64,000 nucleotides of DNA, from the NCBI GenBank assembly GCA_028522875.1, contig GCA_028522875.1_3659.1, one strand, 5' to 3'. The notes beneath the pieces were generated by a model. It worked only from the letters and a program-made list of their open reading frames with translations, did no database searches and was not told where the DNA came from. This document shows positions 1 through 64,000 of this stretch, piece after piece. The position numbers and the translations under genes are program-made. How positions within the stretch are numbered: position 1 is the first letter of the stretch; every line of letters begins with the position of its first letter. The stretch comes from a phage.

Positions 1-108
1 CTTCTTTACAGCGTTTCGGAGGTTATTATACCAAGCTGTTTCTGGGATCAGTTGCACAATAAGCCTGCGTTCAGACTTCATTAAACGTCCGTCTTCCACG
101 TATTCTCC

Positions 109-315
109 TCATTCAAAGAAATGGGTGCGAGGACAAGATCCAGCCTCGCCTTGTTTCACAAGCTCGTAGAGCTCACCTTGACTTGTCTCATAAAGGCAAA
201 TACGTTTACCATTGTCCCGATATACATCGACAAGATACGCTGTTTCACCTGCAAACACAACACCACAGGCCAGACATGCTACCATGAACAAAATTGCCAA
301 CAGAAAATCTTTCAT
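109..315 (-). CDS. small membrane-anchored or lipoprotein-like protein (68 aa) immediately downstream of endolysin
   Basis: ORF with AGGAGGG RBS upstream of ATG; N-terminal hydrophobic stretch LLAILFMVACLACGVVFAG containing Cys, short Cys-containing C-terminal domain; role inferred only from position next to endolysin. Confidence 0.4.
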   Translation of the reverse strand: MKDFLLAILFMVACLACGVVFAGETAYLVDVYRDNGKRICLYETSQGELYELVKQGEAGSCPRTHFFE

Positions 316-378
316 GGTTAAGCCCTCCTAAACATTTTATGAGGTAACAATACCACGTCCGTGTGGTTATGTCAATGA

Positions 379-849
379 TCAATCAAGGACAACACCGCCT
401 GCCTTTTTAAACACCTCGATCAACTTCTCGATCTTCTGTTCATGCTGACCATATCCAGCACCAGGTAACGAAGCCCAGCGGGAACGGCATTTATGGATAG
501 CCTGGTGAATACGACCTTCATCAATATCATCGAGCGCCTTACACTCACGGATCAGTTGCAACGCAATCTTGTCCTGGCTGGCAGGTCCAAAATCTGGTAA
601 TCCTAGCTGTTTCATATAGTGTTTAGCAAACTTCTCCAAAATCTGGTAACGCCCAGCAGCAGAAGAGGTAAGTTTAGCATTTAGCTTAACGTAAACACCT
701 GGATGCTTGCTGTAATCGCTGAACAGATTGCCACCGACTATGACATCGTATCCACGATCCTTGGTAGGTTGTCTACCATTATCTGTGCCTTCTGAATATG
801 CGATCATATCCAAGAAAGCTTTTCGTTGAACATTTTTATCAAGTTTCAT
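379..849 (-). CDS. endolysin, phage lambda R-like lysozyme (lytic transglycosylase type)
   Basis: 156 aa; N-terminal RKAFLDMIAYSEGTD...GYDVIVGG...GRYQILEKF pattern matches lambda R-type lysozymes including the catalytic Glu in SEGTD; GGAGAG RBS. Confidence 0.85.
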   Translation of the reverse strand: MKLDKNVQRKAFLDMIAYSEGTDNGRQPTKDRGYDVIVGGNLFSDYSKHPGVYVKLNAKLTSSAAGRYQILEKFAKHYMKQLGLPDFGPASQDKIALQLIRECKALDDIDEGRIHQAIHKCRSRWASLPGAGYGQHEQKIEKLIEVFKKAGGVVLD

Positions 850-972
850 TTTTCATACTCTCCAGTTTACTCATAACTAACCCGATCAACAACACTACAC
901 AGTGTGGTTATGTAGGTGCCGATTGAAAACCATCATTCAATTGGCTACCGTTACCTACTGAACCTTCCTACA

Positions 973-2256
973 TCATTCAAGCACCTCCCAAGTATCTGGG
1001 TTAACATTTCGGACGCAGATACCGACAGGGAATTGGTAGTTGTTGTCTTCTGTCCTTGCTTGGTATTTGAAGGTGACAAACTTGCCGATCATTTCCTGCA
1101 TCCTGTCATAGCTACGCTCCTCGTGCGTGCCTTTCATCTTCATTTTAACAACAATACCTTCCTTGTCAACGCAGATAAGAACACCTTCATCATTCTTATC
1201 TTTCTCAACGTCAATAACTTTCACCTCTGCGTCGTTGAACTTTTTCCATTTCAATGCTTCAGATGTTCGCTGACCGTACTCGTATTTACCGCAGAAATTA
1301 CGCATGATAGTACCTTCATATCCTTCGGACATGAATATACCAACAGATTCTTCGCAATGATCAACTGTGTACGCAAGCTCTGCGTCAACAACCTTGATAT
1401 GGTCAAGCATCAGAGTGGTAACGGTATCCTCTGCATCCATAAGATCCTTGCAGCGTCCAGACTCTGTTTCTGGATCCCACCACACCTTGTCGCTAGGAAT
1501 ATCAAAAATGTGATACTCCAGATCGTAGCTACAGTACCCACCGTAACGCAAATCATCACGAACAGGCTCAACATCGACAGGAATATCTACCTTGTTGAAG
1601 TTTTTGTATGTTGATAAGCCTGCCTTAATTGCGGCATGACGGCGTTTTTTATCTGCCTCATAGTCTTTATCGATCTCGGCCTGAATCTCTTCCTGTGTGC
1701 GCCACCGTTTAGCAAGAGACACTATTTTCTGCAAAGGAAGACCATGAATGTATAGTTCCCCATCAAGTTGTTTAATCCCAGTGGTAGAATGGAAAGAACG
1801 AAGTTGCTCTAAAAGCTTTCCTTGAATAGGGTAGGACTTATTACCACGGGAAATAAATTTAGGCTCACCATTTTGGAAAACAACAAGCAGACGAAGGCCA
1901 TCTAACTTACGCAAGATCCAGCAGGGTAGTTTAAGTGCCTTGCCACGCTTCAGGTAGTCATGCACCAGCATGGGTAAAAGATCAACACCCTGCTCGCAAT
2001 CTTCCATGTTTTCAACATACCCCAGACGGACTTGTTTTTCCCACTTGCTGATAGCCTCAAGCTCGGCCTGTTGCTCAGCTGTAGTCTCGTTGGCACGACC
2101 TACGTTCTTAGGTGTGCATACCGTCTCTTTGTACTGCAATTTACCGTCAAGCTTGCCAAACTCTACGATAACCTTTTCGCCATCAGTGAATACTTTCCAC
2201 TGTTGGTAGCTGCCATCTTTGTTCAGTGCGTACAGTGTTGTTTTGATTTGATGCAT
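973..2256 (-). CDS. ATP-dependent DNA ligase (covalent nucleotidyltransferase superfamily)
   Basis: 427 aa; motif I KLDG (LRKLDGLRL), motif III LDGELY, motif IV EGTIMR, motif V LKWKK in canonical order. Confidence 0.7.
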   Translation of the reverse strand: MHQIKTTLYALNKDGSYQQWKVFTDGEKVIVEFGKLDGKLQYKETVCTPKNVGRANETTAEQQAELEAISKWEKQVRLGYVENMEDCEQGVDLLPMLVHDYLKRGKALKLPCWILRKLDGLRLLVVFQNGEPKFISRGNKSYPIQGKLLEQLRSFHSTTGIKQLDGELYIHGLPLQKIVSLAKRWRTQEEIQAEIDKDYEADKKRRHAAIKAGLSTYKNFNKVDIPVDVEPVRDDLRYGGYCSYDLEYHIFDIPSDKVWWDPETESGRCKDLMDAEDTVTTLMLDHIKVVDAELAYTVDHCEESVGIFMSEGYEGTIMRNFCGKYEYGQRTSEALKWKKFNDAEVKVIDVEKDKNDEGVLICVDKEGIVVKMKMKGTHEERSYDRMQEMIGKFVTFKYQARTEDNNYQFPVGICVRNVNPDTWEVLE

Positions 2257-2525
2257 TACTCGTCCTCTTCCTTAAAAATTTTAAACATCTCTTCTTTACT
2301 CATTACCAACCAGTCTCCCATAAAGTCAACTAGCCAATCTCCCTGGTACAAGACAAGATTACCAAACGGCTCGATAAGCTCACACATGCGACGAATATCT
2401 CTGGTCCGAACAGGCGACGATGTAAACACACCCGTATCAATCCACCGTTGCAGATCAGATACTGATGAAGAGCTTCCGTCAAACTGGTGTGCTTCTACAG
2501 GTTTAGCAAGATTAAATAACGGCAT
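2256..2525 (-). CDS. hypothetical protein (89 aa)
   Basis: ORF whose stop overlaps the ligase start (coupled arrangement); no recognisable motif. Confidence 0.3.
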   Translation of the reverse strand: MPLFNLAKPVEAHQFDGSSSSVSDLQRWIDTGVFTSSPVRTRDIRRMCELIEPFGNLVLYQGDWLVDFMGDWLVMSKEEMFKIFKEEDE

Positions 2526-2820
2526 TGCAGTCCTCCTTCTGTAGTAGGTCTTTTATAGGATAAACAAGTAAGTGTGGATCGGAATAACGTATAGTCCTAT
2601 TCTGCCACACTATGAACTTTATTACAACCAAATTTACAATATCTTTATCACCATGTAGCCCAACACACACATTTGTCCATATTTTGTGGTTGAAGATCTT
2701 GCTATCGATGTAGATTTTAGTGTCAAACTTATCTTCCATTCTACCTATAAGTTTGATCAGCTCCTTCATCTGGTCGCCAAACACAGCATCTTTTTCAAGA
2801 TCTCTGGAATGCTTGTACAT
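2512..2820 (-). CDS. hypothetical protein (102 aa)
   Basis: ORF in minus-strand gene train; no recognisable motif. Confidence 0.3.
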   Translation of the reverse strand: MYKHSRDLEKDAVFGDQMKELIKLIGRMEDKFDTKIYIDSKIFNHKIWTNVCVGLHGDKDIVNLVVIKFIVWQNRTIRYSDPHLLVYPIKDLLQKEDCNAVI

Positions 2821-2882
2821 AACTAACTACCTCACTGCATACTTTCCATAATAAGTAAAGCCGGGTAATCCCGGCTATGTTG

Positions 2883-3596
2883 TTAAATATACTCTGTTAC
2901 ATCCTTGAAGCTCGAAGGCTTCATGATCTTACCTTTGCTGTCAAGGAATATAATAACTTTATTGCCGTTGTAGAACTCCTCTTTAGCAACGAAACCTTCG
3001 TAGCGACCACCAAAACGACGCTCAAGATCTTTAATCTCCAACTCGATGAGTTGTTCAGCAGGCATATCTGCACTGGCACCGTGTGAATACCGTAGATGGT
3101 TGATCCGTGCAAACTTACTGTCATTAGATTTGAGAACCTTCCGCATCATCCCACACACATCGCCGCGAAGCTGGAACAGCAAAGCTGTTGACAACTCCGC
3201 TAAGCGGTAAGCTGACGCTCTTTGCTTGGATGTGTTTTTCGCAGCGATCAGTGTATCATAGAACTCACCGATCTTGAACTTAAGACCTCGTGGATTATCA
3301 AACAGGTTTGACCACTTTTCGTGATTGTCATTAACAAGATAAGCTGCATAACTTGTGACAACGTGAAGATCGCAGGCCTCTTTTAGCAGGTGATCTCCAC
3401 CATCACCTTTCTCCAGCTCTTCCAAAACCTCATTGAACTCTTCCTCAATGAAGCTAAGCTGTAATTCGAATGGTGTGTATGATTTTTTCACTTTAGCTGC
3501 CACACGGTTCCAGTTTTCCACCCAGTTGGCAGACCAAAGGTAGTTTTCAGGCTGAGACAGTTTTTCCAGGTTGTCGATCAGTTTAGTATTCAGCAT
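2883..3596 (-). CDS. putative MazG-like nucleotide pyrophosphohydrolase domain protein
   Basis: 237 aa; N-terminal acidic helix pattern EEEFNEVLEELEKGD...LLKEACDL resembles the EExxE...E...D metal-binding motif of all-alpha NTP pyrophosphatases; assignment tentative. Confidence 0.35.
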   Translation of the reverse strand: MLNTKLIDNLEKLSQPENYLWSANWVENWNRVAAKVKKSYTPFELQLSFIEEEFNEVLEELEKGDGGDHLLKEACDLHVVTSYAAYLVNDNHEKWSNLFDNPRGLKFKIGEFYDTLIAAKNTSKQRASAYRLAELSTALLFQLRGDVCGMMRKVLKSNDSKFARINHLRYSHGASADMPAEQLIELEIKDLERRFGGRYEGFVAKEEFYNGNKVIIFLDSKGKIMKPSSFKDVTEYI

Positions 3597-3609
3597 TAAA
3601 GGTCTCCTT

Positions 3610-4371
3610 TTAAAGTTCCATAAAGTTTTCTACAGTTTCAATAAATGCTTTATCAGAGAAAGCGTCAACAGCACCGTTAAACCATACAGGGATCCCGCGA
3701 TCCTCATATTGATAAAGGTCGCTACGTGAAATGCCACTTCCATCTGCACTCTGCGAGTCATACTTGTTTACAATCAGCAGTTTTGTGCCTTTACAAGTAG
3801 CAGGAAACAATTCCCAGTTAAAATTAATAACTGTGTTAGAACAACCTACCAGGATCACCATATCATTGCTTGTGAGAGATGTCAACAGTTCATACATGTC
3901 TGTATACTTAGGAGCAACCTCACCGAAGAACACCACATTGGGCTTAACCCAGGTATACTTGCCTGTATCTACCTCCGTGTATCCGATATTTTTAATTACA
4001 TCATTACCTTCAGCATCTTCGTAGGTGATTTCAGGCAAATACCCGTGGACATGTAAAATATCTTCATGTTTTACACCAGCACGCTCCAGCAAATCATCTA
4101 CATTGGTGGTAAGGTTGATCACACGACCAGACCAGCGGGAATACCACTCAGCGATCCGAAGATGTGCAAGGTTAGGATCAACACTGCCCAGAGCTACACG
4201 ACGTGCATTGTAAAAGTCATGCACCTTATAGTAGTTCTTGGCAAAGGTGTGGATGTTGCACACCTCATCGATGCTGAAATTCTCCCACATTGCAGTGCTA
4301 CCAGATCGGAAAGTGGGAATACCAGATTCAGCGCTCAAACCAGCACCGGAGATAATAATCAGTCGTCGCAT
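3610..4371 (-). CDS. Sir2-family (sirtuin-like) NAD-dependent deacylase / ADP-ribosyltransferase homolog
   Basis: 253 aa; GAGLSAESGIPTFRSG (Sir2 GAGISxxSGIPxFR NAD-binding motif), TTNVDDLLERAG, catalytic-His context LHVHG, FFGE, LVGCS; no Zn-ribbon CxxC pairs seen. Confidence 0.65.
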   Translation of the reverse strand: MRRLIIISGAGLSAESGIPTFRSGSTAMWENFSIDEVCNIHTFAKNYYKVHDFYNARRVALGSVDPNLAHLRIAEWYSRWSGRVINLTTNVDDLLERAGVKHEDILHVHGYLPEITYEDAEGNDVIKNIGYTEVDTGKYTWVKPNVVFFGEVAPKYTDMYELLTSLTSNDMVILVGCSNTVINFNWELFPATCKGTKLLIVNKYDSQSADGSGISRSDLYQYEDRGIPVWFNGAVDAFSDKAFIETVENFMEL

Positions 4372-4379
4372 AAGTGTCC

Positions 4380-4730
4380 TCAGTAGATGTTTTGTTTAAT
4401 CTCTATTCCAAACTTCTTGAATGAGTCAGCAGCAAGCATAAATTTACGAGCTGCCGATGGATTAGAAGTATGCACGAAAATAACCACGTTGTCAATAAGT
4501 GGTGGCTTTCCGAATACAAGTTTCTCCTCTAGCGCAGAGAAGCAGTCGTACCCTTCAAGCACTTCACCTAGATCATTGTCAAAATACCACTCAGATACGC
4601 GTCTGTAGAGCTTTCTCTTATCATTAAGAAAATCCATAAACTCAGAAGAATTCTTTAGCCACAGAGCGTCTGGGAGTCCATAATCTGACGGATCTCTAAA
4701 ATCATCAAGCCACACAATCCACTTCTTCAT
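4380..4730 (-). CDS. hypothetical protein (116 aa)
   Basis: ORF with 4-nt overlap with upstream RNA-ligase-like gene (translational coupling); N-terminus MKKWIVWLDDFRDP; no confident family. Confidence 0.3.
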   Translation of the reverse strand: MKKWIVWLDDFRDPSDYGLPDALWLKNSSEFMDFLNDKRKLYRRVSEWYFDNDLGEVLEGYDCFSALEEKLVFGKPPLIDNVVIFVHTSNPSAARKFMLAADSFKKFGIEIKQNIY

Positions 4731-5662
4731 TGCATATAGTCCTCGTTGTGGAAATAGTAGTCCAGTATCTCACGACGCTCCTGCTCTAATAAGCAATTCC
4801 ACACATCTTCTGTATAGTTGCTACGAATAAATTTTACCATACCGTAAAACTCTTCGTCAACACGTTTAAAGATATCATCATCCCAAATCTTCCAAGCTTT
4901 ACCCCTCATTACTGCCTTCCGTGCCAGATAGTATGGAGACTTGATCTTCAGCTGCAGATCATAAGGGTAGTAAGGCTTACGAATCATATACCCTTCACCT
5001 CTTGTTTCTGCAGCTAATTCTTTTGCATAGCTGAACGGAATTTCACGCACAGTGTGAGGACGTTTTGCACCAAGGTATTTGGCAATCCCATCTAAAGCTG
5101 CTTCTGGTAGCATTATTCCAGAATCATTATATCTGCAACCTATCAAATATGCGCCATGATCTTCCTGAACAATATGCGGATCTGAAGGGTGGCAAATTTC
5201 AAACATGAATGTCATGTTTTCATTGCCCATAACCTTCTTGATAAGATCTAAATTACCACATTGCTCCCTGATGGTTTCTTTTGCGAGGTTACAATATGGG
5301 GAATCAAGAGACCCGGTTGTTGAGAACAATAGTTCACCTTTATGAGATGATACCACACCGAGGAATCCGTTCTTTTTCTCTACCGCAGTAACAAGTTTAC
5401 TGTCCGGTAGGTTGGTGGAGTTTTCTCCTAAGTTGAATACTTTTGTGAAAGGCCATGCCACAACATTCCCCTCATTACCAACAACAATACCTCGGCACTC
5501 CAGTAAACGCGGAGACAAATGCCACAGATTGTTGTAGAATACTTTTCTGGCATATTTATAGATCTTTAATCCAAGATCTGGATAATACCGACTGGTTACA
5601 AGACCTTTGTCTACTAGGTCATCTGCATTAAAATACTTCATCATACGTTCCTCATTTGTCAT
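4727..5662 (-). CDS. RNA ligase-like nucleotidyltransferase (putative RNA sealing enzyme)
   Basis: 311 aa; KxNG motif I (EKKNGFLGVV), motif IV EGYMIRKP, motif V LKIKSP; size and context favour RNA ligase over DNA ligase but not proven. Confidence 0.5.
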   Translation of the reverse strand: MTNEERMMKYFNADDLVDKGLVTSRYYPDLGLKIYKYARKVFYNNLWHLSPRLLECRGIVVGNEGNVVAWPFTKVFNLGENSTNLPDSKLVTAVEKKNGFLGVVSSHKGELLFSTTGSLDSPYCNLAKETIREQCGNLDLIKKVMGNENMTFMFEICHPSDPHIVQEDHGAYLIGCRYNDSGIMLPEAALDGIAKYLGAKRPHTVREIPFSYAKELAAETRGEGYMIRKPYYPYDLQLKIKSPYYLARKAVMRGKAWKIWDDDIFKRVDEEFYGMVKFIRSNYTEDVWNCLLEQERREILDYYFHNEDYMQ

Positions 5663-5705
5663 TTTGTCAGTCTATCCTTCCACACAAATAACCTAGTGTC
5701 AACAC

Positions 5706-5734
5706 TTGAAATTAACAAAACAGTTAGGTATACT
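5706..5734 (+). promoter_or_regulatory. sigma70-like promoter (TTGAAA-N17-TATACT) for kinase/phosphoesterase operon
   Basis: -35 TTGAAA at 5706-5711, 17-nt spacer, -10 TATACT at 5729-5734; located in divergent intergenic region. Confidence 0.5.
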
Positions 5735-5762
5735 ATCATTAAAATTAAAACGGAGGATTGCT

Positions 5763-6173
5763 ATGTCTAAAATGCTATATATCGTGCGTGGTCTGCCAGG
5801 GTCTGGCAAATCAACACTGGCAAATGCGCTATCTTTAGAAGGTCTGTATCCACATTTTGAGAATGACATGTTTTGGTATGACGATGACGGCAATTACAAC
5901 TGGGATGCAAGTAAAGTAACACTCGCAGCAAAATGGTGCAAAGATAACGTAGAAGATATGATGCGTATGGGATACGACCGTATCGTGGTAAGTAATACGT
6001 TTACAAAAGAAAAACATGTGCAGGGATATGTTGACATGGCAATCAGTCATGGGTATAGTTATACCGTAATCGTGGTTGAAAACCGCCACGGTAATAAAAG
6101 CATTCATGATGTTCCAGACAAGGTTGTGGATCGTATGGAACGCCAGCTTAAAAACTGCATTAAACTTAAATGA
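5763..6173 (+). CDS. P-loop polynucleotide 5'-kinase-like protein
   Basis: Start chosen at ATG 5763 behind GGAGGA RBS (ORF-track start 5706 lacks RBS); Walker A IVRGLPGSGKSTLA resembles kinase domain of T4 Pnk-type enzymes. Confidence 0.6.
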   Translation: MSKMLYIVRGLPGSGKSTLANALSLEGLYPHFENDMFWYDDDGNYNWDASKVTLAAKWCKDNVEDMMRMGYDRIVVSNTFTKEKHVQGYVDMAISHGYSYTVIVVENRHGNKSIHDVPDKVVDRMERQLKNCIKLK

Positions 6174-6180
6174 GGAATGT

Positions 6181-6735
6181 ATGAAATACTTTGTAACAAG
6201 CGATACGCACTTTCTCCACCAGCGGGTCATGGAGTTTGATTCATGTCAAAAACACAGATCTCAATATGATCACAATCTTGACAGTATGAATGCGGGAATC
6301 ATCACCGAGTGGAACTCCGTTGTGTCACCTGCAGACACTGTGTTCCACCTGGGAGATATTGCGTGCACTAATGATAAGAATATCAACAACTTACTTCCAG
6401 ATATTCTAAATATGTTGAACGGACATATTATTCTTGTTCGTGGCAACCATGACACAAGGACGACTGTCAGAATTATGAAAGAGTTCGGTCATGAGGTTGT
6501 AGATTATTACGAGCTTCGCCACAACAAGAATTTGATCTGTATGAGCCATTACCAGTTTGCAAAGTGGAACAGAAAGCCTCACGGATCAGTCCAACTGTTC
6601 GGTCATGCTCACGGAACCACACAACAGTTGTTTGGCAGGCAGCTTGATGTCGGTTGGGATGTGTGGGGGAGACTCTTACCATTAGAAGAGGCATACCGTA
6701 TTGCAATGAGTTTTGATATTGACAGCAGGGAGTAA
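6181..6735 (+). CDS. calcineurin-like metallophosphoesterase
   Basis: Start at ATG 6181 behind GAGGAA RBS; motifs SDTHF (DxH), GDIA, VRGNHDT (GNHD), GHAHG in canonical order. Confidence 0.65.
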   Translation: MKYFVTSDTHFLHQRVMEFDSCQKHRSQYDHNLDSMNAGIITEWNSVVSPADTVFHLGDIACTNDKNINNLLPDILNMLNGHIILVRGNHDTRTTVRIMKEFGHEVVDYYELRHNKNLICMSHYQFAKWNRKPHGSVQLFGHAHGTTQQLFGRQLDVGWDVWGRLLPLEEAYRIAMSFDIDSRE

Positions 6736-6748
6736 TCCCTGCTATTTT
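6724..6748 (+). terminator. intrinsic terminator (8-bp stem, GTAA loop, T-run)
   Basis: AGCAGGGA-GTAA-TCCCTGCT followed by ATTTT; stop codon of phosphoesterase lies in the loop. Confidence 0.55.
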
Positions 6749-6782
6749 AAAGAAAATTGCCACACAAGGAGAATCAGGAGAT

Positions 6783-7133
6783 ATGAAAGATGGGGATAAG
6801 CTGCTATATCTTAAAGTCCCCCTTGAAATACTATCTATGTCAAAAGTTTTGAATGACACAACTGGGGAGGTTGTTGTTCTTGACTTGTATGACAAGATTG
6901 TATACTGCTACCTGCACAACTGGTATAAGCTTGGAGGAAATTCACGCTTCACACCAAGCACAAGGAAAATTGCAGCAGATGTTGGGATAAAGAAAACAAA
7001 AGCAGCAGCGTGCGTTAAAACTTTAGAATGTGCAGGAGTGGTTGAAACATCCACACAAGGGAGAGGTAAAAGATGCACATTTTCCAAAGTTTTGCCACCA
7101 GAAGAAGTTATTCGAATGTCAACAACTGGTTAG
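6783..7133 (+). CDS. putative helix-turn-helix DNA-binding protein
   Basis: 116 aa; AGGAG RBS; segment STRKIAADVGIKKTKAAACVKTLECAGVVE resembles HTH/winged-helix recognition region; lies directly upstream of palindrome array. Confidence 0.35.
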   Translation: MKDGDKLLYLKVPLEILSMSKVLNDTTGEVVVLDLYDKIVYCYLHNWYKLGGNSRFTPSTRKIAADVGIKKTKAAACVKTLECAGVVETSTQGRGKRCTFSKVLPPEEVIRMSTTG

Positions 7134-7207
7134 ACCAGTAAAAACTTAAATATCTGTACTATAAGGGTTTGTATGTTTTATGTTCACCATGGAACAGAAA
7201 CTATTAA

Positions 7208-7290
7208 CTGTCCGTGATACGGACACCACTGTCCGTCACGCGGACACATCTGCCCGTAATACGGACACTAACTGTCCGTGATACGGACAC
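7208..7290. promoter_or_regulatory. array of four tandem 19-bp palindromic sites (CTGTCCGT-nnn-ACGGACAC) at ~21-bp spacing
   Basis: Copies at 7208-7226, 7229-7247, 7250-7268, 7272-7290; copies 1 and 4 identical, 2 and 3 each with 1-2 substitutions; inverted-repeat arms TGTCCGT/ACGGACA. Confidence 0.6.
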
Positions 7291-7430
7291 ATAAAGAATA
7301 TAACTAAAATAACTAAATAATAAAAAATAAAAGATCTAGTACTTATGGTACTAAGTACATATACTTAACTTATGTAGAATATACTAGATCCTAAGTACCA
7401 TGTTTTAAATTTATTACTTTCTATAGGTAG
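7291..7430. repeat. AT-rich region with direct and inverted repeats (possible DNA unwinding / origin-like element)
   Basis: ATAACTAAA direct repeat, palindrome GTACTAAGTAC, inverted repeats AGATCTAGTAC ... GTACTAGATC; very low GC. Confidence 0.4.
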
Positions 7431-7700
7431 TGTCGGCCCTTCATTGGCACTCGCCTACGAGGGGCGAGATGCCGGGCCTCCATAGTGCACACATGCAGGT
7501 CTGTTAACATGTGTGGGAGCGAAGCGGCGCAGGCCAAAGGCCGAGCACTAATGTGGACCACCGACGAAAGCTTGCCAGCGCCGTAAGGAGTCGGTTGAGA
7601 GCCTCCCGCGCGAGTTTGGATAAAGTTTATGTGTGGAAACGGACAATGAGGCCCCTAAATCGCTCCACAGCCATATAAACTATACCAAGTAAGGCAATCG
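7431..7700. ncRNA. candidate structured non-coding RNA (GC-rich island A)
   Basis: No ORF of 60 aa or more on either strand; abrupt GC rise; nested helices e.g. CGGCCC/GGGCC, TGGCA/TGCC, CTCGCC/GGCGAG (7434-7479) and CACACATG/CATGTGTG (7488-7515); strand and ends unknown. Confidence 0.3.
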
Positions 7701-7772
7701 CACCAGTTTGATAGAAAAGCTCGTTACAAAGCGATACAGCGAGTTTTTCTATAACTTGAAGAGGAGGCAGCT

Positions 7773-8351
7773 ATGAGTCCACGCAAAGATGACCGTGAAA
7801 AGATTGCAAAACGTTATCAGAATGAAGAACAGATGGAGAAAACTTTCAAGTGGAAGCCAGGTTTCCAGCGTAATCATTCTAACGCTCGTGATCGTAAGCA
7901 TCCGGATAAGTGGTTAACACCGCCAAATGATGGCATGCAGGTTGGTGATGAGAAGGAGCTGTCACCTGGAAAAGATGGCAACTACATTCGCACTAAGGAA
8001 GCAGGTCCAAAGGATGACAGCTATCTTGTAGATAAGGTTCTTGATGGTATTGATGTGGATGTTGACACTGCACGAAACCTTTTTCTTGGTTGGTATCGTA
8101 CAGGGTTTTTCGACATCAAGGCTATTCGTCGTGTTTGCGATATTAAAAAGTCTGCCTATGATGATGACTCTCTACATCGCACTCTGAGACAATACTCAGA
8201 GAGATACGGTCATCCAGTCATCACTCTTGACGATATTAACGAAGTGATGTATCATGCAGAGGTTGTTGCAGGTAGATTCGGTGATGCATATCTCGGTATT
8301 CTTTCTGCAAAAGATGAGGTAATGTTAAATAAAATTTACTATGAACGCTGA
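7773..8351 (+). CDS. hypothetical protein (192 aa)
   Basis: ORF with strong GAGGAGG RBS; no recognisable motif. Confidence 0.45.
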   Translation: MSPRKDDREKIAKRYQNEEQMEKTFKWKPGFQRNHSNARDRKHPDKWLTPPNDGMQVGDEKELSPGKDGNYIRTKEAGPKDDSYLVDKVLDGIDVDVDTARNLFLGWYRTGFFDIKAIRRVCDIKKSAYDDDSLHRTLRQYSERYGHPVITLDDINEVMYHAEVVAGRFGDAYLGILSAKDEVMLNKIYYER

Positions 8352-8360
8352 GGAGCGCTT

Positions 8361-8550
8361 AATGAACAACCCGGTAGCAAAGAACTGTAATAAGTTCAAC
8401 AAGTCTGCAATTCACACTGACAGGAAAAAGAGCTGGTCTCCTGACATTGACGAGGAGCTTGAGAGTTACTTTGAAGACCTGGTCACTAATGCAGATGAGG
8501 TTGCGATTAAAGAATACGCAGACAGGAAGGATAAGGCCGGAATCTGTTGA
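8361..8550 (+). CDS. hypothetical protein (about 63 aa)
   Basis: ATG at 8361 preceded by GAGGAG RBS; ORF-track start 8341 overlaps upstream gene. Confidence 0.3.
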
Positions 8551-8626
8551 CAAAAATAGTGTTACCTGATAAGATCTGCAATATGATGTGATGCAATTTT
8601 AACTTACGAGGTCTACAGGTAATGCT

Positions 8627-15076: not shown

Positions 15077-16633
15077 GTGTCCAAAAAGAACCGCAGGAAA
15101 CACAACGCCACAGCCAAAACTGTGAATAAATCTGGGAACGCAGGCGCACCAACTCATAATGTTCGTATGAGTGAGATCGGTTCTGGCGCACTTTCCCAAA
15201 TTATGGCAGAATCGCAATCTATGATGGTTGAGGAATTGCGTTGGCCTCAGCTGATTGCCACAGTGGAGACTATGAAATGTGATTCCACAGTTGCTACTGC
15301 CTTAGATACAAAATATGTTTTCATCACGAAAGCATTCAATGATTTTAAGATCCTTTATAATGTTAAAAGTGAAGACTCTAAGAAAGCTGCCGAGCTTATA
15401 GAGTATTCTTTGCGTAATTTGGCAAACCAACAAACTCTTCGAGATATTGCAAGAAGCGCAGCTACCTTTAACGAGTATGGTTTTTCACTGTTTGAGAAAG
15501 TATACCGCAGAGAAAAAGAAGGTAAATATGCCGGGATGCTCCTTATCGATAAAATTGCATTCCGACCTCAGGCCAGCCTGTCCAGATCAGAGCCGTTTGT
15601 TTTTGATAAGAATAGCAGAACACTGACAGGTATTTATCAGTCACCTAATGCATTTCTAAACACTCAGAATGCACGCTGGGCTGGACCTCTTGCTGCAATG
15701 CCTTCAAAAGGCTTTAATGAGCCTGAAATTTTCATCCCTGCTAAAAAGCTTATGCTCATGACCCTGTCAGGAACAGAATCTAACCCTGCAGGTGTGTCAC
15801 CTATGATAGGTTGCTACAGATCTTTCCGTGAGAAAGTTCTGATTGAAAACCTTGAGGTTGTTGGCTGTTCCAAAGACCTTGGTGGCGTGCTTGAGCTGAA
15901 AATTCCTTCCAATATTTTGAACAAGGCCAGCATTGACCCGAATTCAATGGAAGGGAGAATGGTTGCAGACCTTATGCTTGACGCAGCAAACGCCCATAGT
16001 GGTGAGCAAAGTTTCTTTATACTTCCGTCTGATAGAGATAAGTCTGGTAAAGAGCTTTACTCCATGACCCTGAAGGGGGTTGACGGTATGGGTAAGCAGT
16101 ATTCCACTAAAGATTTGATTGATGCCCGTAAGAAGGCGATTCTTGACCGTTTCGGTGCTGGCTTTATTAACCTCGGTAACGATAACGTTGGATCCTTCTC
16201 TCTGTCCGAGTCAAAACAGTCTATCCATGGTCATTTTGTTCAGCGTGATATAGATATTATCACTGAGGCCTTCAATAAAGATCTTATTCCACAGCTTCTG
16301 GCATTGAATGGTATCATCCTTGAAGATGATGATATGCCTAAACTGAAACCTGGTCTGATTGAAGAAGTGGACATGGAGAGCTTCTCCAAGTTTGTCCAGA
16401 GGATCGGTGCTGTAGGTTACTTGCCAAAAACTCCTGCAGTAATTAATAAGATTCTTGAAGTAGGCGGGTTTGATGAAAGATTTGACGAGGACATGGATCA
16501 GGAAGAGCTGATGAAGCTCTTGGGCCAGGACATCAGTAGGGCTGGTGATGGAATGGCTGCAGGATCCACTGGTAACGGCACTTCTAAGATGTCATCAACC
16601 AGAGATAATTCCATATCCAACATGGAAAATTAA
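15077..16633 (+). CDS. putative portal protein
   Basis: 518 aa; GTG start behind GAGGGG RBS; position directly after terminase and size typical of portal proteins; no motif-level confirmation. Confidence 0.5.
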   Translation: MSKKNRRKHNATAKTVNKSGNAGAPTHNVRMSEIGSGALSQIMAESQSMMVEELRWPQLIATVETMKCDSTVATALDTKYVFITKAFNDFKILYNVKSEDSKKAAELIEYSLRNLANQQTLRDIARSAATFNEYGFSLFEKVYRREKEGKYAGMLLIDKIAFRPQASLSRSEPFVFDKNSRTLTGIYQSPNAFLNTQNARWAGPLAAMPSKGFNEPEIFIPAKKLMLMTLSGTESNPAGVSPMIGCYRSFREKVLIENLEVVGCSKDLGGVLELKIPSNILNKASIDPNSMEGRMVADLMLDAANAHSGEQSFFILPSDRDKSGKELYSMTLKGVDGMGKQYSTKDLIDARKKAILDRFGAGFINLGNDNVGSFSLSESKQSIHGHFVQRDIDIITEAFNKDLIPQLLALNGIILEDDDMPKLKPGLIEEVDMESFSKFVQRIGAVGYLPKTPAVINKILEVGGFDERFDEDMDQEELMKLLGQDISRAGDGMAAGSTGNGTSKMSSTRDNSISNMEN

Positions 16634-16651
16634 AAATTATCAACACAGGGG

Positions 16652-17119
16652 TTGCAAAACCTCCTTTGGCGTGATAAAATAATCCACATGGGGAATAATA
16701 TGCCACAGGAAGAAATGATTTCCTACGAAATCATCTACGAGCCTGACACTAAAGATGCTCACGGTGAGTGGATGAGTAAAGACACCATCAAAAAGGCTAA
16801 AGATAATTGGGACGCAGCATACGCCGCAGGCCTAGTTTCTGAAAACCTTTTCCACTTGACCTCTACAGATGCTTTCACTATTGAAAAGACGTGGATTCAA
16901 GAAGAGTTTGATGTTGTAGTAATTGGTACTGAGCAGGTCATCAAGGCTGGCTCTTGGGTTGCTAAAGTTAAATACAATAATCCTGAATTATGGGAAGCTA
17001 AGAAGGCTGGCATTGTTGGTGGCCTAAGCATTCAGGCAACAGGTAATGTTGATGAAGAGACGGGCGAAATTACCAATGTAAATTTCGGGATCAGTGTTGT
17101 AGAAGAGGGCAATGAATAA
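16652..17119 (+). CDS. head morphogenesis protein (function unknown; start uncertain, alternative ATG 16688/16699)
   Basis: ORF between portal and scaffold; track start is TTG. Confidence 0.3.
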   Translation: MQNLLWRDKIIHMGNNMPQEEMISYEIIYEPDTKDAHGEWMSKDTIKKAKDNWDAAYAAGLVSENLFHLTSTDAFTIEKTWIQEEFDVVVIGTEQVIKAGSWVAKVKYNNPELWEAKKAGIVGGLSIQATGNVDEETGEITNVNFGISVVEEGNE

Positions 17120-18099
17120 TGTCTGAAAAAACAATCACTATTAAAGAGAAGGGTATTGCCCTGTGCCATAAGGCGCAAGGATATAGCGCTAACAATCGGC
17201 CTGTATCTCTTTTAATGAAGAGCGATCTTAAGCCTGAGCAGTTAACAGACGATATTGTTAAGGCACTTCGCCAAGTTACTGTGGAGCTCAGTTTTGAAGA
17301 ATACCTGCGTCGTTTTTTCGATATGTGGTATGACGATGCTAAGGCACTGGCTCACCTGCTTGGGTTCGAGATTGAGGAAGAAGCTTGGGCAAAAGAACAC
17401 CCAGATTGGGAGTGGGCACAGGCTGATGCAGAGGCTTGTGTGCAGTGGTTAGAAGAACGTTGTGATAACGTAACCATTCACAAAGCTGCTAAAGAAGGTA
17501 AAGATTTAAGTATTGTTGACCAATACACTCTGTTGAAAACCCAACAAGTTTTTGAGCAGATGACCGCTGATCTCTTCGATGAAGAAGGGAAACTTATTAA
17601 AGCGGCGCAGGAAACCACAGAAGAAGTTGTTACAGACGCTGTGGACAATGTTGATAAATCCGCAAATACCGAGGAGAATCCGGTGGAAGACGTAACCAAG
17701 TCTCAAGAGTACCTGGACCTGCTGAAACAGTTCGAAGAACTGAAAGCTACCAATGAAAAGGCTGAAGAAATCATCAAGGCTCAGGTAGAAGTTGAAAAAG
17801 CTAAAATGCTGGAAAAAGCTCAGGCGTTAAGCTTCACCACTGAAGAAGACCACGCATCTCTGGTCGAATTCATGCTGGATAAAGCTAACGCTCCTGTTGT
17901 TGAATTGCTGGAAAAAGCTCAAGCTCGTATTGCTGAACTGGAAGCTAAAGTTGAAAAAGCTAAAGAAGAGTTCGCAACCACCGAGCAAGGCAAAGATGGT
18001 GATGTCGTAGTAGATGACATTGCTAAATCTGCTGAAGATATTATTGCTGAAAACGTCGCTAAAGCTCTGGCTCGTGCACGTAAAGAATCTAATAAATAA
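17119..18099 (+). CDS. putative scaffolding protein
   Basis: 326 aa, Glu/Lys/Ala-rich with long predicted coiled coils (KAEEIIKAQVEVEKAKMLEKAQA...ELEAKVEKAKEE); precedes capsid genes; optimal codons. Confidence 0.55.
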   Translation: MSEKTITIKEKGIALCHKAQGYSANNRPVSLLMKSDLKPEQLTDDIVKALRQVTVELSFEEYLRRFFDMWYDDAKALAHLLGFEIEEEAWAKEHPDWEWAQADAEACVQWLEERCDNVTIHKAAKEGKDLSIVDQYTLLKTQQVFEQMTADLFDEEGKLIKAAQETTEEVVTDAVDNVDKSANTEENPVEDVTKSQEYLDLLKQFEELKATNEKAEEIIKAQVEVEKAKMLEKAQALSFTTEEDHASLVEFMLDKANAPVVELLEKAQARIAELEAKVEKAKEEFATTEQGKDGDVVVDDIAKSAEDIIAENVAKALARARKESNK

Positions 18100-18120
18100 T
18101 CTGCTTAATAGGGGAAAATA

Positions 18121-18495
18121 ATGATCACCACTCAATATTCTGATATCGTGCTCGGCAAAGTAGATGCAAGCGATGCAGGTTTCAACTTTAAAGAGATTGA
18201 AATTACCCTTACTGCTGATCACGTTGCTGGCGCAGTAGTTACCAAAACTGGCACTCTGGCTAACAAAGATGGCACAGACACATTTGGTGTTCTGGTTGAC
18301 CGTGCACTTCTGCCGGACTCTGCTGGCAAAGTTAATCTGGCAGAGCCTCTGACTGTGGGTCAGAAATACAAATTAGTCGTTGCTGTTCGTGGCGTTACTT
18401 TCGCTAAAAAACACCTGAAAGTAGCCAGCGGCGAAGCTGCACCTGCTGCAGTTCTGGAAGCTCTCGAAGCCAAAGGCAACAAAGTTCAGGAATAA
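18121..18495 (+). CDS. small capsid-associated protein (possible decoration protein)
   Basis: 124 aa between scaffold and major capsid gene; strongly host-optimal codon usage; no motif. Confidence 0.35.
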   Translation: MITTQYSDIVLGKVDASDAGFNFKEIEITLTADHVAGAVVTKTGTLANKDGTDTFGVLVDRALLPDSAGKVNLAEPLTVGQKYKLVVAVRGVTFAKKHLKVASGEAAPAAVLEALEAKGNKVQE

Positions 18496-18541
18496 TCCTA
18501 GATCTTTGGGAAACAAATTTTAAAGTTATTTGGAGAAAATA

Positions 18542-19546
18542 ATGCGTAAAGATGATTTTGGTATTGTTGATTTAGGTGCTACTCTTGAACTGGTTCCGCG
18601 CCAATATCGCCTGATCACTGGTATGGATCTGTTTGAAACCCATCTCGGCACCTCAACAATCGCACAGATCGAACGTGTTGATGAAGTGGTTGGTGATATC
18701 GCCGCTCGCCGTCGTGGTGGTGAACGTAACTACGTTGATAGCGAACGTGCACAGATCAAAAACCTGAACATCCCGTTCTTCCCGCTGGATAAGGGTATTA
18801 CTGCTGCGGACGTTCAGAACTTTCGTCGCTACTTCACCCCAGATGCACCGAAAACTGTGCAAGACGTGGTTACTCGTGTAGTTCGTCGTATTCGTCTGAG
18901 CCACGAAACCCTGCGTGAAAAAGCTCTTTTTTCTGCAATTCTGGGTAAATCCTATGCACCTGGTGACAAAACTTGCCAGTATGACTATTACACGCTGTGG
19001 GGCGTTTCTCAGAAATCTATCGAAATCGATCCTAAAAATGCAGCACAGGACCCGATGGAAGTAATCGAAGATGCACGTCTGCACATTGCTCTGCAGGCTG
19101 GTGACAACGCTGGTGCTTATAACATCATCGCGCTGTGCTCTCCGAAATTCTTCTCTGCACTGGTTCATCACCCACTGGTAGAGCTGGCCTACACCTACTA
19201 CAGCTCTTCTCAGGAACCGCTGCGTCGTCGTCTGGGTGCAGGTGGCGAACAAAGCATTTACCGTGTGTTTGAACACAAGGGTATGACCTTTATCGAAGAT
19301 ATTTCTGGCAACATTCCGGACGGTGAGGCTCGCCTGATGCCTATGGGTATCGATCAGATGTTCCAGCTGCACTTTGCCCCGGCTGACACTGTGGAAGATG
19401 CAAATACCCCAGCTCAAGAGCTGTATATGTGGTATAAACACTCTGCCTACCTGAGAGAACAGAAAATCGAATCTGAAACCTCTATGCTGGCAGTTAACAC
19501 CCGTCCAGAGCTGGTTGTTAAAGCAACTCTGAAAGGTGGTGACTAA
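18542..19546 (+). CDS. putative major capsid protein
   Basis: about 334 aa from ATG 18542 behind GGAGAA RBS; position after scaffold; highly biased optimal codons (CTG, CGT, GGT, AAC); followed by strong terminator. Confidence 0.6.
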   Translation: MRKDDFGIVDLGATLELVPRQYRLITGMDLFETHLGTSTIAQIERVDEVVGDIAARRRGGERNYVDSERAQIKNLNIPFFPLDKGITAADVQNFRRYFTPDAPKTVQDVVTRVVRRIRLSHETLREKALFSAILGKSYAPGDKTCQYDYYTLWGVSQKSIEIDPKNAAQDPMEVIEDARLHIALQAGDNAGAYNIIALCSPKFFSALVHHPLVELAYTYYSSSQEPLRRRLGAGGEQSIYRVFEHKGMTFIEDISGNIPDGEARLMPMGIDQMFQLHFAPADTVEDANTPAQELYMWYKHSAYLREQKIESETSMLAVNTRPELVVKATLKGGD

Positions 19547-19570
19547 TCACTAAGGTGATTCATCCCATAT

Positions 19571-19599
19571 GGGGAGGGGGTTCTCCCCCTCCCCTTTTT
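19571..19599 (+). terminator. strong intrinsic terminator after capsid gene
   Basis: GGGGAGGGGG-TTCT-CCCCCTCCCC followed by TTTTTATTT. Confidence 0.7.
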
Positions 19600-19627
19600 A
19601 TTTATTAGGGTTTAACAGGAGTGTCCC

Positions 19628-20482
19628 GTGAATAGAGTTGTATATCCAGTCGAGTATGATCCTCTATTAAGAGTTTTCAACAATCAGTTAAGTTTTTATC
19701 AATTTTTAGCACAATACAATCCAGAAATCAATGTTGGTTTATCAGCCCTGCTGCCACCAACAGAGTTCGTTATTGGAAGTGTTCACTATCCATGCAGAAC
19801 GATTGTAGACTTCTTCGAGAAGATTGCAAAACACACAGGCCTGCCAATTGATACTGGTATCTCAACTATCCGTATGGGTGTTATTCTTCTGTTCTTCACA
19901 GAGAACCTTGATGAAAGCACTTTAACACTGCAAAGCGGTGATGTCAATATCACACTCACCCCGTCAGTGTTTAAAGAGGTAGATGCCGCTTTCAAAGTTT
20001 CAGTGGCAGAGGGCCATCTGTGGGACCCTGAAGGGATGCCCAAAAAAGTGACCATAAACGATGAGCAATGCGATGTTGCTTATGCAGAAGATACCCAGAC
20101 TTTCACCATTGAGTGGCCTAAGAAACGTTCTCAGGTTGTAAATCTTGGGCTGACTTCTACAGTAGCCCCAGAACCTGAACCAGAGCCGGAGCCACCTGTA
20201 GGCCCTACTGAACCTGGTGGTGGCAGTGAGGAATCACCAGGCCCGACCGCACAGGAGGGTACGGAAGGTACTGAACAGGATCCTGAGCAGGCACAAGAAT
20301 CAAGATCTTCTCACGGCGATGTTGATGCCATACTGCACCAAGCCGCAGCTCTTAACAACGAAGATGACAAAAGTGGTTCGAAAGATGCACTCCAAACCTT
20401 CGCTAAAGAGCACGGTGTTACCTTAAGTAAGGCAAAAACTTTCCAAAATATGATGAAAGATTTTGAGGCTGCACTGGCATAA
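19628..20482 (+). CDS. virion protein with Pro/Glu-rich linker (284 aa)
   Basis: GTG start behind AGGAG RBS; central PEPEPEPEPPVGPTEPGGG linker separating two domains. Confidence 0.35.
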   Translation: MNRVVYPVEYDPLLRVFNNQLSFYQFLAQYNPEINVGLSALLPPTEFVIGSVHYPCRTIVDFFEKIAKHTGLPIDTGISTIRMGVILLFFTENLDESTLTLQSGDVNITLTPSVFKEVDAAFKVSVAEGHLWDPEGMPKKVTINDEQCDVAYAEDTQTFTIEWPKKRSQVVNLGLTSTVAPEPEPEPEPPVGPTEPGGGSEESPGPTAQEGTEGTEQDPEQAQESRSSHGDVDAILHQAAALNNEDDKSGSKDALQTFAKEHGVTLSKAKTFQNMMKDFEAALA

Positions 20483-20541
20483 TTTTGTTAAGGCCCCTTC
20501 CAAATCAGGAATGGGGCTTTATTTTTACGAGGTATTTTCAA

Positions 20542-21162
20542 ATGGCATGGTATGAAGATGAAGAGATTATCCCGTCACCGCCTAACCATGATGGTGTAGT
20601 CGATACCCCAGAAGAACCACCAAAAGAAGATCCTGTGCCCCCAGAACCTGATCCAGACCAACCTCTTATTGATATTATGAGGTTATTGCTTGGAAATGTT
20701 GATGAGGAAACACTCCCTGATGGGGTAATTAAAACATTCCTTGACATGGAGAAGTTGAAACTAAATTATCCGGCAGACCCTGATAAGCTACCCCTGCTTA
20801 AGTACAATGTGCTTGTGCAGCTTGTGCGGTGGCTGATGATGCAGGAAGTTTCCAGCGGTAATGCAAGTATAACTTCTCGTCTGGAAAAAATAGGTGATGA
20901 GACCATAGAGATTCGTGGTGGATCTTCCTACGCCCAATGGAAAGATTTCCTTGATTGGCTGCTGGCACACCCAGACTATGTAGATTCTGAGCTAGATGCT
21001 TACAGCAGAATGATTATCATTGGTGGTGTTCGTGTAGATGAAGGAATTCGGGTTAAATTTAATGAAAACAGCAACGGGCCGTTCGATGTCCAGGGTATTA
21101 CACCTATCAGTGGTCTAAATAACCAACCTCCTCGCCACCCAAGACGCAAACGCAGTTTTTAA
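20542..21162 (+). CDS. putative head-tail joining protein (206 aa)
   Basis: ATG 20542 chosen because track start 20485 lies inside terminator-like hairpin; acidic Pro-rich N-terminus. Confidence 0.3.
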   Translation: MAWYEDEEIIPSPPNHDGVVDTPEEPPKEDPVPPEPDPDQPLIDIMRLLLGNVDEETLPDGVIKTFLDMEKLKLNYPADPDKLPLLKYNVLVQLVRWLMMQEVSSGNASITSRLEKIGDETIEIRGGSSYAQWKDFLDWLLAHPDYVDSELDAYSRMIIIGGVRVDEGIRVKFNENSNGPFDVQGITPISGLNNQPPRHPRRKRSF

Positions 21163-21168
21163 AAATTG

Positions 21169-21197
21169 TTGCTTTTGATGTATCTTTGTGGTAAAAT
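21169..21197 (+). promoter_or_regulatory. promoter TTGCTT-N17-TAAAAT with TGg extended -10
   Basis: -35 TTGCTT 21169-21174, -10 TAAAAT 21192-21197 preceded by TGG. Confidence 0.45.
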
Positions 21198-21215
21198 ACA
21201 TTAGTGAGGGATATA

Positions 21216-21674
21216 ATGCTAAAGGTTAAATGTCAAACAAGGTTCAACCTAAAGCGTTTAGATCGCTTCTACAAAGAACTTGTGAGACTTGAAAGTAAAA
21301 CAATAACCTACGGCTTTTATGACGAACCTCACCCGTCAGGCTTAAATATGGCAACATTGGCAGCCATTCACAACTTCGGTTGGAACGGGCTTCCTGTTCG
21401 CAATTTCATGGAGACAGCCTTTGCATTTCACAACACTCAACTACAGACCTTGACAGAAAAATTGTTGAGAGCTATGGCTAGAGGATCAAGTGCAGAGGCT
21501 ATTCTTAAGCAGATGGGGGACACAGGGGCCAAAGCTATCCAGTTTGTTATTGAGGCTGGTCAGTTTAGTAATCCTACTGTTAGTGAGCAGTGGGCACAAG
21601 AAAAGGGATTCAACGAGGCTATGCGGCATTACGATGTGCTGCTTGAATCTGCAACCTTTAAAATCGGACAGTAA
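21216..21674 (+). CDS. putative head-tail connector/completion protein
   Basis: ATG 21216 behind GTGAGGG; position between head and tail genes. Confidence 0.3.
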   Translation: MLKVKCQTRFNLKRLDRFYKELVRLESKTITYGFYDEPHPSGLNMATLAAIHNFGWNGLPVRNFMETAFAFHNTQLQTLTEKLLRAMARGSSAEAILKQMGDTGAKAIQFVIEAGQFSNPTVSEQWAQEKGFNEAMRHYDVLLESATFKIGQ

Positions 21675-21689
21675 AAATAAGGGGGTTGA

Positions 21690-22115
21690 GTGGCAGCAGG
21701 TTATAAGCTGATAGGAAAGAACAGACTAATACCTCGTAAAACATTCAAAGGTCGCCACAGAGTGTATAACAAAACAGTTGGCGGTCCTTTTGTCAACGAG
21801 GGGTTAGAGCTTGAGTATGAAGAGTTTGATGTCTTAGAGTGTGTTGTGCAGCCGTTGACAGGAAGGGCAGCTAAAGATTACTCCTCTCAAATAAACCCTG
21901 AAGGTGACAGACAGTACGAGGCTTTTACAGTTTACTCTTCAACCAAGTTGTATAGTCCGAACGAAGGAACATATGCAATGGCTGACCAAATTCAGCTGCC
22001 TGACATCCGTGGTGACTTGAAATGGTTTACCGTTTTAAAATGCGATGCATATGTTACCTCCGGCGGCGGGAGATATAGATTTTTTGTGGTAGAAGAGCCT
22101 GAAGGAGAGAACTGA
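21690..22115 (+). CDS. putative tail completion/neck protein
   Basis: 141 aa; GTG start behind AAGGGGG RBS; position only. Confidence 0.3.
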   Translation: MAAGYKLIGKNRLIPRKTFKGRHRVYNKTVGGPFVNEGLELEYEEFDVLECVVQPLTGRAAKDYSSQINPEGDRQYEAFTVYSSTKLYSPNEGTYAMADQIQLPDIRGDLKWFTVLKCDAYVTSGGGRYRFFVVEEPEGEN

Positions 22116-22666
22116 TGGAAGCTTTCGAAAAAGTTTTTTCTGATCTTGAAACAACCATTGCCAAGCTCGTCAAGGTTGCCACAGGAAGAACTGTAGTTCT
22201 GGCAGAAAGCTCTACCATACCGAAGCCGGAAGGTGAGTTTGTACTTTTACAAACCTTAGCGATCAATCCCGCCACTTGGGAAGATAATGAATTTCAAGAT
22301 GCGGAGGGTAATGCTTACGTCACCCACAGCTACACTGTTACTTATCTATTAACAGCTTATCGTGGCAGGGCATATGCTGCACTTAGCAGAGTATTGCAAG
22401 CAATAAACCTTCCAATGTTTTATGACAAGTATTTCCCTCTGGGATCGTGCTTTGCCTACTCTAACAATTCAACAATCTCACCTCAAAGAGTGCCGTTGAA
22501 TAAGCAGACGTATGAAAATAGAGCCACTGTGATGCTGACATTTAACGTAAGGTTTGTTGAAACAGACATTGGGGCTTTTGAGGATCTTCAGGGAATTAAG
22601 GCTGAAATAACCACACACTTCCCTTCACCCAATTCTGGTAAAGCGGTTACAGACAGTGGTCAGTAA
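22115..22666 (+). CDS. putative tail-associated protein
   Basis: 183 aa; start overlaps upstream stop (ATGA-type coupling); position only. Confidence 0.3.
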   Translation: MEAFEKVFSDLETTIAKLVKVATGRTVVLAESSTIPKPEGEFVLLQTLAINPATWEDNEFQDAEGNAYVTHSYTVTYLLTAYRGRAYAALSRVLQAINLPMFYDKYFPLGSCFAYSNNSTISPQRVPLNKQTYENRATVMLTFNVRFVETDIGAFEDLQGIKAEITTHFPSPNSGKAVTDSGQ

Positions 22667-22681
22667 TCGTTATAATTGTGT

Positions 22682-22698
22682 AGTGTAATGATTACACT
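22682..22698. promoter_or_regulatory. perfect 17-bp palindrome AGTGTAAT-G-ATTACACT upstream of major tail gene
   Basis: 8-bp inverted arms around a central G, about 40 bp upstream of ATG 22739, just downstream of a TATAAT hexamer (22670-22676). Confidence 0.4.
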
Positions 22699-22738
22699 GC
22701 GTGTTTGATATCCGTGCACAGATATTAAGAGGAAACAA

Positions 22739-24115
22739 ATGCCATATTTAGATAAAGTGGTAGATGTTACAGTTAACCTCGGAACCCAGCCTATTGACAC
22801 TGTAGGTTTCGAAACTCCCCTGTTCATCGCTATCCACAATAACTTTACTGAGCGAGCTCGCGTATATGCGGAGCTGGATCAGATGGTGGAAGATGGTTTC
22901 GCACAAGGCTCTGCAGCGTATGAGTTTGCAGCAAAAGCTTTTGGTGGTGTATTCCCTCCACAATACGTTATGATCGGCAGACAGGCCAAAGAAAAGACCA
23001 CTGTAGATTTTAAAGGTATTGCTGCCGCAGCTGATACCGATGTCGTAATGACTATTGCAAAAGGTGACTACAATACTGCCTTGATAGTCCCTATCTCTGG
23101 TGGAACAGGGGCAACTCAGATCGCAGAGGCAATGAAGGAAAAAATTGAGGCTGATGATAGCTTAGACGGTATCACCGTGCAGGCCGACGAAGGTGTTATC
23201 ACCATCACTGGTGATTGTACTGTTGGTTATCATACTGGTAATTATACGATCAAAAACATTGCCAATAGTGAAAAACCTTCTACCGTGATCGACAAGATCA
23301 ACGCTGAGCAGGATAATTGGTACTTCTTGTGCCATGAAGACCACACAGATATTGAGGCATGTGCTAAGTGGGCTCAGGCTAACTACAAACTGCATGTCTA
23401 CTCTACTGCAGAAGATGTTACTGGTAAAGACAGCAACATTGCCACTAAACTGAAAGCTGCAAAATATGACAGTGTTGGTATGTACGATCCTCGCGCCGAC
23501 AAAGACTTCCCAGAGGGCGGTATTATCGGAGCTATGGCATCCAACGATCCGTCTTACGGCGACAGCTTACACTTAAAACAGATACCTGGTGTTCTTGCAC
23601 CATCCCTGACCTTGACCCAGCGCATGGCGATTTGGGAGAACAATATTAACTTCTACAGAACAATCAACGGTGTTGGTGCTTTCTGGGAAGGTAAATGTGC
23701 CTCTGGTCAGTATGCAGATGCTATCCGATTCGCTCACTGGGTTAAGTTTAGATCTGAAGAGTCCATGTTTGGATATATGCACCGCCGATCTAATATGGGC
23801 CTGAGCATGAAGATGTCTGATGATGATCTTCCGGTTATTAAGTCTGTCCTGATGAACAACCCAATCAACACTGGCATTAAGAATGGTGCGATCCTGACAG
23901 GTTTCGACGAAGACAATAATGTATTCTACGACCCGATCATCACAGTTCCTAAACGTGCAGAAATTCCAACTAATCAGTTGGCTGCTCGTGTTCTGGAAGG
24001 TGTGAAAGTAGAACTGGTGTATAATAACGCCCTGCACTTCGTTCGTATCCGGATCAACGTCCTTCTGGACAAAGTTGGTTCTAAATCCACCAATGCTGTT
24101 GCAATGACTGAATAA
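22739..24115 (+). CDS. major tail protein, tail sheath-like (contractile-tail assignment tentative)
   Basis: 458 aa; strong AAGAGGAAA RBS; optimal codon usage; followed by 157-aa tube-size gene, chaperone pair and tape measure. Confidence 0.45.
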   Translation: MPYLDKVVDVTVNLGTQPIDTVGFETPLFIAIHNNFTERARVYAELDQMVEDGFAQGSAAYEFAAKAFGGVFPPQYVMIGRQAKEKTTVDFKGIAAAADTDVVMTIAKGDYNTALIVPISGGTGATQIAEAMKEKIEADDSLDGITVQADEGVITITGDCTVGYHTGNYTIKNIANSEKPSTVIDKINAEQDNWYFLCHEDHTDIEACAKWAQANYKLHVYSTAEDVTGKDSNIATKLKAAKYDSVGMYDPRADKDFPEGGIIGAMASNDPSYGDSLHLKQIPGVLAPSLTLTQRMAIWENNINFYRTINGVGAFWEGKCASGQYADAIRFAHWVKFRSEESMFGYMHRRSNMGLSMKMSDDDLPVIKSVLMNNPINTGIKNGAILTGFDEDNNVFYDPIITVPKRAEIPTNQLAARVLEGVKVELVYNNALHFVRIRINVLLDKVGSKSTNAVAMTE

Positions 24116-24125
24116 GGAAGCCTAG

Positions 24126-24599
24126 ATGGAAACTCAAATTTTAACTCCTTATGCGTATGACCCTAAAAAGGTCAAACTGTATCTGATGCAGCAGCGTGTC
24201 ACTGGCTTCGCTGCTGACACCAAGATTGTTGTTTCAAGAAACGAAGACAACATTTATCCTCACGTCGGTGTGGATGGTGAAATGTCTGCGGCTCTGTCCC
24301 GTAACCAATCTGGTGTTATGACTGTGTCTTTGCAGAACACTTCTGTATGGAACGCTTACCTTTCTGACTGGCAGAAACAGGCATCGATTACTGGCCTGGT
24401 ATTCTTCCCGGTTCTGCTGGAAGGTAGCCAGGGCCCCGGTATTTCCACAGTCGGTTGGATCCAGAAACAGCCTGACCTGACTTACGGAACAGAAGTAGGT
24501 CAACTGGACTGGGATATCGGTATTCTGGATGCATGGCTCAACCGTGATAACATTACTGGTGCTCTCACTGGCCTCGCAGGTCTTGCAGGTATTATCTAA
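24126..24599 (+). CDS. putative tail tube protein
   Basis: 157 aa; AAGGAAG RBS; position between sheath-like gene and chaperone; followed by terminator. Confidence 0.4.
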   Translation: METQILTPYAYDPKKVKLYLMQQRVTGFAADTKIVVSRNEDNIYPHVGVDGEMSAALSRNQSGVMTVSLQNTSVWNAYLSDWQKQASITGLVFFPVLLEGSQGPGISTVGWIQKQPDLTYGTEVGQLDWDIGILDAWLNRDNITGALTGLAGLAGII

Positions 24600-24614
24600 G
24601 GGCACACTTTAGCA

Positions 24615-24649
24615 TAAGCCTCACCTTAGGGTGGGGCTTTTTGCTTTTT
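24615..24649 (+). terminator. intrinsic terminator after tail tube gene
   Basis: AAGCCTCACC-TTAG-GGTGGGGCTT followed by TTTGCTTTTT. Confidence 0.65.
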
Positions 24650-24690
24650 ATGGTTTTGACACACGTTCTTGAATTGCTTGAAAGGTTAAA

Positions 24691-24719
24691 TTGACAATGC
24701 ACCATAATCATGGTAAAAT
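24691..24719 (+). promoter_or_regulatory. promoter TTGACA-N17-TAAAAT with TGg extended -10, inside tail module
   Basis: -35 TTGACA 24691-24696, -10 TAAAAT 24714-24719 preceded by TGG; 44 nt upstream of chaperone ATG. Confidence 0.5.
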
Positions 24720-24762
24720 ACACAAATATGGTGCACAACATGACTAATAAGGATGCTATAAA

Positions 24763-25236
24763 ATGGCTATAAACTTTAGACCTACAACAGAGATTGATCT
24801 AGCAGGGCACAACTTTGTGATCACCCACTGGGGACCGATGAAAGCAATGAAAAACATGCCTAAAATCGGTAAGATTGTGGCTGTTCCGCTAGGTGCTATT
24901 GGTGGATCTATTATCTCTGGTGGTCAGAATATGGCAGAGGTCCTTCCTACTGCTCTGGCTTACCTGTTCCAAGAACTTGATGATAGCTCTATTGAAGAGT
25001 TATTTAAAATCTTGTTCGAAGATATTACCGTAGATGGTGTGGATAAGCTTAACCCAGATGTTGTGTTTGCAGGGCATCTGCTGGAGATGATTAAGCTGGC
25101 AGGTAAGGTTCTGGAGGTTAACTACGGCTGTTTTTTCACACAAGACGGTTTAGGAAGCCTTCTGGAGATGTTACAGCAGATGGGTATGATTCAGCAGGTG
25201 AACAACCTGGATCAGACTCCGGAAGAGCAGGAATAA
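24763..25236 (+). CDS. tail assembly chaperone (G-like)
   Basis: 157 aa acidic protein directly upstream of tape measure; contains slippery heptamer near 3' end. Confidence 0.6.
   Translation: MAINFRPTTEIDLAGHNFVITHWGPMKAMKNMPKIGKIVAVPLGAIGGSIISGGQNMAEVLPTALAYLFQELDDSSIEELFKILFEDITVDGVDKLNPDVVFAGHLLEMIKLAGKVLEVNYGCFFTQDGLGSLLEMLQQMGMIQQVNNLDQTPEEQE
25131..25137 (+). other. -1 programmed ribosomal frameshift slippery site T_TTT_TTC
   Basis: Heptamer in X_XXY_YYZ register of the chaperone frame (codons TGT TTT TTC); the -1 frame is open from 25122 to stop at 25496. Confidence 0.6.
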
Positions 25237-25496
25237 GCAAGGTTGTTGTGAGGGCCAGTGAGTGGGCAGCCAAGAACAGTTCACTCAACTGGTTCGACTT
25301 TCTTTGGTGCAGAGTGCTCAAGAATTTCAAAGGGGAAAATTTTGAATCGCTAAATCTTGCAGATATGGCGTATTTCCTGAAGCTCTGTGAGTATCTTGAT
25401 ATCGAAGAATTCCTAGATACCGTCCAAAACAGGGAAATGGAGCGGGAGCAGAAGGCTGCCGCAGCTGCTGCGAAAGCTAAGCGCAGGAGAGGATAA
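25137..25496 (+). CDS. frameshift extension of tail assembly chaperone (GT-like C-terminal part)
   Basis: -1 frame ORF overlapping 3' end of chaperone gene and continuing 260 nt beyond its stop; classic G/GT arrangement upstream of tape measure. Confidence 0.5.
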   Translation, partial: HTRRFRKPSGDVTADGYDSAGEQPGSDSGRAGISKVVVRASEWAAKNSSLNWFDFLWCRVLKNFKGENFESLNLADMAYFLKLCEYLDIEEFLDTVQNREMEREQKAAAAAAKAKRRRG

Positions 25497-25501
25497 TCTA
25501 A

Positions 25502-25538
25502 GGGCCGGATTCCTTTTCTGGGATCTGGCCCTTTTTAT
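25502..25538 (+). terminator. hairpin/terminator-like element between chaperone and tape-measure genes
   Basis: GGGCCGGAT...ATCTGGCCC 9-bp stem (one G-U) followed by TTTTTATT. Confidence 0.45.
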
Positions 25539-25550
25539 TATGAGGAAACC

Positions 25551-27887
25551 ATGGCTACAAACAAAATAGTTGCCACAACAGTCAACAAGATTGGCTTTGA
25601 GATAGAGAACTCCTCCTACAAAAAAGCTGTAGAGAAAATTCGCAGTATTGGGAGGGAGTTCAGGAAACTGGGCGAGGATTTTAACTCAGCCAACCCCATG
25701 AGTAGATGGCAGGCGGTGGCTGTTAAAACCCAGCAAACAATGCAGAGGGTTGCCAGACAGCAATCTCAGGCAAATGCTAAACTGCACAGAGAGAGCGTAG
25801 CACAGGCCAAGAAAGAGGCTGCAGTAAGGGCTGCAATAGAACGTAGGGAGAATGCGAGACGTAAACAAGCTGTAGGTAATCTTACCGCTAAAAATCCAGA
25901 AATGGCTAGGATGCGTAAGTTCTACCAGCAGCAAGCTAAAGAGGCCAAAAAGGCTGCCAAATCTGCACCAGTGTCTTACGGTGGTTATAAGGCACCTAAG
26001 GCAAGAGTTTTGGCTAATGCCAAATCTTTCAAATATATCCCCGGTAACCCTAATATGGGTGGTGTGGCTTCCGACCCTAACCTTGTGAAAGCTCAGACAG
26101 CCGCTATGAATCGTTATCATAGACAGCTAAGAAGAGACAGTAAAGCTGGTATGGATAACAGGCTTATGTCGGATCGTGAGGCAAGGAGAACCCACCTCTA
26201 CAACTCCGCGATAAGACTTTCTGCCAAGTATGGGGCCGGATTCCGTGGAAGCTTGCCAGGATACTCAGAGTTAGAGTCCAGATTTGCTCGCGGGGAGATG
26301 AAGAAGTCAACCTTTAACGCCCACCTGTCAGCGCTGCAGTCTGGGTTTAAAAGCGCCACCAGTCAAACGCTTACACTAGGCGATGCCATGAGAGACCTAC
26401 GTAGATCTGTTATTAATGCAACAGCTGCGTATACGGCTTTTTCTGGATTTACTGCTGTTAACAGATCCGGTCACATGATGGAGGGTGCAAGTGCTGCTCT
26501 TACTGCTGTTACTGGAGATCCAAACAAAGCCAACAGTGAGGTTGCGTTTGTCCAGCAAGAGGCTATGCGTCTTGGTTTTGATCTCAAATCTGGTCTTCAA
26601 GGTTACGCCCAGATGGCGGTAAACGCCAAAAACCAGATGACAAATCAGGAGGTTCATGAGCTGTTCTCTGCATACTCCCAGTATGCTGCTGCTTATGGTG
26701 CTGATGAGGTAAAATATCAGCGCGGTATCATGGCAATACAACAAATGCTAGGCAAGGGACAAGTAATGTCCGAAGAACTGAAGCAACAACTTGCTGAAGC
26801 ATTGCCTGGTGCATACGAACCTTTTATCAAGGCCACCAAAGAGGCTTTTGGTCTTTCTGAGCTCTCCATGGATCAGTTCATGGACATGATGAAGAAAGGT
26901 GAGGTTAAGACAGCCAAGATCATGAAGTATGTGGCTAAGTACATGAACGAGGCATCTGCAGCTGGTTATGAAAGAATGCAGAAGTCTAACGTGCTGGCAG
27001 AAAACAGACTGAAAACCTTCATCGAACTGTCTCGTCAGAAACTGTTCACCCGTTGGGCAGATGAATTGACAGAGTTCTACTACACCCTAATCCGCACAGG
27101 TGAGACTCTGCAATTTGTGTGGGATGCCTCTGGTGATTTTGTTAGCGGGTTTGTGAGGGGTCTTAACTGGGTAGTTGGTGAACTAAACAACACTATAGTT
27201 AAGATCCGCATGTTTTTCCTTGAATGGGGAATTAAATGGGGATTCATAACAGCTAAGACGAAGGAATATTCTGAAGAGCTTCATGACACCTTTAGCTATG
27301 CTAAATGGGCAGGGTTTGCTGCTGCCATCATGCTGGTCGTCAACGCTCTAACAAAAGGTTTTGTCATGGCATCCATGCTTGTAAAAACCTTTAAATTCCT
27401 TAACTCTCTAAGAGGTGCAGCTGGAGCAGCAGGTGCCGCTACTGCAGAAGGATCTGGTGGTGGCGCTCCGGCAGGAAAAGGTGGGGGTGGCCTCAAGACA
27501 CCTGGTGGCAAAGTTGGTCTGCTCGGTAAGCTGGGCATTATCGGTACAATACTAAGCGCCGGGGAATTATTTAATGACCGTTACAACCCACTAAGTGAAA
27601 GAAATCAGCAGCTGGATACTATCAGCGATATGATTCGCAAAGATATCATATCGGGAGGTAACGGGTTTGTTAATCCTTTGGACACCTTACCAGGTGGGAC
27701 TCTTCCGTTGCCAGGTGGCCCCGGTTTTGCTTCTCAATTAAGAACTATGGAAATGCTACCTTTAGAGATCAGTGATGGGAAAATCACGATTTCAATAGAT
27801 GAGGGTGAGTTTAACAAAATATTTGATGCAAAACTTGAGTGGGAGAACAATAAAGATATCAACTTCATGTCTACCGACCTTTGGTAA
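25551..27887 (+). CDS. tail tape measure protein
   Basis: 778 aa; position after G/GT chaperone; long helical/coiled-coil-like N-terminal half, hydrophobic segments, Gly-rich stretch GAAGAAGAATAEGSGGGAPAGKGGGG. Confidence 0.75.
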   Translation: MATNKIVATTVNKIGFEIENSSYKKAVEKIRSIGREFRKLGEDFNSANPMSRWQAVAVKTQQTMQRVARQQSQANAKLHRESVAQAKKEAAVRAAIERRENARRKQAVGNLTAKNPEMARMRKFYQQQAKEAKKAAKSAPVSYGGYKAPKARVLANAKSFKYIPGNPNMGGVASDPNLVKAQTAAMNRYHRQLRRDSKAGMDNRLMSDREARRTHLYNSAIRLSAKYGAGFRGSLPGYSELESRFARGEMKKSTFNAHLSALQSGFKSATSQTLTLGDAMRDLRRSVINATAAYTAFSGFTAVNRSGHMMEGASAALTAVTGDPNKANSEVAFVQQEAMRLGFDLKSGLQGYAQMAVNAKNQMTNQEVHELFSAYSQYAAAYGADEVKYQRGIMAIQQMLGKGQVMSEELKQQLAEALPGAYEPFIKATKEAFGLSELSMDQFMDMMKKGEVKTAKIMKYVAKYMNEASAAGYERMQKSNVLAENRLKTFIELSRQKLFTRWADELTEFYYTLIRTGETLQFVWDASGDFVSGFVRGLNWVVGELNNTIVKIRMFFLEWGIKWGFITAKTKEYSEELHDTFSYAKWAGFAAAIMLVVNALTKGFVMASMLVKTFKFLNSLRGAAGAAGAATAEGSGGGAPAGKGGGGLKTPGGKVGLLGKLGIIGTILSAGELFNDRYNPLSERNQQLDTISDMIRKDIISGGNGFVNPLDTLPGGTLPLPGGPGFASQLRTMEMLPLEISDGKITISIDEGEFNKIFDAKLEWENNKDINFMSTDLW

Positions 27888-27898
27888 TAAACTGTGCA

Positions 27899-27922
27899 GG
27901 GGGCTCCGGCCCCCTTTATTTT
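27899..27922 (+). terminator. intrinsic terminator after tape measure gene
   Basis: GGGGGC-TCCG-GCCCCC followed by TTTATTTT. Confidence 0.65.
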
Positions 27923-27991
27923 ATCGGTGTTGTAAAAACAGCTATTTTATGATACAATATCTAGATGGTATCGGAGTGTCCTGGAGAGGTT

Positions 27992-28876
27992 ATGCCAAGC
28001 AATATAGTTGATGAAAAAGACCTGTACAAGCCTCAAGAGGTTAAATCTCCAAAGGCTGAAAAGGCAGAGCAGCAAACTGAAAGCGATGTAAAGTACACTA
28101 TGTTTGTCAGTGGTCTTAACTATGGTGGTCGCAATACGGAGATGAAGGGTAAAAACTTTACTAACGATCTTGCCATTATCTTCGATCAGGTTGAGAACTA
28201 TTCTTTCAAACATTCTGTTGATAAAACTGGTTTTGCAGTGGAAGATAAATCTACCATGTCAGACCACGCTGTAATTAAAGATGGTGTATTTTCTTTTACT
28301 GGTAGGGTAAATACATCCCCACATATAATTTATGAGCAAAACTACATTGATAGGAATACTGACTCTAAAAACCCTGCAGCATCTATGCGACCAGGCGCTG
28401 CATTGGAGGCTTTGACTGAGATTATCAATAAGCGACAGTTGGTTTCTTTGGTTACCGAGGAGAGACTCCTTGAGAACTACATCATAACCAGTCTTTCTGC
28501 CAACAAGTCTGTTGGTGAAGGCGCTGCAATGGTGTTTGATGTAGAACTTACAGAGTTCCGCACATTCTACTTGAATAAGGTTGTTAATGCAACTGTATAC
28601 AGCAATCCTAAAAAAGTTGGGAAGACCCAGCAAAAAGGTGCTGTCAACGATTGCAAGAATGGTAGTAATGTAGGTAACAAGAGAGATACAGGGGCATTTG
28701 CAGACACTGCATCCACAAATGCTGCAGAAGAGTGGCAGCCATACAAGTCTATGATGTGGACAGATGAAAACGGTGTTACCCAGTCCGCTGCCGATTGGTA
28801 CTATCAGGAATATGGAAGACCTTCCACTATAGTTCCGTCAGAGCAGGGAAACTACGACAAAGTTAACGGAAAATAA
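27992..28876 (+). CDS. putative distal tail/baseplate protein
   Basis: about 295 aa from ATG 27992 behind GGAGAGG; first gene after tape measure. Confidence 0.35.
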   Translation: MPSNIVDEKDLYKPQEVKSPKAEKAEQQTESDVKYTMFVSGLNYGGRNTEMKGKNFTNDLAIIFDQVENYSFKHSVDKTGFAVEDKSTMSDHAVIKDGVFSFTGRVNTSPHIIYEQNYIDRNTDSKNPAASMRPGAALEALTEIINKRQLVSLVTEERLLENYIITSLSANKSVGEGAAMVFDVELTEFRTFYLNKVVNATVYSNPKKVGKTQQKGAVNDCKNGSNVGNKRDTGAFADTASTNAAEEWQPYKSMMWTDENGVTQSAADWYYQEYGRPSTIVPSEQGNYDKVNGK

Positions 28877-28887
28877 GGGGAACAGTA

Positions 28888-29268
28888 ATGGAGATTAAAG
28901 ATTGGTGTGTAATCACTTTTGTGTGGGACATTGATGGCTTTCCTGATCAAACCATGCGTGTTGTTTTAGATAACGAAACGTATGAAATGCGTATGCAGTG
29001 GAATGAAAGAGATGAGTCCTGGTGGCTATCCCTTGGTCCGGTAGGGGATAGTCCTCTAGTAACCAGAAAAGTAACAGCTTGTCAAGATATTTTAGACGGA
29101 CTGCATTACAGAGATGATTTACCGAAAGGTAGACTGATGGCGCTGTCGTTTAAAGACGATCAATATTGGGGCAGGGTGGGAAGATATAACCTTGGGGCGA
29201 GATCTGAGCTACAGCTTGTATACGGCACCCCGGTTGATCTTTACAAGGAACAGCAAGGGTTAGAATAA
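28888..29268 (+). CDS. putative baseplate/tail protein (126 aa)
   Basis: ORF with AAGGGGAA RBS in tail module; no motif. Confidence 0.3.
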   Translation: MEIKDWCVITFVWDIDGFPDQTMRVVLDNETYEMRMQWNERDESWWLSLGPVGDSPLVTRKVTACQDILDGLHYRDDLPKGRLMALSFKDDQYWGRVGRYNLGARSELQLVYGTPVDLYKEQQGLE

Positions 29269-30272
29269 TGGCAGAGTACAGACGTAGAACATGGCGATTA
29301 TTGTTTGGTCGTCCTGTAGAACATGGCGGCAAATCAAAAACCAATATCTCAAAATCTGTTGAAAAGAAAGGGGAGAGTGATTCCGGAGTTTATGAAGTTA
29401 GCTCGGACACTGGTGCTGCCAATATGGAGTTTGACATACAAAAGGACAATACCAAAGAGCCAAACAAAGGTTATGTGACAGTTTACAACCTGTCTGACGA
29501 TACAGTTAACTATTTGGATATGCATCAGGCTGATGCCCTTGCAGTTATGTTTGAAGCTGGCTATGATAATGAGAACCAGTTGATATTCTCCGGAACTGTG
29601 GAGTTTGTTGAAGACAGATGGGAAGGTCCGACCAGAAAAACTAAGTTCATCTTTGGGGATGGCACTGAGAACATCATTAAGTGCCAAAGCACAAGATCTT
29701 ATCAGAAAGGCACACCTCTGAACTCTGTGCTTAATGACCTACTGAAGGATATGAACTTGCCAAAGGGTAGGGTTGTTGGTTTTGGAAACCAGACTTTGCA
29801 ATACTCTATGGCTTTCTCTGGAAACACTGCAGAGAACCTCCGCAGGTTTGCAAGGCTGACCAACTCAACATTTAGCGTTCAGGATGGGGCTTTGTATTGG
29901 ACCAAGGTTGGAAAAAGGTTCAAGGACTCTGTGTTTGAAATAAGTGCAGAGTCTGGGATGCACGGATCTCCTACCCCTAAAAACCCAGAACCTGCTAAAA
30001 AACGAAAAGCTAAAGCTGCTGCCAAAGGTGGTTCGACATCTAAAAAGAAAAAGAAAAACCCGAGAGAGGATGTTGGCCTTACTGTAACCACATGCCTTAA
30101 CGGAGCTATCCTCCCAGAGTCCACTATTTATCTTAAAAGCAAGCAATATACAGGCTTCTATAAGGTGATCACGGTACATCATAAGGGCACCATAGAAGGT
30201 GGTGATTACACTACAGAGCTTGGCCTTGGGGAAACAGTGGGTGGAGTTGTTGACAAGACTGAGGAGGTATAA
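29268..30272 (+). CDS. putative baseplate hub/tail protein (334 aa)
   Basis: Overlapping start/stop with neighbours; Lys-rich patch KKRKAKAAAKGGSTSKKKKKNP. Confidence 0.3.
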   Translation: MAEYRRRTWRLLFGRPVEHGGKSKTNISKSVEKKGESDSGVYEVSSDTGAANMEFDIQKDNTKEPNKGYVTVYNLSDDTVNYLDMHQADALAVMFEAGYDNENQLIFSGTVEFVEDRWEGPTRKTKFIFGDGTENIIKCQSTRSYQKGTPLNSVLNDLLKDMNLPKGRVVGFGNQTLQYSMAFSGNTAENLRRFARLTNSTFSVQDGALYWTKVGKRFKDSVFEISAESGMHGSPTPKNPEPAKKRKAKAAAKGGSTSKKKKKNPREDVGLTVTTCLNGAILPESTIYLKSKQYTGFYKVITVHHKGTIEGGDYTTELGLGETVGGVVDKTEEV

Positions 30273-30949
30273 TGGCAATAAATAGGAAAGATGCTGCTGT
30301 AAGATCTTTTATGGAAAAAATAATGAGGGACTACCACACCAGTATCAGGGCCAGGGTTGTCAGTGTAGACTACAGTATACCTTCTGCATCCGTGCAGCCA
30401 ATAGCTGAAACTACGTTTGATGACGGGGATGTAGAGAGATACCCTCTTATCTATGACGTTCCAATTCAGGTGATGTCTGCAAACAGCGGAAAGGCAAGGT
30501 TAACACTTCCTATTAAGGCTGGAGATGTTGTAGGATTACAGTTTTCAGAGAGAAATGAAAACAATAACGACGATCAACAAACTCACGGCCTGTTTCCTGG
30601 GTGGGCAATCACCTCTGTTCATTCAGACTCAAACGCTTTACAGATCGATCCTGATAACGTAGAGTTATGGAATGATAGGGTTTATTTTAAACTGACACCT
30701 TCTGGCGATTTTGAGCTTCAAACACCTGGTGGGACATTACGGTGTGACAGCAGCGGGGAGTTCTCTTTCACTAACGGTGCTGCCAATTTGCGAGCTGCTG
30801 TGGATGGAAATATCAGAATGAATGGTGCCACAATAGACCCATCTGGTAGAATTATAACTGCTGCTGGTGTGGATTTGGATTCATTCTATGCAGAATATAA
30901 AGGTCATACCCACTCTTGCCCTGATGGCGAGACAAGTGGACCGCACTAA
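30272..30949 (+). CDS. putative baseplate spike/central protein (225 aa)
   Basis: GGAGG RBS; position in baseplate block. Confidence 0.3.
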   Translation: MAINRKDAAVRSFMEKIMRDYHTSIRARVVSVDYSIPSASVQPIAETTFDDGDVERYPLIYDVPIQVMSANSGKARLTLPIKAGDVVGLQFSERNENNNDDQQTHGLFPGWAITSVHSDSNALQIDPDNVELWNDRVYFKLTPSGDFELQTPGGTLRCDSSGEFSFTNGAANLRAAVDGNIRMNGATIDPSGRIITAAGVDLDSFYAEYKGHTHSCPDGETSGPH

Positions 30950-30961
30950 TAGAGGGCTTTC

Positions 30962-31678
30962 ATGGCTACGCTTTATAGTGATATATTGATGGACCCACAG
31001 ACAGGCGATTTGGCGATAGACAAAGGTCTTGAGTTGATAGATTCAAACCAGGTAAGTCTGCGCCAGCGCTTGTGGATGAGGTTTAATACGTGGAAGGGGA
31101 GCTGGTACTTTGACGAGTTGTTTGGCTTCCCTTATATGGACTTTCTCAGTAAGAAGGTCATGAAGACTGTTCTTGATAACAAGATTATGGAAGTGGCAAG
31201 ACAAGAGCCGGATGTGCTAAACATCATAAACTTCCAGTCTACCATGGATCGAAGATCGAGAACATACCAAGCGTTCTTTGAGGTTGTTACCAAAGAGAAC
31301 GAGATTGTAAGGCTGGCTTTCGTAGGTCTTGATCAGTTTACCTACCCACAGCCTGATTCTGGGACAACCTCTCTCTGCGATGATGAAGGTTGGATTAAGT
31401 GGGCTAATAAACTGTACTACCTGATCAACTTCAGATTGCCTAGAACCGGAGATGCCACATGGTGGAACCAGTATGCTGGTCCTGAGATGGAAAACCCGAT
31501 CCCTGTAGGCTCTCTGTTGACTCAGGATAAAGATCTGCTGATGACTGAGGCAGAACAAACCATTAACCGCAACACCTGGACGCTTGCTCCAGATGAGCGC
31601 GAATACTCTGGTGTTATTGCTACCTCCAATGATGAGGCTATTGCCAACCAGTCTGGTCGTGCTATTGATGTTAACTAA
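30962..31678 (+). CDS. putative baseplate wedge protein (238 aa)
   Basis: AGAGGG RBS; position in baseplate block. Confidence 0.3.
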   Translation: MATLYSDILMDPQTGDLAIDKGLELIDSNQVSLRQRLWMRFNTWKGSWYFDELFGFPYMDFLSKKVMKTVLDNKIMEVARQEPDVLNIINFQSTMDRRSRTYQAFFEVVTKENEIVRLAFVGLDQFTYPQPDSGTTSLCDDEGWIKWANKLYYLINFRLPRTGDATWWNQYAGPEMENPIPVGSLLTQDKDLLMTEAEQTINRNTWTLAPDEREYSGVIATSNDEAIANQSGRAIDVN

Positions 31679-31687
31679 GGAGAAATC

Positions 31688-32356
31688 ATGGCTGTAGCTT
31701 ATCCTACAATACCAATTCCAGATCTTGAAGATGCAGAAACAGTCCTGAGTGATGACTTCTTGGTTGTCAACCAGACTGATGGGACAAGAAAGGCTAAGAT
31801 TGACGATGTTGTCAACGATCTTAGCATCACTAAGATAGTCTATTTCACAGAAGGTGGTTATCTTAAGAGTAAGAAGGACTTTGCTTATGATCCAGAAACT
31901 AAGCGCTACTACACGTGGAACGGGGATTATCCTAAAATAATCCTCCCAGACTCCACTGTAGAGGGTGCTGGAGGTGTGTCTGCAAATGCCTGGTCTGTTT
32001 TTGGTGAGCTTGCTGCAACTTCTTCTGGCAGAATAGTTGATTACGGATCTATCGGCGGTCAGCTTGATATGGATCTTGAAGTTGCGGATACTTTTAAGGT
32101 TCGACTAACTTCAAATACCACAATCTCTTTTGAAAATCAAACAGAAGGTCTTGAAGGGGTGGCGAGAACTATAACCGTATGCATTACTCAGACCTCTGGC
32201 GGCAACAAAGTCTATTGGCCTGGTAATGTTAAATGGTCCTACGGAAGAGATCCTATCCTAACATTTACAGCTGGTGCAACAGATATTTTCAAGTTGGAAA
32301 CCTACGACAACGGGTTAACTTGGTACGGGGCACTGATTATCGCAGGAGCTATCTAA
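31688..32356 (+). CDS. tail fibre/spike N-terminal anchor-domain protein (222 aa)
   Basis: N-terminal about 100 aa clearly homologous to N-terminus of the 1481-aa fibre at 34991 (DDxLVVxQxDxTRxxKIxDVV...EGGxL...DFAY); AGGAG RBS. Confidence 0.45.
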   Translation: MAVAYPTIPIPDLEDAETVLSDDFLVVNQTDGTRKAKIDDVVNDLSITKIVYFTEGGYLKSKKDFAYDPETKRYYTWNGDYPKIILPDSTVEGAGGVSANAWSVFGELAATSSGRIVDYGSIGGQLDMDLEVADTFKVRLTSNTTISFENQTEGLEGVARTITVCITQTSGGNKVYWPGNVKWSYGRDPILTFTAGATDIFKLETYDNGLTWYGALIIAGAI

Positions 32357-32357
32357 G

Positions 32358-34955
32358 ATGCGTATTCAACATAACATTGATAACGTATTTCAGATGATTG
32401 AGGGGCACAGGAAGTGCCTCGATAACAACACAGGTATTACCAACACCCCTACACAAAATAAGCTAGTAAACCCTGATGGTCTTATAGCTGCAGGGTGGGC
32501 AGGTAATAAGATAAATAATGATTGGGCGATGCATGAGTCCCAAGCTGTGTTGATTCTGGGATACATTGAAGCATACAGGGCATCGAAAAGCGATTTCTAT
32601 CTGGATAGGGCAAAAGATGCTTGGGAAGCTTACAATAGCCATCTTCTAGGTGCATATGCAGTAGAAAGTAAAATGCAAAGATTGTCCCACTACCCTCTAT
32701 CTACAGATGGGGTTCCATCACATGGTGGGTTTAAAGATGTGGTGGTGTCTTTTACCAATGGTAGAGGAAAAATCCCAGCTGGATCTCCGACATGGGGGGA
32801 ATACCTGGACAAGGCATTCCAAGCGTATAACGGCGTGTTAGGAAGAAACACTGTAGACTCTGATGTTTACGGTGGCACAGATGATAACCCAGATTGGACA
32901 ACATCCGGATTAAGTTGGTGGGTTGAGTGGTATATAGCATGGGATGGTAATCGCTATTGGGCTAACGGTAGCATAGCTGATAGTGGTCATACGTCTGTAG
33001 AGTTTGGCACAATCCAATTACAAGACAAGGGTGTTACAGGCAACCACAAAGTGACCTATTGTGTAAGATTACCTCAAGAGCAGGGTGGATCGGTGATCCC
33101 TGCTGGATCCCCTGTAATTGTGAATCCTATAAACGTGGTTGCAGACAATCAAGCCCCAGAGTTGGATGGGGAAGAAATGTGGTGTGACGCTTGTTATCAA
33201 CTCTACACCTTGACAGGTGAGGAAAAGTATTACACCGCGTTTAAACAGTCTTACAACAAGTTGCTTAATTTCAGTGATATAAACGCTTACGACAAACTGT
33301 TTAGAAAGACCACGTTGATTAAGGCACCATTTACAGATGGTACTTGTCTTGTTGCAGGAACAGTTCCTGTCACGAGCAGAGACAGTGACGGGTATATCAA
33401 TTTTAGAATGAACGCACGCCAGCCTTGCGAAATAATTCAAAAAGGTACCACCTACAAAATAGGCAGAGATGCTGAAATTGTCATGAATTTCGGAGGGGAG
33501 GGGGTTCTGTTCCAGCCACATTTCATCCTTAATGATGGCAACAATAACAAAAAACAGTACAGGATAGGTGTCCCTTTTGGAGGTGCAGAGGTAACAGAAA
33601 TAGTTGCCAAGGTTACTGATTTCGTAGAGGTAGTTGGTAAAGACGGTAATCCGTACCTCTTACCTAAAGAGGAAAACATTGCCGTGAGCGGTGGTGCCAG
33701 TGTTAGTATGCAGTACGATACTGACATTTACAACCACTCTGACAACTTCACCCGTTGTAATATAGCAAGAGGCAAAGTAACTTTCAATTTTGGAAGAGAG
33801 ATTTCTTTAAACTCAGTAACTTATCGATCAGATGATGAGATGGTAAGGGTCAAATTTCTTGACAAAGATAGGTGGTTATGGTATGCTGATCTATATGCCA
33901 CCAATGGACAATGGATAACAGAAACTCTTACTCTAGGAGATTTCAAACTAGATCCGACACAACCTCATCACACTGAAGAAGAGATTAAACCTTTCTTTGC
34001 TAATCCTAAGGGACTCACCTCTGTAGATTTCAGCCTAAGCGACAGACAGATAGGTAATGGCTTGTTTGATCTATATTGCGTCAACACACTGCCGCAATTC
34101 TATATTGCAGATAGGGATGCTTATCTAATCTGGTTTAGCGTATGGATGGCAAGCAAGACAGAATCAACCGCTAAGGTTGGTGATTGCTATGTCAGAAACT
34201 ACAAGCAAGGTGCATACAGGCACACTCCTGGTGTGTTCCCTGCCGGAAAGGTGATAGATAAGGAAAACTATATCTTAGAGGAAAGGCCAAATTGGCCCTA
34301 CCCAGGCATGCAATACCCAGCAGTCTACTGCATGGGTGCAGAAAACATAGATCGCCATAGATTGTCAAATACAATAGGCTTTCTGTATGACGCTCAAGTC
34401 TGGTATAATAATACATTTAAGACAGAGGGTCCAGTTGCCTCACGTTATGTATGGCAAAGAGGTAATGAAGGGTTGACTGGTTGGTGGGAGATGGTAGATA
34501 ACTCTAAGCTCCAGTCAAGATCTTTTGTTGCTGCGTGCCGCACAATCTATGAGCTCAAGAAACATAAAGAACCTGTTGATGAAAGATTATTCCTGTTCTG
34601 CCAGAAATGGGCATGGTTCCTCAACAGATTCCAGTCATCTCATTCAGGAAATCTACCTACAGACTTTAACACCTCTGGGGGATATTCTTATCAAGATAGA
34701 GGCGACAGGATGTGGGTGGTAGGTGAATGGCTTGCAGGTTGCTGCTGGCTAGGTCTGTGCGGGTATTCAGAGACAATACCCCAAATAGATATTGTTGTAG
34801 AGGCCTGTGTGAAGCTACTGCAAAAGCACCACTTCATTAATAGGGATAATGTTTTAAACGGCTGCTGGGCAGTTTCTGATCCGGTTGGCTATCACTCTGG
34901 CGAAATCCTTCGCGGTCTGGGCCTTTATGCTCAATACCGTGGATTGTACCTTTAA
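32358..34955 (+). CDS. large tail-associated protein with (alpha/alpha)6-barrel glycosidase-like regions; possible polysaccharide depolymerase
   Basis: 865 aa; starts 1 nt after stop of anchor-domain gene; enzyme-fold assignment from weak sequence patterns only. Confidence 0.3.
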   Translation: MRIQHNIDNVFQMIEGHRKCLDNNTGITNTPTQNKLVNPDGLIAAGWAGNKINNDWAMHESQAVLILGYIEAYRASKSDFYLDRAKDAWEAYNSHLLGAYAVESKMQRLSHYPLSTDGVPSHGGFKDVVVSFTNGRGKIPAGSPTWGEYLDKAFQAYNGVLGRNTVDSDVYGGTDDNPDWTTSGLSWWVEWYIAWDGNRYWANGSIADSGHTSVEFGTIQLQDKGVTGNHKVTYCVRLPQEQGGSVIPAGSPVIVNPINVVADNQAPELDGEEMWCDACYQLYTLTGEEKYYTAFKQSYNKLLNFSDINAYDKLFRKTTLIKAPFTDGTCLVAGTVPVTSRDSDGYINFRMNARQPCEIIQKGTTYKIGRDAEIVMNFGGEGVLFQPHFILNDGNNNKKQYRIGVPFGGAEVTEIVAKVTDFVEVVGKDGNPYLLPKEENIAVSGGASVSMQYDTDIYNHSDNFTRCNIARGKVTFNFGREISLNSVTYRSDDEMVRVKFLDKDRWLWYADLYATNGQWITETLTLGDFKLDPTQPHHTEEEIKPFFANPKGLTSVDFSLSDRQIGNGLFDLYCVNTLPQFYIADRDAYLIWFSVWMASKTESTAKVGDCYVRNYKQGAYRHTPGVFPAGKVIDKENYILEERPNWPYPGMQYPAVYCMGAENIDRHRLSNTIGFLYDAQVWYNNTFKTEGPVASRYVWQRGNEGLTGWWEMVDNSKLQSRSFVAACRTIYELKKHKEPVDERLFLFCQKWAWFLNRFQSSHSGNLPTDFNTSGGYSYQDRGDRMWVVGEWLAGCCWLGLCGYSETIPQIDIVVEACVKLLQKHHFINRDNVLNGCWAVSDPVGYHSGEILRGLGLYAQYRGLYL

Positions 34956-34990
34956 CATAGGGGGCTGTTTGCCCCCTTTCAGGAGAAAGA

Positions 34991-37900
34991 ATGGCTGATA
35001 TTAAAGTTGTCAGAATTGAATCTCTTCCTGCCACTACCGCAGTGACAGAGGATGATTACCTGGTTGTTCAACAACCAGACCTGACTCGTCGTGTAAAAAT
35101 TGGCGATGTTGTCCATGTGGATGGGACTGTTTCTCATGTAATCTCCTTTAAGGAAGGTGGTAAGTTAAACGGCCCAATGGATTTTGCCTACTTCGAAGAG
35201 GAAGACCTCTACCTGCGTTGGAAAGGCGAATTTCCGCACACCGTTCCTGCACTATCTTCACCGTACTCCGATGGTGGGATTACTGATGCTGCATGGATGG
35301 TATATACAGATCCATCATTAAGAGAGGAGCTGGAATCAACTATTGGCGCATCCATGATTATGACAGCTGAAGGTCAGTCTGTCCAGGATGTAATGGATGT
35401 TACAGTTAAGACCGCCAACGATGCTAAAGCACTTGCACAGCGGGTAGATTTTGGTACCGTGCACACTGTAGGCGATGTTATTCACCTTGTCAATTTTGTT
35501 GGCCCTGCAGTTATTGAAGAGGGAAGAACTACTAACTACCCTTCCGTAGCAGCTGGTGAAAAATTCCTGAACGGTGTGGTATCTCGTCGTGATACTACAA
35601 CTGTTGATGGTATTTTCCGTGGCGCTACCTCCGGAGCTATGTATACCATTGCAGTAACCAACGGTGTAGCAACAACAAAAAGAATAGCACTTCGTGATGA
35701 ATTTAAACGCCTAGAGGCAAACAACCCAACAAGAACCGTTATTCGTGCTGGTGATGATGTAAACACAGCCGGGTACTTGCAGCTTGATGCAACAGGTCGT
35801 TGGGGCATGTGGAACCAACAGACATCTTCATGGCAACCTCTTGCTATAGAGCAAGGTGGTACAGGTGCCAGAGATGCCGCAGGTGCACGTATTAATTTAG
35901 GAGCTTTTTATAAACAACGTGCAGCCCTTGAGGCAAATTTCAATATTAACAATTTGACTGGCAATCAGGATGGTGTATACTACCAGCCCATGACTGCCAA
36001 TGCCACCGAGGCAAATGGTTACCCAGCAGGTTCTGGTGCTGGTCACCTGATTGTTTGGCAGAACAATGCTAACGGCGGTGCAGGTTGTCGTCAGGAATAC
36101 TATCCATTCTCTAACGTAGATGTTTGGTATTTGAGAACCTATCAGGCCAACACAAATCAGTGGACTGCATGGCAGCCGATGGTCAGACCTCGTAACGATG
36201 ATACCTTCAGATCTCATATCGGCCTTGGTAAAAACAACTCACCAGCCTTCGGGCACCTTTACTTAGCTCAATACTCTGGAGATGTTAAATCTGCCTCAGG
36301 TATTCTCCATGGAGATAAATATAATACTGATGGTGTTCTTGAGCATGGTTATAGGATCTACTCTGAGGTAAGAAACGACAATAAGGCTTGGTTGACAATC
36401 CACCTGCACAAAGGTGCAAAAGGATCTGAAACCCATAGATATTTAGGTTTCCGCGAAGACGGCGTGCTAGACTGCCCTAAATATATGCAGGTTGGGGATC
36501 TTACTGGTCAGCTGACAAACTGGGGACTCGGAGAGTGGATCCGTAGTTCAGGAGCAGAAAGAGGCTTCTGGGGATCCAAGAAAGCCGCCAAGATGGTCAT
36601 CTGGGATGGTGGGATGGATGAATCCGGTAACGGCACTCTGGAATGGGGTGTTTATAACAACCGGAAGGCCAAGTGGGAACCTTTACCGCAAGCCGCAGGT
36701 GGTACTGGAGCTACAACTTTGGCAGAGGCTCAGAATCTGTTTAGAGTTCCTATAGCTGCAGGCGTAAAAGATTTCTTAACGCTGCCAAGAACCGCAGGGA
36801 TGGAAGATGGGAAATACTACCCGATTATAGTTAGAACAGATCCGTATTATGCTCCAACTACTGGCACCGATATTACCATAGTTACTAGGTCGTCATCTGG
36901 TGGTGACCCCATGAACTGTGCTACCTTACAGTGTCATTATAGAACTGGTGGGTGGACAGATAGAGGGGACTCTTTCTACGGAGTAGTAAATTTCTACCAG
37001 AATGAAAAAGCAATTCTTGGGATGGTTGCTCCAACAAGGGGTAAACAAGAATATGTTGCTTTCTATGCAGAGGCGCGTGCTTTCCCTGTCAGCATATACG
37101 CAAGTAGAAATGTTTTAGAGGTGTTTACCAAAGAACAAGACTACCAGGTTGGTTCTGTAACAAACAATCAGGACGGTGTTAAGTTTTGTGCTCCGTTAGA
37201 GTCAGCAGACTTAAATCTTGCGATAAAGGGTGATAATGTAACTAATACCAGACCTCTTGCGGAGTTTAAAGGAACATCAGGTTTTTACACAGGCGGTGGT
37301 ACTCAGTGGCACTACATCGGCACACCTGAACGCTATGCGGTGATGAGTAAAATGACCATGCCTAAAGTTGAGCTATGGGCAGATGGTATCGACTACCTAT
37401 GCCCTGGTAGTCAGACCACAAGGAAAGCACTGTTCTCTAATGCTGGATTCCAGGCAGCATCTGAAGGTACAGAGGACTTAATTAACAACACATTTACTTC
37501 CAAATGCGGCAAGGGTGCAGGTCTGAAAGGCCAGTCAGAGTTCAGGTCTACCCCAGAGGCTGGACAGGTAATTGTCAGAGATGTTGTTGGTTCCGCACAT
37601 AAGTTCTTTAACTTCAACAAAGACGGCACATTCTACCCTCCTGGCGGTTATGTTTGCCAGACAGGTGCGGATTGGAACAATCAGTTTGGTAACACAAACC
37701 CGTCAAAAATAATGGCTGGTAATGTTAACGGACCTGAAGGTTCCATGGTTGTAGCAGGGTTGTCGGTTGGTTTTTCTGGAAATTATGCATTCCAGATGGC
37801 TGGTCGTCTTGATCAGTTATACACCAGGTCTATTGAGGGTGGTAATCATAGAGCGTGGAACAAGGTAATCCAACACCGTGGTCAAGGCTTGGGTAATAGC

Positions 37901-39436
37901 AATCTTAATGATTACAAAGCTGATCGTGAAGGTATTTATCATCAAGAGGCAAACTCTAACGCCACAGCCGAAAGAAATTACCCGCCTGGGCAGCAGATGG
38001 CTGGTACATTGATTGTACTCAGAAACTCTGCTAACGAGGGCACGGGCTGTATTCAGATCTACAAGATGTACCTTGGTGGAACATGGGAAAGGTATTATAA
38101 TAACACTGGTAGTGGAATGGCTTGGAGTCCTTGGAAGAGAACAAGCTTCCCGGAAAGCACAACCGCCCCAGTTATGCCTGATCTTTGGTTACCTTTGACC
38201 TCCAACTTAAAACCTGCACTTGGCGAGGGTGAGATGGTATTCTCCAGACCATCTACAGCAACATACTTTTCTAAACGTGGTGTGATGGTTACTGCCCAGA
38301 ACGATCAGCCTAGGTTTGAAAGAGATGGTCTGCTTATCGAAGGGCAAAGGACAAACCTGATGCTTAACAGTGAAGACCCGAGTAAATGGGGAGCCAGTCA
38401 ACAGATTACTGTTGGTGGTACTGTAACAAACACTAACGGCACAAAAGGTGCAAGATTTACAGTAAACACTGCATCCGGTGTGGAAACAACAGCGTTAAAC
38501 CTTGCTACAGTTCCAGCCACCAGAGGTGCCGATGTAACAGGTGCTGAGAAATTCTGTACTGGGTCTATTATTGCAAGGGGAGGTAAAGCGAACCAGAGAT
38601 TACGTGTAAGATTCGACATGTATGACGGATCCACCACAGTATTCCAAGGTGACGCTTATGTTAACCTGTCAACACTTGAAGTTAAAACAACAGGTGGTGC
38701 AGCTGGGGGAATTAAAGTAAAAGCTGAGAGATGGCAAACAGCTGGACCTGCTTGGGTAAGGATTGCCGCTACGTTTGAGGCAGTGGCCTCTGACAAGAAT
38801 ATCGGGTGCCAGTTCCAGATTTCTCCACCTGAAGGTGCTCAGCATGTTGTAGGAGATTGGGTTGATGTTGCAATACCTCAATTTGAGCTAGGTTCTTGCG
38901 AGTCCTCGTTTATTCCCACAGGGTCTTCACCTGTAACTAGAGCGGCAGATCTTTGCAAATTTCCGATGACTGATAACTTAGCACCTAGACCGTTCACTAT
39001 TGCCGCTACTGTGGATGCTAACTGGAGAGGTTGGGGAAAAGCTCCTAACGCAGCCCCTAGGGTTATAGACACAGAAGGACACCAGTCGGGCGCACCTTTT
39101 ATCCTCGGGTTTGGTTCTGCAACAAATATTGCAGAGGATGGGTATCCATATTGTGATATAGGAGGATCTAACCGTAGGGTGTATGAGATGTGTAAGGTAC
39201 GTAAGTTAAGAATGGGGTTCAGAATAAAAGATGATGGTAAAACATGTTCTTTTGCTAATGGATTGATTAGCTCTGAAACGCAATCTTCTTGGGAGTTTCT
39301 TGCAGGAGGGGCTTTTATCAGGATAGGTGGTCAAACAGCATCTGGTGAAAGACACCTGTTCGGGCACATTAAGGATATCAAGCTTTGGAACTCGTCTTTG
39401 ACCGATACGCAACTTATGATGGAGAATATTGAATAA
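34991..39436 (+). CDS. long tail fibre protein (1481 aa)
   Basis: Size; N-terminal anchor domain shared with 31688 ORF; Gly/Thr/Asn-rich beta-rich composition; GGAGAAAG RBS. Confidence 0.55.
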   Translation: MADIKVVRIESLPATTAVTEDDYLVVQQPDLTRRVKIGDVVHVDGTVSHVISFKEGGKLNGPMDFAYFEEEDLYLRWKGEFPHTVPALSSPYSDGGITDAAWMVYTDPSLREELESTIGASMIMTAEGQSVQDVMDVTVKTANDAKALAQRVDFGTVHTVGDVIHLVNFVGPAVIEEGRTTNYPSVAAGEKFLNGVVSRRDTTTVDGIFRGATSGAMYTIAVTNGVATTKRIALRDEFKRLEANNPTRTVIRAGDDVNTAGYLQLDATGRWGMWNQQTSSWQPLAIEQGGTGARDAAGARINLGAFYKQRAALEANFNINNLTGNQDGVYYQPMTANATEANGYPAGSGAGHLIVWQNNANGGAGCRQEYYPFSNVDVWYLRTYQANTNQWTAWQPMVRPRNDDTFRSHIGLGKNNSPAFGHLYLAQYSGDVKSASGILHGDKYNTDGVLEHGYRIYSEVRNDNKAWLTIHLHKGAKGSETHRYLGFREDGVLDCPKYMQVGDLTGQLTNWGLGEWIRSSGAERGFWGSKKAAKMVIWDGGMDESGNGTLEWGVYNNRKAKWEPLPQAAGGTGATTLAEAQNLFRVPIAAGVKDFLTLPRTAGMEDGKYYPIIVRTDPYYAPTTGTDITIVTRSSSGGDPMNCATLQCHYRTGGWTDRGDSFYGVVNFYQNEKAILGMVAPTRGKQEYVAFYAEARAFPVSIYASRNVLEVFTKEQDYQVGSVTNNQDGVKFCAPLESADLNLAIKGDNVTNTRPLAEFKGTSGFYTGGGTQWHYIGTPERYAVMSKMTMPKVELWADGIDYLCPGSQTTRKALFSNAGFQAASEGTEDLINNTFTSKCGKGAGLKGQSEFRSTPEAGQVIVRDVVGSAHKFFNFNKDGTFYPPGGYVCQTGADWNNQFGNTNPSKIMAGNVNGPEGSMVVAGLSVGFSGNYAFQMAGRLDQLYTRSIEGGNHRAWNKVIQHRGQGLGNSNLNDYKADREGIYHQEANSNATAERNYPPGQQMAGTLIVLRNSANEGTGCIQIYKMYLGGTWERYYNNTGSGMAWSPWKRTSFPESTTAPVMPDLWLPLTSNLKPALGEGEMVFSRPSTATYFSKRGVMVTAQNDQPRFERDGLLIEGQRTNLMLNSEDPSKWGASQQITVGGTVTNTNGTKGARFTVNTASGVETTALNLATVPATRGADVTGAEKFCTGSIIARGGKANQRLRVRFDMYDGSTTVFQGDAYVNLSTLEVKTTGGAAGGIKVKAERWQTAGPAWVRIAATFEAVASDKNIGCQFQISPPEGAQHVVGDWVDVAIPQFELGSCESSFIPTGSSPVTRAADLCKFPMTDNLAPRPFTIAATVDANWRGWGKAPNAAPRVIDTEGHQSGAPFILGFGSATNIAEDGYPYCDIGGSNRRVYEMCKVRKLRMGFRIKDDGKTCSFANGLISSETQSSWEFLAGGAFIRIGGQTASGERHLFGHIKDIKLWNSSLTDTQLMMENIE

Positions 39437-39768
39437 TGAAAGAGCTTACGCTGGGCTTTAAGGGAAGAAGTGAGTTTGAAGATCTCATGGAGGAGATCGG
39501 GTTTGCCACTGATGAGGATTTGCAACAAAAGGTCTTTGTAGAGGTTGTTGGTTTTATTTATAAAGAGACCGATCAAACTTATGAGGAAGAAGATGAGTTT
39601 GGTAACGCAGTATCATATCCTGTCGTTGTTCGTAGTGATATGTTCTATGTAGACCTTCTTATCCTGGACCAATCTGCCGTCGATGTTGTGACCAAATGGG
39701 GTACAGTTATCGAAGATCCTGGAAGACCTAATAGGTTCTCAACCCCCGCAGTAACACTGGAGGAATAA
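39436..39768 (+). CDS. small acidic protein, possible fibre assembly factor (110 aa)
   Basis: Start overlaps stop of fibre gene (ATGA); acidic; followed by terminator. Confidence 0.3.
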   Translation: MKELTLGFKGRSEFEDLMEEIGFATDEDLQQKVFVEVVGFIYKETDQTYEEEDEFGNAVSYPVVVRSDMFYVDLLILDQSAVDVVTKWGTVIEDPGRPNRFSTPAVTLEE

Positions 39769-39778
39769 ATAATAACCT

Positions 39779-39806
39779 AACCCCCGCATAGCGGGGGTTT
39801 TTTGTT
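39779..39806 (+). terminator. intrinsic terminator
   Basis: ACCCCCGC-ATA-GCGGGGGT followed by TTTTTGTTT. Confidence 0.7.
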
Positions 39807-39810
39807 TATA

Positions 39811-39839
39811 TTGCGTATTACCTTAAAATTTGATAAAAT
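39811..39839 (+). promoter_or_regulatory. promoter TTGCGT-N17-TAAAAT with TGa extended -10
   Basis: -35 TTGCGT 39811-39816, -10 TAAAAT 39834-39839 preceded by TGA; immediately after terminator. Confidence 0.45.
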
Positions 39840-39870
39840 AGTGAAAAGAATTATTAAACTGGGGGTTAAA

Positions 39871-40461
39871 ATGTTTATATGGGAAAGGCCACGATATCTC
39901 CCTGATATAAGGCTTGAACTTCTTGCAGATATAGTTAGGTTCAAAAGTCCATTCGGAGGAAAGGTACAGGAAGTTGTTTATGCAACACCTAACTGGAAAG
40001 GAACCCTTACTGTTGCCAATATCAGCGCCTCTCAGCTTATTGAGCTTAGAAATTTTATAGATAGTGTATATAAAGATGGGAACATATTCCTCATAAAAAC
40101 ATATGGTCACTCTGTAACAGCCAAAGAACCTATTGCTCTTGGACCAACAGGTAACGATGATTATTTGAAAACAGTTGGTTGGGAACCCAATACAGATATA
40201 GCTAGAGCTGGGGATAAAATATCTGTCAATGATGAGTTAAAGGTTGTAACATCTAATGTAAGAAGTGATGGCGTTGGTGCTGCGGTGATTAATATTCAAC
40301 CTAGGTTGAGAAACCCGATTAAATCAGGAGATACAATGAAGATCCTTACAGAGTCTCCTAAAGGAAGATTCCATATCAGGGATATTTACAAGATAAAGCA
40401 AAAAGTTGATCAGATGGTCACAGGGGACAACATAATCATCAATTTCTTTGAGGATTTTTAA
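39871..40461 (+). CDS. putative baseplate/tail tip protein (196 aa)
   Basis: ATG 39871 behind GGGGG; track TTG start 39802 lies in terminator. Confidence 0.35.
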   Translation: MFIWERPRYLPDIRLELLADIVRFKSPFGGKVQEVVYATPNWKGTLTVANISASQLIELRNFIDSVYKDGNIFLIKTYGHSVTAKEPIALGPTGNDDYLKTVGWEPNTDIARAGDKISVNDELKVVTSNVRSDGVGAAVINIQPRLRNPIKSGDTMKILTESPKGRFHIRDIYKIKQKVDQMVTGDNIIINFFEDF

Positions 40462-40462
40462 T

Positions 40463-41014
40463 ATGATTAGAGCACCATTTGATAACTTATTTTTAGAAAA
40501 ACTTGAGCAGGATCGTGTTGAGGTTATTATAGCAGCAAAACTAGAGCTGTCAACAGGGACTGTAAGATTGTGCTCAGGCACTGGCACAGTAATGATTGCT
40601 GGTCAATTGTTTGTTGGGATAGGTGGATCTGCAACAATAAGCGCTGTTACAGAAAAGGATGCTACAAACTTCGGATCCGTAGTAGCAACACTTAACGGAT
40701 TTGACCCCAAATTTGTTGGGGATTTGCTAAAAACAGAATATGCAGGATGCCGGGCCACATTGTATATAACAGCAATGGAAAATGGTCTACCTGTGACTAC
40801 AAATGGGCTGTTTGATGGCGTTATTACCGACATGGCGATCCACACAGGTGAAAATAGTGCACTATCTATCTCCATATCTTCTATCTTCAACAGTTGGCTA
40901 AAAGGTTTCCCCGCAAGATACACAGAGGAAAGCCACAGATCCAACAATGATAACGATAGATTTTTTAAATACGTTGACCAGGTTGCTAGTCGTCCAATTA
41001 TCTGGGAGGTTTAA
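40463..41014 (+). CDS. putative tail tip assembly protein (184 aa)
   Basis: ATG 40463 behind GAGGA RBS. Confidence 0.35.
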   Translation: MIRAPFDNLFLEKLEQDRVEVIIAAKLELSTGTVRLCSGTGTVMIAGQLFVGIGGSATISAVTEKDATNFGSVVATLNGFDPKFVGDLLKTEYAGCRATLYITAMENGLPVTTNGLFDGVITDMAIHTGENSALSISISSIFNSWLKGFPARYTEESHRSNNDNDRFFKYVDQVASRPIIWEV

Positions 41015-41440
41015 ATGAAGGCAAAACCACGGTGTGTGGATTGGCAAACCAAACTTTTAGAAGTTATTAACGAAGAGTCTGATAAGGTATTTGAGTGGGG
41101 AATTAGCGATTGCTGCACTTTTGCAGCTAAGTGTATTGATGCACAGTACGGTACAAACTTTATCATGGAGTTTGAGGGAGAATATAAGACAGAAATTGAA
41201 AGCAGGAGATTGTGCATTAGGAAATTTGGGACAACTTACTTGCCATCAATTTTTGATAATTTTTTGGAAAGAAGGGATTCAAAAAAGCAGGTTCAGAGGG
41301 GAGATGTTGTAATATTTACTGGTAAAAATGGACCTACAGCCGGAATTTGGTGGGGAGGAATGGTGGTATCTAAAGGTAAGAAAGGCCTTGTATGGATAGA
41401 CTTTTCCGATATTGAAGTTTTAGATGTTTGGGGGTTATAA
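41015..41440 (+). CDS. small tail protein with Cys-containing motif (141 aa)
   Basis: GGGAGG RBS; WGISDCCTFAAKCI segment; position before large fibre-like gene. Confidence 0.3.
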   Translation: MKAKPRCVDWQTKLLEVINEESDKVFEWGISDCCTFAAKCIDAQYGTNFIMEFEGEYKTEIESRRLCIRKFGTTYLPSIFDNFLERRDSKKQVQRGDVVIFTGKNGPTAGIWWGGMVVSKGKKGLVWIDFSDIEVLDVWGL

Positions 41441-41442
41441 TA

Positions 41443-44400
41443 ATGCCTATTGCGTTGGTGGACTCCATCGTATCCTCTGCAAGGTCTTCAAGTTACGACT
41501 GGAATGCTTCAAAAGCTGCTCTTGCTGACAGTTTAAACACGGTGACAACAAGAACGCTTGATAAGATTTTTGAAGGTAACAGAGCTTACCGTGGTCAACA
41601 AGAAAGAAAGCAACTATTAAGATCATCTGCCGCCCCTTGCACTGTGGTGTACGGAGAAACAAGATCCTCCGGTCTGCTATCTTTTGTTGAGCAAGATAGC
41701 AGCAAAACACTGCATACAGCAATTGTTCTTGCAAGTCATCCGTTGGAAAGTGTAACAGATATTCTTATTGATGGCAATCCAATCTCTAAGTACGGAGATC
41801 TTGTAAGCTATGAGATTCACAATGACCCTAAGGTAGCAGATCAGTACATGAGGCAGCATTGCCCGTCTTGGTCTGTAGACATGATAGGCAGAGGACTGTG
41901 CTGGATCAGGGTTAGTTTTAAATTTGACCCAAACAAATTTCCATTCGGCCTTCCTAATGTTACAGTTCTTAAAAAGGGTAAAAAGGTTTACGATCCTCGA
42001 ACAGGGAAAAATGTATACTCAAACAACGCAGCTTTGATTATCCTTGACTATCTGAGAGTTTACCTTAAATGCCCTGATAGTACTATAAACTGGGAATCGT
42101 TTAAAGAGGCCGCAAATATCTGTGACGAGATGGTGCAGAATGCTGACGGGACCAGCGAAAGAAGGTACACCATAAACGGAGAGTTTGACATGGATGAACC
42201 CCCAGCAAACATAATGACAGAAATGCTGAAAGCTTGCGGTGGTGATCTTTGTTATGTTGCTGGTAAGTACGGCCTTTTAGTTGGTGCATATTATGGACCT
42301 GCAAGATACAGGCTTGGAGAAGAATGCGTTTCAGGTGAGGTTAAGATATACCCTGAAGCGTCTTTCGATAAAAGATCTAATACAATCACGGGTAGATTCA
42401 TAAGCCCTGCAAAAGGGTATTCTGAGACAGACTTTCCTTCTGTTTTTGTCCCAGAGTGGGTGGAAAAGGACAAAGAGAGAAAAGTAGTAGATATCGATTA
42501 CAGGTTCGTAACAAGTCCGTATCAGGCCCAAAGAATTTCTGCAATCTTCTTAAGACGTGCCAGAGCTGGTAGGATTATCGAAGTTACGTGCAATATGAGA
42601 GGGTTCAAGTTTAAACCTGGTCATTATGTAACCATAGATCTGCCAAGTATTGGTGTTGTTGGTCAAGAGATGAGGGTGCTTGAGTGGGAATTTACAAAGA
42701 AAGGTGGCGTTAAGGTAAAACTACGCCAAGATGCTAAGGAGTGGAATGACGCAACAGGTCAACTCCCAGATTCTGGTGACATAGATATTCCGGTCTCTCC
42801 GTCAGGTGTTGCACAACCTCAAAATTTTAGATACTCTGTACTACAGGCTGGAGAGCTAACTCACGGCGTTTTAGCTTGGGACAACGTTGGTGCTTACGCT
42901 TATAACATTGTTCAGGTTAAGAAGAATGGTGAAATAGTCTGGACAGCACAGACTGTCGAGCAGTTTGTGAGGGTTGAGGGTCTTACCCAGGGGTCATACA
43001 CAGCCACGGTGGTAGCAACATCGTACAAAGGTGGGGTTTCTCCTGAAGCTTATTGCGAGTTCAATATTCAGGCACCAGAACCACCTGCATCTGTAGAGGT
43101 TAAGCAGGGGTATTTTGCAATCACACTTATACCTCACAGCAGAGACCTGGCGAGTGTTAGTACTCAGTACGATTTCTGGACTTCAGGCACAACACGGCTT
43201 GCAAGTACAGCCAACAATATTGTTGAGACACAAGCAACTCGAATGGGTATAGGATCCACTTGGACCTCGGAGGGTTTGCAAAACGATAAAACCTATTACT
43301 GGTATATCAGGACAACAAATGCTTTTGGTTCATCTGCTTTTGTGGAGTGTGCAGCCCACTGTTACACATCCATAGAAGATCTTATGCCACAGATCGATGC
43401 TGAGTTCAAAAAGACAGAGACTTACAAAGAGCTTACCGCCAATCTCGATAATGCAGTCAAGGAAATGGATAAAAATGTTGGTGCAGTCAATGACCGTGTT
43501 ACTAGCATTTTTGAAGAGCTTGGTGATACAATAGAGGGTGTTGTCAGAGAGACGACAGAAAAATTTACAGGGGTTAATGGAGAAATTTCTGCCCTTAACA
43601 GTAAGCTGGTAGCAGCTCAGCAATCCTTTGACGATAAACTTGCAGCAGAGTCTGGTAGGCTTGGGTCACTAATCGAGACAACAAATAGATCAACCGTTGA
43701 TCTTGTTAATCGTAAAACTCAAGCATTGAGTGAGCAAATAACTGCAACTCAAGGTACTCTGCGGGAAGAGTTGAAGAACACTGAGAGCAAACTTAACTCC
43801 TCTATTCAAGAAACCAACAAGGCAACAACCGATCTGCTAAATAAGACTACGGAAGCTATTAAGCAGGATCTGGTGGCGGCTACAGGGAAGATTACCAAGC
43901 TGGAAGATGATGTGCAGAAAGAGGTTGCCAATCTGCAAGCATCTATTCAAGAAACTAATAGTACAACAGTTGATCTTGTTAATAATACAGCCACAGCGAT
44001 CCGTCAAGAACTTACCTCTGCAAAACAAGAAATTGTTGACGAAATGGGTAATATTGATGAGCTTAGGGCTACAGTATCTAATACCTCTAAAGCTGTAACA
44101 ACACTTGAGGGTAAAATAGATGCTCAGTGGGGAGCTAAGATTCAGGTTGACAGTCATGGTAATAAATATGTTGCAGGTATCCAGCTGGGCATGGAGGGGT
44201 CTGGGGGACAAGTTCAATCATACTTCATGGTTAGTGCAAACAACTTTGCGGTATACAACCCCGGAAACGGAACAGCAACCCTTGCTTTCGCAATCAAGAA
44301 CAACCAAGCGTTCTTGAAAGACGCTTTTATAGAGAATGGCACGATCTCCTCTGCCAAGATTGCACAAGAAATTTCGTCAAACAACTACGATGGCAACGGG

Positions 44401-45042
44401 TACCATAAATACGGTTGGTATATTAACAAGAACGGGCATGCCCAATTTATGGATGTGTGGGTGAAAGGCAACATTAACGCCAGTTCTGGTAACTTCACAG
44501 GGGCAGTTAACGCCACTAGTGGTACCTTCCGTGGAGATGTTTATGCCAATAATGGTAGCTTTAGAGGCACCATAGATGCAACCGGAGGTACATTCCGTGG
44601 TCGTGTAGAAGCTTCTGTTATCCGTGCTAACCAGTTTGAAGGTGCAATTGTTGCACACAGGACTTACGGAGATTGTGCTCCAGTATATAACTCCCAGCAG
44701 AGGGTTTGCCGTTGGAGGTGGAGATACGTAGATAACGTTTCAGGTCAAGGTAAGAACGTAACATTCTTCTTTAAACTGAACGGTACTCGTGCCAACTCCC
44801 AACTAAATGCGTGGATAGCTGGTCATCAACTCCTTGCTGGCAAGAAGTACGGAAACGACAATGATGGCATGTGTGCAGTTGGGATAACAGGTCTAGGTGA
44901 ACAGACTATAGACATTATTATTGAAATCTACACCCCGTGGTCAACGTCAAACGTGACAGGTATTACAATATCCTGTCCTACTGTGGTTGTTAGTCGTTCT
45001 AACTCCAGCTTCCAGGGACCTTGGAACGAGTCTCACGACTAA
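41443..45042 (+). CDS. large tail fibre / host-specificity-like protein (about 1199 aa) with internal repeats
   Basis: Three tandem about 42-aa repeats (IETTNRSTVDLVNRKTQALSEQI / IQETNKATTDLLNKTTEAIKQDL / IQETNSTTVDLVNNTATAIRQEL), beta-sandwich-like region, C-terminal short G-x-F-x-G repeats (SGNFTGAVNATSGTFRGDVYANNGSFRGTIDATGGTFRG). Confidence 0.5.
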   Translation: MPIALVDSIVSSARSSSYDWNASKAALADSLNTVTTRTLDKIFEGNRAYRGQQERKQLLRSSAAPCTVVYGETRSSGLLSFVEQDSSKTLHTAIVLASHPLESVTDILIDGNPISKYGDLVSYEIHNDPKVADQYMRQHCPSWSVDMIGRGLCWIRVSFKFDPNKFPFGLPNVTVLKKGKKVYDPRTGKNVYSNNAALIILDYLRVYLKCPDSTINWESFKEAANICDEMVQNADGTSERRYTINGEFDMDEPPANIMTEMLKACGGDLCYVAGKYGLLVGAYYGPARYRLGEECVSGEVKIYPEASFDKRSNTITGRFISPAKGYSETDFPSVFVPEWVEKDKERKVVDIDYRFVTSPYQAQRISAIFLRRARAGRIIEVTCNMRGFKFKPGHYVTIDLPSIGVVGQEMRVLEWEFTKKGGVKVKLRQDAKEWNDATGQLPDSGDIDIPVSPSGVAQPQNFRYSVLQAGELTHGVLAWDNVGAYAYNIVQVKKNGEIVWTAQTVEQFVRVEGLTQGSYTATVVATSYKGGVSPEAYCEFNIQAPEPPASVEVKQGYFAITLIPHSRDLASVSTQYDFWTSGTTRLASTANNIVETQATRMGIGSTWTSEGLQNDKTYYWYIRTTNAFGSSAFVECAAHCYTSIEDLMPQIDAEFKKTETYKELTANLDNAVKEMDKNVGAVNDRVTSIFEELGDTIEGVVRETTEKFTGVNGEISALNSKLVAAQQSFDDKLAAESGRLGSLIETTNRSTVDLVNRKTQALSEQITATQGTLREELKNTESKLNSSIQETNKATTDLLNKTTEAIKQDLVAATGKITKLEDDVQKEVANLQASIQETNSTTVDLVNNTATAIRQELTSAKQEIVDEMGNIDELRATVSNTSKAVTTLEGKIDAQWGAKIQVDSHGNKYVAGIQLGMEGSGGQVQSYFMVSANNFAVYNPGNGTATLAFAIKNNQAFLKDAFIENGTISSAKIAQEISSNNYDGNGYHKYGWYINKNGHAQFMDVWVKGNINASSGNFTGAVNATSGTFRGDVYANNGSFRGTIDATGGTFRGRVEASVIRANQFEGAIVAHRTYGDCAPVYNSQQRVCRWRWRYVDNVSGQGKNVTFFFKLNGTRANSQLNAWIAGHQLLAGKKYGNDNDGMCAVGITGLGEQTIDIIIEIYTPWSTSNVTGITISCPTVVVSRSNSSFQGPWNESHD

Positions 45043-45046
45043 CCTT

Positions 45047-45075
45047 TAAAGCCCCGCTTCGGCGGGGTTTATTTT
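45047..45075 (+). terminator. intrinsic terminator with TTCG tetraloop
   Basis: AAAGCCCCGC-TTCG-GCGGGGTTT followed by ATTTTTAT. Confidence 0.7.
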
Positions 45076-45085
45076 TATGCTCAGA

Positions 45086-45114
45086 TTGACTATTGTTACA
45101 AAATTTGGTAAAAT
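45086..45114 (+). promoter_or_regulatory. promoter TTGACT-N17-TAAAAT with TGg extended -10
   Basis: -35 TTGACT 45086-45091, -10 TAAAAT 45109-45114 preceded by TGG. Confidence 0.5.
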
Positions 45115-45147
45115 ACCTTGTAGAGATTTTCATACCGGAGGAGTGAC

Positions 45148-46638
45148 GTGGCTAAGTATGGATTGACAGAGGCTGGTTTCGTTATACCAACCCTAAATGA
45201 CCTAATCGTTGAAACTAAGCAAAGCCTGATCCGTGCTTTTGGCGAAAACTTCAACGTACAGAGTAACTCCGTTGCAGATAAGCTGACCACTATCTTCAAC
45301 GAGCGAGAGTATCAACTTATTCTTATGGCAGCATCTGTATACGCATCACAGACGCTGTATGGGGCAGAAGGTATTTACCTAGACGAACTTCTTGGAAGAC
45401 AAGGTATTTACCGAAGAGGCCGTTCTAAATCATCAGGTACCTGCCAGTTGACGATCAACACAACTGTGCCGTACAATATGATTTATGATTCCAAAACTTA
45501 TACGCTGGATAGTGGCAACTTTGTTCTTAGCAATGATGTGCAAGTGGCAGGGAATCTTATTGCCCACAGAATAAATGCTCCAGACCTAAGGATTGGTAAA
45601 TACAACTTTCAAATTACCAACCAGACAGATGGAAGTATCAAAACAAAAAGTTTGGTTTTAACAGATAAGGCTCTGGACTCTTCTGATCTGCCAAGCTTTT
45701 ACGGAGAGATTAAGCAATTCATTGTCGATAATACAACCCTGTTGAACGACGATTTGATTCAGATCGATATGTTGACAGGAACGTTGTGGATAGGGTACAA
45801 TTCGAATCTTGATCAAGTTGGACTTAATAGTAGGGTAGATTTCAGAGTATCCCCGATTGTAGGGGAAAGAACCATCACCCTGGATGTTATCGCTAACGAG
45901 GCTGGTGAGCTGTCAAGAGAGGCAGAAACCGTGACAACAATGTCACCTACTCCCAGTGGATTTATCAAGCTTACCAACCGCGAAAGATTCAACGAGGGCA
46001 GGGATGTTGAGAAAGATTCCGAGTATCGCTTAAGAGCTTCCAGCACTAAACAGTTAACATCGAAGGCTACCCGTCCTGCAATCCTTAGCGCGGTAAGCGA
46101 GGTGAAAGGTGTTGAGAAAGTGAGAGTGTTCTCCAACAACACCGATAAAACTGATGCTAAAGGTATACCTCCTTACAAGTTCCAAGTGGTTGTGTTTGGT
46201 GGTGCAACGGAGGACATTTGCCAAGCACTTTACCAAACTATAGCCTGTACGAACAGAACTTATGGTAATATTTTCTACGATGTAACTACATCTGACGGTC
46301 AAACTGAAAGAATTTATTATTCCAAGGCAAATACCTACCGCCTGGATGTAAGAATTACCTACTCAGGTGCTGCGCTTTCCACAACCGAAAAAGATGCCAT
46401 TGTAGAGGCTCTTTTGCAGGTTGTTAACGGACTGGATGTTGCAGATACGTTGTACAATATCCAATTGGTTGGTGCTGCATCTGCTGCTGTGTCGATAGGT
46501 AGATTTAATAGACTGGTAATTCAAGTTAAACCTGTGGGGGCTTCTGATGAAGCTTACACTGCAAACGATATTGTTGCAAACATGACCGAGGTGTTTGACC
46601 TCGATGAAAGTAATATAACTTTCCAACAAACTATTTAA
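45148..46638 (+). CDS. putative baseplate wedge protein (baseplate J-like)
   Basis: 496 aa; GTG start behind GGAGGAG; N-terminal pattern GAEGIYLDELLGRQGIYRRGRSKSSG reminiscent of baseplate J family; weak. Confidence 0.4.
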   Translation: MAKYGLTEAGFVIPTLNDLIVETKQSLIRAFGENFNVQSNSVADKLTTIFNEREYQLILMAASVYASQTLYGAEGIYLDELLGRQGIYRRGRSKSSGTCQLTINTTVPYNMIYDSKTYTLDSGNFVLSNDVQVAGNLIAHRINAPDLRIGKYNFQITNQTDGSIKTKSLVLTDKALDSSDLPSFYGEIKQFIVDNTTLLNDDLIQIDMLTGTLWIGYNSNLDQVGLNSRVDFRVSPIVGERTITLDVIANEAGELSREAETVTTMSPTPSGFIKLTNRERFNEGRDVEKDSEYRLRASSTKQLTSKATRPAILSAVSEVKGVEKVRVFSNNTDKTDAKGIPPYKFQVVVFGGATEDICQALYQTIACTNRTYGNIFYDVTTSDGQTERIYYSKANTYRLDVRITYSGAALSTTEKDAIVEALLQVVNGLDVADTLYNIQLVGAASAAVSIGRFNRLVIQVKPVGASDEAYTANDIVANMTEVFDLDESNITFQQTI

Positions 46639-46649
46639 GGCGGCGAGAT

Positions 46650-47336
46650 ATGGCAGAGATTAAGTCGGATGTTAACCACATCCACACTCTGCCAGATTTT
46701 GTTCAGGGAGGTCTTGACTACCTGCCTGGAGATTTTCTGGCTGAGAAGGTTAATTTAGTCACATTCTTAACCGTGTACCTTAAAAGGTTGGAGGATGTTG
46801 ATAAGATGCTGGTAGGTTTGGCTGAAGGAAGATTGCTTAATAATGCCAGCGGAAGATACCTTGACGAAGTTGGTAATCAACTCGGTATTCTTAGGAATGG
46901 ACTTTCAGATGCTGATTTTCGTGCCACACTAATTATTCAGCAGGCCGCAGCATCAAGGGGCGGGACTCGCGAAGATGTCATCTCCACCTTGCGACAATTG
47001 TTCGGAAGAAACAATTTCGATACGTGGAAAGGAGACAACTTCAGGTTTGACATAAATATTAGAAAAACTTGCTTTGACATATTGCAGTCTATTGATCAGA
47101 TCTTAGACATGCTACCACTGCCTTGTCATTTGCGTCTTACAGAATCGCAAGGGCAAGCTTTTGGTTTTGAAGGTGACTCTACAGCTCTTGGCTTCGGATC
47201 AGTGTGGGAAGAAAACCAATCCGGAGTTGGTGGGCTGGCTACTTTGCTGTATGTTCCTGACGTAAGACCTGATTGGGACACCACAACCATTTATTGTGAA
47301 AGTATTACAGTAAACGCAACTAGACAGGAGGGTTAA
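46650..47336 (+). CDS. putative baseplate protein (228 aa)
   Basis: Position after J-like gene; overlapping stop/start with next gene. Confidence 0.35.
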   Translation: MAEIKSDVNHIHTLPDFVQGGLDYLPGDFLAEKVNLVTFLTVYLKRLEDVDKMLVGLAEGRLLNNASGRYLDEVGNQLGILRNGLSDADFRATLIIQQAAASRGGTREDVISTLRQLFGRNNFDTWKGDNFRFDINIRKTCFDILQSIDQILDMLPLPCHLRLTESQGQAFGFEGDSTALGFGSVWEENQSGVGGLATLLYVPDVRPDWDTTTIYCESITVNATRQEG

Positions 47337-49408
47337 TGGCAACAGCTGTTTTTAAACCTTACCGTGATTACTCTACAATGGCTGCACGGTTTCATTACCG
47401 CACAGTTCAGGATACTGCCGTTCCTGGTAGGGATTATGATCATGTTGAGGGCGATATAACTATCCCAGTTGGGGCAACCAGTATTGAAATCCCAGTGGAA
47501 ATTGTTGACAAATTACCCAACAGGTTACCAAGAAGCTTCTTTATGGAGTTTTCATCAAAATCTCAAGGGGTGATGATTGGGACACAAAGGGCGAAATGTA
47601 CAATAGTTTCAGATGAGAATCTTGACAGAATATCTTGGGATACTGTCGAGGAGAGAATGTTTCACCCAAGATATTGGGTTACAACCACTCAGCAGACTGA
47701 AAGTACCTGTATTGTTGCAGATGACAACTGTTGTATTAACCGTTTAGTGTCAAGAACATATGGAGGTATGGCTGGGTGCATTTGGGAAACAGTTGACAAG
47801 TATGACCATTTCGGTATTGGGTTTGATGATCACTATGAGATGAGAAACACCAAGCTTTGGTTCAGAATGTCAATAACCAATGCCAGCAACTTCTCCACTC
47901 CTGAAAAGATGATTATGACTGTAGACCTTGTTGATGGTACAATCATCTATGTTCCTTTAGCTCAATATGCTGTCAGCATCTCAGAGGATAAGAATGTTGC
48001 AGAGATTCATATTGATTTCGAGGACTGCGTCGGGATGGATCAGAACAACAACATGATGGGTGTTGATCCTCGACAGGTGAGAAGAATTTTAATACCGCTC
48101 ATGCCTAAAGACTGGGTAAGTAATAGCACAGACCCGAGAACGGAAAATGTAGAGTGTGAGTTGCGCCTAGATCTGCTTCAGCCAGACACGGGCTGGAAAA
48201 TGATGCAACTTAACAATATTCAGGTTAAAGAGCACGACGTTGGGATCTGCACCGCATATGACGATATGTGGAACGTATCTCCTTTAAGGGTGTTGAACAA
48301 TATCAAGCGTCTGGGCTATACCGGAACCATAAACCATTATGTTGGTATGAGTCATTATTATGACTACACATGGTCAGGAACCCAATGGTCTATAAACAGA
48401 ACAGGGGCGCTAAACGCTGCAGCTTATAAATGGCATGATGATTTTATGTACAATGCCAAACGACATAACTTCGACGTTATGCAGTCTGTAAGTTTTGAGC
48501 TTTACAGCGATGCCTGCCCGTTGGAATGGACCCAAAGAGACTGGAATGATAACTACGCTAAAACAGGATATACACCTTGTAGCTACCTCCTGTCTCCAAC
48601 CATTGAAGAGGGTATGAATTTCCTTACTGCAGTATTTAAGAATTTTGCATCAGCCGCTATGAGAAACAACCTGCCAGTGATTATGCAGGTTGGTGAACCG
48701 TGGTGGTGGTTCAATACCGATACTCGTAGACCTTGTATTTATGATTACCCTACAAAACAGGCGTTTTATGATGAGACAGGCGAGTATGCCTTAGATATTG
48801 GGACTATTGACGATCCTAAAACTGGCGGTGTTTACGACAAGTATGTAGCATTTTGTCGTGGTAAGCTTGGCGCTCGTATTGCGGCTATTTCAAAGGCAAT
48901 AAAGGCACACGCTGCATCAGCTCAGATGACAGCTCTGCTGTTTTTCCCAACCATTATGGAAACCGAGCTTACGCAAAAGCTGAACCTTGCTGACCAATAT
49001 AAAAAAGAAGCAGGTGCTCTTGATTTCTTCTGCACTGAGTGTTACGATTGGGTGATGCAGGGAGGTATTGAAAAGGCAAAAGAGTCTGTAAACATACCTA
49101 TCGTTAAGTTAGGTTGGCAACCGTCTGAAATACAATACCTTGCAGGGTTCGTTCCTAGTAAAGAGCTTGCTCCGGTATATGGATACGACCCAACCAGGAA
49201 TTACCAAGAATTTTTATGGAGATGTATTTGCGGAAACATGGCAACTATAGAGTATAGATACCCTGAGGTAAAACAGTATGTGTGGGCATACCCGCAAGTA
49301 ATGTCTGACAGCATCACTGTTACCGCTAGAGATTCTACCGTGCTTCATATGGGGCAGGTTGCTCTGAAAGGGTATGTAGAGGATGTTGTCCCGCCAGACT
49401 TCTCATAA
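47336..49408 (+). CDS. putative tail fibre/baseplate-attached protein (690 aa)
   Basis: CAGGAGGG RBS; Cys/Trp-rich; position. Confidence 0.35.
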   Translation: MATAVFKPYRDYSTMAARFHYRTVQDTAVPGRDYDHVEGDITIPVGATSIEIPVEIVDKLPNRLPRSFFMEFSSKSQGVMIGTQRAKCTIVSDENLDRISWDTVEERMFHPRYWVTTTQQTESTCIVADDNCCINRLVSRTYGGMAGCIWETVDKYDHFGIGFDDHYEMRNTKLWFRMSITNASNFSTPEKMIMTVDLVDGTIIYVPLAQYAVSISEDKNVAEIHIDFEDCVGMDQNNNMMGVDPRQVRRILIPLMPKDWVSNSTDPRTENVECELRLDLLQPDTGWKMMQLNNIQVKEHDVGICTAYDDMWNVSPLRVLNNIKRLGYTGTINHYVGMSHYYDYTWSGTQWSINRTGALNAAAYKWHDDFMYNAKRHNFDVMQSVSFELYSDACPLEWTQRDWNDNYAKTGYTPCSYLLSPTIEEGMNFLTAVFKNFASAAMRNNLPVIMQVGEPWWWFNTDTRRPCIYDYPTKQAFYDETGEYALDIGTIDDPKTGGVYDKYVAFCRGKLGARIAAISKAIKAHAASAQMTALLFFPTIMETELTQKLNLADQYKKEAGALDFFCTECYDWVMQGGIEKAKESVNIPIVKLGWQPSEIQYLAGFVPSKELAPVYGYDPTRNYQEFLWRCICGNMATIEYRYPEVKQYVWAYPQVMSDSITVTARDSTVLHMGQVALKGYVEDVVPPDFS

Positions 49409-49420
49409 TCAGGAGATAAA

Positions 49421-50461
49421 ATGTCAAAACCTAGTTTTCCATTAGAGATTTGGGCAGAGGAGGATCAGGTTCTGCCTAACACCCACAGACAGAACAGGCT
49501 ACGCCCGATTGATGATTTGTGGAGAAAAGGTTGGGATCTTGGTCAAAAGCCCTCATGTGAAGAACTTAACTATATTTTCAATATGCTCGGAACTTGGGCA
49601 AAATACATTGCTGACGAGCAGATCCCCGCTCAAGAAGGCCGTTATCTGGTACGTGATAATAACTTGAGTGATCTTTTGAACATTCCTGTTGCCCGTAGAA
49701 ACCTTGGGATTATTACTAAGGAAGAAGCAGACGCCAGGTATGTAAAAGTTACAGGTGATACAATGACAGGCCCGTTGGGTTTGCAACGTATCAACTTTAA
49801 AGCTGCCGAGACAGATAAGGCTTGGATAGAGACAACTATTGGCCCAGATAAGACAACTCTCGACTTTGGGCTAAGTGATAATACTGGGTCGTTTGATGAT
49901 GGTGGTACATCTACAGTAGATGCGTTTCGTTGGAGATTCCAGCCAACTCAGCCGGATATTAATCCAGAGTTCACTTTGATGTACCTTAACGCGATCACGG
50001 CTAACCGTGCGCTGTTGAAAGTGGTCGGCAATGTTGAAGTTGTCGATAACATGAGGTGCAATAACCTTACTATCAGCAATACAGCAACATTCACCAACTG
50101 TAATGTGGCTAGTCAGTTGACGACTGGGTCAGTGTATGTTAATGGAGGTGCAAGTTGTGACAGTATGGTTGTAAGAAGTCAGCACTGTGTTGTCGGTAAC
50201 AGAAATGTGGTGCGCTCTGTGAATGGAGTGACGGCTAACGGTAACGGTGATGTAACAATCACTATCCCGCAGACAGGTGTGCAAGACATCAGAATCGGTG
50301 CAAGACTTGTTGACGGCGTTTCCGAATCTCCAATTCGCAACGGCTACGTTGTCACAGGCTGGCATTTCGGTGACAAAAAAGAGATGCGTGGTTCAACCTA
50401 CTGGGCAGGACCTTTACAAAAACTTGTAAACGGTCAATGGATCACTGTTAATTATGCATAG
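49421..50461 (+). CDS. tail fibre protein, paralog A (346 aa)
   Basis: KVTGDTMTGPL fibre motif; N- and C-termini (…YWAGPLQKLVNGQWITVNYA) homologous to ORF 51476. Confidence 0.55.
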   Translation: MSKPSFPLEIWAEEDQVLPNTHRQNRLRPIDDLWRKGWDLGQKPSCEELNYIFNMLGTWAKYIADEQIPAQEGRYLVRDNNLSDLLNIPVARRNLGIITKEEADARYVKVTGDTMTGPLGLQRINFKAAETDKAWIETTIGPDKTTLDFGLSDNTGSFDDGGTSTVDAFRWRFQPTQPDINPEFTLMYLNAITANRALLKVVGNVEVVDNMRCNNLTISNTATFTNCNVASQLTTGSVYVNGGASCDSMVVRSQHCVVGNRNVVRSVNGVTANGNGDVTITIPQTGVQDIRIGARLVDGVSESPIRNGYVVTGWHFGDKKEMRGSTYWAGPLQKLVNGQWITVNYA

Positions 50462-50475
50462 ATCGGAGGACTAGC

Positions 50476-51060
50476 ATGAAAATACTTCAAGAGTTTAAAC
50501 TTTACCAACCGGGATCTGGCGAATACCACTCCAACAAGGAAACCAAGGAGCTGACCCCTCAAGAGGTTGAGGATTACACCGCATACACTGGGTATTTTTT
50601 ACGTAATGATGATGGCGATTGGTATGTGCAGTCACGAACATTACGACAAGAAAATCCGGGTTGTATCTTCCTACTTGTTGACGAGAAGGGAATTCTTAAG
50701 ACATCTACAGAAGAACCTGATGCCTTATGGCCTGCTCCAGGTCTTCGTGTGGTTATCGCCAAAAAAGAAGAGGTACCAGAAAACATTATGCTTCACCACG
50801 ACGCTTTGCGTTTAGTTGGTGATGAATTTGTCACAGATAATGAATTCTTTGTTCAACAGGCAGAGGGTGTCATAGAGACAGAACTTGCTTGGGCTACTGC
50901 TAGAATTGGTGCCTATCAAGACATGATTGACCTTGAATATGATCTTACTGATGACCAGAAACGTAACATCAGAGATTTGAAAATGTACAGGGTAAAACTT
51001 CTTGAAATAGATACATCTAAAGCCCCTGACATTTTCTTCCCGGAGCGACCTACCCTCTAA
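50476..51060 (+). CDS. possible tail fibre assembly/accessory protein (194 aa)
   Basis: Sits between paralogous fibre genes; GGAGGA RBS; no motif. Confidence 0.3.
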   Translation: MKILQEFKLYQPGSGEYHSNKETKELTPQEVEDYTAYTGYFLRNDDGDWYVQSRTLRQENPGCIFLLVDEKGILKTSTEEPDALWPAPGLRVVIAKKEEVPENIMLHHDALRLVGDEFVTDNEFFVQQAEGVIETELAWATARIGAYQDMIDLEYDLTDDQKRNIRDLKMYRVKLLEIDTSKAPDIFFPERPTL

Positions 51061-51071
51061 GAGGAGGTGTT

Positions 51072-51386
51072 GTGGAGTTGGATTTGGCGGCATTGTACGG
51101 TATCTGCATGGGTACCGTTGTCCCGATCTGTGTATGGGCTTTCAACCAGTGGCACACCAAATGGAAAGGCATTTCCAAGAGGTTAGATGAACTGGAGAAA
51201 GACCTCATCTTAGTGAAAAACAGTATGGTTACAAAAGATAAACTTGATTCCGTTATCGAGACCCGGTTAAGCAAGCTAGAGGCCGATATTAACGACCTTA
51301 AGCAGGATGTCAGGACAGATGTCTCCGGTATCCGAGCTGATGTACAAAAGATTTTGCACATGCTCGTAGAGCATAGTAAAAGGTAA
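51072..51386 (+). CDS. single-TMD coiled-coil membrane protein (104 aa); holin/lysis-regulator candidate
   Basis: GTG start behind AAGAGGAGG; N-terminal TM helix LAALYGICMGTVVPICVWAF then charged helical region. Confidence 0.3.
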   Translation: MELDLAALYGICMGTVVPICVWAFNQWHTKWKGISKRLDELEKDLILVKNSMVTKDKLDSVIETRLSKLEADINDLKQDVRTDVSGIRADVQKILHMLVEHSKR

Positions 51387-51416
51387 ACAAAGGTCAGAAC
51401 GGAAAGGACTCCGTTC

Positions 51417-51444
51417 TTGCATTTTGTTCTCTAAAGTGTTAAAA
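51417..51444 (+). promoter_or_regulatory. promoter TTGCAT-N16-TAAAAT with TGt extended -10, overlapping upstream hairpin
   Basis: Hairpin GAACGGA-AAGGAC-TCCGTTC (51397-51416) followed by -35 TTGCAT 51417-51422, -10 TAAAAT 51439-51444. Confidence 0.45.
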
Positions 51445-51475
51445 TAGTCCTAAGGAATTTTCTCAGGAGAACGCG

Positions 51476-52519
51476 ATGACTAAACCAGTTATCCCTCTTG
51501 ATATTTGGGCCAATCAGGATGTTGTGCTTGAAAATACGGGAGAGTTGAATAAGTCTCAACCAAAAAAAGAAGAGAGATTGAAAGGTTGGGATATGACACA
51601 AAGAGTGGCATGTGAAGTTGTTAACTTTGAACTTCACATGCTTTCTGCGTGGTTAAAGCATCTAACAGAAGATGTTGTCCCAGGATGGGATAATAGATTC
51701 TTAAGGGTCACTAATAATCTAGCAGACGTTCCAGACAAAGCTGCTGCACGTCAAGTTCTCAATGTATACTCGCCTGAAGAAATGGACGATTTGTATGTTG
51801 ACAAGTCTGGAGACATAATGACTCAGACTCAAACTTTAGGCCTTCAAAGAATCGAGTTTGCATCTGCGTCAACAGACAATGCGGCAATATATACCACCAT
51901 AACCTCAGACAAGACGATGATGGATTTCTGGATTATGGACAACATCGGTGGTGCTGACGGCACAGATCTTGATGATCCTTCTCACCAAATAGACGGGTTC
52001 CGTTGGAGATTTCAGCCTTCTGGTGGGCAGCCTGTGTTTTCGGCTATGAAGCTCAATGCTATAACTGCCAACCGTGCAAGACTGGCTATCCAAGGAAATC
52101 TTGAATGCAACGATGCAAAAAGTTCCTCTGCAAATGCCAATGCAGTTACTATACCAAGAGCCACTGTTAATGGACAACAATCCTGCGGAAGCGCTCAAAT
52201 AGGTGGAAGAGTTGATTGTAACGATGAAACCGTCAGGGGCCAATATGCAACAGTTGGTGGAAGAAACGTGGTCCGCAGGGTAAATGGTAACGGCGCAGAC
52301 AGTAGTGGTAACCTTACTATTCCTATGCCTAGCAGAGGGGTTGATGATGTAAGGATAGCAAACCGTTTCAAAACCACCTACAGAGAGTCAAGAGTCTACC
52401 CTGGACATGTGATGTGCTCTGGTAACTACGCTTATAAACACCCTTATCAAGGTGACTACTGGACAGGTGCTATCCAAAAACTTGTAAATGGTCAATGGAT
52501 CACTATATCTTATGCTTAA
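51476..52519 (+). CDS. tail fibre protein, paralog B (347 aa)
   Basis: Homologous to ORF 49421 at N-terminus (PLDIWANQD...RLKGWD), middle (DGFRWRFQP...LNAITANRA) and C-terminus (YWTGAIQKLVNGQWITISYA); central region divergent. Confidence 0.55.
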   Translation: MTKPVIPLDIWANQDVVLENTGELNKSQPKKEERLKGWDMTQRVACEVVNFELHMLSAWLKHLTEDVVPGWDNRFLRVTNNLADVPDKAAARQVLNVYSPEEMDDLYVDKSGDIMTQTQTLGLQRIEFASASTDNAAIYTTITSDKTMMDFWIMDNIGGADGTDLDDPSHQIDGFRWRFQPSGGQPVFSAMKLNAITANRARLAIQGNLECNDAKSSSANANAVTIPRATVNGQQSCGSAQIGGRVDCNDETVRGQYATVGGRNVVRRVNGNGADSSGNLTIPMPSRGVDDVRIANRFKTTYRESRVYPGHVMCSGNYAYKHPYQGDYWTGAIQKLVNGQWITISYA

Positions 52520-52530
52520 AAAGAGGGTAA

Positions 52531-52797
52531 ATGAAACTAACTCAGTTTTTATGGGGACTGGTTGCGGCATCTGATGACCCTACGAAAGTATCCCAATCTA
52601 AGCTATGGTCGAACATAGGCATGGCGGTGATGACTGGGGTGTTTATTCATATGGGGTATAATGATACGCTTCCTGAATGGTATGCGTGGATATATGCACC
52701 TTCAGTAGCCTGCCCCCAGCTTATTAGCAAATTCATCTCGCTCCGGTGGGGTTGCCAGCACCCTGACCACGTTAAAAACGAAGAGCAAAAAGCTTAA
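52531..52797 (+). CDS. small hydrophobic protein (88 aa); holin candidate
   Basis: Two to three hydrophobic segments (FLWGLVAA, NIGMAVMTGVFIHMGY, WYAWIYAPSVA); AAGAGGG RBS. Confidence 0.25.
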   Translation: MKLTQFLWGLVAASDDPTKVSQSKLWSNIGMAVMTGVFIHMGYNDTLPEWYAWIYAPSVACPQLISKFISLRWGCQHPDHVKNEEQKA

Positions 52798-52806
52798 GGA
52801 GAAATC

Positions 52807-54552
52807 ATGGCGCAAGACATGACAAGCTTTGAGCAGGCGGTAGATCAAGTAATTGTTGATTCTGAACGTTTGCACCTGATTGTCAACGGTAACGCTGTGG
52901 ATGAAGTTGTCGTAGAGGATGGGACCACCATCCCTACGGTACGAAAAGCCATGCTTGACACCCTTTATTTTAAAACGCCGCCGATCCCTTGGGCGTATGG
53001 TGCATCCACAACAGTTTTTAACCAGCTATATGAGTTTAAAGGGGACACAGGCCCTCAGTGGTGGTACGCTCCCGCAGCATCAAAATCTAACCCGGTTAGA
53101 ATGCCAGCAGATCCTTCACAATCTCCAAACTGGAGATTATATACCGACTCTGCAGTAATGGCAAAATACTACGCAAAACTTAACAGCCCAAGGTTCGAAG
53201 GTGACCCGCGAGTACCTACGCCTCCAATGGACGATAAGTCTGAGTCTATAGCAAACACAGAGTTTGTTGTTGACTATGTAGATAGCATATTTGAAGCTAT
53301 GGAGGGGATGAAGGTTACTGTAGGGTCTTTGGTGGTAAAAGGTCTTACAGAACTTGCTAACACCATAGTTGGTGGCACCCTTACCTTACATGGACCTGTT
53401 AATGGGGCAGATTCTACTGCACGCTTTAGGAATCTAATCCTCACGGCAAATACTTCTACACTTACTTTTGCGTGGAGCGATCCTAAGCATGCAGACTGGA
53501 GAAGTACAGAGCTGCAACCTCATGAAGTGTCCACCCACAGGGTTATAGCTGACACTATAACTTCTGGGAAACCAGTGGCTAATAATAACGATGTGCATTT
53601 TGATGGTCTGGGTAATAACTTTTTTGACTACGTGTACATTCGTGGTAATGCCATGAAGGCAGCAACCGAACCGACATTGCAGGTCGATGGGACCACCAGG
53701 GTTAAGAACCTTGAGGTGACAGGTACCGTTACAGGGATAACATACTCTGTCGATGGCACCATGATCTACCCTAGCTATATTGAAAGCACGGGTGATGCAC
53801 TGATAAATGGCGATTTGGAGGTTGGCGGGTCTGTAGTTATTCGAGGTACAGCCTCTATCCAAAATATATCTCTGAATACTCTAAGAGTCAATGAGCGTGC
53901 AACTTTTGAAGGAGAAGGGCTTACAGCCAATAAAGGTACAATTACCGAGCTGACCGCCACCACTTTAACTGCAACAACTGCAAACTCTGAAAACTGCAAC
54001 ATTACCAGAAACTTGCAGGTAAATGGAGATGTCAGTTTAAACGCCTCAGGGACTGGCACCACCTACCTTCACAATCTTGAAATATCCGGCACAGTGACCG
54101 GGTGGCTGCCAGACTTCTCTAATGTCAACTTTGTCTGTAATGGCATTAACTCCAGTGGTAAGATAACCACCTCTCAAGAAATTGAGGCTGGTAAAACCAT
54201 CACTGCCCCTACTTTCCACGCAGGGAAGGTAGATTTCGATTTAGAGGAGGTTGACGCGTCCAGTGGGACATGGACACCTAACGGGCAGGCCAGTATGTAT
54301 GTTGTCCACGCTAAAGGGGATTTTACAATAGGGCAGTGGCCTGGAACATCAGCGGAAGATAAACCTTATCCATTCACTGCAGTTATCTATGTAATTCAGG
54401 ATGCTGTAGGTCACAACGTGACTCTGCACGATAAGTATGCTATCCTGTCGGCAACACCTGTTATTAACAACAAGGCTAACAGTGTTACCTTGCTGCAATT
54501 GACGTATTGTGGTGTTGGTGATATCGTAGACGTAGTAATTGCACAACGTTAA
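52807..54552 (+). CDS. tail fibre/spike protein (581 aa)
   Basis: AAGGAGAAA RBS; beta-rich Thr/Gly/Asn-rich repeats (TELTATTLTATTANSENCNITRNLQVNGD). Confidence 0.45.
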   Translation: MAQDMTSFEQAVDQVIVDSERLHLIVNGNAVDEVVVEDGTTIPTVRKAMLDTLYFKTPPIPWAYGASTTVFNQLYEFKGDTGPQWWYAPAASKSNPVRMPADPSQSPNWRLYTDSAVMAKYYAKLNSPRFEGDPRVPTPPMDDKSESIANTEFVVDYVDSIFEAMEGMKVTVGSLVVKGLTELANTIVGGTLTLHGPVNGADSTARFRNLILTANTSTLTFAWSDPKHADWRSTELQPHEVSTHRVIADTITSGKPVANNNDVHFDGLGNNFFDYVYIRGNAMKAATEPTLQVDGTTRVKNLEVTGTVTGITYSVDGTMIYPSYIESTGDALINGDLEVGGSVVIRGTASIQNISLNTLRVNERATFEGEGLTANKGTITELTATTLTATTANSENCNITRNLQVNGDVSLNASGTGTTYLHNLEISGTVTGWLPDFSNVNFVCNGINSSGKITTSQEIEAGKTITAPTFHAGKVDFDLEEVDASSGTWTPNGQASMYVVHAKGDFTIGQWPGTSAEDKPYPFTAVIYVIQDAVGHNVTLHDKYAILSATPVINNKANSVTLLQLTYCGVGDIVDVVIAQR

Positions 54553-54560
54553 TATATCTA

Positions 54561-54586
54561 ACCGCTCCTGACGGGGCGGTTTTCTT
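54561..54586 (+). terminator. intrinsic terminator
   Basis: ACCGCTCC-TGAC-GGGGCGGT followed by TTTTC. Confidence 0.55.
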
Positions 54587-54600
54587 ATCTGGAGAACACA

Positions 54601-57600
54601 ATGCTTCCAATCCCTTTGCTAAAACTTGGTCGTCATTTCCTCGATAAGAGGGGTGGAATTAAGGAACTTGCTGTTCTGTCATACCCAATAGACAACAGTG
54701 ACGGTACAAGCACTGCAGTATCCTATGTAAACAGCTTAGCTATACTTTTTGACGATGGTCAACTTAATATTACGGGCTATAACAAGTTCGGGGAGTGTCG
54801 CACTGGGGATCGTAACCCTATAAACTACCCGAGCGAAACAGCATGGAATGTTGATCATGTGTGGAGAGCAGACCGTGCGTTTGTGATCCGGACTTTTGAT
54901 AATCAGTTTTTCTACATCGGCTGCACTGCAGGTCTTATCGGATCCACTGCGGCGGGTGGTAATGATGTTTGTGTCAGAGAGTGGACACCTTTGCCGGAAC
55001 AGATCGTAACAGGGTTGCATTTGGACACCCATCCTGAGAGACTTGTTGAAGTAATGGGTGGCATAAACAATACAGTGTGGGTAATTGCTGCACCAGAGGC
55101 TGATGGTATGCTTCACCTGTACGGCTCTGGCAATAATACTTACGGCTCTCTTCATGTTGACAAAAATCAACACGCTACTCCAGTTAAGATTGGTGAATCA
55201 TCTGAAAGTCCAGAGACAGGTCCTTGGAAAAATCCAAGAATTAATTGTGAAGTTCATGACAACTCGGTTATTTTTGGTGGTCCTAACGGATTCTGGATTG
55301 CAGGTTACGATTTCTTAAGAAATAACAGCAAAAACACACCAGTTTATCCAGCCGAGCATGTGACTCTTGACCAGTTTAAAGGCATCCCAGTGGGCGAGAC
55401 ATGGAAAGGGTTCATGTGTGGACCTAATGGTGCAATTATAGCCACAGAAAGGATGCACAAACCTGATGACCAACAACTTGTTAATGTGTTTTATGGTCAG
55501 GATGTTTGGGGTGACGACACGTGGAGAAGCCTTAACATCACCTATACCCATGAAGTAATTATGGCTCGCGGGTACGGGACTAGTGGAATTTTCTTCAATA
55601 ATGGTACAAAACAGTACCGTGGTTTCTCCAGAAACCTGTGTAACGATATTGGTGCTCAATCTGCTAATAATAATCCTAGGGCCAATTTTATTCATTACAG
55701 AGCGCTGGCAACAGCTAAGTTTGTTGAACAGACAGAGCCAGTAAGCTGGACAGAAAGCGTTTATTTTCAAGGGATCCACAGGGAAGGTTTCTTAGGCACA
55801 TTCTGTGTGGTAAATGGAAAGCTTTGGTGGTCAGGTATCCCAAGGGGCAGTTTTTCAGGCTCTAATAACCTGTTCGGCGGCAGACTTAACAGCCAAGGGT
55901 TCACAGAGATTCCTGAGAATTGGTATAAAAATGTTCCGGTAGATAGCTGGAGTATCGAAGACATCTTTGATGTCAATGGTGTAAGCAGTGTTAGCAATAT
56001 ATACATTGGCGACACTGTCAAAATGAAGTTGAAACCTCAACCGGAGGGTGCTACGTTCATTATTGACAAGATTGAGCTCGTGAACGCTGCAGGTACTGTT
56101 GTTACAGATGCAAACTATCAGTTCTCTACTAACTGGAACCATGGCGGTGCTAACGAGATTGTGGTTACCCAGCATAACCGTAACATCAACAGACGCGGTC
56201 TGTATTCTGTCAAGATCACCTATCATGATAAACATGGCGCTGGAAGAACCCACACCACACGAAACTTAAACTGGAACATTATAGTTCCTGCATATCCGTC
56301 AGACGGCAAATGGCACACTGTTGGCAGGAAGAAACAGTTCCATGTAAACGATACTGTATACTTTGGGCTTAACGGCTCTCAGCCTGCTCCAGAAAGCGAT
56401 ACAGCATATATGGTTAGGCTTCACAGGCAAGATGCCGGATCTACCACGTATGATGTGACCCAGGAGATCTACGACCAGAGACGCAGTATCTATGACAATC
56501 TTGTGAAAACACAAGCCTTGTGGGAGTTCAACCCTAACGGCAAAGGCGGGAAGATGCTGCAGGTTAACGAGCAGAACGGAACATCGTTAACAGTGCACGA
56601 GCATGCTGATCCATGGCCTGATCCTGGTAAGCCTCACCCAGGTGCTCGCACACTGAAAGTTGTTAGCCACAACGCAGGGTATTTCGGGATACGTTGGGAA
56701 GCTACAGTAAAATATGTTGATGGAACAACAAACAATATAGGTATTACTCTGGGTGGTACCAGTGAAGATAGTTCTCTGAAAATTGCCTACACCCCTAGAG
56801 GCATCTCTATTGACAATATGGATATAGTTCGTAACGGTTACGGTGATGTAAACATCAAAGTTACCCTCGGTGAACATCTTGGTGGAGAAAGGATCATCAT
56901 GTATGCCTTTGACCATGATCCTCGCACCAATGGAACCTATGCAAATCAGGCGTGGAGTTACCTGATAAATGCACCTGAGCCAAATACTAAAGAGTTTTAT
57001 TATGGTATGAAGCGCGATGTGTGCAAGAAAACAGGAACACATGACTGGATCGCTATCTGCGTTAAAGATGAGCGGACAGCTTGGGACGAGCCTGTTAACA
57101 GATGGTTCATAGGAATCCCAACCAGAAGTGATAAATATGTCACAGAATATATTGTGTGCATGGGCGGCACCAACCTGAACCTGTGTTGGAACGAAGATGC
57201 AAACAAATATTCCGATTATGACTATATGAGAGATATCTCTTGTAATCAGTGGTTTAACCAGACTACAGGTTACCCTCCGCGTCAGGCGAGAGTAAACCCT
57301 GCAATCTTCACAGATACGCAGGTTTTCTTGACAAAACAGGCCAACGAGGTTCAGACCTTCAAGAACAAATACGACCCTAACAAGTGGTTTTATAACTGTT
57401 ATGGCGCATTTTTCTGGGGTCCGGGGGAACTACCTAACGGGGGATCTTGCTTCGAGGCTGCAACCTATGGCAGCGACTATATTATGGGGCAAGTCAAGAA
57501 ATACAAAATGATCCCTGGTCCTGAAACCCTGGGTAATGCTGTTGACCCGTATATAGTCTTCTCGTCTGTCCATGCAAATATGAACGGAGAGAAGTATCCG

Positions 57601-60237
57601 TTCGACGTTCCGGTAGCCAATAGATACAGACGTGTCGTGATGATCATTAAGTGCGACCTGATAGGTAAGCAAGTTCCTGCTGAAAACGGAACATCAACAC
57701 ACCCGTTTGAAATTGCTCTGCACTACCAATTTGCAGATTCGCCTTTTGCAGGGGATAAGAGAATATCTGATACAGATGCACAGCGTTGTAAGAAGGTATT
57801 GTTAGGTGCTGGATGGTGGTGGTATGAGTTTGACTTGACAGACAAACTCACAGACAACACAAAAACTCTTACAGGTATTCGTCTGGACCTTGGTGAAAAC
57901 ATGCACAAAAGTGTCTGCGATGGCACCTATGGTGATCCTACAGTACACTTGAAATATGTTTCTCTTGAGCATCCGGAGGAAACTGTTATTGGCCCCAAAC
58001 TGAGACTGTTTGGCAGCTGGATTGCTAAAGACAGAGTAGGAATGGGTAAAAAGGTAAGAGGATTCCTGATGGATGCGGGGACAGAAGACATGCTGGTTAA
58101 TGCAGTGTGGCCTACTCTAGAGGGAACCGACTACAACAATGCTGCAAGATCTGTCAACTGGTTTAACATCCACAGAGCCATGTGGACTACCAACTGCTAT
58201 TTGTGGAGAGAGCTTAACGATAATGCCTTCGGCTTCAGCAATGGCAGAAGGATGGCTATCATTTGCTGGACAACACTGCAACGTTGCTATGACCACAACT
58301 ATGAAATAGGTGGTAGAGCGTGGAAAGACACCAGGGATAGAATTGTGTACAACTTTGCAGACGACAACGGTGGTGGAGCGTATAACTTCGGCACAAGCAG
58401 ACTTATCCACTTAAACGGATCCTCGGCCTACAAGAAAGAAGGTTACTCTGGATCCATGATTGAGTGGGGTCTGGTAAAAGATGCTCGCGTATTGATGGGC
58501 CAACAACTTGCTGCTGCAATAGGTCCTAACGCAGTGCAATCTGTTAAACCAGCGTGGTTCGATATTCCATTGTGGTCATCCGGCACACCAGGGACTGCTG
58601 CAATCAATCCTACCACGGGAGATCTGGAAATCTCTTGGGAAGACTTGAAGCAGGTTGGGGGCTGGGATAAGACAGGGTATCAGGTGCAGTGGTGGAAATC
58701 TGACGGATCGTTAGCAGCTGATGAGTTTGTTAAGGACAATTTCTACACCATGTCTTCTGCAAAAGCACAGCAATTGTTTGGTCAGGCCACTCCGTCAACG
58801 ATCACCATGTCTATGTGTTGTAAAGACAACAGGACTGGAGCTCTGGGACCAAGGGTTGCTAAAGTTTTCTCAGGTATCAAATGGAATCTACCTGTTCAAA
58901 GTGTTTCATGGAAGCAAATAGGTGATAACAGGCTGCTGGTTACTCCTGCTTGCCAGTTCAACGCAACTCTTAACGTTGTTCCGGTTGTTGCAGCAAACTC
59001 AGCCAAAGCTTCTGACTTCTCTGTGTCTAACACTGCCATGGCAGATGTGAGAAAGATTGACACACTGAATGCAAGAATCACCTGTAAAAACACTTATGGC
59101 ACCTTCCAGGTTATCAACAACTTCACAGATGCCGATTCTAAGGTGGTGAGAACCGCAAGCCAGACCTTGCGTTTAGGGACTTTGGCTTATGCAGCATTGA
59201 TCACTGAGCAGTCATCTACCCTTCAGGGTGGTGGCGTAGGCAAGTCTATTACAACACCTGTTTGGAAGCCTAACGAGTGGGTTGTGTTTGATTTGACTGT
59301 TGACTTCTCCAGTGATAATAACTGGACGTGGGTAAGGGATTGCTTGTCTCAGTTAATGGGTGGTCCAAGCTCTATCAGGGATAGCCACGACTCTACCGAT
59401 CCTGGCGTGTTCCAAGTGGGTAAAACTCACCCAGAGACCGGGGCTACATTGCCTGACAGGAAGTATGCTTTGGTTTGCATCTCCCACGGCAAGGCCGATG
59501 TCACATTCTCAGGGACACATACTTATAACGGAACCTACAACTTCTCAAGAAAATACAGCCTCAAGGCTGGGAATATTGTAGATGAGGTTGGGGTGTTGTA
59601 TAACCCTGGCAATGGCATAGGTATTGTTGGCGGTAAACTGCAGATGCAGGAACCCTCTATCACCCCTTCCAACGTAACAGGGATCAGAAAGACTTGGGAA
59701 AGTAGTAATACTGGCATAGCAACCGTTGATGCTAACACAGGACTGGTAACATTTAAAGCGCCCGGTAATGTCAACATAACGTTTGTAGTTACGGATGATG
59801 CAGGCCGCAAGACGTCTTCAACATCTTTCACTGTCAAACAGATGACACCACAGTGGAGAATGTGGATAGGCAGAGCAACAAACGGGGCATACCCAAATCC
59901 GGCAGGGACTTCAGGAATGAAGACTTTCTCTGCAAGCAGACCGATGGAGTATGGCAGCGGTCCTAAAGTAGGGCAAATGGTGTACTTCGGCGCATATATT
60001 CCTGAAATTATAGGGCTTCCGAGAAATCAGATCCAGTTGCTGTTCGGATCTGGAGTTGACGAGCTTGCTACTTTCGGGTATAGCGATAACATCGAGGCTG
60101 CAAGAAGTTCCGGATGGGTAGGGTTCAGACTGCAGTTGGCAGTAGAAGGCAGGGTCATGGGGTTTGGCTCCATAGGTGCCATGCTTCCTGGTGATCAGCA
60201 GTATGATCTTGAAGCTTATGCAACTTTCTCTCGTTAA
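54601..60237 (+). CDS. giant virion-associated adhesin-like protein (1878 aa) with C-terminal Big2-like Ig domain
   Basis: Single uninterrupted ORF with GGAGAA RBS; repeated GxNxxG(x)L/Y beta-propeller-like segments near N-terminus; Big2-like segment GIRKTWESSNTGIATVDANTGLVTFKAPGNVNITFVVTDDAGRK. Confidence 0.5.
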   Translation: MLPIPLLKLGRHFLDKRGGIKELAVLSYPIDNSDGTSTAVSYVNSLAILFDDGQLNITGYNKFGECRTGDRNPINYPSETAWNVDHVWRADRAFVIRTFDNQFFYIGCTAGLIGSTAAGGNDVCVREWTPLPEQIVTGLHLDTHPERLVEVMGGINNTVWVIAAPEADGMLHLYGSGNNTYGSLHVDKNQHATPVKIGESSESPETGPWKNPRINCEVHDNSVIFGGPNGFWIAGYDFLRNNSKNTPVYPAEHVTLDQFKGIPVGETWKGFMCGPNGAIIATERMHKPDDQQLVNVFYGQDVWGDDTWRSLNITYTHEVIMARGYGTSGIFFNNGTKQYRGFSRNLCNDIGAQSANNNPRANFIHYRALATAKFVEQTEPVSWTESVYFQGIHREGFLGTFCVVNGKLWWSGIPRGSFSGSNNLFGGRLNSQGFTEIPENWYKNVPVDSWSIEDIFDVNGVSSVSNIYIGDTVKMKLKPQPEGATFIIDKIELVNAAGTVVTDANYQFSTNWNHGGANEIVVTQHNRNINRRGLYSVKITYHDKHGAGRTHTTRNLNWNIIVPAYPSDGKWHTVGRKKQFHVNDTVYFGLNGSQPAPESDTAYMVRLHRQDAGSTTYDVTQEIYDQRRSIYDNLVKTQALWEFNPNGKGGKMLQVNEQNGTSLTVHEHADPWPDPGKPHPGARTLKVVSHNAGYFGIRWEATVKYVDGTTNNIGITLGGTSEDSSLKIAYTPRGISIDNMDIVRNGYGDVNIKVTLGEHLGGERIIMYAFDHDPRTNGTYANQAWSYLINAPEPNTKEFYYGMKRDVCKKTGTHDWIAICVKDERTAWDEPVNRWFIGIPTRSDKYVTEYIVCMGGTNLNLCWNEDANKYSDYDYMRDISCNQWFNQTTGYPPRQARVNPAIFTDTQVFLTKQANEVQTFKNKYDPNKWFYNCYGAFFWGPGELPNGGSCFEAATYGSDYIMGQVKKYKMIPGPETLGNAVDPYIVFSSVHANMNGEKYPFDVPVANRYRRVVMIIKCDLIGKQVPAENGTSTHPFEIALHYQFADSPFAGDKRISDTDAQRCKKVLLGAGWWWYEFDLTDKLTDNTKTLTGIRLDLGENMHKSVCDGTYGDPTVHLKYVSLEHPEETVIGPKLRLFGSWIAKDRVGMGKKVRGFLMDAGTEDMLVNAVWPTLEGTDYNNAARSVNWFNIHRAMWTTNCYLWRELNDNAFGFSNGRRMAIICWTTLQRCYDHNYEIGGRAWKDTRDRIVYNFADDNGGGAYNFGTSRLIHLNGSSAYKKEGYSGSMIEWGLVKDARVLMGQQLAAAIGPNAVQSVKPAWFDIPLWSSGTPGTAAINPTTGDLEISWEDLKQVGGWDKTGYQVQWWKSDGSLAADEFVKDNFYTMSSAKAQQLFGQATPSTITMSMCCKDNRTGALGPRVAKVFSGIKWNLPVQSVSWKQIGDNRLLVTPACQFNATLNVVPVVAANSAKASDFSVSNTAMADVRKIDTLNARITCKNTYGTFQVINNFTDADSKVVRTASQTLRLGTLAYAALITEQSSTLQGGGVGKSITTPVWKPNEWVVFDLTVDFSSDNNWTWVRDCLSQLMGGPSSIRDSHDSTDPGVFQVGKTHPETGATLPDRKYALVCISHGKADVTFSGTHTYNGTYNFSRKYSLKAGNIVDEVGVLYNPGNGIGIVGGKLQMQEPSITPSNVTGIRKTWESSNTGIATVDANTGLVTFKAPGNVNITFVVTDDAGRKTSSTSFTVKQMTPQWRMWIGRATNGAYPNPAGTSGMKTFSASRPMEYGSGPKVGQMVYFGAYIPEIIGLPRNQIQLLFGSGVDELATFGYSDNIEAARSSGWVGFRLQLAVEGRVMGFGSIGAMLPGDQQYDLEAYATFSR

Positions 60238-60245
60238 CGGGGGGT

Positions 60246-60280
60246 AAATAAAAAGGGGCCAAACGGCCCCTTTCTTTTTA
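60246..60280. terminator. bidirectional intrinsic terminator between convergent gene blocks
   Basis: AAAGGGGCC-AAAC-GGCCCCTTT flanked by A-run upstream and T-run downstream. Confidence 0.7.
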
Positions 60281-60283
60281 TAA

Positions 60284-60484
60284 TTAATAATATTCCCAAC
60301 ACGACCCATCTTCAGACGGCTGGACGCGTTTACCTTTGTGGTCAACGTAGATATAGCCGCAACCTTCGCAGATAACAGGTGCTGCATAACCTTCCTTCCA
60401 CTGATCTTCTGTGATTAGTCCTTCCAGATCTCCGCAATCGTGACCAAACAACTCTTCAGAACAGTCTTTACAAAAATCAGCCAT
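60284..60484 (-). CDS. small zinc-ribbon-like protein (66 aa)
   Basis: CKDC...CGD...CEGC Cys spacing; GAGGA RBS; start 4 nt after upstream stop. Confidence 0.35.
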   Translation of the reverse strand: MADFCKDCSEELFGHDCGDLEGLITEDQWKEGYAAPVICEGCGYIYVDHKGKRVQPSEDGSCWEYY

Positions 60485-60487
60485 TTA

Positions 60488-60895
60488 TCAGTCCTCGCAT
60501 TTAATAAATTTTTCTACAGACCCGCCAAGAACAGCTTGTTGCTTGAGGGCGCTTTCTTCATCGTAGTGAATAGATTTATGTTCCGTGCCTCCAAACTTAC
60601 CTGTGTGGAAGGTATGCACCCAAATCTCTTTGGGGAGTGAGTTACCCTCTTCCTTCACCAACTCCCACATTCCCCACAAATGATCCGTAATATCACGGAT
60701 AAAATATCCCTCACCGAGGTTTGTATTAACACTGTAGGCAGATTTATGATCCCCGCAAGTATAACGGACGGCAGTGTATTCCTTGCCTGCTGTAAAATGG
60801 GTATCCATGATTATAGCTGTTATAGAGCTGGGGTCTCGAAAGCCTAAGAATTTTAGCTTAACAATTTCGACTTTTATATTTGTAAGATTATCCAT
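60488..60895 (-). CDS. hypothetical protein with His-rich putative metal site (135 aa)
   Basis: Preceded by minus-strand promoter; HTFHTGKFGGTEHKSIHYDEE segment. Confidence 0.35.
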   Translation of the reverse strand: MDNLTNIKVEIVKLKFLGFRDPSSITAIIMDTHFTAGKEYTAVRYTCGDHKSAYSVNTNLGEGYFIRDITDHLWGMWELVKEEGNSLPKEIWVHTFHTGKFGGTEHKSIHYDEESALKQQAVLGGSVEKFIKCED

Positions 60896-60924
60896 GACAG
60901 TCTCCTCTGCTTGGTTGGTGGGAT

Positions 60925-60953
60925 AATCATATAAAAATTCTGCGTTGATGTCA
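60925..60953 (-). promoter_or_regulatory. sigma70-like promoter on minus strand (TTGACA-N17-TATGAT)
   Basis: Minus-strand -35 TTGACA at 60948-60953 and -10 TATGAT at 60925-60930; upstream of ATG at 60895. Confidence 0.55.
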
Positions 60954-61058
60954 AGCTTAATTTTAAGCGATTTAAGAGGGTGTTTGTTTCAGGAAGGCAA
61001 TCACATAGGGTGGGGCAATTTATGAAGGCACAGGCCTCGTTTGAGGCCTTAAATTCTA

Positions 61059-61439
61059 TTATGACACTTTGACATAGCGCTCTGACAAAGCTGGGAAGCC
61101 AAAAGTAGTGCCTATACTACCATAGGCTATCCACCATTGAAGTTCATCGTGACACCATTTTCCGATCAGGAAGGTGCTGGGATAGCGGGTCAGTATTTTG
61201 GCATAAGCTTTAGGATCTGCATCTTCTGGGATAATGATGCTTGGAACATCTTTGTTATGACCACAGCAGCAGTTTAGAGTTTTCAATCCTGCCGCCCATA
61301 GACTCATGATAGGTTTAGCCATGCACTTATCAAGGCACACACGTTTTTTGCCGTCACGGAGCTTTTTAGGCACATCAACGATAACATTTGGATGCTTGGC
61401 ACCTTTCACTTTCCAATTATATGATTTACACTTGCACAT
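61059..61439 (-). CDS. Cys-rich hypothetical protein (126 aa)
   Basis: Multiple Cys (MCKCKS..., LNCCCGHNKD); no confident family. Confidence 0.3.
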   Translation of the reverse strand: MCKCKSYNWKVKGAKHPNVIVDVPKKLRDGKKRVCLDKCMAKPIMSLWAAGLKTLNCCCGHNKDVPSIIIPEDADPKAYAKILTRYPSTFLIGKWCHDELQWWIAYGSIGTTFGFPALSERYVKVS

Positions 61440-61491
61440 TTAGTCAGTCTCCATCTAGAAAGCCATACTATTACGTTTTTGAGGCATACCT

Positions 61492-61662
61492 TACTTAAAG
61501 TCTTTGTCACCTATCACGATTGCACGAATCCACTCATTGTGATGTTTAATGGCGGTAAGGTGTAACATAATGCAGTGATTGTCATTGCTAAACACGGTGC
61601 GGTAAGCTTTAGCAGCACCATGATATAACTTCCACATCAGGTAATGATATCTTCGTTTCATG
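61492..61662 (-). CDS. small hypothetical protein (56 aa, below ORF-track cutoff)
   Basis: ATG overlaps stop of upstream HAD gene in ATGA arrangement; basic protein MKRRYHYLMWKLYHG... Confidence 0.25.
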
Positions 61663-62137
61663 GCTCTTTCTCCGGCTCAGGGTCTGGGTAATCTTCAATA
61701 ATAAAGGGCCATCCGTTCCGCTTAGCATCAGACTTGTACTCAATCTCCTTCATTGCAAACTCTAACTGATTTTTAGCCGGAATACATGCCGGAGAATCAT
61801 CAATCCAGATATCTGGGTAGATATCAAACTGCGCCAGGTAGGCTGCCTTCTGAACACCGCCAGTATAAAACACCCCAACATCAAGCTCCTTGCGCCAATA
61901 TTCAATGTCCACGTTGTCTTGAGTGATGAACCGAGAAGTCACAAGGTAGACTGTCCACCTCTCCTTCTTCAGATCCCTGATCAGGCGGGAGAAGATGAAA
62001 GGGCTCGCATTAAACGTTCCATCAAAGTCAATGGCAATGATGTGTGTGCCGTGGCGAGTCTCATATGGATTGCTCGTGGTAAGATTGCTGTAGTTAAAAG
62101 GAACTTCTTCCCCGCAGTAGCTGTAGTCCATATTCAC
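61658..62137 (-). CDS. HAD-superfamily phosphatase (putative nucleotidase / polynucleotide 3'-phosphatase)
   Basis: 159 aa; HAD motif I IIAIDFDGT; size typical of small phage HAD phosphatases. Confidence 0.5.
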   Translation of the reverse strand: MNMDYSYCGEEVPFNYSNLTTSNPYETRHGTHIIAIDFDGTFNASPFIFSRLIRDLKKERWTVYLVTSRFITQDNVDIEYWRKELDVGVFYTGGVQKAAYLAQFDIYPDIWIDDSPACIPAKNQLEFAMKEIEYKSDAKRNGWPFIIEDYPDPEPEKEP

Positions 62138-62409
62138 ACCTTCTCGTTGATAAATTTACGGGCGGTTTGGTGAGTTGTTTCTGCTGTCTTCAGAATGATA
62201 TTAATCTTATTGTCAAGATCATTCATCTCTGCAGTTAATTCAGGAATCTCTCCAGCATGCATAGTGAAATCATACATAGACATGCCCAGAATCTCATTGA
62301 TGCGGCGGTTGCATTCTGCAGCACGCTGGTTCATTTTCCAAGCTAACACCAAAGCCTCCTGCGTAGCCTCTAGTGCAAAATCTAATACGTCGGCCTCTTC
62401 TTTCGTCAT
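62134..62409 (-). CDS. hypothetical protein (91 aa)
   Basis: Helical; 4-nt overlap with downstream gene. Confidence 0.3.
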   Translation of the reverse strand: MTKEEADVLDFALEATQEALVLAWKMNQRAAECNRRINEILGMSMYDFTMHAGEIPELTAEMNDLDNKINIILKTAETTHQTARKFINEKV

Positions 62410-62466
62410 CTCAGTCTCTCCTGTTGTATTGTTGGTAGGTGTATGAATACCTTATAACTCACCTTT

Positions 62467-63033
62467 TTATTCAAACTGCAATAGTAAGTCCACCACCGCG
62501 CTAGGTCTGTCAACAAATTCCCCAGGTCCACATGCCCACAGAGGGTATCCGTCCACATACCTCCAAATCCAACCTGCAGTGTGTAGCTCAAGCAGGGCAG
62601 TACCGTCCTTACTGTCAACCACTCTTTCCCACAGTGTTGGGCAGCGAAGCTTGAGAATCGGATCACCTCCCTTATACCCGTCCATGTAGATACCCATTGC
62701 AAAGTTCAGCATCATCTTTTTGTGCACTGATCTCTTACTGAGGGTGCTCATCACTTCCTCTTTGTGAATGTTTGTAAGCTTCTCTTTGGCTACCCGCAGA
62801 TCGTTGCAACCATTGTTCAGCAGATCTTCCAGACACTTGATCCGGAGGTCGTGAATGTCTTTGTCGTGTACCGTTGGCACAGGGTCGTAGCGGTATAGCA
62901 CTGTTGATACAAGGTTGCTCGGGTGTGGGTCTGACAGCAACCCATAACCCCAATACTCTTCTGTATCTGAAAGGACAAGACACCCAATGTCTCTGTCAAG
63001 CTTTCCTGTGTTGTAAGCCACATTGACCGCCAT
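62467..63033 (-). CDS. hypothetical protein (188 aa)
   Basis: ORF in minus-strand gene train; no motif. Confidence 0.35.
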   Translation of the reverse strand: MAVNVAYNTGKLDRDIGCLVLSDTEEYWGYGLLSDPHPSNLVSTVLYRYDPVPTVHDKDIHDLRIKCLEDLLNNGCNDLRVAKEKLTNIHKEEVMSTLSKRSVHKKMMLNFAMGIYMDGYKGGDPILKLRCPTLWERVVDSKDGTALLELHTAGWIWRYVDGYPLWACGPGEFVDRPSAVVDLLLQFE

Positions 63034-63035
63034 GA

Positions 63036-63281
63036 CTATAGCTCCACTAGCAAAGTGCTTTCAAAGTGCCGTTCATGCAGACCGTTGTAAGGGACCACTT
63101 CCACAACACCATCACGGACATACGGGGCCATCATAGTGGTATAATCTCCAAACGGGTTGGTATTGTCACTAACCACAACCACCTTCTGCCCTTCCTTGGC
63201 AGAGTGCCAAATAGATCTGCACTTCATCAGGTGTTCTAGAGCTCCAGGTAAAATTTTGTTACGTTCTTTACGGGTCTTCAT
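63036..63281 (-). CDS. hypothetical protein (81 aa)
   Basis: Tightly packed with neighbours. Confidence 0.3.
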   Translation of the reverse strand: MKTRKERNKILPGALEHLMKCRSIWHSAKEGQKVVVVSDNTNPFGDYTTMMAPYVRDGVVEVVPYNGLHERHFESTLLVEL

Positions 63282-63727
63282 AACAGGTATAGCTCCTTAT
63301 GAAAGTGGTCTTTTAATTTCTCACTGAGAAACTTCTTGATACCTTCCTCTAAAGTGTTTTCGATGTAGTCCAGCTTAACTGCTTCGATGGACATATCATA
63401 GATCGCCAGCTCTAAGCTGTCAAGTCCCATCATAGCATGAACCATAAGATTTTCATCTTCAGATACATTCAGTGGACTTCCTATAACATCTGTAGGTAGG
63501 ATAGTTTCCCAATTATTCTGGGGGGTAGTTCTCCCACCATCCACTTTACGGCGCAGTTCGAAGGTGTTCTTAGTGTAGAACACTTCATAAGAAACGATAC
63601 GACTATCGCTTTCATAATAAACGAAGTTCAGGTAGGAGCCTAGCCGCAGTCGGCAAACTTCTACCCCAAACCATTGTTTCTTATAAGAATTCAGGCTAAT
63701 GCTGTCGCATTCACGTTTGCTCAACAC
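63278..63727 (-). CDS. hypothetical protein (149 aa)
   Basis: 4-nt overlap with downstream gene. Confidence 0.3.
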   Translation of the reverse strand: MLSKRECDSISLNSYKKQWFGVEVCRLRLGSYLNFVYYESDSRIVSYEVFYTKNTFELRRKVDGGRTTPQNNWETILPTDVIGSPLNVSEDENLMVHAMMGLDSLELAIYDMSIEAVKLDYIENTLEEGIKKFLSEKLKDHFHKELYLL

Positions 63728-63743
63728 GGCTATCTCCTTTTTG

Positions 63744-63977
63744 TTAATCTTCGTAAATCAGGATTTCTGCTTTAGGTTTTCGTGCTTTCAGGTCCAGCTC
63801 TATCCAGTGCACCATAGCTGTTTCAAGAAAAACAGCTTGGATGCATCCGTCCTCAGCGTGCCCCACCAACATAACGAGATCTTCACCTTCGTCATCTGCA
63901 TCACGAACATAAAGAATCTCTCCAGATTCAAAGTCTTTCACAACCTGATTGCTAGATAATTTACGAATTTTTGCCAT
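63744..63977 (-). CDS. hypothetical acidic protein (77 aa)
   Basis: ORF near window end; AGGGTT RBS-like; no motif. Confidence 0.3.
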   Translation of the reverse strand: MAKIRKLSSNQVVKDFESGEILYVRDADDEGEDLVMLVGHAEDGCIQAVFLETAMVHWIELDLKARKPKAEILIYED

Positions 63978-64000
63978 ATCAGAAACCCTCTAAAAAGCTC

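What the first reader, a model, noticed from the sequence alone, without database searches (positions are those of the whole stretch)
22682..22698. Perfect 17-bp palindrome immediately upstream of the major tail (sheath-like) gene
AGTGTAAT-G-ATTACACT lies about 40 bp upstream of the ATG at 22739 and just downstream of a TATAAT hexamer. A perfect 8+1+8 palindrome at this position suggests a dimeric regulator binding site or an RNA hairpin affecting expression of the most abundant tail protein.
Basis: seen in the sequence. Interest (0 to 1): 0.4.

Follow-up and report, generated by a model that had tools for sequence, protein, structure and literature searches.

The report
Conserved RNA hairpin before phage sheath gene
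The 17-base palindrome is real and is most likely a conserved RNA hairpin at the front of the tail sheath-tube message of an rV5-like coliphage, probably helping that message to last or be processed; this is a useful but fairly ordinary kind of phage gene-expression signal, not a repressor-binding site.

Summary
The window is an rV5-like coliphage (Vequintavirus, closest to LL12). AGTGTAATgATTACACT sits exactly at 22682-22698, 5 nt after a TATAAT and 40 nt before the sheath ATG.

**Chance:** an 8+1+8 palindrome is expected about 1.3 times per 64 kb, and it has no second copy in the 136-kb genome. Its reality rests on position and conservation.

**Conservation:**
- The intergenic region is identical in 116 of 117 Vequintavirus records, although the flanks differ by 1-7%.
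- A sister lineage keeps the hairpin through one compensatory T:A to C:G change and wobble-compatible changes. It loses both the TATAAT and the DNA symmetry.
- 21 leader variants across the subfamily carry a hairpin at this position, with visibly different stem sequences.
- The + strand folds far better than the - strand.

**Reading:** it is hairpin B' of a three-hairpin leader (A' 22642-22671, B' 22680-22700, D' 22706-22727). This is the only sizeable untranslated gap between the low-copy neck/terminator genes and the high-copy sheath-tube genes.

**Best guess (inferred):** a 5'-edge stabiliser or processing boundary for the sheath-tube mRNA. The DNA-operator and terminator readings are poorly supported. 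No Rfam family or publication describes it. Interest is modest.

The parts
21169..21197 (+). Nearest upstream late-type promoter of the unit: TTGCTT, 17-nt spacer, TGGTAAAAT extended -10. It is the homologue of rV5 P056.
   Evidence: The regex and sequence match the rV5 late motif TGGTAAAATA and the P056 sequence in Table S4 of PMC3606486.
22115..22666 (+). Tail/neck terminator protein gene. It is a low-copy virion protein and the last gene before the gap.
   Evidence: PF23961, E 7.7e-21; phrog_4528.
22642..22671 (+). Hairpin A': 12 pairs with loop AGUG. Its 3' arm contains the stop codon TAA at 22664-22666.
   Evidence: It appears in the MFE and centroid folds. Alone it folds at -11.3 kcal/mol, z -4.98. 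It is kept in the sister lineage with one C-G to U.G change. It is the only part weakly matched by the covariance model of the other genera (12 bits, E 0.11, the top hit in 4 kb).
22669..22679 (+). AU-rich single-stranded linker UUAUAAUUGUG, which contains the TATAAT hexamer at 22671-22676. It is a candidate RNase E site and/or a -10 element.
   Evidence: Sequence. It is unpaired in the folds. TATAAT becomes TATAGT in phiWec191, the only variant in the 86-nt stretch 22660-22745 among 117 records. It is replaced by UUCUCCAU in the sister lineage. Seunaviruses and henunaviruses have UAUAA-, UAUAG- or UAUC-type linkers, and certreviruses have CAAGAC-type linkers.
22680..22700 (+). Hairpin B': 9-bp stem with UGA loop. 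The reported palindrome 22682-22698 is its core, and it extends to 22677-22703 if G.U pairs are counted.
   Evidence: One search gives -9.9 kcal/mol and z -3.4 on the + strand, against -5.2 kcal/mol on the - strand. RNAalifold keeps 9/9 pairs with 1 compensatory and 2 one-sided changes. Simulation gives P = 0.013.
22706..22727 (+). Hairpin D': UGAUAUC, loop CGUGCACA, GAUAUUA. It ends 1 nt before the Shine-Dalgarno GAGG.
   Evidence: It appears in the centroid fold. Alone it folds at -5.5 kcal/mol, z -2.9. In the sister lineage, read by eye from the sequences (RNAalifold, did not predict this helix): G.U becomes A-U, and U-A becomes U.G in the outermost pair of the 9-pair fold, one pair outside the 22706-22727 stem; both keep pairing.
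22729..22741 (+). Shine-Dalgarno GAGG (22729-22732) and the sheath start codon ATG (22739-22741).
   Evidence: The ribosome-binding site is annotated at the same place in LL12 and Murica.
22739..24115 (+). Tail sheath gene (high-copy protein).
   Evidence: phrog_205, E 2e-117. It is 99.3% identical to the LL12 sheath.
24126..24599 (+). Tail tube-like structural protein gene (high-copy).
   Evidence: PF11681 KPP10_Orf10. It is annotated as tail tube protein in rV5_ev147 and other records.
24616..24639 (+). Strong intrinsic terminator closing the unit. It is the homologue of rV5 t052.
   Evidence: 10-bp stem with 6 GC pairs, followed by TTTGCTTTTT. rV5 Table S4 lists t052.

Best explanation
The palindrome is the core of an RNA hairpin (B', 22680-22700) in the untranslated leader of the sheath-tube message. 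The leader has three hairpins (A', B', D'). It fills the only sizeable untranslated gap inside a late transcription unit that runs from the late promoter near 21190 to the terminator at 24616-24639. The gap separates genes for low-copy neck, head-completion and tail-terminator proteins from genes for the two most abundant tail proteins. I propose that B' lies at, or within a few nucleotides of, the 5' end of a roughly 1.96-kb sheath-tube mRNA. That end could arise by endonucleolytic (RNase E-type) cleavage in the AU-rich linker between A' and B'. It could also arise by initiation from the TATAAT, which would start transcription at A22682 or G22683, the first bases of the palindrome. A base-paired 5' end hinders 5'-end-dependent decay. 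Together with the terminator hairpin at the 3' end, this would give a long-lived bicistronic message and a high sheath/tube yield relative to the upstream genes. A' would likewise cap the 3' end of the upstream fragment. Shown here: the sequence, its conservation, the RNA-type and strand-specific pattern of substitutions, and the gene context. Inferred: that the site is transcribed as part of the late unit, that a 5' end forms there, and that stability is the property affected.
For: 1. Position: it lies in a 72-nt gap between the tail-terminator gene and the sheath gene. This is the only late-region gap of 40 nt or more for which the rV5 paper lists neither a promoter nor a terminator.
2. Purifying selection: the 86 nt around the gap are identical in 116 of 117 Vequintavirus records, while the surrounding 1.2 kb is 93-99% identical. 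Among 10 genomes there are 313 variable columns in 1806, about 12.5 per 72 nt, but only 1 in 22664-22735.
3. RNA-type substitutions: the sister lineage (L028/L071/L091, sheath 70% identical) keeps 9/9 core pairs with one T:A to C:G double change, one U.G to U-A change and one G-C to G.U change, and the loop is unchanged. Random substitution gives this with P = 0.013. Lineage L035/L073 has a different hairpin in the same place with an A-U to G-C compensatory change.
4. All 21 listed leader variants across Vequintavirinae carry a hairpin here, with visibly different stem sequences. On a model-based alignment of 17 leaders, 94.7% of cells are paired against 35-51% in slid controls, and 5 of 6 pairs of helix B show double changes.
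5. Strand specificity: the + strand RNA folds at -28.9 kcal/mol (z -2.8) and the - strand at -17.4 (z -0.7). G.U pairs are conserved in helix A; they would be A.C mismatches on the other strand.
6. Geometry: an AU-rich unpaired linker lies between two hairpins, a TATAAT-derived start would coincide with the first base of the palindrome, and a strong terminator closes the unit after the tube gene.
Against: There is no expression, 5'-end or half-life data for any Vequintavirus. Only two or three distinct sequence types exist for the Vequintavirus-type hairpin, so the direct covariation evidence is thin. The extended 12-pair version gives only P = 0.07. Homology of B' with the GC-rich hairpin B of other genera is positional only: the covariance model scores the window leader at 12 bits, E 0.11, and misaligns B'. 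Some lineages lack hairpin B (L040/L083, L078), and mydoviruses lack the whole leader, so the element is dispensable. Complete invariance of loops and linkers within Vequintavirus suggests sequence-specific constraints beyond a simple stability hairpin, or else a recent sweep. At -9.9 kcal/mol the hairpin is not very stable. RNase E motifs carry too little information to be evidence.
Confidence: 0.45

Rival explanations
1. Internal sigma-70-type promoter with a DNA operator. TATAAT (22671-22676) is the -10 element, and the palindrome, spanning about +1 to +17, binds a dimeric phage or host regulator that gates sheath transcription.
For: The -10 hexamer is perfect and has a G at -14. The palindrome sits where a repressor would block initiation. 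The whole gap is invariant in Vequintavirus. Predicted late promoters P056 and P055 already form a staircase upstream, so a third promoter would fit that design.
Against: There is no -35 element within 16-18 nt (best 3/6), and the consensus scan did not list the site. It matches the phage's own late motif TGGTAAAATA at only 7/10 positions and was not found by the rV5 authors. The TATAAT is absent from the sister lineage and other genera, while the hairpin persists. DNA dyad symmetry is broken by a G.T in the sister lineage, and the extension of the stem relies on G.T pairs. There is no other copy or excess of half-sites in 136 kb. The single natural variant hits the TATAAT (TATAGT) without apparent consequence.
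Confidence: 0.1
2. RNA operator for an RNA-binding protein. A phage or host protein recognises hairpin B' (and/or A' and D') sequence-specifically and represses or activates sheath translation, in the manner of MS2 coat protein or T4 RegA and gp32 autoregulation.
For: Loops and linkers, not only stems, are invariant in 116/117 genomes. The loop and the top of the stem, GUAAUGAUUA, are identical in the sister lineage. Hairpin A has a strongly conserved sequence across genera.
Against: Hairpin B stems in other genera are unrelated in sequence and carry generic stable tetraloops (UUCG, GCAA, GUAA). This argues for a physical rather than a sequence-read role. The distance from B to the ribosome-binding site ranges from about 2 to about 70 nt. 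No candidate protein has been identified.
Confidence: 0.12
3. Passive structural insulator. The hairpins keep the untranslated gap folded so that Rho cannot load, or they uncouple sheath translation from ribosomes terminating at the upstream stop codon. They have no role in mRNA ends.
For: A' contains the upstream stop codon, and in certreviruses hairpin B contains it. The gap is otherwise long enough to expose naked RNA. The hairpins have variable sequence and variable position.
Against: Seventy-two nucleotides is short for Rho loading. Mydoviruses manage with a 32-nt unstructured gap. This reading does not explain the sequence invariance.
Confidence: 0.1
4. Weak intrinsic terminator or attenuator that reduces read-through into the sheath gene.
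For: The terminator scan lists 22677-22703 as 12 pairs followed by TTTGATATCC. The sister-lineage stem is followed by UUGUUAAU. One certrevirus-like lineage (L048) has a true U-tract after hairpin B.
Against: Only 3 G-C pairs are present, and the base of the stem consists of G.U pairs. The stem folds at -9.9 kcal/mol, against -11.5 to -24.7 for the rV5 terminators. Only three U residues follow before a G. Most other lineages have no U-tract. Terminating before the most needed tail protein makes little sense.
Confidence: 0.05
5. Chance palindrome with no function of its own, hitch-hiking in a conserved ribosome-binding region.
For: About 1.3 such palindromes are expected per 64 kb. It occurs only once in the genome.
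Against: Compensatory and wobble changes occur in the sister lineage. A hairpin is present at the same position in all 21 listed leader variants. The folding shows strand asymmetry.
Confidence: 0.03

Closest known systems
5'-terminal stem-loop mRNA stabilisers (E. coli ompA 5' UTR; T7 gene 10 leader hairpin starting at +1 of the phi10 transcript). Cited from my own knowledge, not tested here.
   Same: It is a short hairpin that would lie at the extreme 5' end of the message for a very abundant structural protein. It has no U-tract. It is followed by an unstructured AU-rich stretch and a strong ribosome-binding site. If TATAAT is used as a -10 element, the start falls on the first base of the stem, as in T7 phi10.
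   Different: No 5' end has been mapped. The hairpin is internal to a longer late transcription unit. The promoter is doubtful. The stem is AU-rich (-9.9 kcal/mol) and weaker than the classical examples.
Intercistronic processing and stability hairpins in polycistronic mRNAs (papBA RNase E processing, malE-malF REP, Rhodobacter puf, filamentous-phage gene VIII mRNAs). Cited from my own knowledge.
   Same: Hairpins flank an AU-rich single-stranded linker between genes whose products are needed in very different amounts. They are conserved as structure rather than as sequence across relatives.
   Different: Cleavage is hypothetical here. In the classical cases the hairpin usually protects the upstream segment from 3' exonucleases. 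Here it is the downstream genes that need the higher expression.
Intrinsic terminators of rV5-like phages (t052, t060 and others; PMC3606486 Table S4).
   Same: It is a hairpin in a late-region intergenic gap on the coding strand, and it was flagged by a simple terminator scan.
   Different: The stem is AU-rich with G.U pairs at its base, and there is no real U-tract. It is weaker than every listed rV5 terminator. The hairpins at the same position in other genera lack U-tracts.
Palindromic operators of dimeric repressors (lac, lambda, LexA-type).
   Same: It shows perfect dyad symmetry of 8+1+8, immediately downstream of a -10-like hexamer.
   Different: It is a single copy. The symmetry is not conserved in relatives. 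The substitutions follow RNA pairing rules. The -10-like hexamer is not conserved.
The three-hairpin sheath leader of Seuna-, Avuna-, Henuna- and Certrevirus found here (alignment A4, model R1). It is not in Rfam.
   Same: It occupies the same position between the tail-terminator and sheath genes. The order is the same: hairpin A at or near the upstream stop codon, then a short AU-rich linker, then hairpin B. The ribosome-binding region AAGAGGAAAC is the same.
   Different: The window lineage lacks hairpin C and the downstream GGTCAATAAC strand of the alternative helix. Its hairpin B is long and AU-rich rather than a 5-6 bp GC stem with a tetraloop. The model match is not significant (12 bits, E 0.11).

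Membership tests
Rho-independent (intrinsic) terminator | A stable, G+C-rich stem whose base directly abuts the U-tract | tested here: not met
   Only 3 G-C pairs in 12. The four outermost pairs include G.U pairs. The stem folds at -9.9 kcal/mol, against -11.5 to -24.7 for rV5 terminators.
Rho-independent (intrinsic) terminator | A run of at least 4-5 U residues immediately after the stem | tested here: not met
   The tail is UUUGAUAUCC, with three U residues before a G. Most equivalent hairpins in other lineages have no U-tract.
Sigma-70 promoter | -10 hexamer close to TATAAT | tested here: met
   TATAAT at 22671-22676. It is TATAGT in one of 117 records.
Sigma-70 promoter | -35 hexamer close to TTGACA at 16-18 nt, or a full TGn extended -10 | tested here: not met
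   The best -35 candidate is 3/6 at 17 nt. GTTACA occurs only at a 19-nt spacing. The bases upstream of the -10 are CGT, not TGn. The site is not listed by the scan.
rV5-type late promoter (TGGTAAAATA motif, PMC3606486) | Match to the TGGTAAAATA motif upstream of a late gene | tested here: not met
   cGtTAtAATt matches 7/10 positions. The site is not among the eight MEME sites or the 33 promoters of rV5. The regex TGnTAnAAT finds the other late gaps but not this one.
Palindromic DNA operator of a dimeric regulator | Dyad symmetry maintained at the DNA level in relatives | tested here: not met
   The sister lineage has G.T in place of G-C within the core. The extension relies on G.T pairs. Other genera have unrelated stems.
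Palindromic DNA operator of a dimeric regulator | Further copies or half-sites in the genome (a regulon), or a cognate regulator | tested here: not met
   No other copy with up to 4 mismatches in 136 kb (only two non-palindromic 4-mismatch chance hits). There are 6 half-sites against 4.2 expected. A single-site operator cannot be excluded, and no regulator was sought.
Conserved cis-acting RNA hairpin | Base pairs kept through compensatory and wobble changes | tested here: met
   9/9 pairs are kept with 1 double and 2 single changes (P = 0.013). The L035/L073 lineage shows an A-U to G-C change. Helix B in other genera has 5 of 6 pairs with double changes. Only 2-3 sequence types bear directly on B'.
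Conserved cis-acting RNA hairpin | Strand-specific stability on the transcribed strand | tested here: met
   The + strand folds at -28.9 kcal/mol (z -2.79) and the - strand at -17.4 (z -0.72). B' alone folds at -9.9 against -5.2.
5'-terminal stem-loop mRNA stabiliser (ompA / T7 gene 10 type) | The hairpin begins within about 0-4 nt of the mRNA 5' end | not testable with these tools
   No 5'-end data exist for any Vequintavirus. The geometry is compatible with the TATAAT and with the AU-rich linker.
5'-terminal stem-loop mRNA stabiliser (ompA / T7 gene 10 type) | The hairpin lengthens mRNA half-life | not testable with these tools
   This requires rifampicin chase experiments with stem mutants.
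RNase III processing site (T7 R-sites) | About 20 bp or more of mostly continuous double-stranded RNA | tested here: not met
   The stems are 9-12 bp (B'), 12 bp (A') and 7-9 bp (D').
Any described RNA family (Rfam 15) | A match to a covariance model at or near its gathering score | tested here: not met
   There is no hit in 22600-22750 at E <= 1, and none in the equivalent leaders of six related loci.
   Window 22643-22741 is the top hit in 4 kb, but at only 12 bits, E 0.11, and B' is misaligned. The sister lineage scores 14.6 bits, E 1.2.

The most novel reading that the evidence does not exclude
The palindrome is the Vequintavirus version of an undescribed, subfamily-wide cis-regulatory RNA in front of the tail sheath gene. 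In the other genera this leader has three covarying hairpins. It also has a mutually exclusive helix: the 5' arm of hairpin A pairs perfectly with GGTCAATAAC downstream of hairpin C, and the two conformers are mostly within 0-6 kcal/mol of each other. This is the architecture of a bistable RNA switch. Such a switch might couple translation of the upstream tail-terminator gene, RNase processing or a phage factor to production of sheath and tube, and so act as a checkpoint on tail-assembly stoichiometry.
Probability: 0.15. Interest if true: 0.6.

Novelty: new member of a known kind. Interest (0 to 1): 0.3.

Why it matters
rV5-like phages are widely isolated and are used as therapeutic and biocontrol candidates, yet their late gene expression is known only from motif predictions. 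If the hairpin marks the 5' edge of a separately stabilised sheath-tube message, it would explain how one late operon delivers hundreds of sheath and tube copies but only a few terminator and neck proteins. It would also give a compact, portable expression element. The wider leader in sister genera is a candidate new structured RNA, testable with simple reporter and 5'-end mapping experiments. If the hairpin is only a generic stability element, the finding is ordinary annotation.

Tried and rejected
1. Further copies of the palindrome. None were found in the window or in the remaining 72 kb of LL12, so a regulon-type operator is rejected.
2. Rfam search of the window region and of six related loci. 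Nothing relevant was found.
3. A covariance model (R1) of the leader of the other genera, used to test homology. The window region is the top local hit but is not significant, and B' is misaligned. Homology of B' with hairpin B is therefore left as positional only.
4. Literature. The rV5 genome paper lists no promoter or terminator at this site. The Certrevirus paper describes only early sigma-70-like promoters. Searches for Vequintavirus transcriptomics or leader hairpins found nothing relevant.
5. Annotations of Murica and LL12 have no feature on the palindrome. The 'terminator' flagged under the Murica match lies inside the upstream gene.
6. The 'promoter' features near the sheath gene of Pseudomonas phage KIL1 lie downstream of that gene and are irrelevant.
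7. An RNase III site is rejected because the stems are too short.
8. The core TAAT-N-ATTA resembles the centre of a Fur box (recalled from memory, about 8 of 14 positions). I judged this generic AT-rich symmetry and did not pursue it.
9. Pairing between the leader and the start of the sheath coding region. The MFE fold pairs 22701-22707 with 22736-22742, but the centroid fold does not, and no informative covariation exists.
10. Nucleotide-level constraint on the first 50 nt of the sheath gene. It is seen within Vequintavirus, but synonymous sites differ in the sister lineage. This is probably protein conservation or a sweep.

Full report
**Identity of the window**

The region 21500-24500 is 98.7% identical to Escherichia phage LL12, and 95-98% identical to Murica, rV5 and more than 100 other Vequintavirus genomes. 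The window runs antiparallel to those records.

The genes around the finding are as follows:

| Coordinates | Product | Evidence |
|---|---|---|
| 18530-19546 | major head protein | phrog_29, PF03864 |
| 21204-21674 | neck / tail-completion protein | phrog_222 |
| 21690-22115 | head-completion protein | PF05521 |
| 22115-22666 | tail/neck terminator protein | PF23961 |
| 22739-24115 | tail sheath | phrog_205, E 2e-117; DUF3383 |
| 24126-24599 | tube-like structural protein | PF11681 |

**The observation**

One search shows AGTGTAATgATTACACT at 22682-22698, exactly as reported. TATAAT lies at 22671-22676, GAGG at 22729-22732 and the ATG at 22739.

By itself the palindrome is not statistically unusual. 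The window holds three perfect 8+1+8 palindromes against 1.3 expected. With spacers of 0-3 nt it holds seven against 4.6 +/- 2.3.

It is unique in the window. It is also unique in the whole genome when the rest of LL12 is added, 136 kb in all, and half-sites occur at chance frequency.

**Transcriptional context**

A greedy ORF map shows the late genes on the + strand from 15077 to 60237, separated by short gaps. The larger gaps hold a strong terminator and/or an extended -10 late promoter of the type TGGTAAAATA. These are the elements listed for rV5 in Table S4 of PMC3606486.

The sheath gap (22667-22738, 72 nt) is the only late-region gap of 40 nt or more for which that paper lists neither. 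The unit appears to run from the P056-like promoter (TTGCTT, 17-nt spacer, TGGTAAAAT at 21169-21197) to the t052-like terminator (24616-24639).

The gap therefore separates low-copy neck and terminator genes from the high-copy sheath and tube genes. Records of Murica and LL12 annotate nothing on the palindrome.

**Conservation within the genus**

An 86-nt query (22660-22745) is at least 99% identical in 116 of 117 Vequintavirus records. All sampled rows were 86/86 identical. The surrounding 1201 nt is mostly 93-99% identical.

In an alignment of ten genomes, 313 of 1806 columns vary, about 12.5 per 72 nt. Only one column varies in 22664-22735 and one in 22736-22807.

The single variant in the gap is TATAAT to TATAGT, in phiWec191. 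The whole gap is therefore a conservation island, not just the palindrome.

**Evidence from relatives that it is an RNA hairpin**

IMG/VR and metagenome contigs yielded a sister lineage (L005-L008, L028, L071, L091) whose sheath is 70% identical and which has no cultured representative. Its gap reads ...CAGTAATCGTTCTCCATGTAGCGTAATGATTATGCTACTTG....
- The TATAAT is gone, but the hairpin remains.
- RNAalifold on the window, phiWec191 and two sister sequences predicts hairpin A' (12 pairs) and hairpin B' (9 pairs).
- In B', one pair changes on both sides (U-A to C-G), two change on one side through wobble (U.G to U-A, G-C to G.U), and none is broken.
- The G-C to G.U change destroys the DNA palindrome but not the RNA helix.
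- Random substitutions reproduce this outcome with P = 0.013 for the 9-pair core. For the 12-pair extended stem the value is only P = 0.07.

A second lineage (L035 and L073, sheath 61-69% identical) has a short gap with a different hairpin, UUAGUU-AGCU-AACUGA against UUGGUU-AGCU-AACCGA. This is an A-U to G-C compensatory change.

**The other genera**

Seuna-, Avuna-, Henuna- and Certrevirus, SSBI34, A7_1 and several metagenomic lineages have a 100-130 nt gap at this position. It contains three hairpins:
- **Hairpin A:** 13 pairs with a conserved sequence and four conserved G.U pairs.
- **Hairpin B:** a 5-6 bp GC stem, mostly capped by UUCG, GCAA or GUAA tetraloops, without a U-tract in all but one lineage.
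- **Hairpin C:** GCAC paired with GUGC.

I built covariance model R1 from 17 such leaders and realigned them to it. In that alignment 94.7% of cells are paired, against 35-51% when the partners are slid. Eight pairs show double changes, five of them among the six pairs of hairpin B.

I listed the element at the B position for 21 distinct leader variants. Every one folds into a hairpin, with visibly different stem sequences.

The palindrome occupies the same position: after hairpin A and a short AU-rich linker. Homology is not proven, however. R1 scores the window leader at only 12 bits (E 0.11). That is the top hit in 4 kb and lies at exactly 22643-22741, but R1 aligns A' and not B'.

Hairpin B is missing in L040/L083 and L078. 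Mydoviruses have a 32-nt unstructured gap. The element is therefore useful but not indispensable.

**Strand and energetics**

| Segment | + strand RNA | - strand RNA |
|---|---|---|
| 22640-22745 | -28.9 kcal/mol, z -2.79, 0 of 200 shuffles as good | -17.4 kcal/mol, z -0.72 |
| B' alone | -9.9 kcal/mol | -5.2 kcal/mol |
| A' alone | -11.3 kcal/mol | -6.1 kcal/mol |

The many conserved G.U pairs would be A.C mismatches on the other strand. The folding entity is therefore the sense RNA of the sheath message. No Rfam family matches the window leader or six related leaders.

**Mechanism**

Shown:
- a conserved, strand-specific RNA hairpin;
- an AU-rich unpaired linker between two hairpins;
- a location at the boundary between low-copy and high-copy genes;
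- a strong terminator after the tube gene.

Inferred: B' ends up at the 5' edge of a sheath-tube mRNA. This could happen by cleavage in the linker UUAUAAUUGUG. It could also happen by initiation from the TATAAT, which would place +1 at A22682 or G22683, the first bases of the palindrome.

In either case B' would protect that message against 5'-end-dependent decay. This is how the ompA and T7 gene 10 leader hairpins work, as I recall from established knowledge. A' would cap the upstream fragment.

I give this specific mechanism about 0.45. I give the more general claim, a cis-acting RNA hairpin acting after transcription initiation, about 0.75.

**Rivals**

- **DNA operator plus promoter.** It lacks a -35 element, a full TG extension, conservation of the -10 and of DNA symmetry, and further copies.
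- **Weak terminator.** It is contradicted by the AU-rich stem with a wobble base, only three U residues, and the lack of U-tracts in most other lineages.
- **RNA-binding-protein operator.** It would explain the invariance of loops and linkers within the genus. It fits poorly with the generic tetraloop hairpins elsewhere.
- **Passive insulator against Rho loading or translational coupling.** It remains possible.
- **Pure chance.** It is disfavoured by the covariation.

**Novelty and verdict**

Hairpins of this kind are a well-known class. This one is undescribed (no annotation, paper or Rfam entry), so it is a new member of a known kind, of modest interest.

The more interesting lead lies outside the window. 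In the other genera, the 5' arm of hairpin A is also perfectly complementary to GGTCAATAAC(T/C)G downstream of hairpin C in nearly all 17 leaders (L043 needs a register shift). Wobble swaps preserve this pairing, and there is one matched change in L043. The two mutually exclusive conformers lie within about 0-6 kcal/mol of each other in most leaders. That architecture looks like a switch and deserves its own study.

Noticed in passing
Loci L015-L020, L031-L033, L038, L040, L043-L052 and L058 (leaders upstream of the sheath ATG; alignment A4): In Seuna-, Avuna-, Henuna- and Certrevirus and related lineages, the 100-130 nt sheath leader has three covarying hairpins. It also has a mutually exclusive helix: the 5' arm of hairpin A (CGGTTATTGAT) pairs with GGTCAATAAC(T/C)G after hairpin C. 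The two conformers lie within about 0-6 kcal/mol of each other in most of the 17 leaders. This may be a bistable RNA switch. It is not in Rfam.
   Followed up: partly
window 14978-15045: A late-type promoter (TTGCCA, 17-nt spacer, TGGTAGAAT, ending at 15006) is followed within about 20 nt by a terminator-like hairpin with a U-tract (15024-15045, homologue of rV5 t064ABC). The first gene of the unit starts only at 15077. A terminator inside a 5' leader suggests attenuation or antitermination control of the head-gene unit.
   Followed up: no
window 22713-22720, and the equivalent position in L028, L031 and L032: The loop of hairpin D' carries a spacer-less DNA-type palindrome that changes in sequence but persists across genera: GTGCAC in the window, TGTGCACA in the sister lineage, CTGTATGTACAG in Seunavirus and CTGTACGTACAG in Avunavirus. 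Such palindromes cannot fold as RNA hairpins with a 0-2 nt loop. This is unexplained.
   Followed up: no
window 22739-22807: Within Vequintavirus the first ~70 nt of the sheath coding sequence (22739-22807) show a single variable column (22789) among ten genomes, so synonymous sites are almost invariant. In the sister lineage, synonymous sites in the same stretch do differ. This may reflect a constraint on translation initiation or a recent recombinational sweep.
   Followed up: partly
window 34960-34976: A GC-rich hairpin, GGGGGC-TGTTT-GCCCCC, followed by only TTT, lies in the 35-nt gap before the 1481-aa gene (34991-39436). It resembles the B-type hairpins of other genera more than a true terminator.
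   Followed up: no
window 9649-10461: A cluster of seven tRNA genes is present (Arg, Tyr, Ser, Thr, Met, Pro). One is a 99-nt ARAGORN call with a four-base anticodon (10118-10216), which may be an intron-containing or aberrant tRNA or a false call.
   Followed up: no
GenBank records MG0656xx: About 17-23 records named 'Campylobacter phage' with host C. jejuni are at least 95% identical to E. coli rV5-like phages across this region. They are likely mislabelled or contaminant genomes.
   Followed up: no
window 35060-35078 and 43687-43703: Two other perfect palindromes, CTGGTTGTTCAACAACCAG and AGATCAACCGTTGATCT, lie inside large tail-gene ORFs. Their number is consistent with chance.
   Followed up: no
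L048 / L089 (certrevirus-like contigs), hairpin B: In this one lineage hairpin B (GGGGC-GTAA-GCCCC) is followed by TTTTCTT, so it looks like a genuine intrinsic terminator. No other lineage examined shows this.
   Followed up: no

What the first reader, a model, noticed from the sequence alone, without database searches (positions are those of the whole stretch)
24763..25538. Canonical -1 frameshift site in the tail chaperone, plus a hairpin/terminator before the tape-measure gene
The heptamer T_TTT_TTC (25131-25137) is in the correct register of the chaperone frame, and the -1 frame stays open for a further 360 nt, matching the conserved G/GT chaperone arrangement. A 9-bp hairpin with T-run (25502-25538) sits between the chaperone and tape-measure genes and may attenuate transcription to set stoichiometry.
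Basis: partly seen in the sequence, partly recalled or inferred. Interest (0 to 1): 0.4.

Follow-up and report, generated by a model that had tools for sequence, protein, structure and literature searches.

The report
Tail chaperone frameshift plus conserved terminator
This rV5-like coliphage makes its tail assembly chaperone in a short and a long form by a programmed backward ribosome slip, and a conserved terminator hairpin follows before the tape-measure gene; both are real but ordinary phage features.

Summary
The window is a Vequintavirus (rV5-like E. coli myophage, 99% identical to LL12/rV5). T_TTT_TTC (25131-25137) lies in register in the 157-aa tail assembly chaperone gene (24763-25236; Pfam PF21822). 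The -1 frame is open from 25122 to 25496, which predicts a 244-aa fusion.

Comparison makes chance unlikely. All 12 GenBank lineages and 31 IMG/VR loci, down to 28% identity, keep an in-register slippery heptamer at the homologous codon. It is usually TTTTTTC, once CCCTTTT and once GGGAAAG. All keep a -1 ORF running 73-97 codons past the chaperone stop, and none has a conserved start codon for the conserved C-terminal domain. I found no conserved downstream stimulatory structure. A GGAGG lies 13 nt upstream and is only partly conserved.

It is conserved across Vequintavirinae with compensatory changes. It is already published as rV5 terminator t050.

The frameshift is not annotated in any of the 13 related multi-ORF records inspected. 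It matches the GTTTTT site recently described in related families. Verdict: a new member of a known kind, of low interest beyond correcting annotations. Attenuation of tape-measure transcription is plausible but untested.

The parts
24616..24644 (+). Intrinsic terminator after the tail tube gene (rV5 t052); upstream boundary of the chaperone cassette
   Evidence: 10-bp GC-rich stem plus T-run. -22 kcal/mol, z = -4.8. Listed in rV5 Table S4.
24691..24719 (+). Promoter P51: TTGACA, 17 nt, TG-extended TAAAAT. Contains the rV5 'late' motif TGGTAAAATA (24711-24720).
   Evidence: Best promoter match in 20-32 kb, 11 of 12. Annotated as P51 in rV5. Motif enrichment; motif described in PMC3606486.
24763..25236 (+). 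Short chaperone product (G-like, TAC-N), 157 aa
   Evidence: ORF. Pfam PF21822 Phage_TAC_15, 83 bits against a cut-off of 22; phrog_3840 at 6.5e-69. rV5 ORF51.
25113..25117 (+). Shine-Dalgarno-like GGAGG, 13 nt 5' of the slip site; possible frameshift stimulator
   Evidence: Position. GAGG(T) is kept in many lineages but not all: GGAGA, GAAGA or GAAGT in Seunavirus, Mydovirus and Certrevirus. A stimulatory role is inferred, not shown.
25131..25137 (+). Slippery heptamer T_TTT_TTC, the site of the -1 shift
   Evidence: In register. Conserved in register in 41 of the 43 related loci; the other two carry CCCTTTT and GGGAAAG. H_HH.U_UU.Y motifs are among the most efficient in E. coli (PMC4066793).
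24763..25496 (+). Long chaperone product (GT-like, TAC-NC), 244 aa: join(24763..25137,25137..25496). G domain, a 35-45 aa Ser/Gly/Pro/Asp-rich linker, then a conserved C-terminal domain of about 75 aa.
   Evidence: Fusion translations and alignment of 12 lineages. C-terminal part matches phrog_10409 at 3.6e-50. Constraint on the -1 frame R-F motif just after the slip site.
25248..25496 (+). The mechanical 82-aa ORF (GTG start) inside the -1 frame. This is the part usually annotated as a separate hypothetical protein; rV5 ORF50 is drawn from CTG 25128.
   Evidence: The GTG is not conserved in other genera.
25500..25541 (+). Intrinsic terminator (rV5 t050) between the chaperone and tape-measure genes
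   Evidence: Conserved structure with 3 of 10 pairs showing compensatory changes and none broken across 11 Vequintavirinae sequences. Annotated in rV5.
25551..27887 (+). Tape measure protein gene, 778 aa, with RBS GAGGA at 25544-25548. No promoter of its own downstream of the terminator.
   Evidence: PF20155 TMP_3; phrog_5255 at E = 0. Only 17 nt separate the hairpin from the ATG. Followed by a further terminator at 27898-27915.

Best explanation
This is the tail assembly chaperone cassette of an rV5-like myophage.

Most ribosomes translating 24763-25236 stop at TAA 25234-25236 and make the 157-aa chaperone. At U_UUU_UUC (25131-25137) a minority slip back one base. The P- and A-site tRNA-Phe re-pair on UUU UUU, and the ribosome continues in the -1 frame to 25496. 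The result is a 244-aa protein with the same N-terminal chaperone domain, a flexible linker and a conserved C-terminal domain.

By analogy with lambda G/GT and P2 E/E+E', the shared N-domain would coat the tape measure protein. The extra C-domain would recruit the tail tube and initiate tail polymerisation, with the slip frequency fixing the ratio of the two forms.

The slip appears to depend mainly on the heptamer itself. No conserved 3' structure is present. An upstream GGAGG may help.

The cassette has its own strong promoter (P51) and ends in a strong intrinsic terminator 17 nt before the tape-measure start. Tape-measure mRNA can therefore arise only by read-through, which would keep it less abundant than chaperone mRNA.

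Shown here: sequence features, gene identities and conservation. Inferred: that the slip occurs, its frequency, the domain functions and partial termination.
For: Identity and context. The window is 99% identical to Vequintavirus genomes. The gene order is sheath, tube, chaperone, tape measure.

Register and open -1 frame. This is the only one of 24 in-register heptamers in the module followed by a long -1 ORF.

Conservation. The arrangement is kept in 12 GenBank lineages spanning Vequintavirus, Seunavirus, Mydovirus, Certrevirus, Stephanstirmvirinae, Plateaulakevirus, Barbavirus and KLEP7. It is also kept in 31 IMG/VR loci at 28-99% identity. Every one has an in-register heptamer at the homologous codon and a -1 ORF 73-97 codons beyond the G stop. 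Two lineages use different valid heptamers, C_CCT_TTT and G_GGA_AAG, which argues for tRNA slippage rather than a T-run-specific process.

Synonymous sites are frozen. The codons are always xxT TTT TTC, although the window's codon usage gives only about 0.27 for this arrangement given Cys-Phe-Phe.

The -1 frame is under selection right after the slip site. Arg-Phe (CGG/AGG TTT) is kept while the zero-frame residue over the Arg codon varies (D, S, G, K, R, I), and the Gly codon is always GGT.

No conserved start codon exists for the C-domain. The first ATG/GTG/TTG falls at -1-frame codon 85 of 127 in KpS8, 65 in CR3, 64 in KLEP7, 60 in L033 and 68 in L037, all inside the conserved domain.

Escherichia phage CL1 (Felixounavirus) has T7 at the homologous site and encodes the fused form as one 213-aa ORF.

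Literature. H_HH.U_UU.Y heptamers are among the most efficient in E. coli (PMC4066793). The same GTTTTT site is proposed as a -1 frameshift site in Vandenendeviridae and Andersonviridae (PMC12846349) and is annotated in phage Moogle (PMC4319497).

Terminator. -26.1 kcal/mol, z = -4.3. Structure is conserved with compensatory changes. It is annotated in rV5. There is no room for a promoter before the tape-measure gene.
Against: There is no protein-level evidence. The rV5 paper does not mention a frameshift or a chaperone.

No significant or conserved downstream stimulatory structure was found. The 63 nt after the site give z = +0.77, and the alignment consensus is -1.07 kcal/mol. Efficiency may therefore be low.

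The upstream GGAGG overlaps conserved Glu-Val codons and is absent in several genera, so its role is uncertain.

In this window a GTG (25248) with a weak AAGG 5 nt upstream lies 12 nt after the G stop. Some independent or re-initiated synthesis of an 82-aa protein cannot be excluded.

The IMG/VR loci were retrieved with a peptide pattern that includes the Phe-Phe site. Amino-acid conservation there is partly by construction, although the codon choice is not.

The lineages are related, so counts of loci are not independent events.

Stephanstirmvirinae lack the pre-tape-measure terminator, so it is not essential to the chaperone mechanism.
Confidence: 0.82

Rival explanations
1. The downstream ORF is a separate gene. 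An 82-aa protein would be made by independent initiation, or by termination-reinitiation, at GTG 25248. The heptamer would be incidental.
For: GTG 25248 lies 12 nt after the G stop, with AAGG 5 nt upstream. Several database records annotate a separate hypothetical protein here, and phrog_10409 is an 82-residue profile.
Against: The GTG is not conserved; the homologous codon encodes L, Q, E, S or K in other genera. In KpS8, CR3, KLEP7, L033 and L037 the first possible start lies deep inside the conserved domain. Conservation (I-S-K-V-V) extends upstream of the GTG. The -1 frame is open back to the heptamer in all 43 loci and shows selection (R-F) inside the overlap. Annotated starts differ from record to record.
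Confidence: 0.06
2. The long form arises by transcriptional slippage. RNA polymerase would add one U in the T6 run, giving a subpopulation of U7 mRNAs that encode the fusion in one frame.
For: The site is a homopolymer run. A natural T7 variant (phage CL1) encodes the fused protein as one ORF, which shows that the +1-nt outcome is viable.
Against: Six T is short for efficient RNA polymerase slippage; from general knowledge, runs of 8-9 or more are normally needed. KLEP7 has only T5 within C_CCT_TTT, and Barba18A uses G_GGA_AAG with no long run. The strict in-register placement in all loci is needed for tRNA re-pairing but not for polymerase slippage.
Confidence: 0.07
3. The hairpin at 25500-25533 is mainly an mRNA 3'-end stabiliser or processing element, or a full terminator bypassed by phage antitermination. 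It would not be a simple leaky attenuator that sets the chaperone to tape-measure ratio.
For: The stem is very stable (-26 kcal/mol), which would normally terminate efficiently. Similar hairpins follow the tube gene and the tape-measure gene, suggesting a general architecture of stabilised transcript ends. Stephanstirmvirinae do without it.
Against: The tape-measure gene has no promoter of its own (17-nt gap), so some read-through must occur. The U-tract is interrupted (UUUUUAUUAU), which is compatible with incomplete termination. The two roles are not mutually exclusive.
Confidence: 0.3
4. Chance: an ordinary Phe-Phe dipeptide and a fortuitously open alternative frame, with no recoding.
For: In-register slippery heptamers are common; there are 24 in the structural module.
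Against: The 121-codon open -1 frame is unique among them. It encodes a domain conserved down to about 29% identity relatives. Heptamer codon choice is frozen.
Confidence: 0.02

Closest known systems
Lambda gpG/gpGT tail assembly chaperones (Xu, Hendrix & Duda 2004, conserved translational frameshift in dsDNA phage tail assembly genes; cited in PMC8785237)
   Same: The position is immediately upstream of the tape-measure gene. [quoted passage not shown] No RNA stimulator is obviously required. One relative (Barba18A) even uses lambda's own heptamer, G_GGA_AAG.
   Different: This is a myophage with a sheath. The heptamer is U_UUU_UUC. There is no detectable sequence similarity to lambda G; the Pfam family is PF21822, not the lambda family. 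An intrinsic terminator and a dedicated promoter bracket the cassette. Product ratio was not measured.
P2 gpE/gpE+E' (Christie et al. 2002; recalled from memory, not checked here)
   Same: It is a myophage tail chaperone pair between the tube and tape-measure genes, made by a -1 shift on a T-rich heptamer (T_TTT_TTG in P2).
   Different: The protein family and the last base of the heptamer differ. P2 has no terminator before its tape-measure gene, as far as I recall.
Conserved GTTTTT -1 frameshift site of the TAC genes of Vandenendeviridae (Pakpunavirus) and Andersonviridae (Felix O1-like, Moogle): PMC12846349 and PMC4319497
   Same: The sequence motif is the same (G/C-TTTTTT) near the 3' end of TAC-N. 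The downstream 'hypothetical protein' is really the C-terminal part of TAC-NC. These are evolutionarily related myophage clades. The evidence is of the same comparative kind.
   Different: Those papers analysed Vandenendeviridae and Andersonviridae, not Vequintavirinae or Stephanstirmvirinae. Here the site is shown in those subfamilies as well. None of the 13 related records with separate ORFs that I inspected annotates a joined CDS.
E. coli dnaX gamma/tau -1 frameshift
   Same: A heptamer of identical-base triplets with an upstream Shine-Dalgarno-like element about 10-14 nt 5' of it. Here GGAGG lies 13 nt upstream.
   Different: dnaX also has a strong 3' stem-loop and yields a truncated product. 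Here no 3' structure is present and the product is extended. The SD-like element is not conserved in all relatives.
rV5 terminator t050 and promoter P51 (Kropinski et al. 2013, PMC3606486, Table S4; GenBank DQ832317 / NC_011041)
   Same: The sequence is the same (GGGCCGGATTCCTTTTCTGGGATCTGGCCC TTTTTATTAT, -24.2 kcal/mol in their table) and so is the position.
   Different: Nothing differs in the element itself. The covariation support across genera and the read-through argument for the tape-measure gene are added here.

Membership tests
G/GT-type phage tail assembly chaperone with programmed -1 frameshift | The gene pair lies between the major tail/tube gene and the tape measure gene | tested here: met
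   Tube 24126-24599 (PF11681, phrog_280), chaperone 24763-25236, tape measure 25551-27887 (PF20155, phrog_5255)..
G/GT-type phage tail assembly chaperone with programmed -1 frameshift | The second ORF overlaps the 3' end of the first in the -1 frame and extends well beyond its stop | tested here: met
   The -1 frame is open 25122-25496. It overlaps G by 115 nt and runs 85-86 codons past the G stop.
G/GT-type phage tail assembly chaperone with programmed -1 frameshift | A slippery heptamer X_XXY_YYZ in zero-frame register within the overlap | tested here: met
   T_TTT_TTC at 25131-25137, with codons TTT 25132-34 and TTC 25135-37.
G/GT-type phage tail assembly chaperone with programmed -1 frameshift | The arrangement (heptamer plus open -1 frame) is conserved in diverged relatives despite sequence divergence | tested here: met
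   43 of 43 related loci down to 28% identity. Alternative heptamers occur in 2 lineages.
G/GT-type phage tail assembly chaperone with programmed -1 frameshift | The downstream ORF lacks its own conserved translation start | tested here: met
   There is no conserved start codon across lineages, and several have none before the middle of the conserved domain. The window itself has a lineage-specific GTG with a weak SD, so minor independent initiation is not excluded.
G/GT-type phage tail assembly chaperone with programmed -1 frameshift | The N-terminal ORF belongs to a recognised tail assembly chaperone family | tested here: met
   PF21822 Phage_TAC_15 at 83 bits (cut-off 22); phrog_3840 'tail assembly chaperone' at 6.5e-69. 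No solved homologue by sequence.
G/GT-type phage tail assembly chaperone with programmed -1 frameshift | Two protein products detected in a fixed ratio, both required for tail assembly | not testable with these tools
   This needs proteomics or genetics. The rV5 paper reports none for these ORFs.
Intrinsic (rho-independent) transcription terminator | A stable GC-rich stem-loop | tested here: met
   14-bp stem (12-bp GC-rich core), -26.1 kcal/mol, z = -4.3.
Intrinsic (rho-independent) transcription terminator | A U-rich tract immediately 3' of the stem | tested here: met
   TTTTTATTAT follows the GC core. T-runs are also present in relatives.
Intrinsic (rho-independent) transcription terminator | The structure, rather than the sequence, is conserved among relatives | tested here: met
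   11 Vequintavirinae sequences; 10 pairs, none broken apart from one gap cell; 3 pairs with compensatory double changes.
Intrinsic (rho-independent) transcription terminator | Transcripts end there, and termination efficiency is measured | not testable with these tools
   No transcriptomic data for rV5-like phages were found.
dnaX-like stimulated -1 frameshift signal (5' SD-like element plus 3' stem-loop) | An SD-like sequence about 10-14 nt upstream of the heptamer | tested here: inconclusive
   GGAGG at 25113-25117, 13 nt upstream. GAGG(T) is kept in many lineages but is replaced by GGAGA, GAAGA or GAAGT in others, and it overlaps conserved Glu-Val codons.
dnaX-like stimulated -1 frameshift signal (5' SD-like element plus 3' stem-loop) | A stable stem-loop or pseudoknot 5-9 nt downstream | tested here: not met
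   The 63 nt downstream fold no better than shuffles (z = +0.77). The only notable helix starts about 20 nt downstream (z = -1.4). The alignment consensus is -1.07 kcal/mol. Rfam gives nothing.

The most novel reading that the evidence does not exclude
The chaperone genes form a self-contained expression module that sets the G : GT : tape-measure ratio at three levels. First, a dedicated strong promoter (P51), whose -10 region is bracketed by a perfect 9-bp inverted repeat that could be an operator. Second, a structure-independent -1 frameshift boosted by an upstream Shine-Dalgarno-like GGAGG. Third, a conserved leaky terminator that is the only route of transcription into the tape-measure gene. 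If so, Vequintavirinae would be a clean natural system for studying how transcriptional attenuation and recoding combine to fix assembly stoichiometry.
Probability: 0.25. Interest if true: 0.35.

Novelty: new member of a known kind. Interest (0 to 1): 0.2.

Why it matters
The value is mostly practical. In more than 100 deposited Vequintavirus genomes and their relatives, the -1 ORF is annotated as a separate 'hypothetical protein' with inconsistent starts, or is not annotated at all. It should be joined to the chaperone gene as a programmed-frameshift product.

The result also extends the conserved (G/C)TTTTTT slip site, recently described for Felix O1-like and PAK_P1-like phages, to Vequintavirinae, Stephanstirmvirinae and several unclassified myophages. 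This supports an ancient, shared recoding signal in that superclade.

The covarying terminator that gates the tape-measure gene is a modest but testable example of how phages may tune structural-protein ratios. None of this would surprise a specialist.

Tried and rejected
1. Downstream stimulatory RNA. I folded 25138-25200 and 25131-25240 and ran RNAalifold on 10 Vequintavirinae sequences. Nothing was significant or conserved. Rfam gave only sub-threshold noise.

2. Structure of the fusion. Single-sequence AlphaFold2 gave pLDDT 37 and pTM 0.22, which is unusable, so I ran no fold search. PDB sequence search gave no hits.

3. Independent start at GTG 25248, or at CTG 25128 as drawn for rV5 ORF50. 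Neither codon is conserved, so both are rejected as the general mechanism.

4. Literature. I searched for a described frameshift in rV5 or Vequintavirus and for transcriptomics of rV5-like phages and found none. The nearest is PMC12846349, on related families.

5. Other in-register heptamers in the structural module. None has a long -1 ORF.

6. Operator motif. I checked whether the inverted-repeat half-site TGCACCATA recurs. It is not enriched: 25 matches against 17.7 expected with one mismatch.
Full report
**What the window is.**
The 1.5-kb region around the finding is 98-99% identical to more than 100 Vequintavirus genomes (rV5, LL12, V18, Murica and others). In rV5 the corresponding genes are:
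- ORF53, tail sheath
- ORF52, tube-like virion protein
- ORF51, 'tail assembly chaperone'
- ORF50, 'hypothetical protein', overlapping ORF51
- ORF49, tape measure

The same record carries a sigma-70 promoter P51 before ORF51 and rho-independent terminators after ORF50 and ORF49.

Profile searches on the window's own ORFs agree:
- 22739-24115: sheath (phrog_205)
- 24126-24599: PF11681 / phrog_280
- 24763-25236: PF21822 Phage_TAC_15 (83 bits, cut-off 22) and phrog_3840
- 25551-27887: PF20155 / phrog_5255, tape measure
- then Dit-like, plug and hub proteins

**Checking the observation.**
TTTTTTC is at 25131-25137. The chaperone frame reads TGT|TTT|TTC, so the heptamer is X_XXY_YYZ in register. 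The -1 frame has a TAA at 25119-25121 and is then open to 25496, which is 121 codons from the heptamer. The predicted fusion, join(24763..25137,25137..25496), is 244 aa.

In-register slippery heptamers are not rare in themselves. There are 24 in the 35 + strand genes of the structural module. This is the only one followed by a long -1 ORF: 121 codons, against 24 for the next longest. The heptamer sequence is also depleted in the window, with 10 copies against 18.5 expected.

The hairpin is real and larger than described. It has 14 pairs (12-bp GC-rich core 25502-25531) and a 6-nt loop, followed by TTTTTATTAT. Free energy is -26.1 kcal/mol and z = -4.3.

**Comparative test of the frameshift.**
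A tblastn search with the hypothetical fusion found 491 phage records. In 354 of them the match covered at least 80% of the query, as two pieces in two frames.

I examined 12 lineages from GenBank: Vequintavirus, Seunavirus GAP31, Mydovirus KpS8, A73, Certrevirus CR3 and PcCB7V, KLEP7, Justusliebigvirus alia, KP2025, SF1-1, Plateaulakevirus 4L372D and Barbavirus Barba18A. I also examined 31 IMG/VR loci at 28-99% identity.

Every one has an in-register slippery heptamer at the homologous codon, just after the conserved N-Y-G-C/P motif. Every one also has a -1 ORF that opens a few codons upstream and runs 73-97 codons past the chaperone stop. Forty-one loci use T_TTT_TTC, and the phi92-like group has C_CCT_TTT_TTC. 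KLEP7 has C_CCT_TTT. Barba18A has G_GGA_AAG, which is lambda's own signal.

The IMG/VR scan used a peptide pattern covering the Phe-Phe site. Amino-acid conservation there is therefore partly built in, but codon choice is not. The codons are always xxT TTT TTC, whereas the window's codon usage predicts this only about 27% of the time for Cys-Phe-Phe.

**Evidence that the -1 frame is translated from the slip site.**
The fusion proteins align as three parts: the chaperone domain, a poorly conserved Ser/Gly/Pro/Asp-rich linker of variable length, and a well conserved C-terminal domain of about 75 aa (...ISKVVxRAxEYAxKNSSLxWFDYL...LDIxxF...). That domain is phrog_10409, 'unknown function'.

There is no conserved start codon in front of that domain. 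The window's GTG 25248 corresponds to Leu, Gln, Glu, Ser or Lys codons elsewhere. In KpS8, CR3, KLEP7, L033 and L037 the first ATG/GTG/TTG in the -1 frame lies at codon 60-85, inside the domain. Annotated starts for the 'hypothetical protein' differ from record to record, or the ORF is not annotated at all.

Immediately after the heptamer, still inside the overlap, the -1 frame keeps Arg-Phe (CGG or AGG, then TTT) in 19 of 20 lineages. The zero-frame residue over the Arg codon varies (D, S, G, K, R, I), and the zero-frame Gly codon is always GGT. This is the pattern expected if the -1 frame is under selection there.

Escherichia phage CL1, a Felixounavirus, has seven T at the homologous position and encodes the fused form as a single 213-aa ORF annotated 'tape measure chaperone'.

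**Mechanism.**
U_UUU_UUC and C_CCU_UUU both belong to the H_HH.U_UU.Y class. Sharma et al. list this class among the most efficient -1 motifs in E. coli, and they conclude that the motif itself is the primary determinant (PMC4066793).

I found no downstream stimulator. The 63 nt after the site fold no better than shuffles (z = +0.77). The only notable helix in 110 nt begins about 20 nt downstream (z = -1.4). RNAalifold on ten Vequintavirinae sequences gives -1.07 kcal/mol.

Upstream, GGAGG (25113-25117) lies 13 nt 5' of the heptamer. From memory, that spacing is in the range that stimulates -1 shifting in dnaX. However, it overlaps conserved Glu-Val codons and is degraded in Seunavirus, Mydovirus and Certrevirus, so I treat it as a possible lineage-specific enhancer only.

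Transcriptional slippage is a weaker rival. The run is short, and two lineages have heptamers without a long homopolymer.

The functions of the two domains are inferred from lambda G/GT, not tested. The N-domain would bind the tape measure, and the C-domain would recruit the tube.

**The terminator.**
The hairpin is the published rV5 terminator t050 (GGGCCGGATTCCTTTTCTGGGATCTGGCCC TTTTTATTAT, -24.2 kcal/mol in Table S4 of PMC3606486).

A hairpin plus T-run occupies the same position, between the -1 ORF stop and the tape-measure RBS, in Vequintavirus, Seunavirus, Mydovirus, A73 and Certrevirus. Analogous ones occur in KLEP7, 4L372D and some IMG/VR lineages. In an alignment of 11 Vequintavirinae sequences, all 10 consensus pairs are maintained and 3 show compensatory double changes. 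The phi92-like Stephanstirmvirinae lack it, with a 12-20 nt gap, and have a terminator between the tube and chaperone genes instead.

In the window, the chaperone cassette is bracketed by terminator t052 (24616-24644) and t050. It has its own promoter P51 (24691-24719; 11 of 12 match with an extended -10), which also contains the rV5 'late' motif TGGTAAAATA.

Only 17 nt separate the hairpin from the tape-measure ATG. Tape-measure transcription must therefore read through t050. That makes a leaky-attenuator role plausible, but it is untested. An mRNA-stabilising role is not excluded and is compatible with attenuation.

**Comparison with what is known.**
The arrangement meets every testable criterion of the G/GT class (Xu, Hendrix & Duda 2004; cited in PMC8785237). 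It resembles P2 E/E+E' as a myophage example, which I recall from memory.

The closest described case is the conserved GTTTTT -1 site in the TAC genes of Vandenendeviridae and Andersonviridae (PMC12846349, December 2025), already annotated in Felix O1-like phage Moogle in 2015. That work treats Vequintavirinae and Stephanstirmvirinae as related clades but did not analyse their TAC locus.

The rV5 genome paper mentions neither a frameshift nor a chaperone. None of the 13 related records with separate ORFs that I inspected carries a joined CDS.

**Verdict.**
The frameshift here is a new, un-annotated member of a well-known kind. The terminator and promoter are already known. Interest is low (0.2), and the main value is annotation correction.

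**Dead ends.**
- Single-sequence AlphaFold2 of the fusion was unusable (pLDDT 37).
- The PDB sequence search was empty.
- Rfam gave only noise.
- No transcriptomic data for rV5-like phages were found.

Noticed in passing
window 24691-24735: Promoter P51 (TTGACA, 17 nt, TG-TAAAAT) has its -10 region bracketed by a perfect 9-bp inverted repeat: TGCACCATA at 24698-24706 and TATGGTGCA at 24727-24735. This could be an operator for a dimeric regulator. The half-site is not enriched elsewhere in the window (25 matches against 17.7 expected with one mismatch).
   Followed up: partly
window 21189-21198, 24711-24720, 45106-45115: There are three exact copies of TGGTAAAATA, the rV5 'late promoter-like' motif of Kropinski et al. 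2013, all on the + strand ahead of structural genes. With one mismatch there are 21 matches against 6.7 expected, and 0 of 100 shuffles reach this number.
   Followed up: partly
L013 (Escherichia phage CL1, OK040806.1) 1830-1836: This Felixounavirus has seven T at the homologous slip site, so the fused chaperone is one 213-aa ORF. It is either a genuine 'fusion-only' variant or a homopolymer sequencing error. If genuine, the phage would make no short form unless it shifts the other way.
   Followed up: no
window 41260-41287, in ORF 41015-41440: Two in-register slippery heptamers lie 21 nt apart, T_TTT_TTG (41260) and A_AAA_AAG (41281). They are in a 141-aa protein of unknown function (phrog_2134), just upstream of the 1204-aa central tail fibre-like gene. 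The -1 frame stops at 41325, so a slip would give a truncated product, as in dnaX. Conservation was not checked.
   Followed up: no
window 17313-17319, in ORF 17119-18099: This is a second in-register T_TTT_TTC, but the -1 frame closes after 6 codons. It is probably incidental.
   Followed up: partly
phage records MG065652, MG065655, MG065635, MG065653: Records labelled 'Campylobacter phage C11/C2/C12/C14' are 98% identical to rV5-like coliphages over this region. This suggests mislabelled or contaminant assemblies.
   Followed up: no
window 24616-24644, 25500-25541, 27898-27920: The tape-measure gene is flanked by intrinsic terminators on both sides and has no promoter of its own. The tube gene is also followed by a terminator. 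The tail genes are thus cut into short units by hairpins, which may give graded expression.
   Followed up: partly
L012 (Rheinheimera phage Barba18A) 2126-2764: An HNH endonuclease gene on the opposite strand is inserted between the chaperone -1 ORF and the tape-measure gene. The gap is 741 nt, against 54 nt here.
   Followed up: no

What the first reader, a model, noticed from the sequence alone, without database searches (positions are those of the whole stretch)
31688..39436. Shared N-terminal anchor domain on a 222-aa ORF and on the 1481-aa fibre; the short ORF is immediately followed by an 865-aa enzyme-like protein
ORF 31688 and ORF 34991 share a clearly homologous N-terminal roughly 100 aa (DDxLVVxQxDxTRxxKIxDVV…EGGxL…DFAY). 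The short ORF ends 1 nt before the start of an 865-aa ORF whose sequence suggests (alpha/alpha)6-barrel glycosidase-like regions. This looks like a modular, possibly split, tailspike in which anchor and depolymerase are separate polypeptides, pointing to capsule or LPS degradation.
Basis: partly seen in the sequence, partly recalled or inferred. Interest (0 to 1): 0.5.

Follow-up and report, generated by a model that had tools for sequence, protein, structure and literature searches.

The report
Adapter plus sugar-enzyme-like phage tail module
In this rV5-like E. coli phage, a small tail protein shares its attachment end with the long tail fibre, and its other end appears to be a dock for the next gene's product, a glycosidase-fold protein with no anchor of its own; the same gene pair recurs in many unrelated phages and may explain an unassigned tail fibre in phi92-type phages.

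Summary

The main new result is comparative. The gene upstream of every gp42 homologue ends in the ~110-aa β-sandwich found at the gp43 C-terminus. This held in 12/12 GenBank lineages and 66/67 IMG/VR loci, with intergenic distances of −19 to +1 nt. The upstream proteins' N-terminal parts are unrelated, and include a T7 tail-fibre anchor in podoviruses. gp41, gp42 and gp43 were all detected by mass spectrometry in rV5.

Best reading: gp43 is an adapter that docks the anchorless toroid protein. Docking, catalysis and substrate are all inferred. The architecture is a new variant of known anchor-branch receptor-binding systems. phi92 gp140–gp141 are the homologous pair and are candidates for phi92's unassigned fibre II.

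The parts
31688..32356 (+). 222-aa adapter protein (rV5 gp43; 100% identical to it)
   Evidence: ORF. Identity to rV5 gp43 is 222/222. PHROG 7760 'tail fiber protein', E=8e-120. Detected in the rV5 phage proteome (PMC3606486).
31688..31831 (+). N-peptide of the adapter (aa 1-48), shared with the long fibre
   Evidence: The HMM of five N-peptides scores only this ORF and the 1481-aa ORF among 203 window ORFs (E=3e-26 and 6e-24). The same HMM, built without phi92 gp143, finds the N-terminus of the gp143 endosialidase at E=2e-9 among 131 ORFs.
31838..32002 (+). Tail_spike_N (CBA120 TSP1 / G7C gp63.1 head 'D2'-like) domain of the adapter, aa 51-105
   Evidence: Pfam PF18668, 41 bits against a cut-off of 25. 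PDB sequence hits align to residues ~103-158 of CBA120 TSP1/TSP3 and G7C gp63.1. This domain is absent from the phi92/phAPEC8-type small partner, so it is optional.
32030..32353 (+). C-terminal ~110-aa beta-sandwich 'C-domain' (motif QxxGGNKVxWPxNVKW...PxLT...D...TYDNGLTWYG); proposed dock for the 865-aa protein
32344..32360 (+). Coupling junction: AGGAG (32344-32348), TAA stop (32354-32356), 1-nt spacer, ATG (32358-32360)
   Evidence: Sequence read. The equivalent junctions in 11 other lineages are -19 to +1 nt.
32358..34955 (+). 865-aa anchorless six-hairpin (alpha/alpha)6 toroid protein with two beta-rich insertions (aa ~100-268 and ~330-613); rV5 gp42
34960..34979 (+). GC-rich stem-loop GGGGGC-TGTTT-GCCCCC followed by TTT, between the 865-aa and 1481-aa genes
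   Evidence: Sequence read. It did not meet the terminator scan's T-run criterion, so its function is unknown.
34991..39436 (+). 1481-aa long lateral fibre (rV5 gp41 allele) with the same N-terminal anchor (aa 1-105) and a swapped C-terminal receptor-binding cassette
   Evidence: ORF. Pfam Tail_spike_N at aa 46-103. 91% identical to rV5 gp41 over aa 1-1051, with no match after that. NCBIfam GTA_spike_fiber NF048003 at aa 1115-1319, 76 bits against a cut-off of 36. PDB RcGTA head spike fibre, E=3e-8.
39436..39768 (+). 110-aa acidic ORF overlapping the fibre stop codon (TAATG); candidate fibre-cassette-specific assembly factor
   Evidence: ORF. PHROG 1361, unknown function. Present in CarlMeissner, which has the same fibre allele, and absent in rV5, which has another fibre C-terminus.
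39779..39799 (+). Intrinsic terminator closing the gp43-gp42-gp41-ORF110 unit
   Evidence: 9-bp stem with 7 GC pairs followed by TTTTGTTTAT.

Best explanation
The 222-aa protein (gp43) is an adapter, presumably trimeric.

- Its first ~105 residues (a ~47-aa N-peptide plus a TSP-head 'D2'-like domain) plug into the same kind of socket on the baseplate or fibre scaffold as the long fibre gp41. This is why the two N-termini are homologous.
- Its last ~110 residues form a small beta-sandwich. I propose this is the docking site for the product of the next, translationally coupled gene.
- That product is the 865-aa gp42, which has no anchor of its own. gp42 is built on a six-hairpin (alpha/alpha)6 toroid with two beta-rich insertions. 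It is the working end of this short, thick appendage, and it binds and probably cleaves or modifies a conserved cell-surface glycan.

Shown: the homologies, the folds, the invariant gene pairing across unrelated phages, and detection of all three proteins in the rV5 phage proteome.

Inferred: the physical gp43-gp42 contact, the stoichiometry, catalysis and the substrate.
For: 1. The shared anchor is real and restricted to two ORFs in the window.
2. The pattern repeats in other lineages. In 4MG, both the small protein and the downstream colanidase-like spike carry the N-peptide plus Tail_spike_N. In phi92, gp140 and the fibre-tip endosialidase gp143 share the N-peptide (E=2e-9).
3. The gp42 family never has this anchor. 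All close homologues start at the same MR... N-terminus.
4. In 12/12 GenBank lineages, the gene directly upstream of a gp42 homologue ends in the C-domain (HMM E 1e-30 to 1e-50), with junctions of -19 to +1 nt. Seven of these 12 lineages supplied the sequences the HMM was built from. The lineages are Vequintavirus, Seunavirus, phAPEC8-like, Justusliebigvirus, Aghbyvirus and another podovirus (T7 tail-fibre N-domain, Pfam PF03906), Rosemountvirus, Seoulvirus, Asteriusvirus, Kolesnikvirus, Cronobacter Ss1 and Vibrio phages.
5. The same holds in 66/67 IMG/VR loci, which fall into 16 clusters of upstream partners of 157-563 aa with unrelated N-terminal parts. Recombination breakpoints therefore fall between anchor and C-domain, and never between C-domain and toroid gene.
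6. tblastn record counts and host breakdowns for the two queries are nearly identical (536 vs 525 records).
7. Rare fused proteins carry a C-domain-like segment directly before the toroid module (P0041, i-E 7e-5). Others have the toroid fused to lambda gpM-like, tail-collar or gpJ-like anchors. The toroid thus behaves as portable tail cargo.
10. gp41, gp42 and gp43 were detected by mass spectrometry of rV5 (PMC3606486).
Against: - No direct evidence of a gp43-gp42 contact. Adjacent genes are co-inherited anyway, and a complex could not be predicted with the tools available.
- The N-terminal half of gp43 was not modelled (pLDDT below 50).
- The gp42 model is of medium confidence (pLDDT 71), from a 7-sequence alignment.
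- No specific glycoside-hydrolase family is matched, and the six-hairpin fold also occurs in epimerases and terpene cyclases.
- The Vequintavirus clade differs from the family consensus at conserved aromatic or polar positions: N45A, W100Y, N103E, W274M, Y622H, Y651M, W715N. This could mean altered or lost activity.
- The very high conservation of gp42 among Vequintaviruses fits a structural role as well as it fits a conserved substrate.
- The spatial clustering of the conserved carboxylates could not be checked, because no model coordinates were available.
Confidence: 0.6

Rival explanations
1. gp42 is a non-catalytic structural or lectin-like component, for example the arm or scaffold of the lateral fibre complex. 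It uses the toroid only for protein or glycan binding. gp43 still docks it.
For: - At least 95% identity across ~120 Vequintavirus records.
- The Vequintavirus clade has replaced seven family-conserved residues, five of them aromatic.
- No CAZy-type family match.
- phi92 fibre I has an unassigned L-shaped scaffold arm (PMC13450770).
Against: - The carboxylates E60, D270 and E849, plus Q680 and R721, are retained in the Vequintavirus proteins and in 89-99% of the family. A pure scaffold has no obvious need for them.
- In podoviruses such as ISAO8, the adapter plus toroid is the only fibre-like gene set, so the toroid must carry receptor recognition there.
Confidence: 0.25
2. gp43 is a self-sufficient short fibre whose C-domain is itself the receptor-binding tip. 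gp42 attaches to the virion elsewhere, and the adjacency only reflects a shared operon or assembly order.
For: - Small C-terminal beta-sandwich domains are common receptor-binding tips.
- The C-domain carries an Asp-box-like hairpin (TYDNGLTW), a motif often found in glycan-binding proteins (sequence; the motif itself is from general knowledge).
- BASEL annotates gp43 as 'sialidase domain protein'.
Against: - It does not explain why the toroid gene is never found without a C-domain directly upstream (66/67 and 12/12).
- It does not explain how the anchorless toroid reaches the virion in a T7-like podovirus.
- It does not explain the fused C-domain-toroid proteins.
Confidence: 0.1
3. gp42 is an assembly chaperone for the C-domain-bearing fibre, analogous to downstream-encoded tail-fibre assembly proteins, and is not a functional virion component.
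For: Its position directly downstream of a fibre gene, with translational coupling, is typical of tail-fibre chaperones (general knowledge; junctions).
Against: - At 865-1000 aa with a six-hairpin fold, it is unlike any known fibre chaperone.
- gp42 was detected in the rV5 phage proteome.
- Relatives are fused to lambda gpM-like, collar and gpJ-like tail proteins, so they are built into tails.
Confidence: 0.05

Closest known systems
CBA120 TSP1-4 and G7C gp66/gp63.1 branched tailspike complexes
   Same: The N-terminal domain of gp43 and gp41 belongs to the same Pfam family (PF18668) as the head domains of TSP1/TSP3/gp63.1, which bind partner proteins (PMC7506556). One protein provides docking sites for another. 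The C-domain model weakly resembles the TSP4 N-terminal assembly region.
   Different: In those systems every partner is a trimeric beta-helix or SGNH tailspike with its own head domain. Here the docked protein has no head domain and is a six-hairpin toroid. The adapter has no enzymatic body at all.
Adapter or truncated-anchor systems: K1-5/K1E gp37 adapter, Klebsiella phage 2044-307w and the JD001 group (Latka et al. 2019, PMC6872550)
   Same: A short first protein consists only of a virion anchor plus a docking domain. The enzymatic receptor-binding protein is a separate polypeptide encoded nearby.
   Different: Those second RBPs are recognised by short conserved N-terminal peptides and are beta-helix depolymerases, and the docking domain is T4 gp10-like. 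Here the dock is a distinct ~110-aa domain that always sits at the extreme C-terminus, and it co-occurs with one particular partner family across many phage groups.
phi92 gp140 / gp141 / gp143 (Justusliebigvirus)
   Same: Direct homologues in the same order. gp140 (157 aa) has the N-peptide plus C-domain. gp141 (958 aa) is the toroid protein; the equivalent 958-aa protein of the phAPEC8-like phage VivaForever is 35% identical to the window protein. gp143 carries the N-peptide.
   Different: phi92 gp140 lacks the Tail_spike_N domain. The fibre with the shared N-peptide is an endosialidase rather than a long fibre. The 2026 cryo-EM study neither assigns nor mentions gp141, and it leaves fibre II unidentified.
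Six-hairpin (alpha/alpha)6 glycosidases and epimerases (GH8, GH48, GH76, GH88, GH105, AGE family)
   Different: Identity is only 10-13%, and no family-level sequence match exists. The barrel is interrupted by ~170-aa and ~280-aa beta-rich insertions. Catalytic residues are not mapped.
T2/T6-type gp37-gp38 (fibre plus downstream-encoded tip adhesin)
   Same: The working receptor-binding unit is a separate protein encoded directly downstream of the fibre gene, and it binds the fibre's distal tip (general knowledge, not tested here).
   Different: gp38 adhesins are small (~260 aa), glycine-rich, OMP-binding proteins with no homology or fold similarity to the toroid.

Membership tests
Pfam PF18668 Tail_spike_N (TSP1/gp66-type N-terminal domain) | Sequence match above the curated gathering score | tested here: met
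   222-aa protein: 41.0 bits. 1481-aa protein: 40.4 bits. Cut-off is 25. The 4MG homologues also pass.
Anchor-branch / adapter receptor-binding complexes (G7C, CBA120, K1-5 type) | A protein with an N-terminal particle- or partner-binding anchor shared among co-resident fibres | tested here: met
   The homologous N-terminus is present on exactly two window ORFs. The same pattern is seen in 4MG and phi92. That it binds the particle is inferred by homology to the TSP head domains.
Anchor-branch / adapter receptor-binding complexes (G7C, CBA120, K1-5 type) | A T4 gp10-like branching (docking) domain on the anchoring protein | tested here: inconclusive
Anchor-branch / adapter receptor-binding complexes (G7C, CBA120, K1-5 type) | Physical attachment of the second protein to the first | not testable with these tools
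   Only indirect evidence is available: invariant adjacency, rare fusions and joint detection in the rV5 proteome.
Six-hairpin (alpha/alpha)6 glycosidase superfamily | Twelve-helix (alpha/alpha)6 toroid fold | tested here: met
Six-hairpin (alpha/alpha)6 glycosidase superfamily | Catalytic carboxylate pair at the barrel mouth | tested here: inconclusive
   E60, D270 and E849 are 89-95% conserved in 76 family members and sit at helix N-termini. Their spatial proximity and their equivalence to known catalytic residues could not be checked, because no coordinates were available.
A specific CAZy family (GH8, GH76, GH88, GH105 and others) | Family-level sequence signature | tested here: not met
   No Pfam or NCBIfam hit. 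No PDB hit for the single sequence. The family profile reaches only E~1e-3 on a generic hairpin motif that matches several hairpins of GH76 and AGE proteins.
Classical phage tailspike depolymerase | Trimeric right-handed parallel beta-helix body behind an N-terminal head domain | tested here: not met
   The 865-aa protein has no head domain. Its body is an alpha/alpha toroid with beta-sandwich insertions, not a beta-helix.
Sialidase (the BASEL annotation of the 222-aa protein) | Six-bladed beta-propeller with several Asp-boxes and catalytic Arg triad | tested here: not met
   Only ~110 residues, modelled as a single beta-sandwich, with one Asp-box-like hairpin (TYDNGLTW). No sialidase or BNR family was found in Pfam.

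The most novel reading that the evidence does not exclude
The C-domain adapter plus six-hairpin toroid pair is a widespread, so far undescribed 'plug-and-play' receptor-binding cassette of tailed phages. A globular glycan-processing enzyme, probably monomeric, rides on the tip of a trimeric stub or fibre through a dedicated ~110-aa dock. In phi92/rV5-type myoviruses this pair (phi92 gp140-gp141, rV5 gp43-gp42) is the unassigned 'fibre II', which is short, thick and rigid. It would be attached next to fibre I through the same N-peptide socket that holds the endosialidase gp143 (or the long fibre gp41).
Probability: 0.3. Interest if true: 0.65.

Novelty: new variant of a known kind. Interest (0 to 1): 0.5.

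Why it matters
Which genes build which lateral fibres in rV5- and phi92-type phages is an explicitly open question (BASEL 2021, PMC8594841; phi92 cryo-EM 2026, PMC13450770). These are broad-host-range therapy candidates. This analysis gives a concrete and testable assignment: gp43/gp140 as adapter, gp42/gp141 as its cargo, and one N-peptide socket shared with the main variable fibre.

It also defines an unannotated protein family. The family has 363 clusters at 50% identity and no Pfam, NCBIfam or PDB entry. Its partner domain recurs in podoviruses, small and jumbo myoviruses and, in fused form, probably in siphovirus tail tips.

If the toroid is an active glycanase against a conserved enterobacterial glycan, it would be a new type of virion-associated enzyme. 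It would also offer a modular handle for engineering phage host range.

Tried and rejected
- **Programmed frameshift or readthrough fusing the 222-aa and 865-aa ORFs.** The 865-aa ORF is in the +1 frame, there is no slippery sequence at the junction, and the junction geometry differs between lineages (-19 to +1 nt). This looks like ordinary translational coupling, so I rejected the idea.
- **BLAST search for fused anchor-toroid proteins**. It found only the odd 293-aa P0068. An HMM was needed to detect the weak fusion in P0041.
- **Specific glycoside-hydrolase assignment.** Pfam, NCBIfam, phmmer against PDB and a family profile against PDB gave only superfamily-level signal.
- **Experimental data from a Rosemountvirus paper on 'gp38'** (PMC12946066). 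That protein is an unrelated 123-aa DUF protein.
- **S144 ORF17** (PMC7432712). It is described as a tail protein with an HHpred hydrolase hint that resembles neither a spike nor a fibre. It may be a family member, but I did not compare the sequence.
The BFVD search returned only unnamed phage tail proteins.
- **Schwarzer et al. 2012**, the phi92 genome and cryo-EM paper, is not held.
- **The search for related loci with the broad alignment A5** failed for lack of conserved stretches, so I used A1 instead. This biases the IMG/VR sample towards two peptide patterns, and 40 of the 66 positive loci belong to one cluster.
- **Model coordinates** are not exposed, so I could not measure clustering of the conserved residues.
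- **Multimer prediction** of gp43 with gp42 was not possible under the tool's input restrictions.
Full report
**Identity of the window.** The region is 92-96% identical at the DNA level to more than 100 rV5-like coliphages of the genus Vequintavirus. The three ORFs correspond to rV5 gp43 (222 aa, 100% identical), gp42 (865 aa, 99.1% identical) and gp41. The window's 1481-aa gp41 allele is 91% identical to rV5 gp41 over residues 1-1051. After that it carries a different C-terminal cassette, a GTA head-spike-fibre domain (NCBIfam NF048003, residues 1115-1319). Upstream lie the baseplate hub, central spike and a phrog_4233 baseplate protein. Downstream lie a 110-aa ORF, a strong terminator (39779-39799) and lambda-like tail-tip genes.

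**Check of the observation.** Every element holds.
- The ORF coordinates are exact.
- The two N-termini align at 38% identity over 99 residues, E=3e-18.
- Both exceed the Pfam gathering score for Tail_spike_N (PF18668) at residues ~46-105. This region aligns to the 'D2' part of the head domains of CBA120 TSP1/TSP3 and G7C gp63.1 (domain limits from PMC7506556).
- The first ~47 residues form a second shared element, the N-peptide. No other ORF in the window has either element.
- The 222-aa ORF stops at 32356 and the 865-aa ORF starts at 32358, with AGGAG 9 nt upstream.

**What the 865-aa protein is.** Pfam, NCBIfam and a PDB sequence search find nothing. PHROGs files it as 'tail protein'. An AlphaFold2 model from a seven-sequence alignment has medium confidence (pLDDT 71, pTM 0.56). 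It shows about twelve long helices arranged as hairpins at residues 59-95, 269-319 and 655-860, separated by beta-rich insertions at ~100-268 and ~330-613.
- A 46-sequence family profile independently reaches GH76, cellobiose 2-epimerase and a 'six-hairpin glycosidase' at E~1e-3. It does so only through the generic helix-hairpin motif.
No specific CAZy family can be assigned.
- Across 76 near-full-length relatives, E60, D270 and E849 (each within the first residues of a barrel helix), Q680, R721 and D502 are 89-99% conserved. This is what a conserved active or binding site would look like, but I could not test their spatial clustering.
- One caveat: the Vequintavirus proteins deviate from the family consensus at seven otherwise conserved positions, five of them aromatic.

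**What the 222-aa protein is.** It has three parts: the N-peptide (1-48), the Tail_spike_N domain (51-105) and a C-terminal domain (~115-222).
- In the model only the C-domain is confident (pLDDT ~80), and it is a beta-sandwich.
- In CBA120 that TSP4 region contains the binding sites for other tailspikes (PMC7506556).
- The BASEL label 'sialidase domain protein' probably reflects a single Asp-box-like hairpin (TYDNGLTW). A 110-residue sandwich is not a sialidase propeller.

**The decisive comparative result.** The C-domain and the toroid family travel together.
- tblastn finds the two proteins in almost the same set of phage records, 536 vs 525, with near-identical host breakdowns.
- I inspected twelve lineages: Vequintavirus, Seunavirus 4MG, phAPEC8-like VivaForever, phi92, the podoviruses ISAO8 and PhiAC505, Rosemountvirus PEA2-3, the jumbo phages EC001 and PBECO4, Kolesnikvirus M7, Cronobacter Ss1 and Vibrio K367. 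In all twelve, the gene directly upstream of the toroid homologue ends in the C-domain (HMM E 1e-30 to 1e-50; seven of the twelve lineages supplied the HMM's training sequences), and the stop/start distance is -19 to +1 nt.
- In a less hand-picked sample from IMG/VR, 66 of 67 loci with enough upstream DNA show the same arrangement. The exception is a 96-residue partial match. The upstream partners fall into 16 clusters of 157-563 aa with unrelated N-terminal parts. One cluster supplies 40 of the loci, so the number of independent lineages is nearer 16 than 66.
- The N-terminal parts are lineage-appropriate anchors. The podovirus ISAO8 has a T7 tail-fibre N-domain (Pfam PF03906). Vequintavirus and Seunavirus have the N-peptide plus Tail_spike_N. 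phi92 and phAPEC8-like phages have the N-peptide alone.
- In ISAO8 the adapter and the toroid protein are the only fibre-like genes. The toroid protein must therefore reach the tail through that adapter.
- The exhaustive profile search (363 representatives) also found a few proteins with a C-domain-like segment fused directly before the toroid module (P0041, i-E 7e-5; P0039 weaker). In others the toroid is fused to a lambda gpM-like minor tail protein, a tail-collar protein or a gpJ-like protein. The toroid thus behaves as portable tail cargo that is attached in several ways.

**The shared anchor in context.** The pattern 'small adapter and main variable fibre share an N-terminus, with the toroid gene between them' recurs. 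In 4MG the partner is a colanidase-like spike. In phi92 it is the endosialidase gp143. An N-peptide HMM built without gp143 recovers its extreme N-terminus at E=2e-9 among 131 ORFs. The 2026 cryo-EM study places gp143 at the tip of the L-shaped fibre I and reports that fibre II attaches at the base of fibre I. It describes fibre II as short, thick and rigid. It could not be assigned, because only fibre-shaped candidates were screened, and gp141 and gp142 are never mentioned (PMC13450770). BASEL likewise states that it is unclear which genes encode which fibre components (PMC8594841).

**Mechanism proposed.**
- gp43 is an adapter. Its N-terminal module occupies a socket of the same kind as the one used by the long fibre gp41. 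Its C-domain holds gp42. This step is inferred from the invariant pairing, the fusions, the podovirus case and the resemblance to assembly domains.
- gp42 is the functional head, a six-hairpin protein that binds and probably processes a surface glycan. This step is inferred from the fold and the conserved carboxylates.
- Translational coupling would deliver the two proteins in matched amounts.
- All three proteins were detected by mass spectrometry in rV5 (PMC3606486).
- gp42 and gp43 are nearly invariant among Vequintaviruses, whereas gp41 varies. The target is therefore more likely a conserved glycan than a serotype-specific capsule or O-antigen. Its identity is unknown.

**Rivals.**
- gp42 may be a non-catalytic scaffold or lectin (0.25). 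The substituted aromatics and the strong conservation favour this. The retained carboxylates and the podovirus case argue against it.
- gp43 may be an independent short fibre, with the adjacency incidental (0.1). This does not explain the invariant pairing or the fusions.
- gp42 may be a fibre chaperone (0.05). Its size, its fold, its detection in the rV5 proteome and the fusions to tail proteins all contradict this.

**Comparison with known systems and novelty.** Separate anchor or adapter proteins that carry enzymatic receptor-binding proteins are well established: K1-5 gp37, G7C gp66/gp63.1, CBA120, Klebsiella phage 2044-307w and the JD001 group (PMC6872550). Two things differ here. The cargo is a six-hairpin toroid rather than a beta-helix spike, with no head domain or recognised docking peptide. 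The dock is a dedicated C-terminal domain that co-occurs with this one cargo family across many phage groups. I found no description of this cassette in the searchable literature. The individual genes are already annotated as tail or tail-fibre proteins, and BASEL already notes 'glycosidase domains' for gp42. I therefore rate it a new variant of a known kind, with moderate interest (0.5). The most novel reading not excluded by the evidence is that this pair is the missing fibre II of phi92/rV5-type baseplates and a general plug-and-play RBP cassette. I give it a probability of about 0.3.

Noticed in passing
window 39436-39768 (and terminator 39779-39799): A 110-aa acidic ORF overlaps the stop codon of the 1481-aa fibre (TAATG) and is followed directly by a strong intrinsic terminator. 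It is present in CarlMeissner, which has the same fibre C-terminus, and absent in rV5, whose gp41 has a different C-terminal cassette. It is therefore a candidate cassette-specific fibre assembly factor.
   Followed up: partly
window 34960-34979: A GC-rich stem-loop (GGGGGC-TGTTT-GCCCCC followed by TTT) lies in the 35-nt gap between the 865-aa and 1481-aa genes. It did not pass the terminator scan. It could be a partial terminator or an RNA-stability element that sets the ratio of upstream to downstream products.
   Followed up: partly
window 39802-45042: Siphovirus-type (lambda/PY54-like) tail-tip genes are embedded in the fibre cluster of a myovirus. They include a distal tail protein, a tail protein, an NlpC/P60-like 'cell wall hydrolase' and a 1204-aa gpJ-like protein. 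The rV5 annotation says the same.
   Followed up: no
window 38333-38947 (aa 1115-1319 of the 1481-aa fibre): The fibre's C-terminal cassette is a GTA head-spike-fibre domain (NCBIfam NF048003; PDB 6tb9 RcGTA head spike). Relative to rV5 gp41 it is swapped in after residue ~1051, which is a clear recombination breakpoint.
   Followed up: partly
GenBank records MG0656xx (e.g. H3, H9-H11): About 20 records labelled 'Campylobacter phage' with host C. jejuni are 92-94% identical to this coliphage locus over 7.7 kb. The host labels look doubtful. These may be coliphage contaminants or mis-assignments.
   Followed up: no
P0068 (293 aa): This metagenomic protein has an N-terminal fragment of the toroid family (residues 12-195) followed by a C-domain (residues 190-274, HMM E=2e-20). 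That is the reverse of the usual order. It is unexplained and may be a rearranged or chimeric gene call.
   Followed up: no
P0071, P0109 and about 15 further representatives: Many distant toroid-family proteins carry an N-terminal lambda gpM-like 'Phage_min_tail' domain (PF05939), once in duplicate. This suggests that in some siphoviruses the toroid is built directly into the tail tip.
   Followed up: partly
Septuagintavirus W70 (PMC11370258, Table 2): In this Vequintavirinae genus the phrog_4233 baseplate protein is followed directly by wedge proteins. The gp43-gp37 block of the window (~13 kb) therefore looks like an accessory insertion into a conserved baseplate operon.
   Followed up: no
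L003 12230-14305 / phi92 gp142 (L009 2597-4756): In phi92 and phAPEC8-like phages, the gene after the toroid gene is an N4 gp65-like protein (Pfam NCTSP_N plus TIM-barrel_NCTSP plus Calx-beta). A 2026 preprint links this protein to binding of the N4 glycan receptor. In the window phage the equivalent gene lies elsewhere in the cluster.
   Followed up: no

What the first reader, a model, noticed from the sequence alone, without database searches (positions are those of the whole stretch)
49421..52519. Tandem paralogous tail-fibre genes with conserved ends and divergent centres
ORFs 49421 (346 aa) and 51476 (347 aa) align at the N-terminus, at a central DxFRWRFQP…LNAITANRA block and at the C-terminal …QKLVNGQWIT(V/I)xYA, but differ in between. 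They are separated by two small genes and the second has its own promoter. This suggests a duplicated receptor-binding module for dual receptor use or host-range expansion.
Basis: seen in the sequence. Interest (0 to 1): 0.5.

Follow-up and report, generated by a model that had tools for sequence, protein, structure and literature searches.

The report
Two paralogous rV5 short tail fibres
These are the two already-described short tail fibre genes (gp33 and gp30) of an rV5-like E. coli phage: a real, old gene duplication, but one that was reported in 2013 and 2021, and whose two separate roles are still untested.

Summary
The window is a Vequintavirus (rV5-like coliphage, about 99% identical to rV5). 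ORFs 49421-50461 and 51476-52519 are rV5 gp33 and gp30. They are true paralogues: 42% identity over the full length, E 2e-92. The similarity is continuous and not confined to the ends; the N-terminal 110 aa is one of the less conserved parts (38%).

Kropinski et al. 2013 already reported the paralogy, the virion presence of both proteins and of the chaperone gp32, the late promoter P030 before gp30, and the idea of two LPS chemotypes. Maffei et al. 2021 called them two short tail fibre paralogues homologous to Mu GpS/GpU.

New here:
- The second copy occurs only in genus Vequintavirus. It sits where sister genera carry a 157-aa membrane-protein gene.
- gp33 is the canonical orthologue; gp30 is the faster-evolving extra copy.
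- Both are under strong purifying selection and nearly invariant across about 117 genomes, so neither is a host-range-variable cassette.
- What lastingly separates the copies is the N-terminal baseplate-attachment domain. An uncultured two-copy lineage has near-identical tips on both copies.

Dual receptor use remains plausible for rV5 but is unproven. Already known; low interest.

The parts
49421..50461 (+). Short tail fibre, copy 1 (rV5 gp33 orthologue, 346 aa). This is the canonical orthologue of the single short tail fibre found in related phage genera.
   Evidence: 99-100% identical to gp33 of rV5-like phages. PHROG 4465, E 1e-171. Residues 1-108 match the phiTE short tail fibre N-terminus (PDB 9CUY), E 1e-19. 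Residues 286-343 match Mu tail fibre S residues 440-501 (PDB 5YVQ), E 2e-6. The only significant fold match of the AF2 model is Mu S, E 9e-10. In the N-terminal tree it clusters with the single-copy orthologues at 100% bootstrap.
50476..51060 (+). Tail fibre assembly protein / chaperone (rV5 gp32, 194 aa). It is the only Tfa in the locus and probably serves both fibres.
   Evidence: Pfam Caudo_TAP PF02413, E 9e-12, above the curated cutoff, on residues 121-192. PHROG 136 'tail fiber assembly protein', E 2e-36. Detected in virions according to PMC3606486. No Tfa follows the second copy.
51072..51386 (+). Small protein with one N-terminal transmembrane segment and a coiled coil (rV5 gp31, 104 aa). 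Function unknown. A similar gene follows the Tfa in all relatives examined.
   Evidence: PHROG 5345, unknown function, E 1e-48. Homologue of Av-05 gene 00102, E 5e-17. Listed as a membrane protein with 1 TMD in Table S3 of PMC3606486. Only sub-threshold coiled-coil Pfam hits.
51396..51417 (+). Terminator-like hairpin directly after gp31, overlapping the -35-like hexamer.
   Evidence: Stem of 8-9 pairs followed by TGCATTTTGT. Folds at -16 kcal/mol, z-score -3.85. Weaker in lineage L011 and absent in L010, so it is not a conserved feature.
51417..51446 (+). Promoter of the second fibre gene (P030 of rV5): TTGCAT, 17 nt, TAAAAT with a TGn extension. It contains the rV5 late motif TGTTAAAATA.
   Evidence: Sequence read. 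Identical to P030 in Table S4 of PMC3606486. The motif TGKTAAAATA occurs 4 times in the window against 0.47 expected; all four are intergenic, on the + strand and just upstream of + strand ORFs. TTGCAT-N17-TAAAAT is kept in L010 and L011 although their spacers have diverged. Activity was not measured.
51476..52519 (+). Short tail fibre, copy 2 (rV5 gp30 orthologue, 347 aa). This is the Vequintavirus-specific, faster-evolving extra copy.
   Evidence: 100% identical to rV5 gp30. PHROG 4465, E 1e-165. Residues 1-83 match the phiTE short tail fibre, E 1e-9. The only significant fold hit is Mu S, E 1e-5, from a low-confidence model. It is 30-43% identical to family members, against 37-50% for copy 1. 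It occupies the slot of a 157-aa membrane-protein gene in sister genera.
52531..52797 (+). Small membrane protein (rV5 gp29, 88 aa). Function unknown. It marks the conserved right-hand border of the slot that holds copy 2.
   Evidence: PHROG 1322 'membrane protein', E 3e-32. 51% identical to Av-05 gene 00104, E 9e-27.

Best explanation
The region encodes two co-expressed, virion-borne short tail fibres of the phage Mu GpS type, plus the single Tfa chaperone that probably folds both.

Copy 1 (gp33) is the orthologue of the one short tail fibre of related phages. In phi92 that fibre is fibre III: six trimers hang from the wedge protein and are proposed to mediate irreversible binding to the LPS core. 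Copy 2 (gp30) is an old extra copy found only in genus Vequintavirus. It sits where sister genera carry a 157-aa membrane-protein gene, and it is transcribed from its own late promoter.

Shown:
- the paralogy and the domain homologies;
- the genus-restricted distribution and the slot replacement;
- strong purifying selection on both copies;
- a conserved promoter motif.

Inferred:
- Each paralogue forms its own homotrimer.
- The conserved last ~20 residues let one chaperone serve both.
- The lastingly different N-terminal domains give the two fibres different docking on the baseplate.
- In rV5-type phages the different tips (residues ~291-325) let the two fibres contact different LPS-core epitopes. 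Copy 1 would keep the ancestral specificity.
For: - Identity with rV5 gp33/gp32/gp31/gp30/gp29 and the same gene order.
- Paralogy: E 2e-92.
- Both N-termini match the phiTE short tail fibre. Residues 3-92 of that fibre were modelled bound to the wedge 1 protein (PMC11972413).
- The phi92 orthologue gp147 is fibre III: six copies on the C-terminal domain of wedge gp145, proposed irreversible adsorption (PMC13450770).
- The copy 1 tip matches Mu S 440-501 by sequence. Mu S is the only significant fold hit for both models.
- Tfa: Caudo_TAP.
- gp30, gp32 and gp33 were detected in virions by mass spectrometry (PMC3606486).
- Two copies in about 116-117 Vequintavirus records. One copy in Avunavirus, Seunavirus, Mydovirus, Henunavirus, Phapecoctavirus and Justusliebigvirus.
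- The 157-aa gene is found in 107 phage records, apparently none of them rV5-like, and is absent from the window.
- The copy 1 tip (291-325) is 54-60% identical to the Av-05, Seunavirus NINP13076, Phapecoctavirus and Justusliebigvirus tips, against 32-41% for copy 2.
- dN/dS is 0.00-0.04 for both copies.
- The promoter motif is conserved in divergent lineages.
- The N-terminal tree separates the copy 1 and copy 2 clades at 100% bootstrap.
- LL12 needs Glc I of the outer core (PMC7229145). All BASEL Vequintavirinae fail on waaC and waaG mutants (PMC8594841).
Against: - No experiment assigns a receptor, a baseplate position or a stoichiometry to either copy.
- In lineage L010 the two tips are 87% identical, so differing tips are not a constant feature of the pair.
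- Genetics on K-12 shows one shared LPS-core requirement for all Vequintavirinae, single-copy relatives included. This gives no sign of a second receptor.
- The AF2 monomer models are of low to moderate confidence (pLDDT 68 and 61.5), and no trimer or complex could be modelled.
- The full-length tree joins the two copies with only 54% bootstrap. The N-terminal tree puts copy 2 outside the clade of copy 1 plus the other genera. In-lineage duplication with rapid divergence cannot therefore be told apart from acquisition from an unsampled relative.
- The copy 2 tip has no sequence-level match to Mu S.
Confidence: 0.6

Rival explanations
1. Pure dual-receptor model (first reader; Kropinski 2013). 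The two fibres dock identically and differ only in what they bind, each recognising a different LPS chemotype. The duplication exists to widen host range.
For: Tips differ in rV5-type phages: 26% identity over residues 291-325 and 45% over 286-346. The copy 1 tip is Mu-S-like by sequence and the copy 2 tip is not. Mu uses alternative S/S' tips for different LPS cores (established knowledge; 8JU3). rV5-like phages have a broad host range (PMC8594841).
Against: The N-terminal attachment domain is the most consistently paralogue-specific part: 38% identity between copies, against 57-87% within each copy type across lineages. The L010 lineage keeps two copies although their tips are 87% identical. 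Both copies are nearly invariant across about 117 phages. Single-copy relatives show the same LPS-core dependence on K-12.
Confidence: 0.2
2. Competition for one docking site. Both paralogues bind the same six wedge sites, so virions carry a mixed or stochastic set of the two fibres (bet-hedging), with the ratio set by the separate promoter.
For: Both N-termini are homologous to the wedge-binding N-terminus of the phiTE short tail fibre. phi92 has only six fibre III positions. The separate promoter P030 could tune the dosage.
Against: The N-terminal domains are only 38% identical, and each type is conserved as its own clade at 100% bootstrap. This pattern suggests different binding partners rather than one shared site. 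There are no stoichiometry data.
Confidence: 0.12
3. Heterotrimer. gp33 and gp30 co-assemble into one mixed fibre.
For: Equal length (346 and 347 aa), a shared C-terminal motif and one chaperone. Conserved blocks lie at matching positions.
Against: Only 42% identity, with indels in the shaft (206-245). The homologous Mu fibre S and the phiTE and phi92 short fibres are described as trimers of a single gene product. The two genes have separate transcription units. Single-copy relatives do without a partner.
Confidence: 0.04
4. Redundant spare. Copy 2 adds nothing distinct and is kept only as a dosage or backup copy.
For: K-12 genetics shows one LPS-core requirement. Copy 2 evolves faster: dN 0.160 against 0.092 in the comparison with L011.
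Against: Synonymous sites between the paralogues are saturated, so the pair is old. Yet copy 2 is intact in every genome seen, with dN/dS of about 0-0.04 and its own conserved promoter. Its N-terminal signature is conserved across three divergent lineages.
Confidence: 0.04

Closest known systems
Escherichia phage rV5 gp33 and gp30 with gp32 (Kropinski et al. 2013, PMC3606486). [quoted passage not shown] 2021 (PMC8594841).
   Same: This is the same thing: 99-100% protein identity and identical gene order. The 42.3% paralogy, the virion presence, promoter P030 and the 'two LPS chemotypes' idea are all published.
   Different: Nothing of substance differs in the window. The comparative points added here were not found in those papers: the slot replacement, the paralogue-specific N-termini and the tip homogenisation in an uncultured lineage.
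Phage Mu tail fibre S/S' with chaperones U/U' (PDB 5YVQ, 8JU3).
   Same: The copy 1 tip aligns to Mu S 440-501, including the P-x-Q-K-x-(V/I)-N-G-x-W motif. Mu S is the only significant fold hit for both models. A Caudo_TAP chaperone gene lies directly downstream. Both systems offer two alternative fibre specificities against LPS cores (for rV5 this is inferred).
   Different: Mu switches tips by inverting the G segment, makes one tip per virion, and has a dedicated chaperone for each tip. Here two complete fibre genes are expressed together and there is only one chaperone. The N-terminal attachment domain is unrelated to that of Mu: it is of the phiTE/phi92 type.
phi92 gp147 (fibre III) and the phiTE short tail fibre (PDB 9CUY/9MJN).
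   Same: Homologous N-terminal wedge-binding domain. Same position after the two wedge genes and before a Tfa. Proposed role in irreversible adsorption.
   Different: Those phages have a single copy. The phiTE fibre is 554 aa with a coiled coil and Ig-like domains, and phiTE is flagellotropic. phi92-type fibres are only 24-28% identical overall.
T4 gp12 short tail fibre.
   Same: The proposed job is the same: LPS-core binding fibres on the baseplate that commit the phage to infection. Kropinski 2013 reported an HHpred similarity to PDB 1PDI.
   Different: No gp12 match was found here by sequence or by fold at the thresholds used. T4 has one gp12 gene, and its fibres are folded under the baseplate. 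The chaperone system also differs: T4 uses gp57A (established knowledge).

Membership tests
Vequintavirus short tail fibre pair (rV5 gp33/gp30; PHROG 4465) | Full-length, near-identical match to rV5 gp33 and gp30. | tested here: met
   tblastn gives 99.4% (gp33) and 100% (gp30) identity to rV5. PHROG 4465 matches over 1-342/342, E 1e-171 and 1e-165.
Vequintavirus short tail fibre pair (rV5 gp33/gp30; PHROG 4465) | Gene order: wedge genes, gp34, fibre, Tfa, gp31, fibre, gp29, gp28. | tested here: met
   Identical order in the window, rV5 and AlexBoehm.
Vequintavirus short tail fibre pair (rV5 gp33/gp30; PHROG 4465) | Both proteins are present in the virion. | not testable with these tools
   Mass spectrometry on rV5 detected gp30, gp32 and gp33 (PMC3606486). 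There are no data for this isolate.
Mu GpS-type tail fibre with a Tfa (Caudo_TAP) chaperone | C-terminal tip domain homologous to Mu S. | tested here: inconclusive
   Copy 1: met by sequence (E 2e-6 full length, 3e-4 for the tip alone) and by fold (E 9e-10). Copy 2: no sequence match. Its fold match, E 1e-5, comes from a model with pLDDT 61.5.
Mu GpS-type tail fibre with a Tfa (Caudo_TAP) chaperone | A Tfa gene lies immediately downstream of the fibre gene. | tested here: inconclusive
   Met for copy 1: 50476-51060, PF02413 at 45.7 bits against a cutoff of 22.1. Not met for copy 2, which is followed by an 88-aa membrane protein.
Mu GpS-type tail fibre with a Tfa (Caudo_TAP) chaperone | Homotrimer whose folding depends on the Tfa. 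| not testable with these tools
   Only monomer AF2 prediction was available.
phiTE/phi92-type short tail fibre (N-terminal wedge-binding domain) | N-terminal ~90 residues homologous to the modelled phiTE short tail fibre N-terminus. | tested here: met
   phmmer against 9CUY chain c: copy 1 residues 1-108, E 1e-19; copy 2 residues 1-83, E 1e-9.
phiTE/phi92-type short tail fibre (N-terminal wedge-binding domain) | Physical attachment to the wedge protein, six trimers per baseplate. | not testable with these tools
   Shown for phiTE and phi92 only. For a phage with two paralogues the arrangement is unknown.
T4 gp12 short tail fibre | Detectable homology to gp12 (PDB 1PDI and related entries). 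| tested here: not met
   No gp12 chain appeared among the PDB sequence hits at E up to 1 or the fold hits at E up to 10. The HHpred hit reported in 2013 was not reproduced with these tools, and HHpred itself was not available.

The most novel reading that the evidence does not exclude
The two paralogues are not mainly two receptor-binding variants. They are two structurally distinct fibre sets, defined by paralogue-specific N-terminal docking domains. This would mean two different attachment sites on the baseplate, for example twelve short fibres or an ordered alternation. Their distal tips would behave as exchangeable modules that can be homogenised or swapped between the paralogues by gene conversion, as seen in lineage L010. 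A single chaperone, carrying a lineage-specific N-terminal insertion, would serve both.
Probability: 0.3. Interest if true: 0.4.

Novelty: already known. Interest (0 to 1): 0.18.

Why it matters
rV5-like phages are among the most often isolated coliphages. They are used in O157 typing, biocontrol and therapy cocktails. Their short tail fibres probably make the irreversible contact with the LPS core, so knowing what each paralogue does would help to predict and engineer host range and to anticipate resistance through LPS-core mutations.

The duplication itself is textbook-level for this genus and adds nothing new. What remains open is where the second fibre sits on the baseplate and whether it sees a second epitope. 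The comparative results here narrow that question:
- the tips are strongly conserved;
- the N-termini are paralogue-specific;
- one natural lineage has matching tips on both copies.

They suggest the right experiments but do not settle anything.

Tried and rejected
- **Family scans.** Pfam and NCBIfam gave no family above threshold for either fibre, gp31, gp29 or the 157-aa protein. Only PHROGs were informative.
- **Structure models.** The AF2 monomer models reached only pLDDT 68 and 61.5, too weak for anything beyond the Mu S fold match. Trimers and complexes could not be modelled.
- **Full-length tree.** The NJ tree could not resolve duplication against acquisition: 54% bootstrap for copy 1 plus copy 2.
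- **Dating the duplication.** dS is saturated between the paralogues and between lineages, so the duplication could not be dated. Region-wise dN/dS was mostly undefined.
- **Hairpin as terminator.** The hairpin after gp31 is not conserved in L010 or L011, so it was rejected as a conserved terminator.
- **Remnant of the 157-aa gene.** None was found in the window.
- **Closer relative of copy 2.** No source outside the group was found that could have donated it. The nearest are other Vequintavirus-like copy 2 proteins at 46-78% identity.
- **Chance similarity.** Rejected as an explanation.
- **Pseudogene or decaying copy.** Rejected.
- **Functional literature.** Searches found no study separating the two paralogues.
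Full report
**What the window is.** A 4-kb query around the finding matches 117 phage records. Of these, 113 match over at least 80% of its length, at 90-99% identity. The best matches (about 99%) include Escherichia phage V5/rV5 and other members of genus Vequintavirus. In the annotated rV5 and AlexBoehm (BASEL Bas56) records the ORFs correspond as follows:

| Window coordinates | rV5 gene | Annotation |
|---|---|---|
| 49421-50461 | gp33 | 'tail fiber' / 'short tail fiber' |
| 50476-51060 | gp32 | tail fibre assembly protein |
| 51072-51386 | gp31 | hypothetical, 1 TMD |
| 51476-52519 | gp30 | 'tail fiber' / 'short tail fiber' |
| 52531-52797 | gp29 | membrane protein |

**Checking the observation.** The two ORFs have the stated coordinates and lengths. 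BLASTP gives 42% identity and 58% positives over the whole length, E 2e-92, so the paralogy is real and not low-complexity.

The picture of conserved ends and divergent centres is only partly right.
- In 20-30-residue windows identity runs from 25% to 65% without any unalignable stretch.
- The best-kept blocks are gp33 residues ~106-135, 160-205 (FRWRFQP...LNAITANRA), 246-275 (VGxRNVVRxVNG) and the last ~20 residues (YWxGxxQKLVNGQWITxxYA, 71%).
- The N-terminal 110 residues are only 38% identical, less than the central block at 55%.
- The most divergent stretches are ~46-100, 206-245 (with indels) and 291-325.
- At the DNA level only two short tracts stand out: 63 nt at 83% identity at the 3' ends, and 28 nt at 86% at the FRWRFQP block. 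Third-codon-position identity elsewhere is near random. The duplication is therefore old.

**The promoter claim.** The 89-bp gap before the second copy holds three elements:
- a hairpin at 51396-51417 (-16 kcal/mol, z -3.85);
- TTGCAT (51417-51422), 17 nt, then TAAAAT (51440-51445) with a TGn extension;
- an AGGAG ribosome-binding site at 51465-51469.

The string TTGTTCTCTAAAGTGTTAAAATAGTCCTAAGGAATTT is exactly the putative late promoter P030 listed for rV5 in 2013. The motif TGKTAAAATA occurs four times in the window against 0.47 expected. All four are intergenic, on the + strand and just upstream of + strand ORFs. In two divergent relatives (L010, L011) TTGCAT-N17-TAAAAT is kept although the spacer has changed, whereas the hairpin is weak or absent. 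The promoter is therefore well supported by conservation, though its activity has not been measured. The terminator is not a conserved feature.

**What is already published.**
- Kropinski et al. 2013 (PMC3606486) reported that gp30 and gp33 share 42.3% identity and that both resemble T4 gp12 by HHpred. [quoted passage not shown]
- Maffei et al. [quoted passage not shown] They related them to the single short tail fibre of phi92-like phages and Phapecoctavirus, and ultimately to Mu GpS with its chaperone GpU.
- I found no study that separates the functions of the two paralogues.

The finding is therefore already known in both observation and interpretation.

**Domain anatomy.**
- Both proteins fall in PHROG 4465 'tail fiber protein' over their full length. 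Pfam and NCBIfam have no model for them.
- The N-terminal ~83-108 residues match the short tail fibre of phage phiTE (PDB 9CUY/9MJN), at E 1e-19 for copy 1 and 1e-9 for copy 2. In the phiTE cryo-EM structure residues 3-92 of that fibre form the joint bound to the wedge 1 protein.
- In phi92 the single orthologue gp147 was identified in 2026 as fibre III. Six copies hang from the C-terminal domain of wedge gp145, and the fibre is proposed to mediate irreversible adsorption.
- The last ~60 residues of copy 1 align to the extreme C-terminus of Mu fibre S (440-501) and more weakly to S'. The copy 2 tip has no such sequence match.
- AF2 monomer models are of modest confidence (pLDDT 68 and 61.5). 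They show the same secondary-structure order: N-terminal helices, a beta domain at ~120-205, an extended segment, and a C-terminal beta domain. For both, Mu S (5YVQ) is the only significant PDB fold match, at E 9e-10 and 1e-5.
- gp32 carries the conserved C-terminal Caudo_TAP domain. In Tfa proteins the variable N-terminal domain binds the fibre and the conserved C-terminal helices drive trimerisation (PMC9608196).
- No Tfa gene follows copy 2, so one chaperone probably serves both fibres. The shared C-terminal motif is the obvious common handle. This is inference.

**Distribution and origin.**
- tblastn finds both copies in about 116-117 rV5-like records. Copy 1 is at least 99% identical in 94 records and 95-99% in 22. 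Copy 2 is at least 99% in 40, 95-99% in 76 and 90-95% in 1. Neither is a variable cassette; copy 2 varies slightly more.
- Every other genus examined has a single copy followed by a Tfa: Avunavirus, Seunavirus, Mydovirus, Henunavirus, Phapecoctavirus and Justusliebigvirus.
- In the single-copy Vequintavirinae the order is fibre, Tfa, a gp31-like gene, a 157-aa polytopic membrane-protein gene, a gp29-like gene, then a gp28-like fibre.
- In rV5-like phages the 157-aa gene is missing and copy 2 sits in its place. The 157-aa protein is found in 107 phage records, apparently none of them rV5-like, and nothing like it is in the window.
- Copy 1 is more similar than copy 2 to all family members: 37-50% against 30-43%. 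Its tip (291-325) is 54-60% identical to the Av-05, Seunavirus NINP13076, Phapecoctavirus and Justusliebigvirus tips, against 32-41% for copy 2.
- Copy 1 is thus the canonical orthologue and copy 2 the derived addition.
- A full-length NJ tree joins the two copies with only 54% bootstrap. In-lineage duplication is likely but not proven.

**Selection.** Comparing the window with rV5 and AlexBoehm gives dN/dS of 0.03 and 0.03 for copy 1, and 0.00 and 0.04 for copy 2. Against the divergent lineage L011, dN is 0.092 for copy 1 and 0.160 for copy 2. In both copies the tip is the slowest-changing region (dN about 0.05). Both genes are clearly maintained, and the tips behave like binders of a conserved target.

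**Divergent two-copy lineages.** A protein search recovered uncultured relatives with the same two-copy layout from read-archive assemblies.
- L011-L013 have a copy 2 that is 78% identical to gp30. L010 has a copy 2 only 50% identical. No GenBank phage record holds a closer match to either variant than the ordinary rV5-like phages do.
- Region-wise trees are informative. For residues 1-110 all copy 1 proteins cluster with the single-copy orthologues of other genera (100% bootstrap), and all copy 2 proteins form a separate clade (100%).
- For the tip (286-346), the L010-type copy 2 carries a copy-1-type tip. It is 87% identical to its own copy 1 and 35% identical to gp30.
- In L010 the last ~40 codons are 90-100% identical in protein and 83-88% in DNA. 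Third positions there are 60-70% identical, against about 35% elsewhere. This indicates later homogenisation or module exchange.
- The feature that lastingly separates the paralogues is therefore the baseplate-proximal domain, not the receptor-binding tip. The pair is kept even where the tips match.
- The Tfa of all three two-copy lineages has a 12-20-residue N-terminal insertion that the seven single-copy relatives lack. This is a single-clade correlation, so it is weak evidence.

**Most likely mechanism.** Two kinds of homotrimeric short fibre are made late in infection. Both are folded with gp32 and mounted on the baseplate periphery. Copy 1 takes the canonical wedge position and keeps the ancestral LPS-core specificity. 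Copy 2, with its diverged N-terminus, docks differently. In rV5-type phages it presents a different tip that may contact another epitope of the LPS core.

The homologies, distribution, selection and promoter conservation are shown. Virion presence and the LPS-core requirement come from the literature. Homotrimer formation, the shared chaperone, distinct docking and distinct epitopes are inferred. Rival readings cannot be excluded without structural or genetic work: identical docking with two receptors, competition for one site, heterotrimers, or simple redundancy. Each fits the N-terminal pattern, the L010 lineage or the selection data less well.

**Verdict.** The added comparative points are incremental. 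Interest is low.

Noticed in passing
window 51387-52530, compared with L003 5449-5922, L004 5497-5970, L005 5461-5934, L006 5347-5820 and L008 5272-5745: Sister genera of Vequintavirinae carry a conserved 157-aa polytopic membrane-protein gene between the gp31-like and gp29-like genes. It is found in 107 phage records. rV5-like phages lack it and have the second short tail fibre gene in that slot. The function of this trio of small membrane proteins inside a tail-fibre operon is unknown.
   Followed up: partly
window 51072-51386 (gp31), L007 5098-5433 and L009 5055-5396: A ~104-113-aa protein with an N-terminal transmembrane segment and a coiled coil follows the Tfa gene in every relative examined, including Phapecoctavirus and Justusliebigvirus. 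It has only sub-threshold Pfam hits (for example XhlA and other coiled-coil families) and no assigned function.
   Followed up: partly
window 50476-51060 compared with the Tfa genes of L003-L011: The Tfa chaperone of the three two-fibre lineages (window, L011, L010) has a 12-20-residue insertion near the N-terminus, roughly residues 17-40. All seven single-fibre relatives lack it. It may be linked to serving two fibres, but it reflects a single clade.
   Followed up: partly
L010 3913-4953 and 6001-7065 (SRR24653873, 135-kb contig): An uncultured Vequintavirus-like lineage has two short tail fibre paralogues that are 51% identical overall but 90-100% identical over the last ~40 residues, with raised third-codon-position identity there. 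This suggests gene conversion or tip exchange between the paralogues. No GenBank phage record holds a closer match to its second fibre copy than ordinary rV5-like phages do (best 49% identity).
   Followed up: yes
public records MG0656xx (hits H1-H6, H11-H16 and others): Sixteen to twenty-one GenBank records named 'Campylobacter phage', with host given as C. jejuni, match this E. coli rV5-like sequence; the ones listed are 98.6-99% identical. They are probably mislabelled or contaminant genomes.
   Followed up: no
window 34991-39436 and 41428-45042: The large lateral tail fibre genes homologous to rV5 gp41 and gp37 differ in length from rV5: about 1481 aa plus an extra 110-aa ORF against 1272 aa, and about 1200 aa against 1279 aa. 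This fits the allelic variation reported for these genes in the BASEL study, and it contrasts with the invariant short fibres.
   Followed up: no
window 21189-21198, 24711-24720, 45106-45115 and 51437-51446: The rV5 late-promoter motif TGKTAAAATA occurs four times against 0.47 expected. Every occurrence is intergenic, on the + strand and directly upstream of a + strand structural gene.
   Followed up: partly
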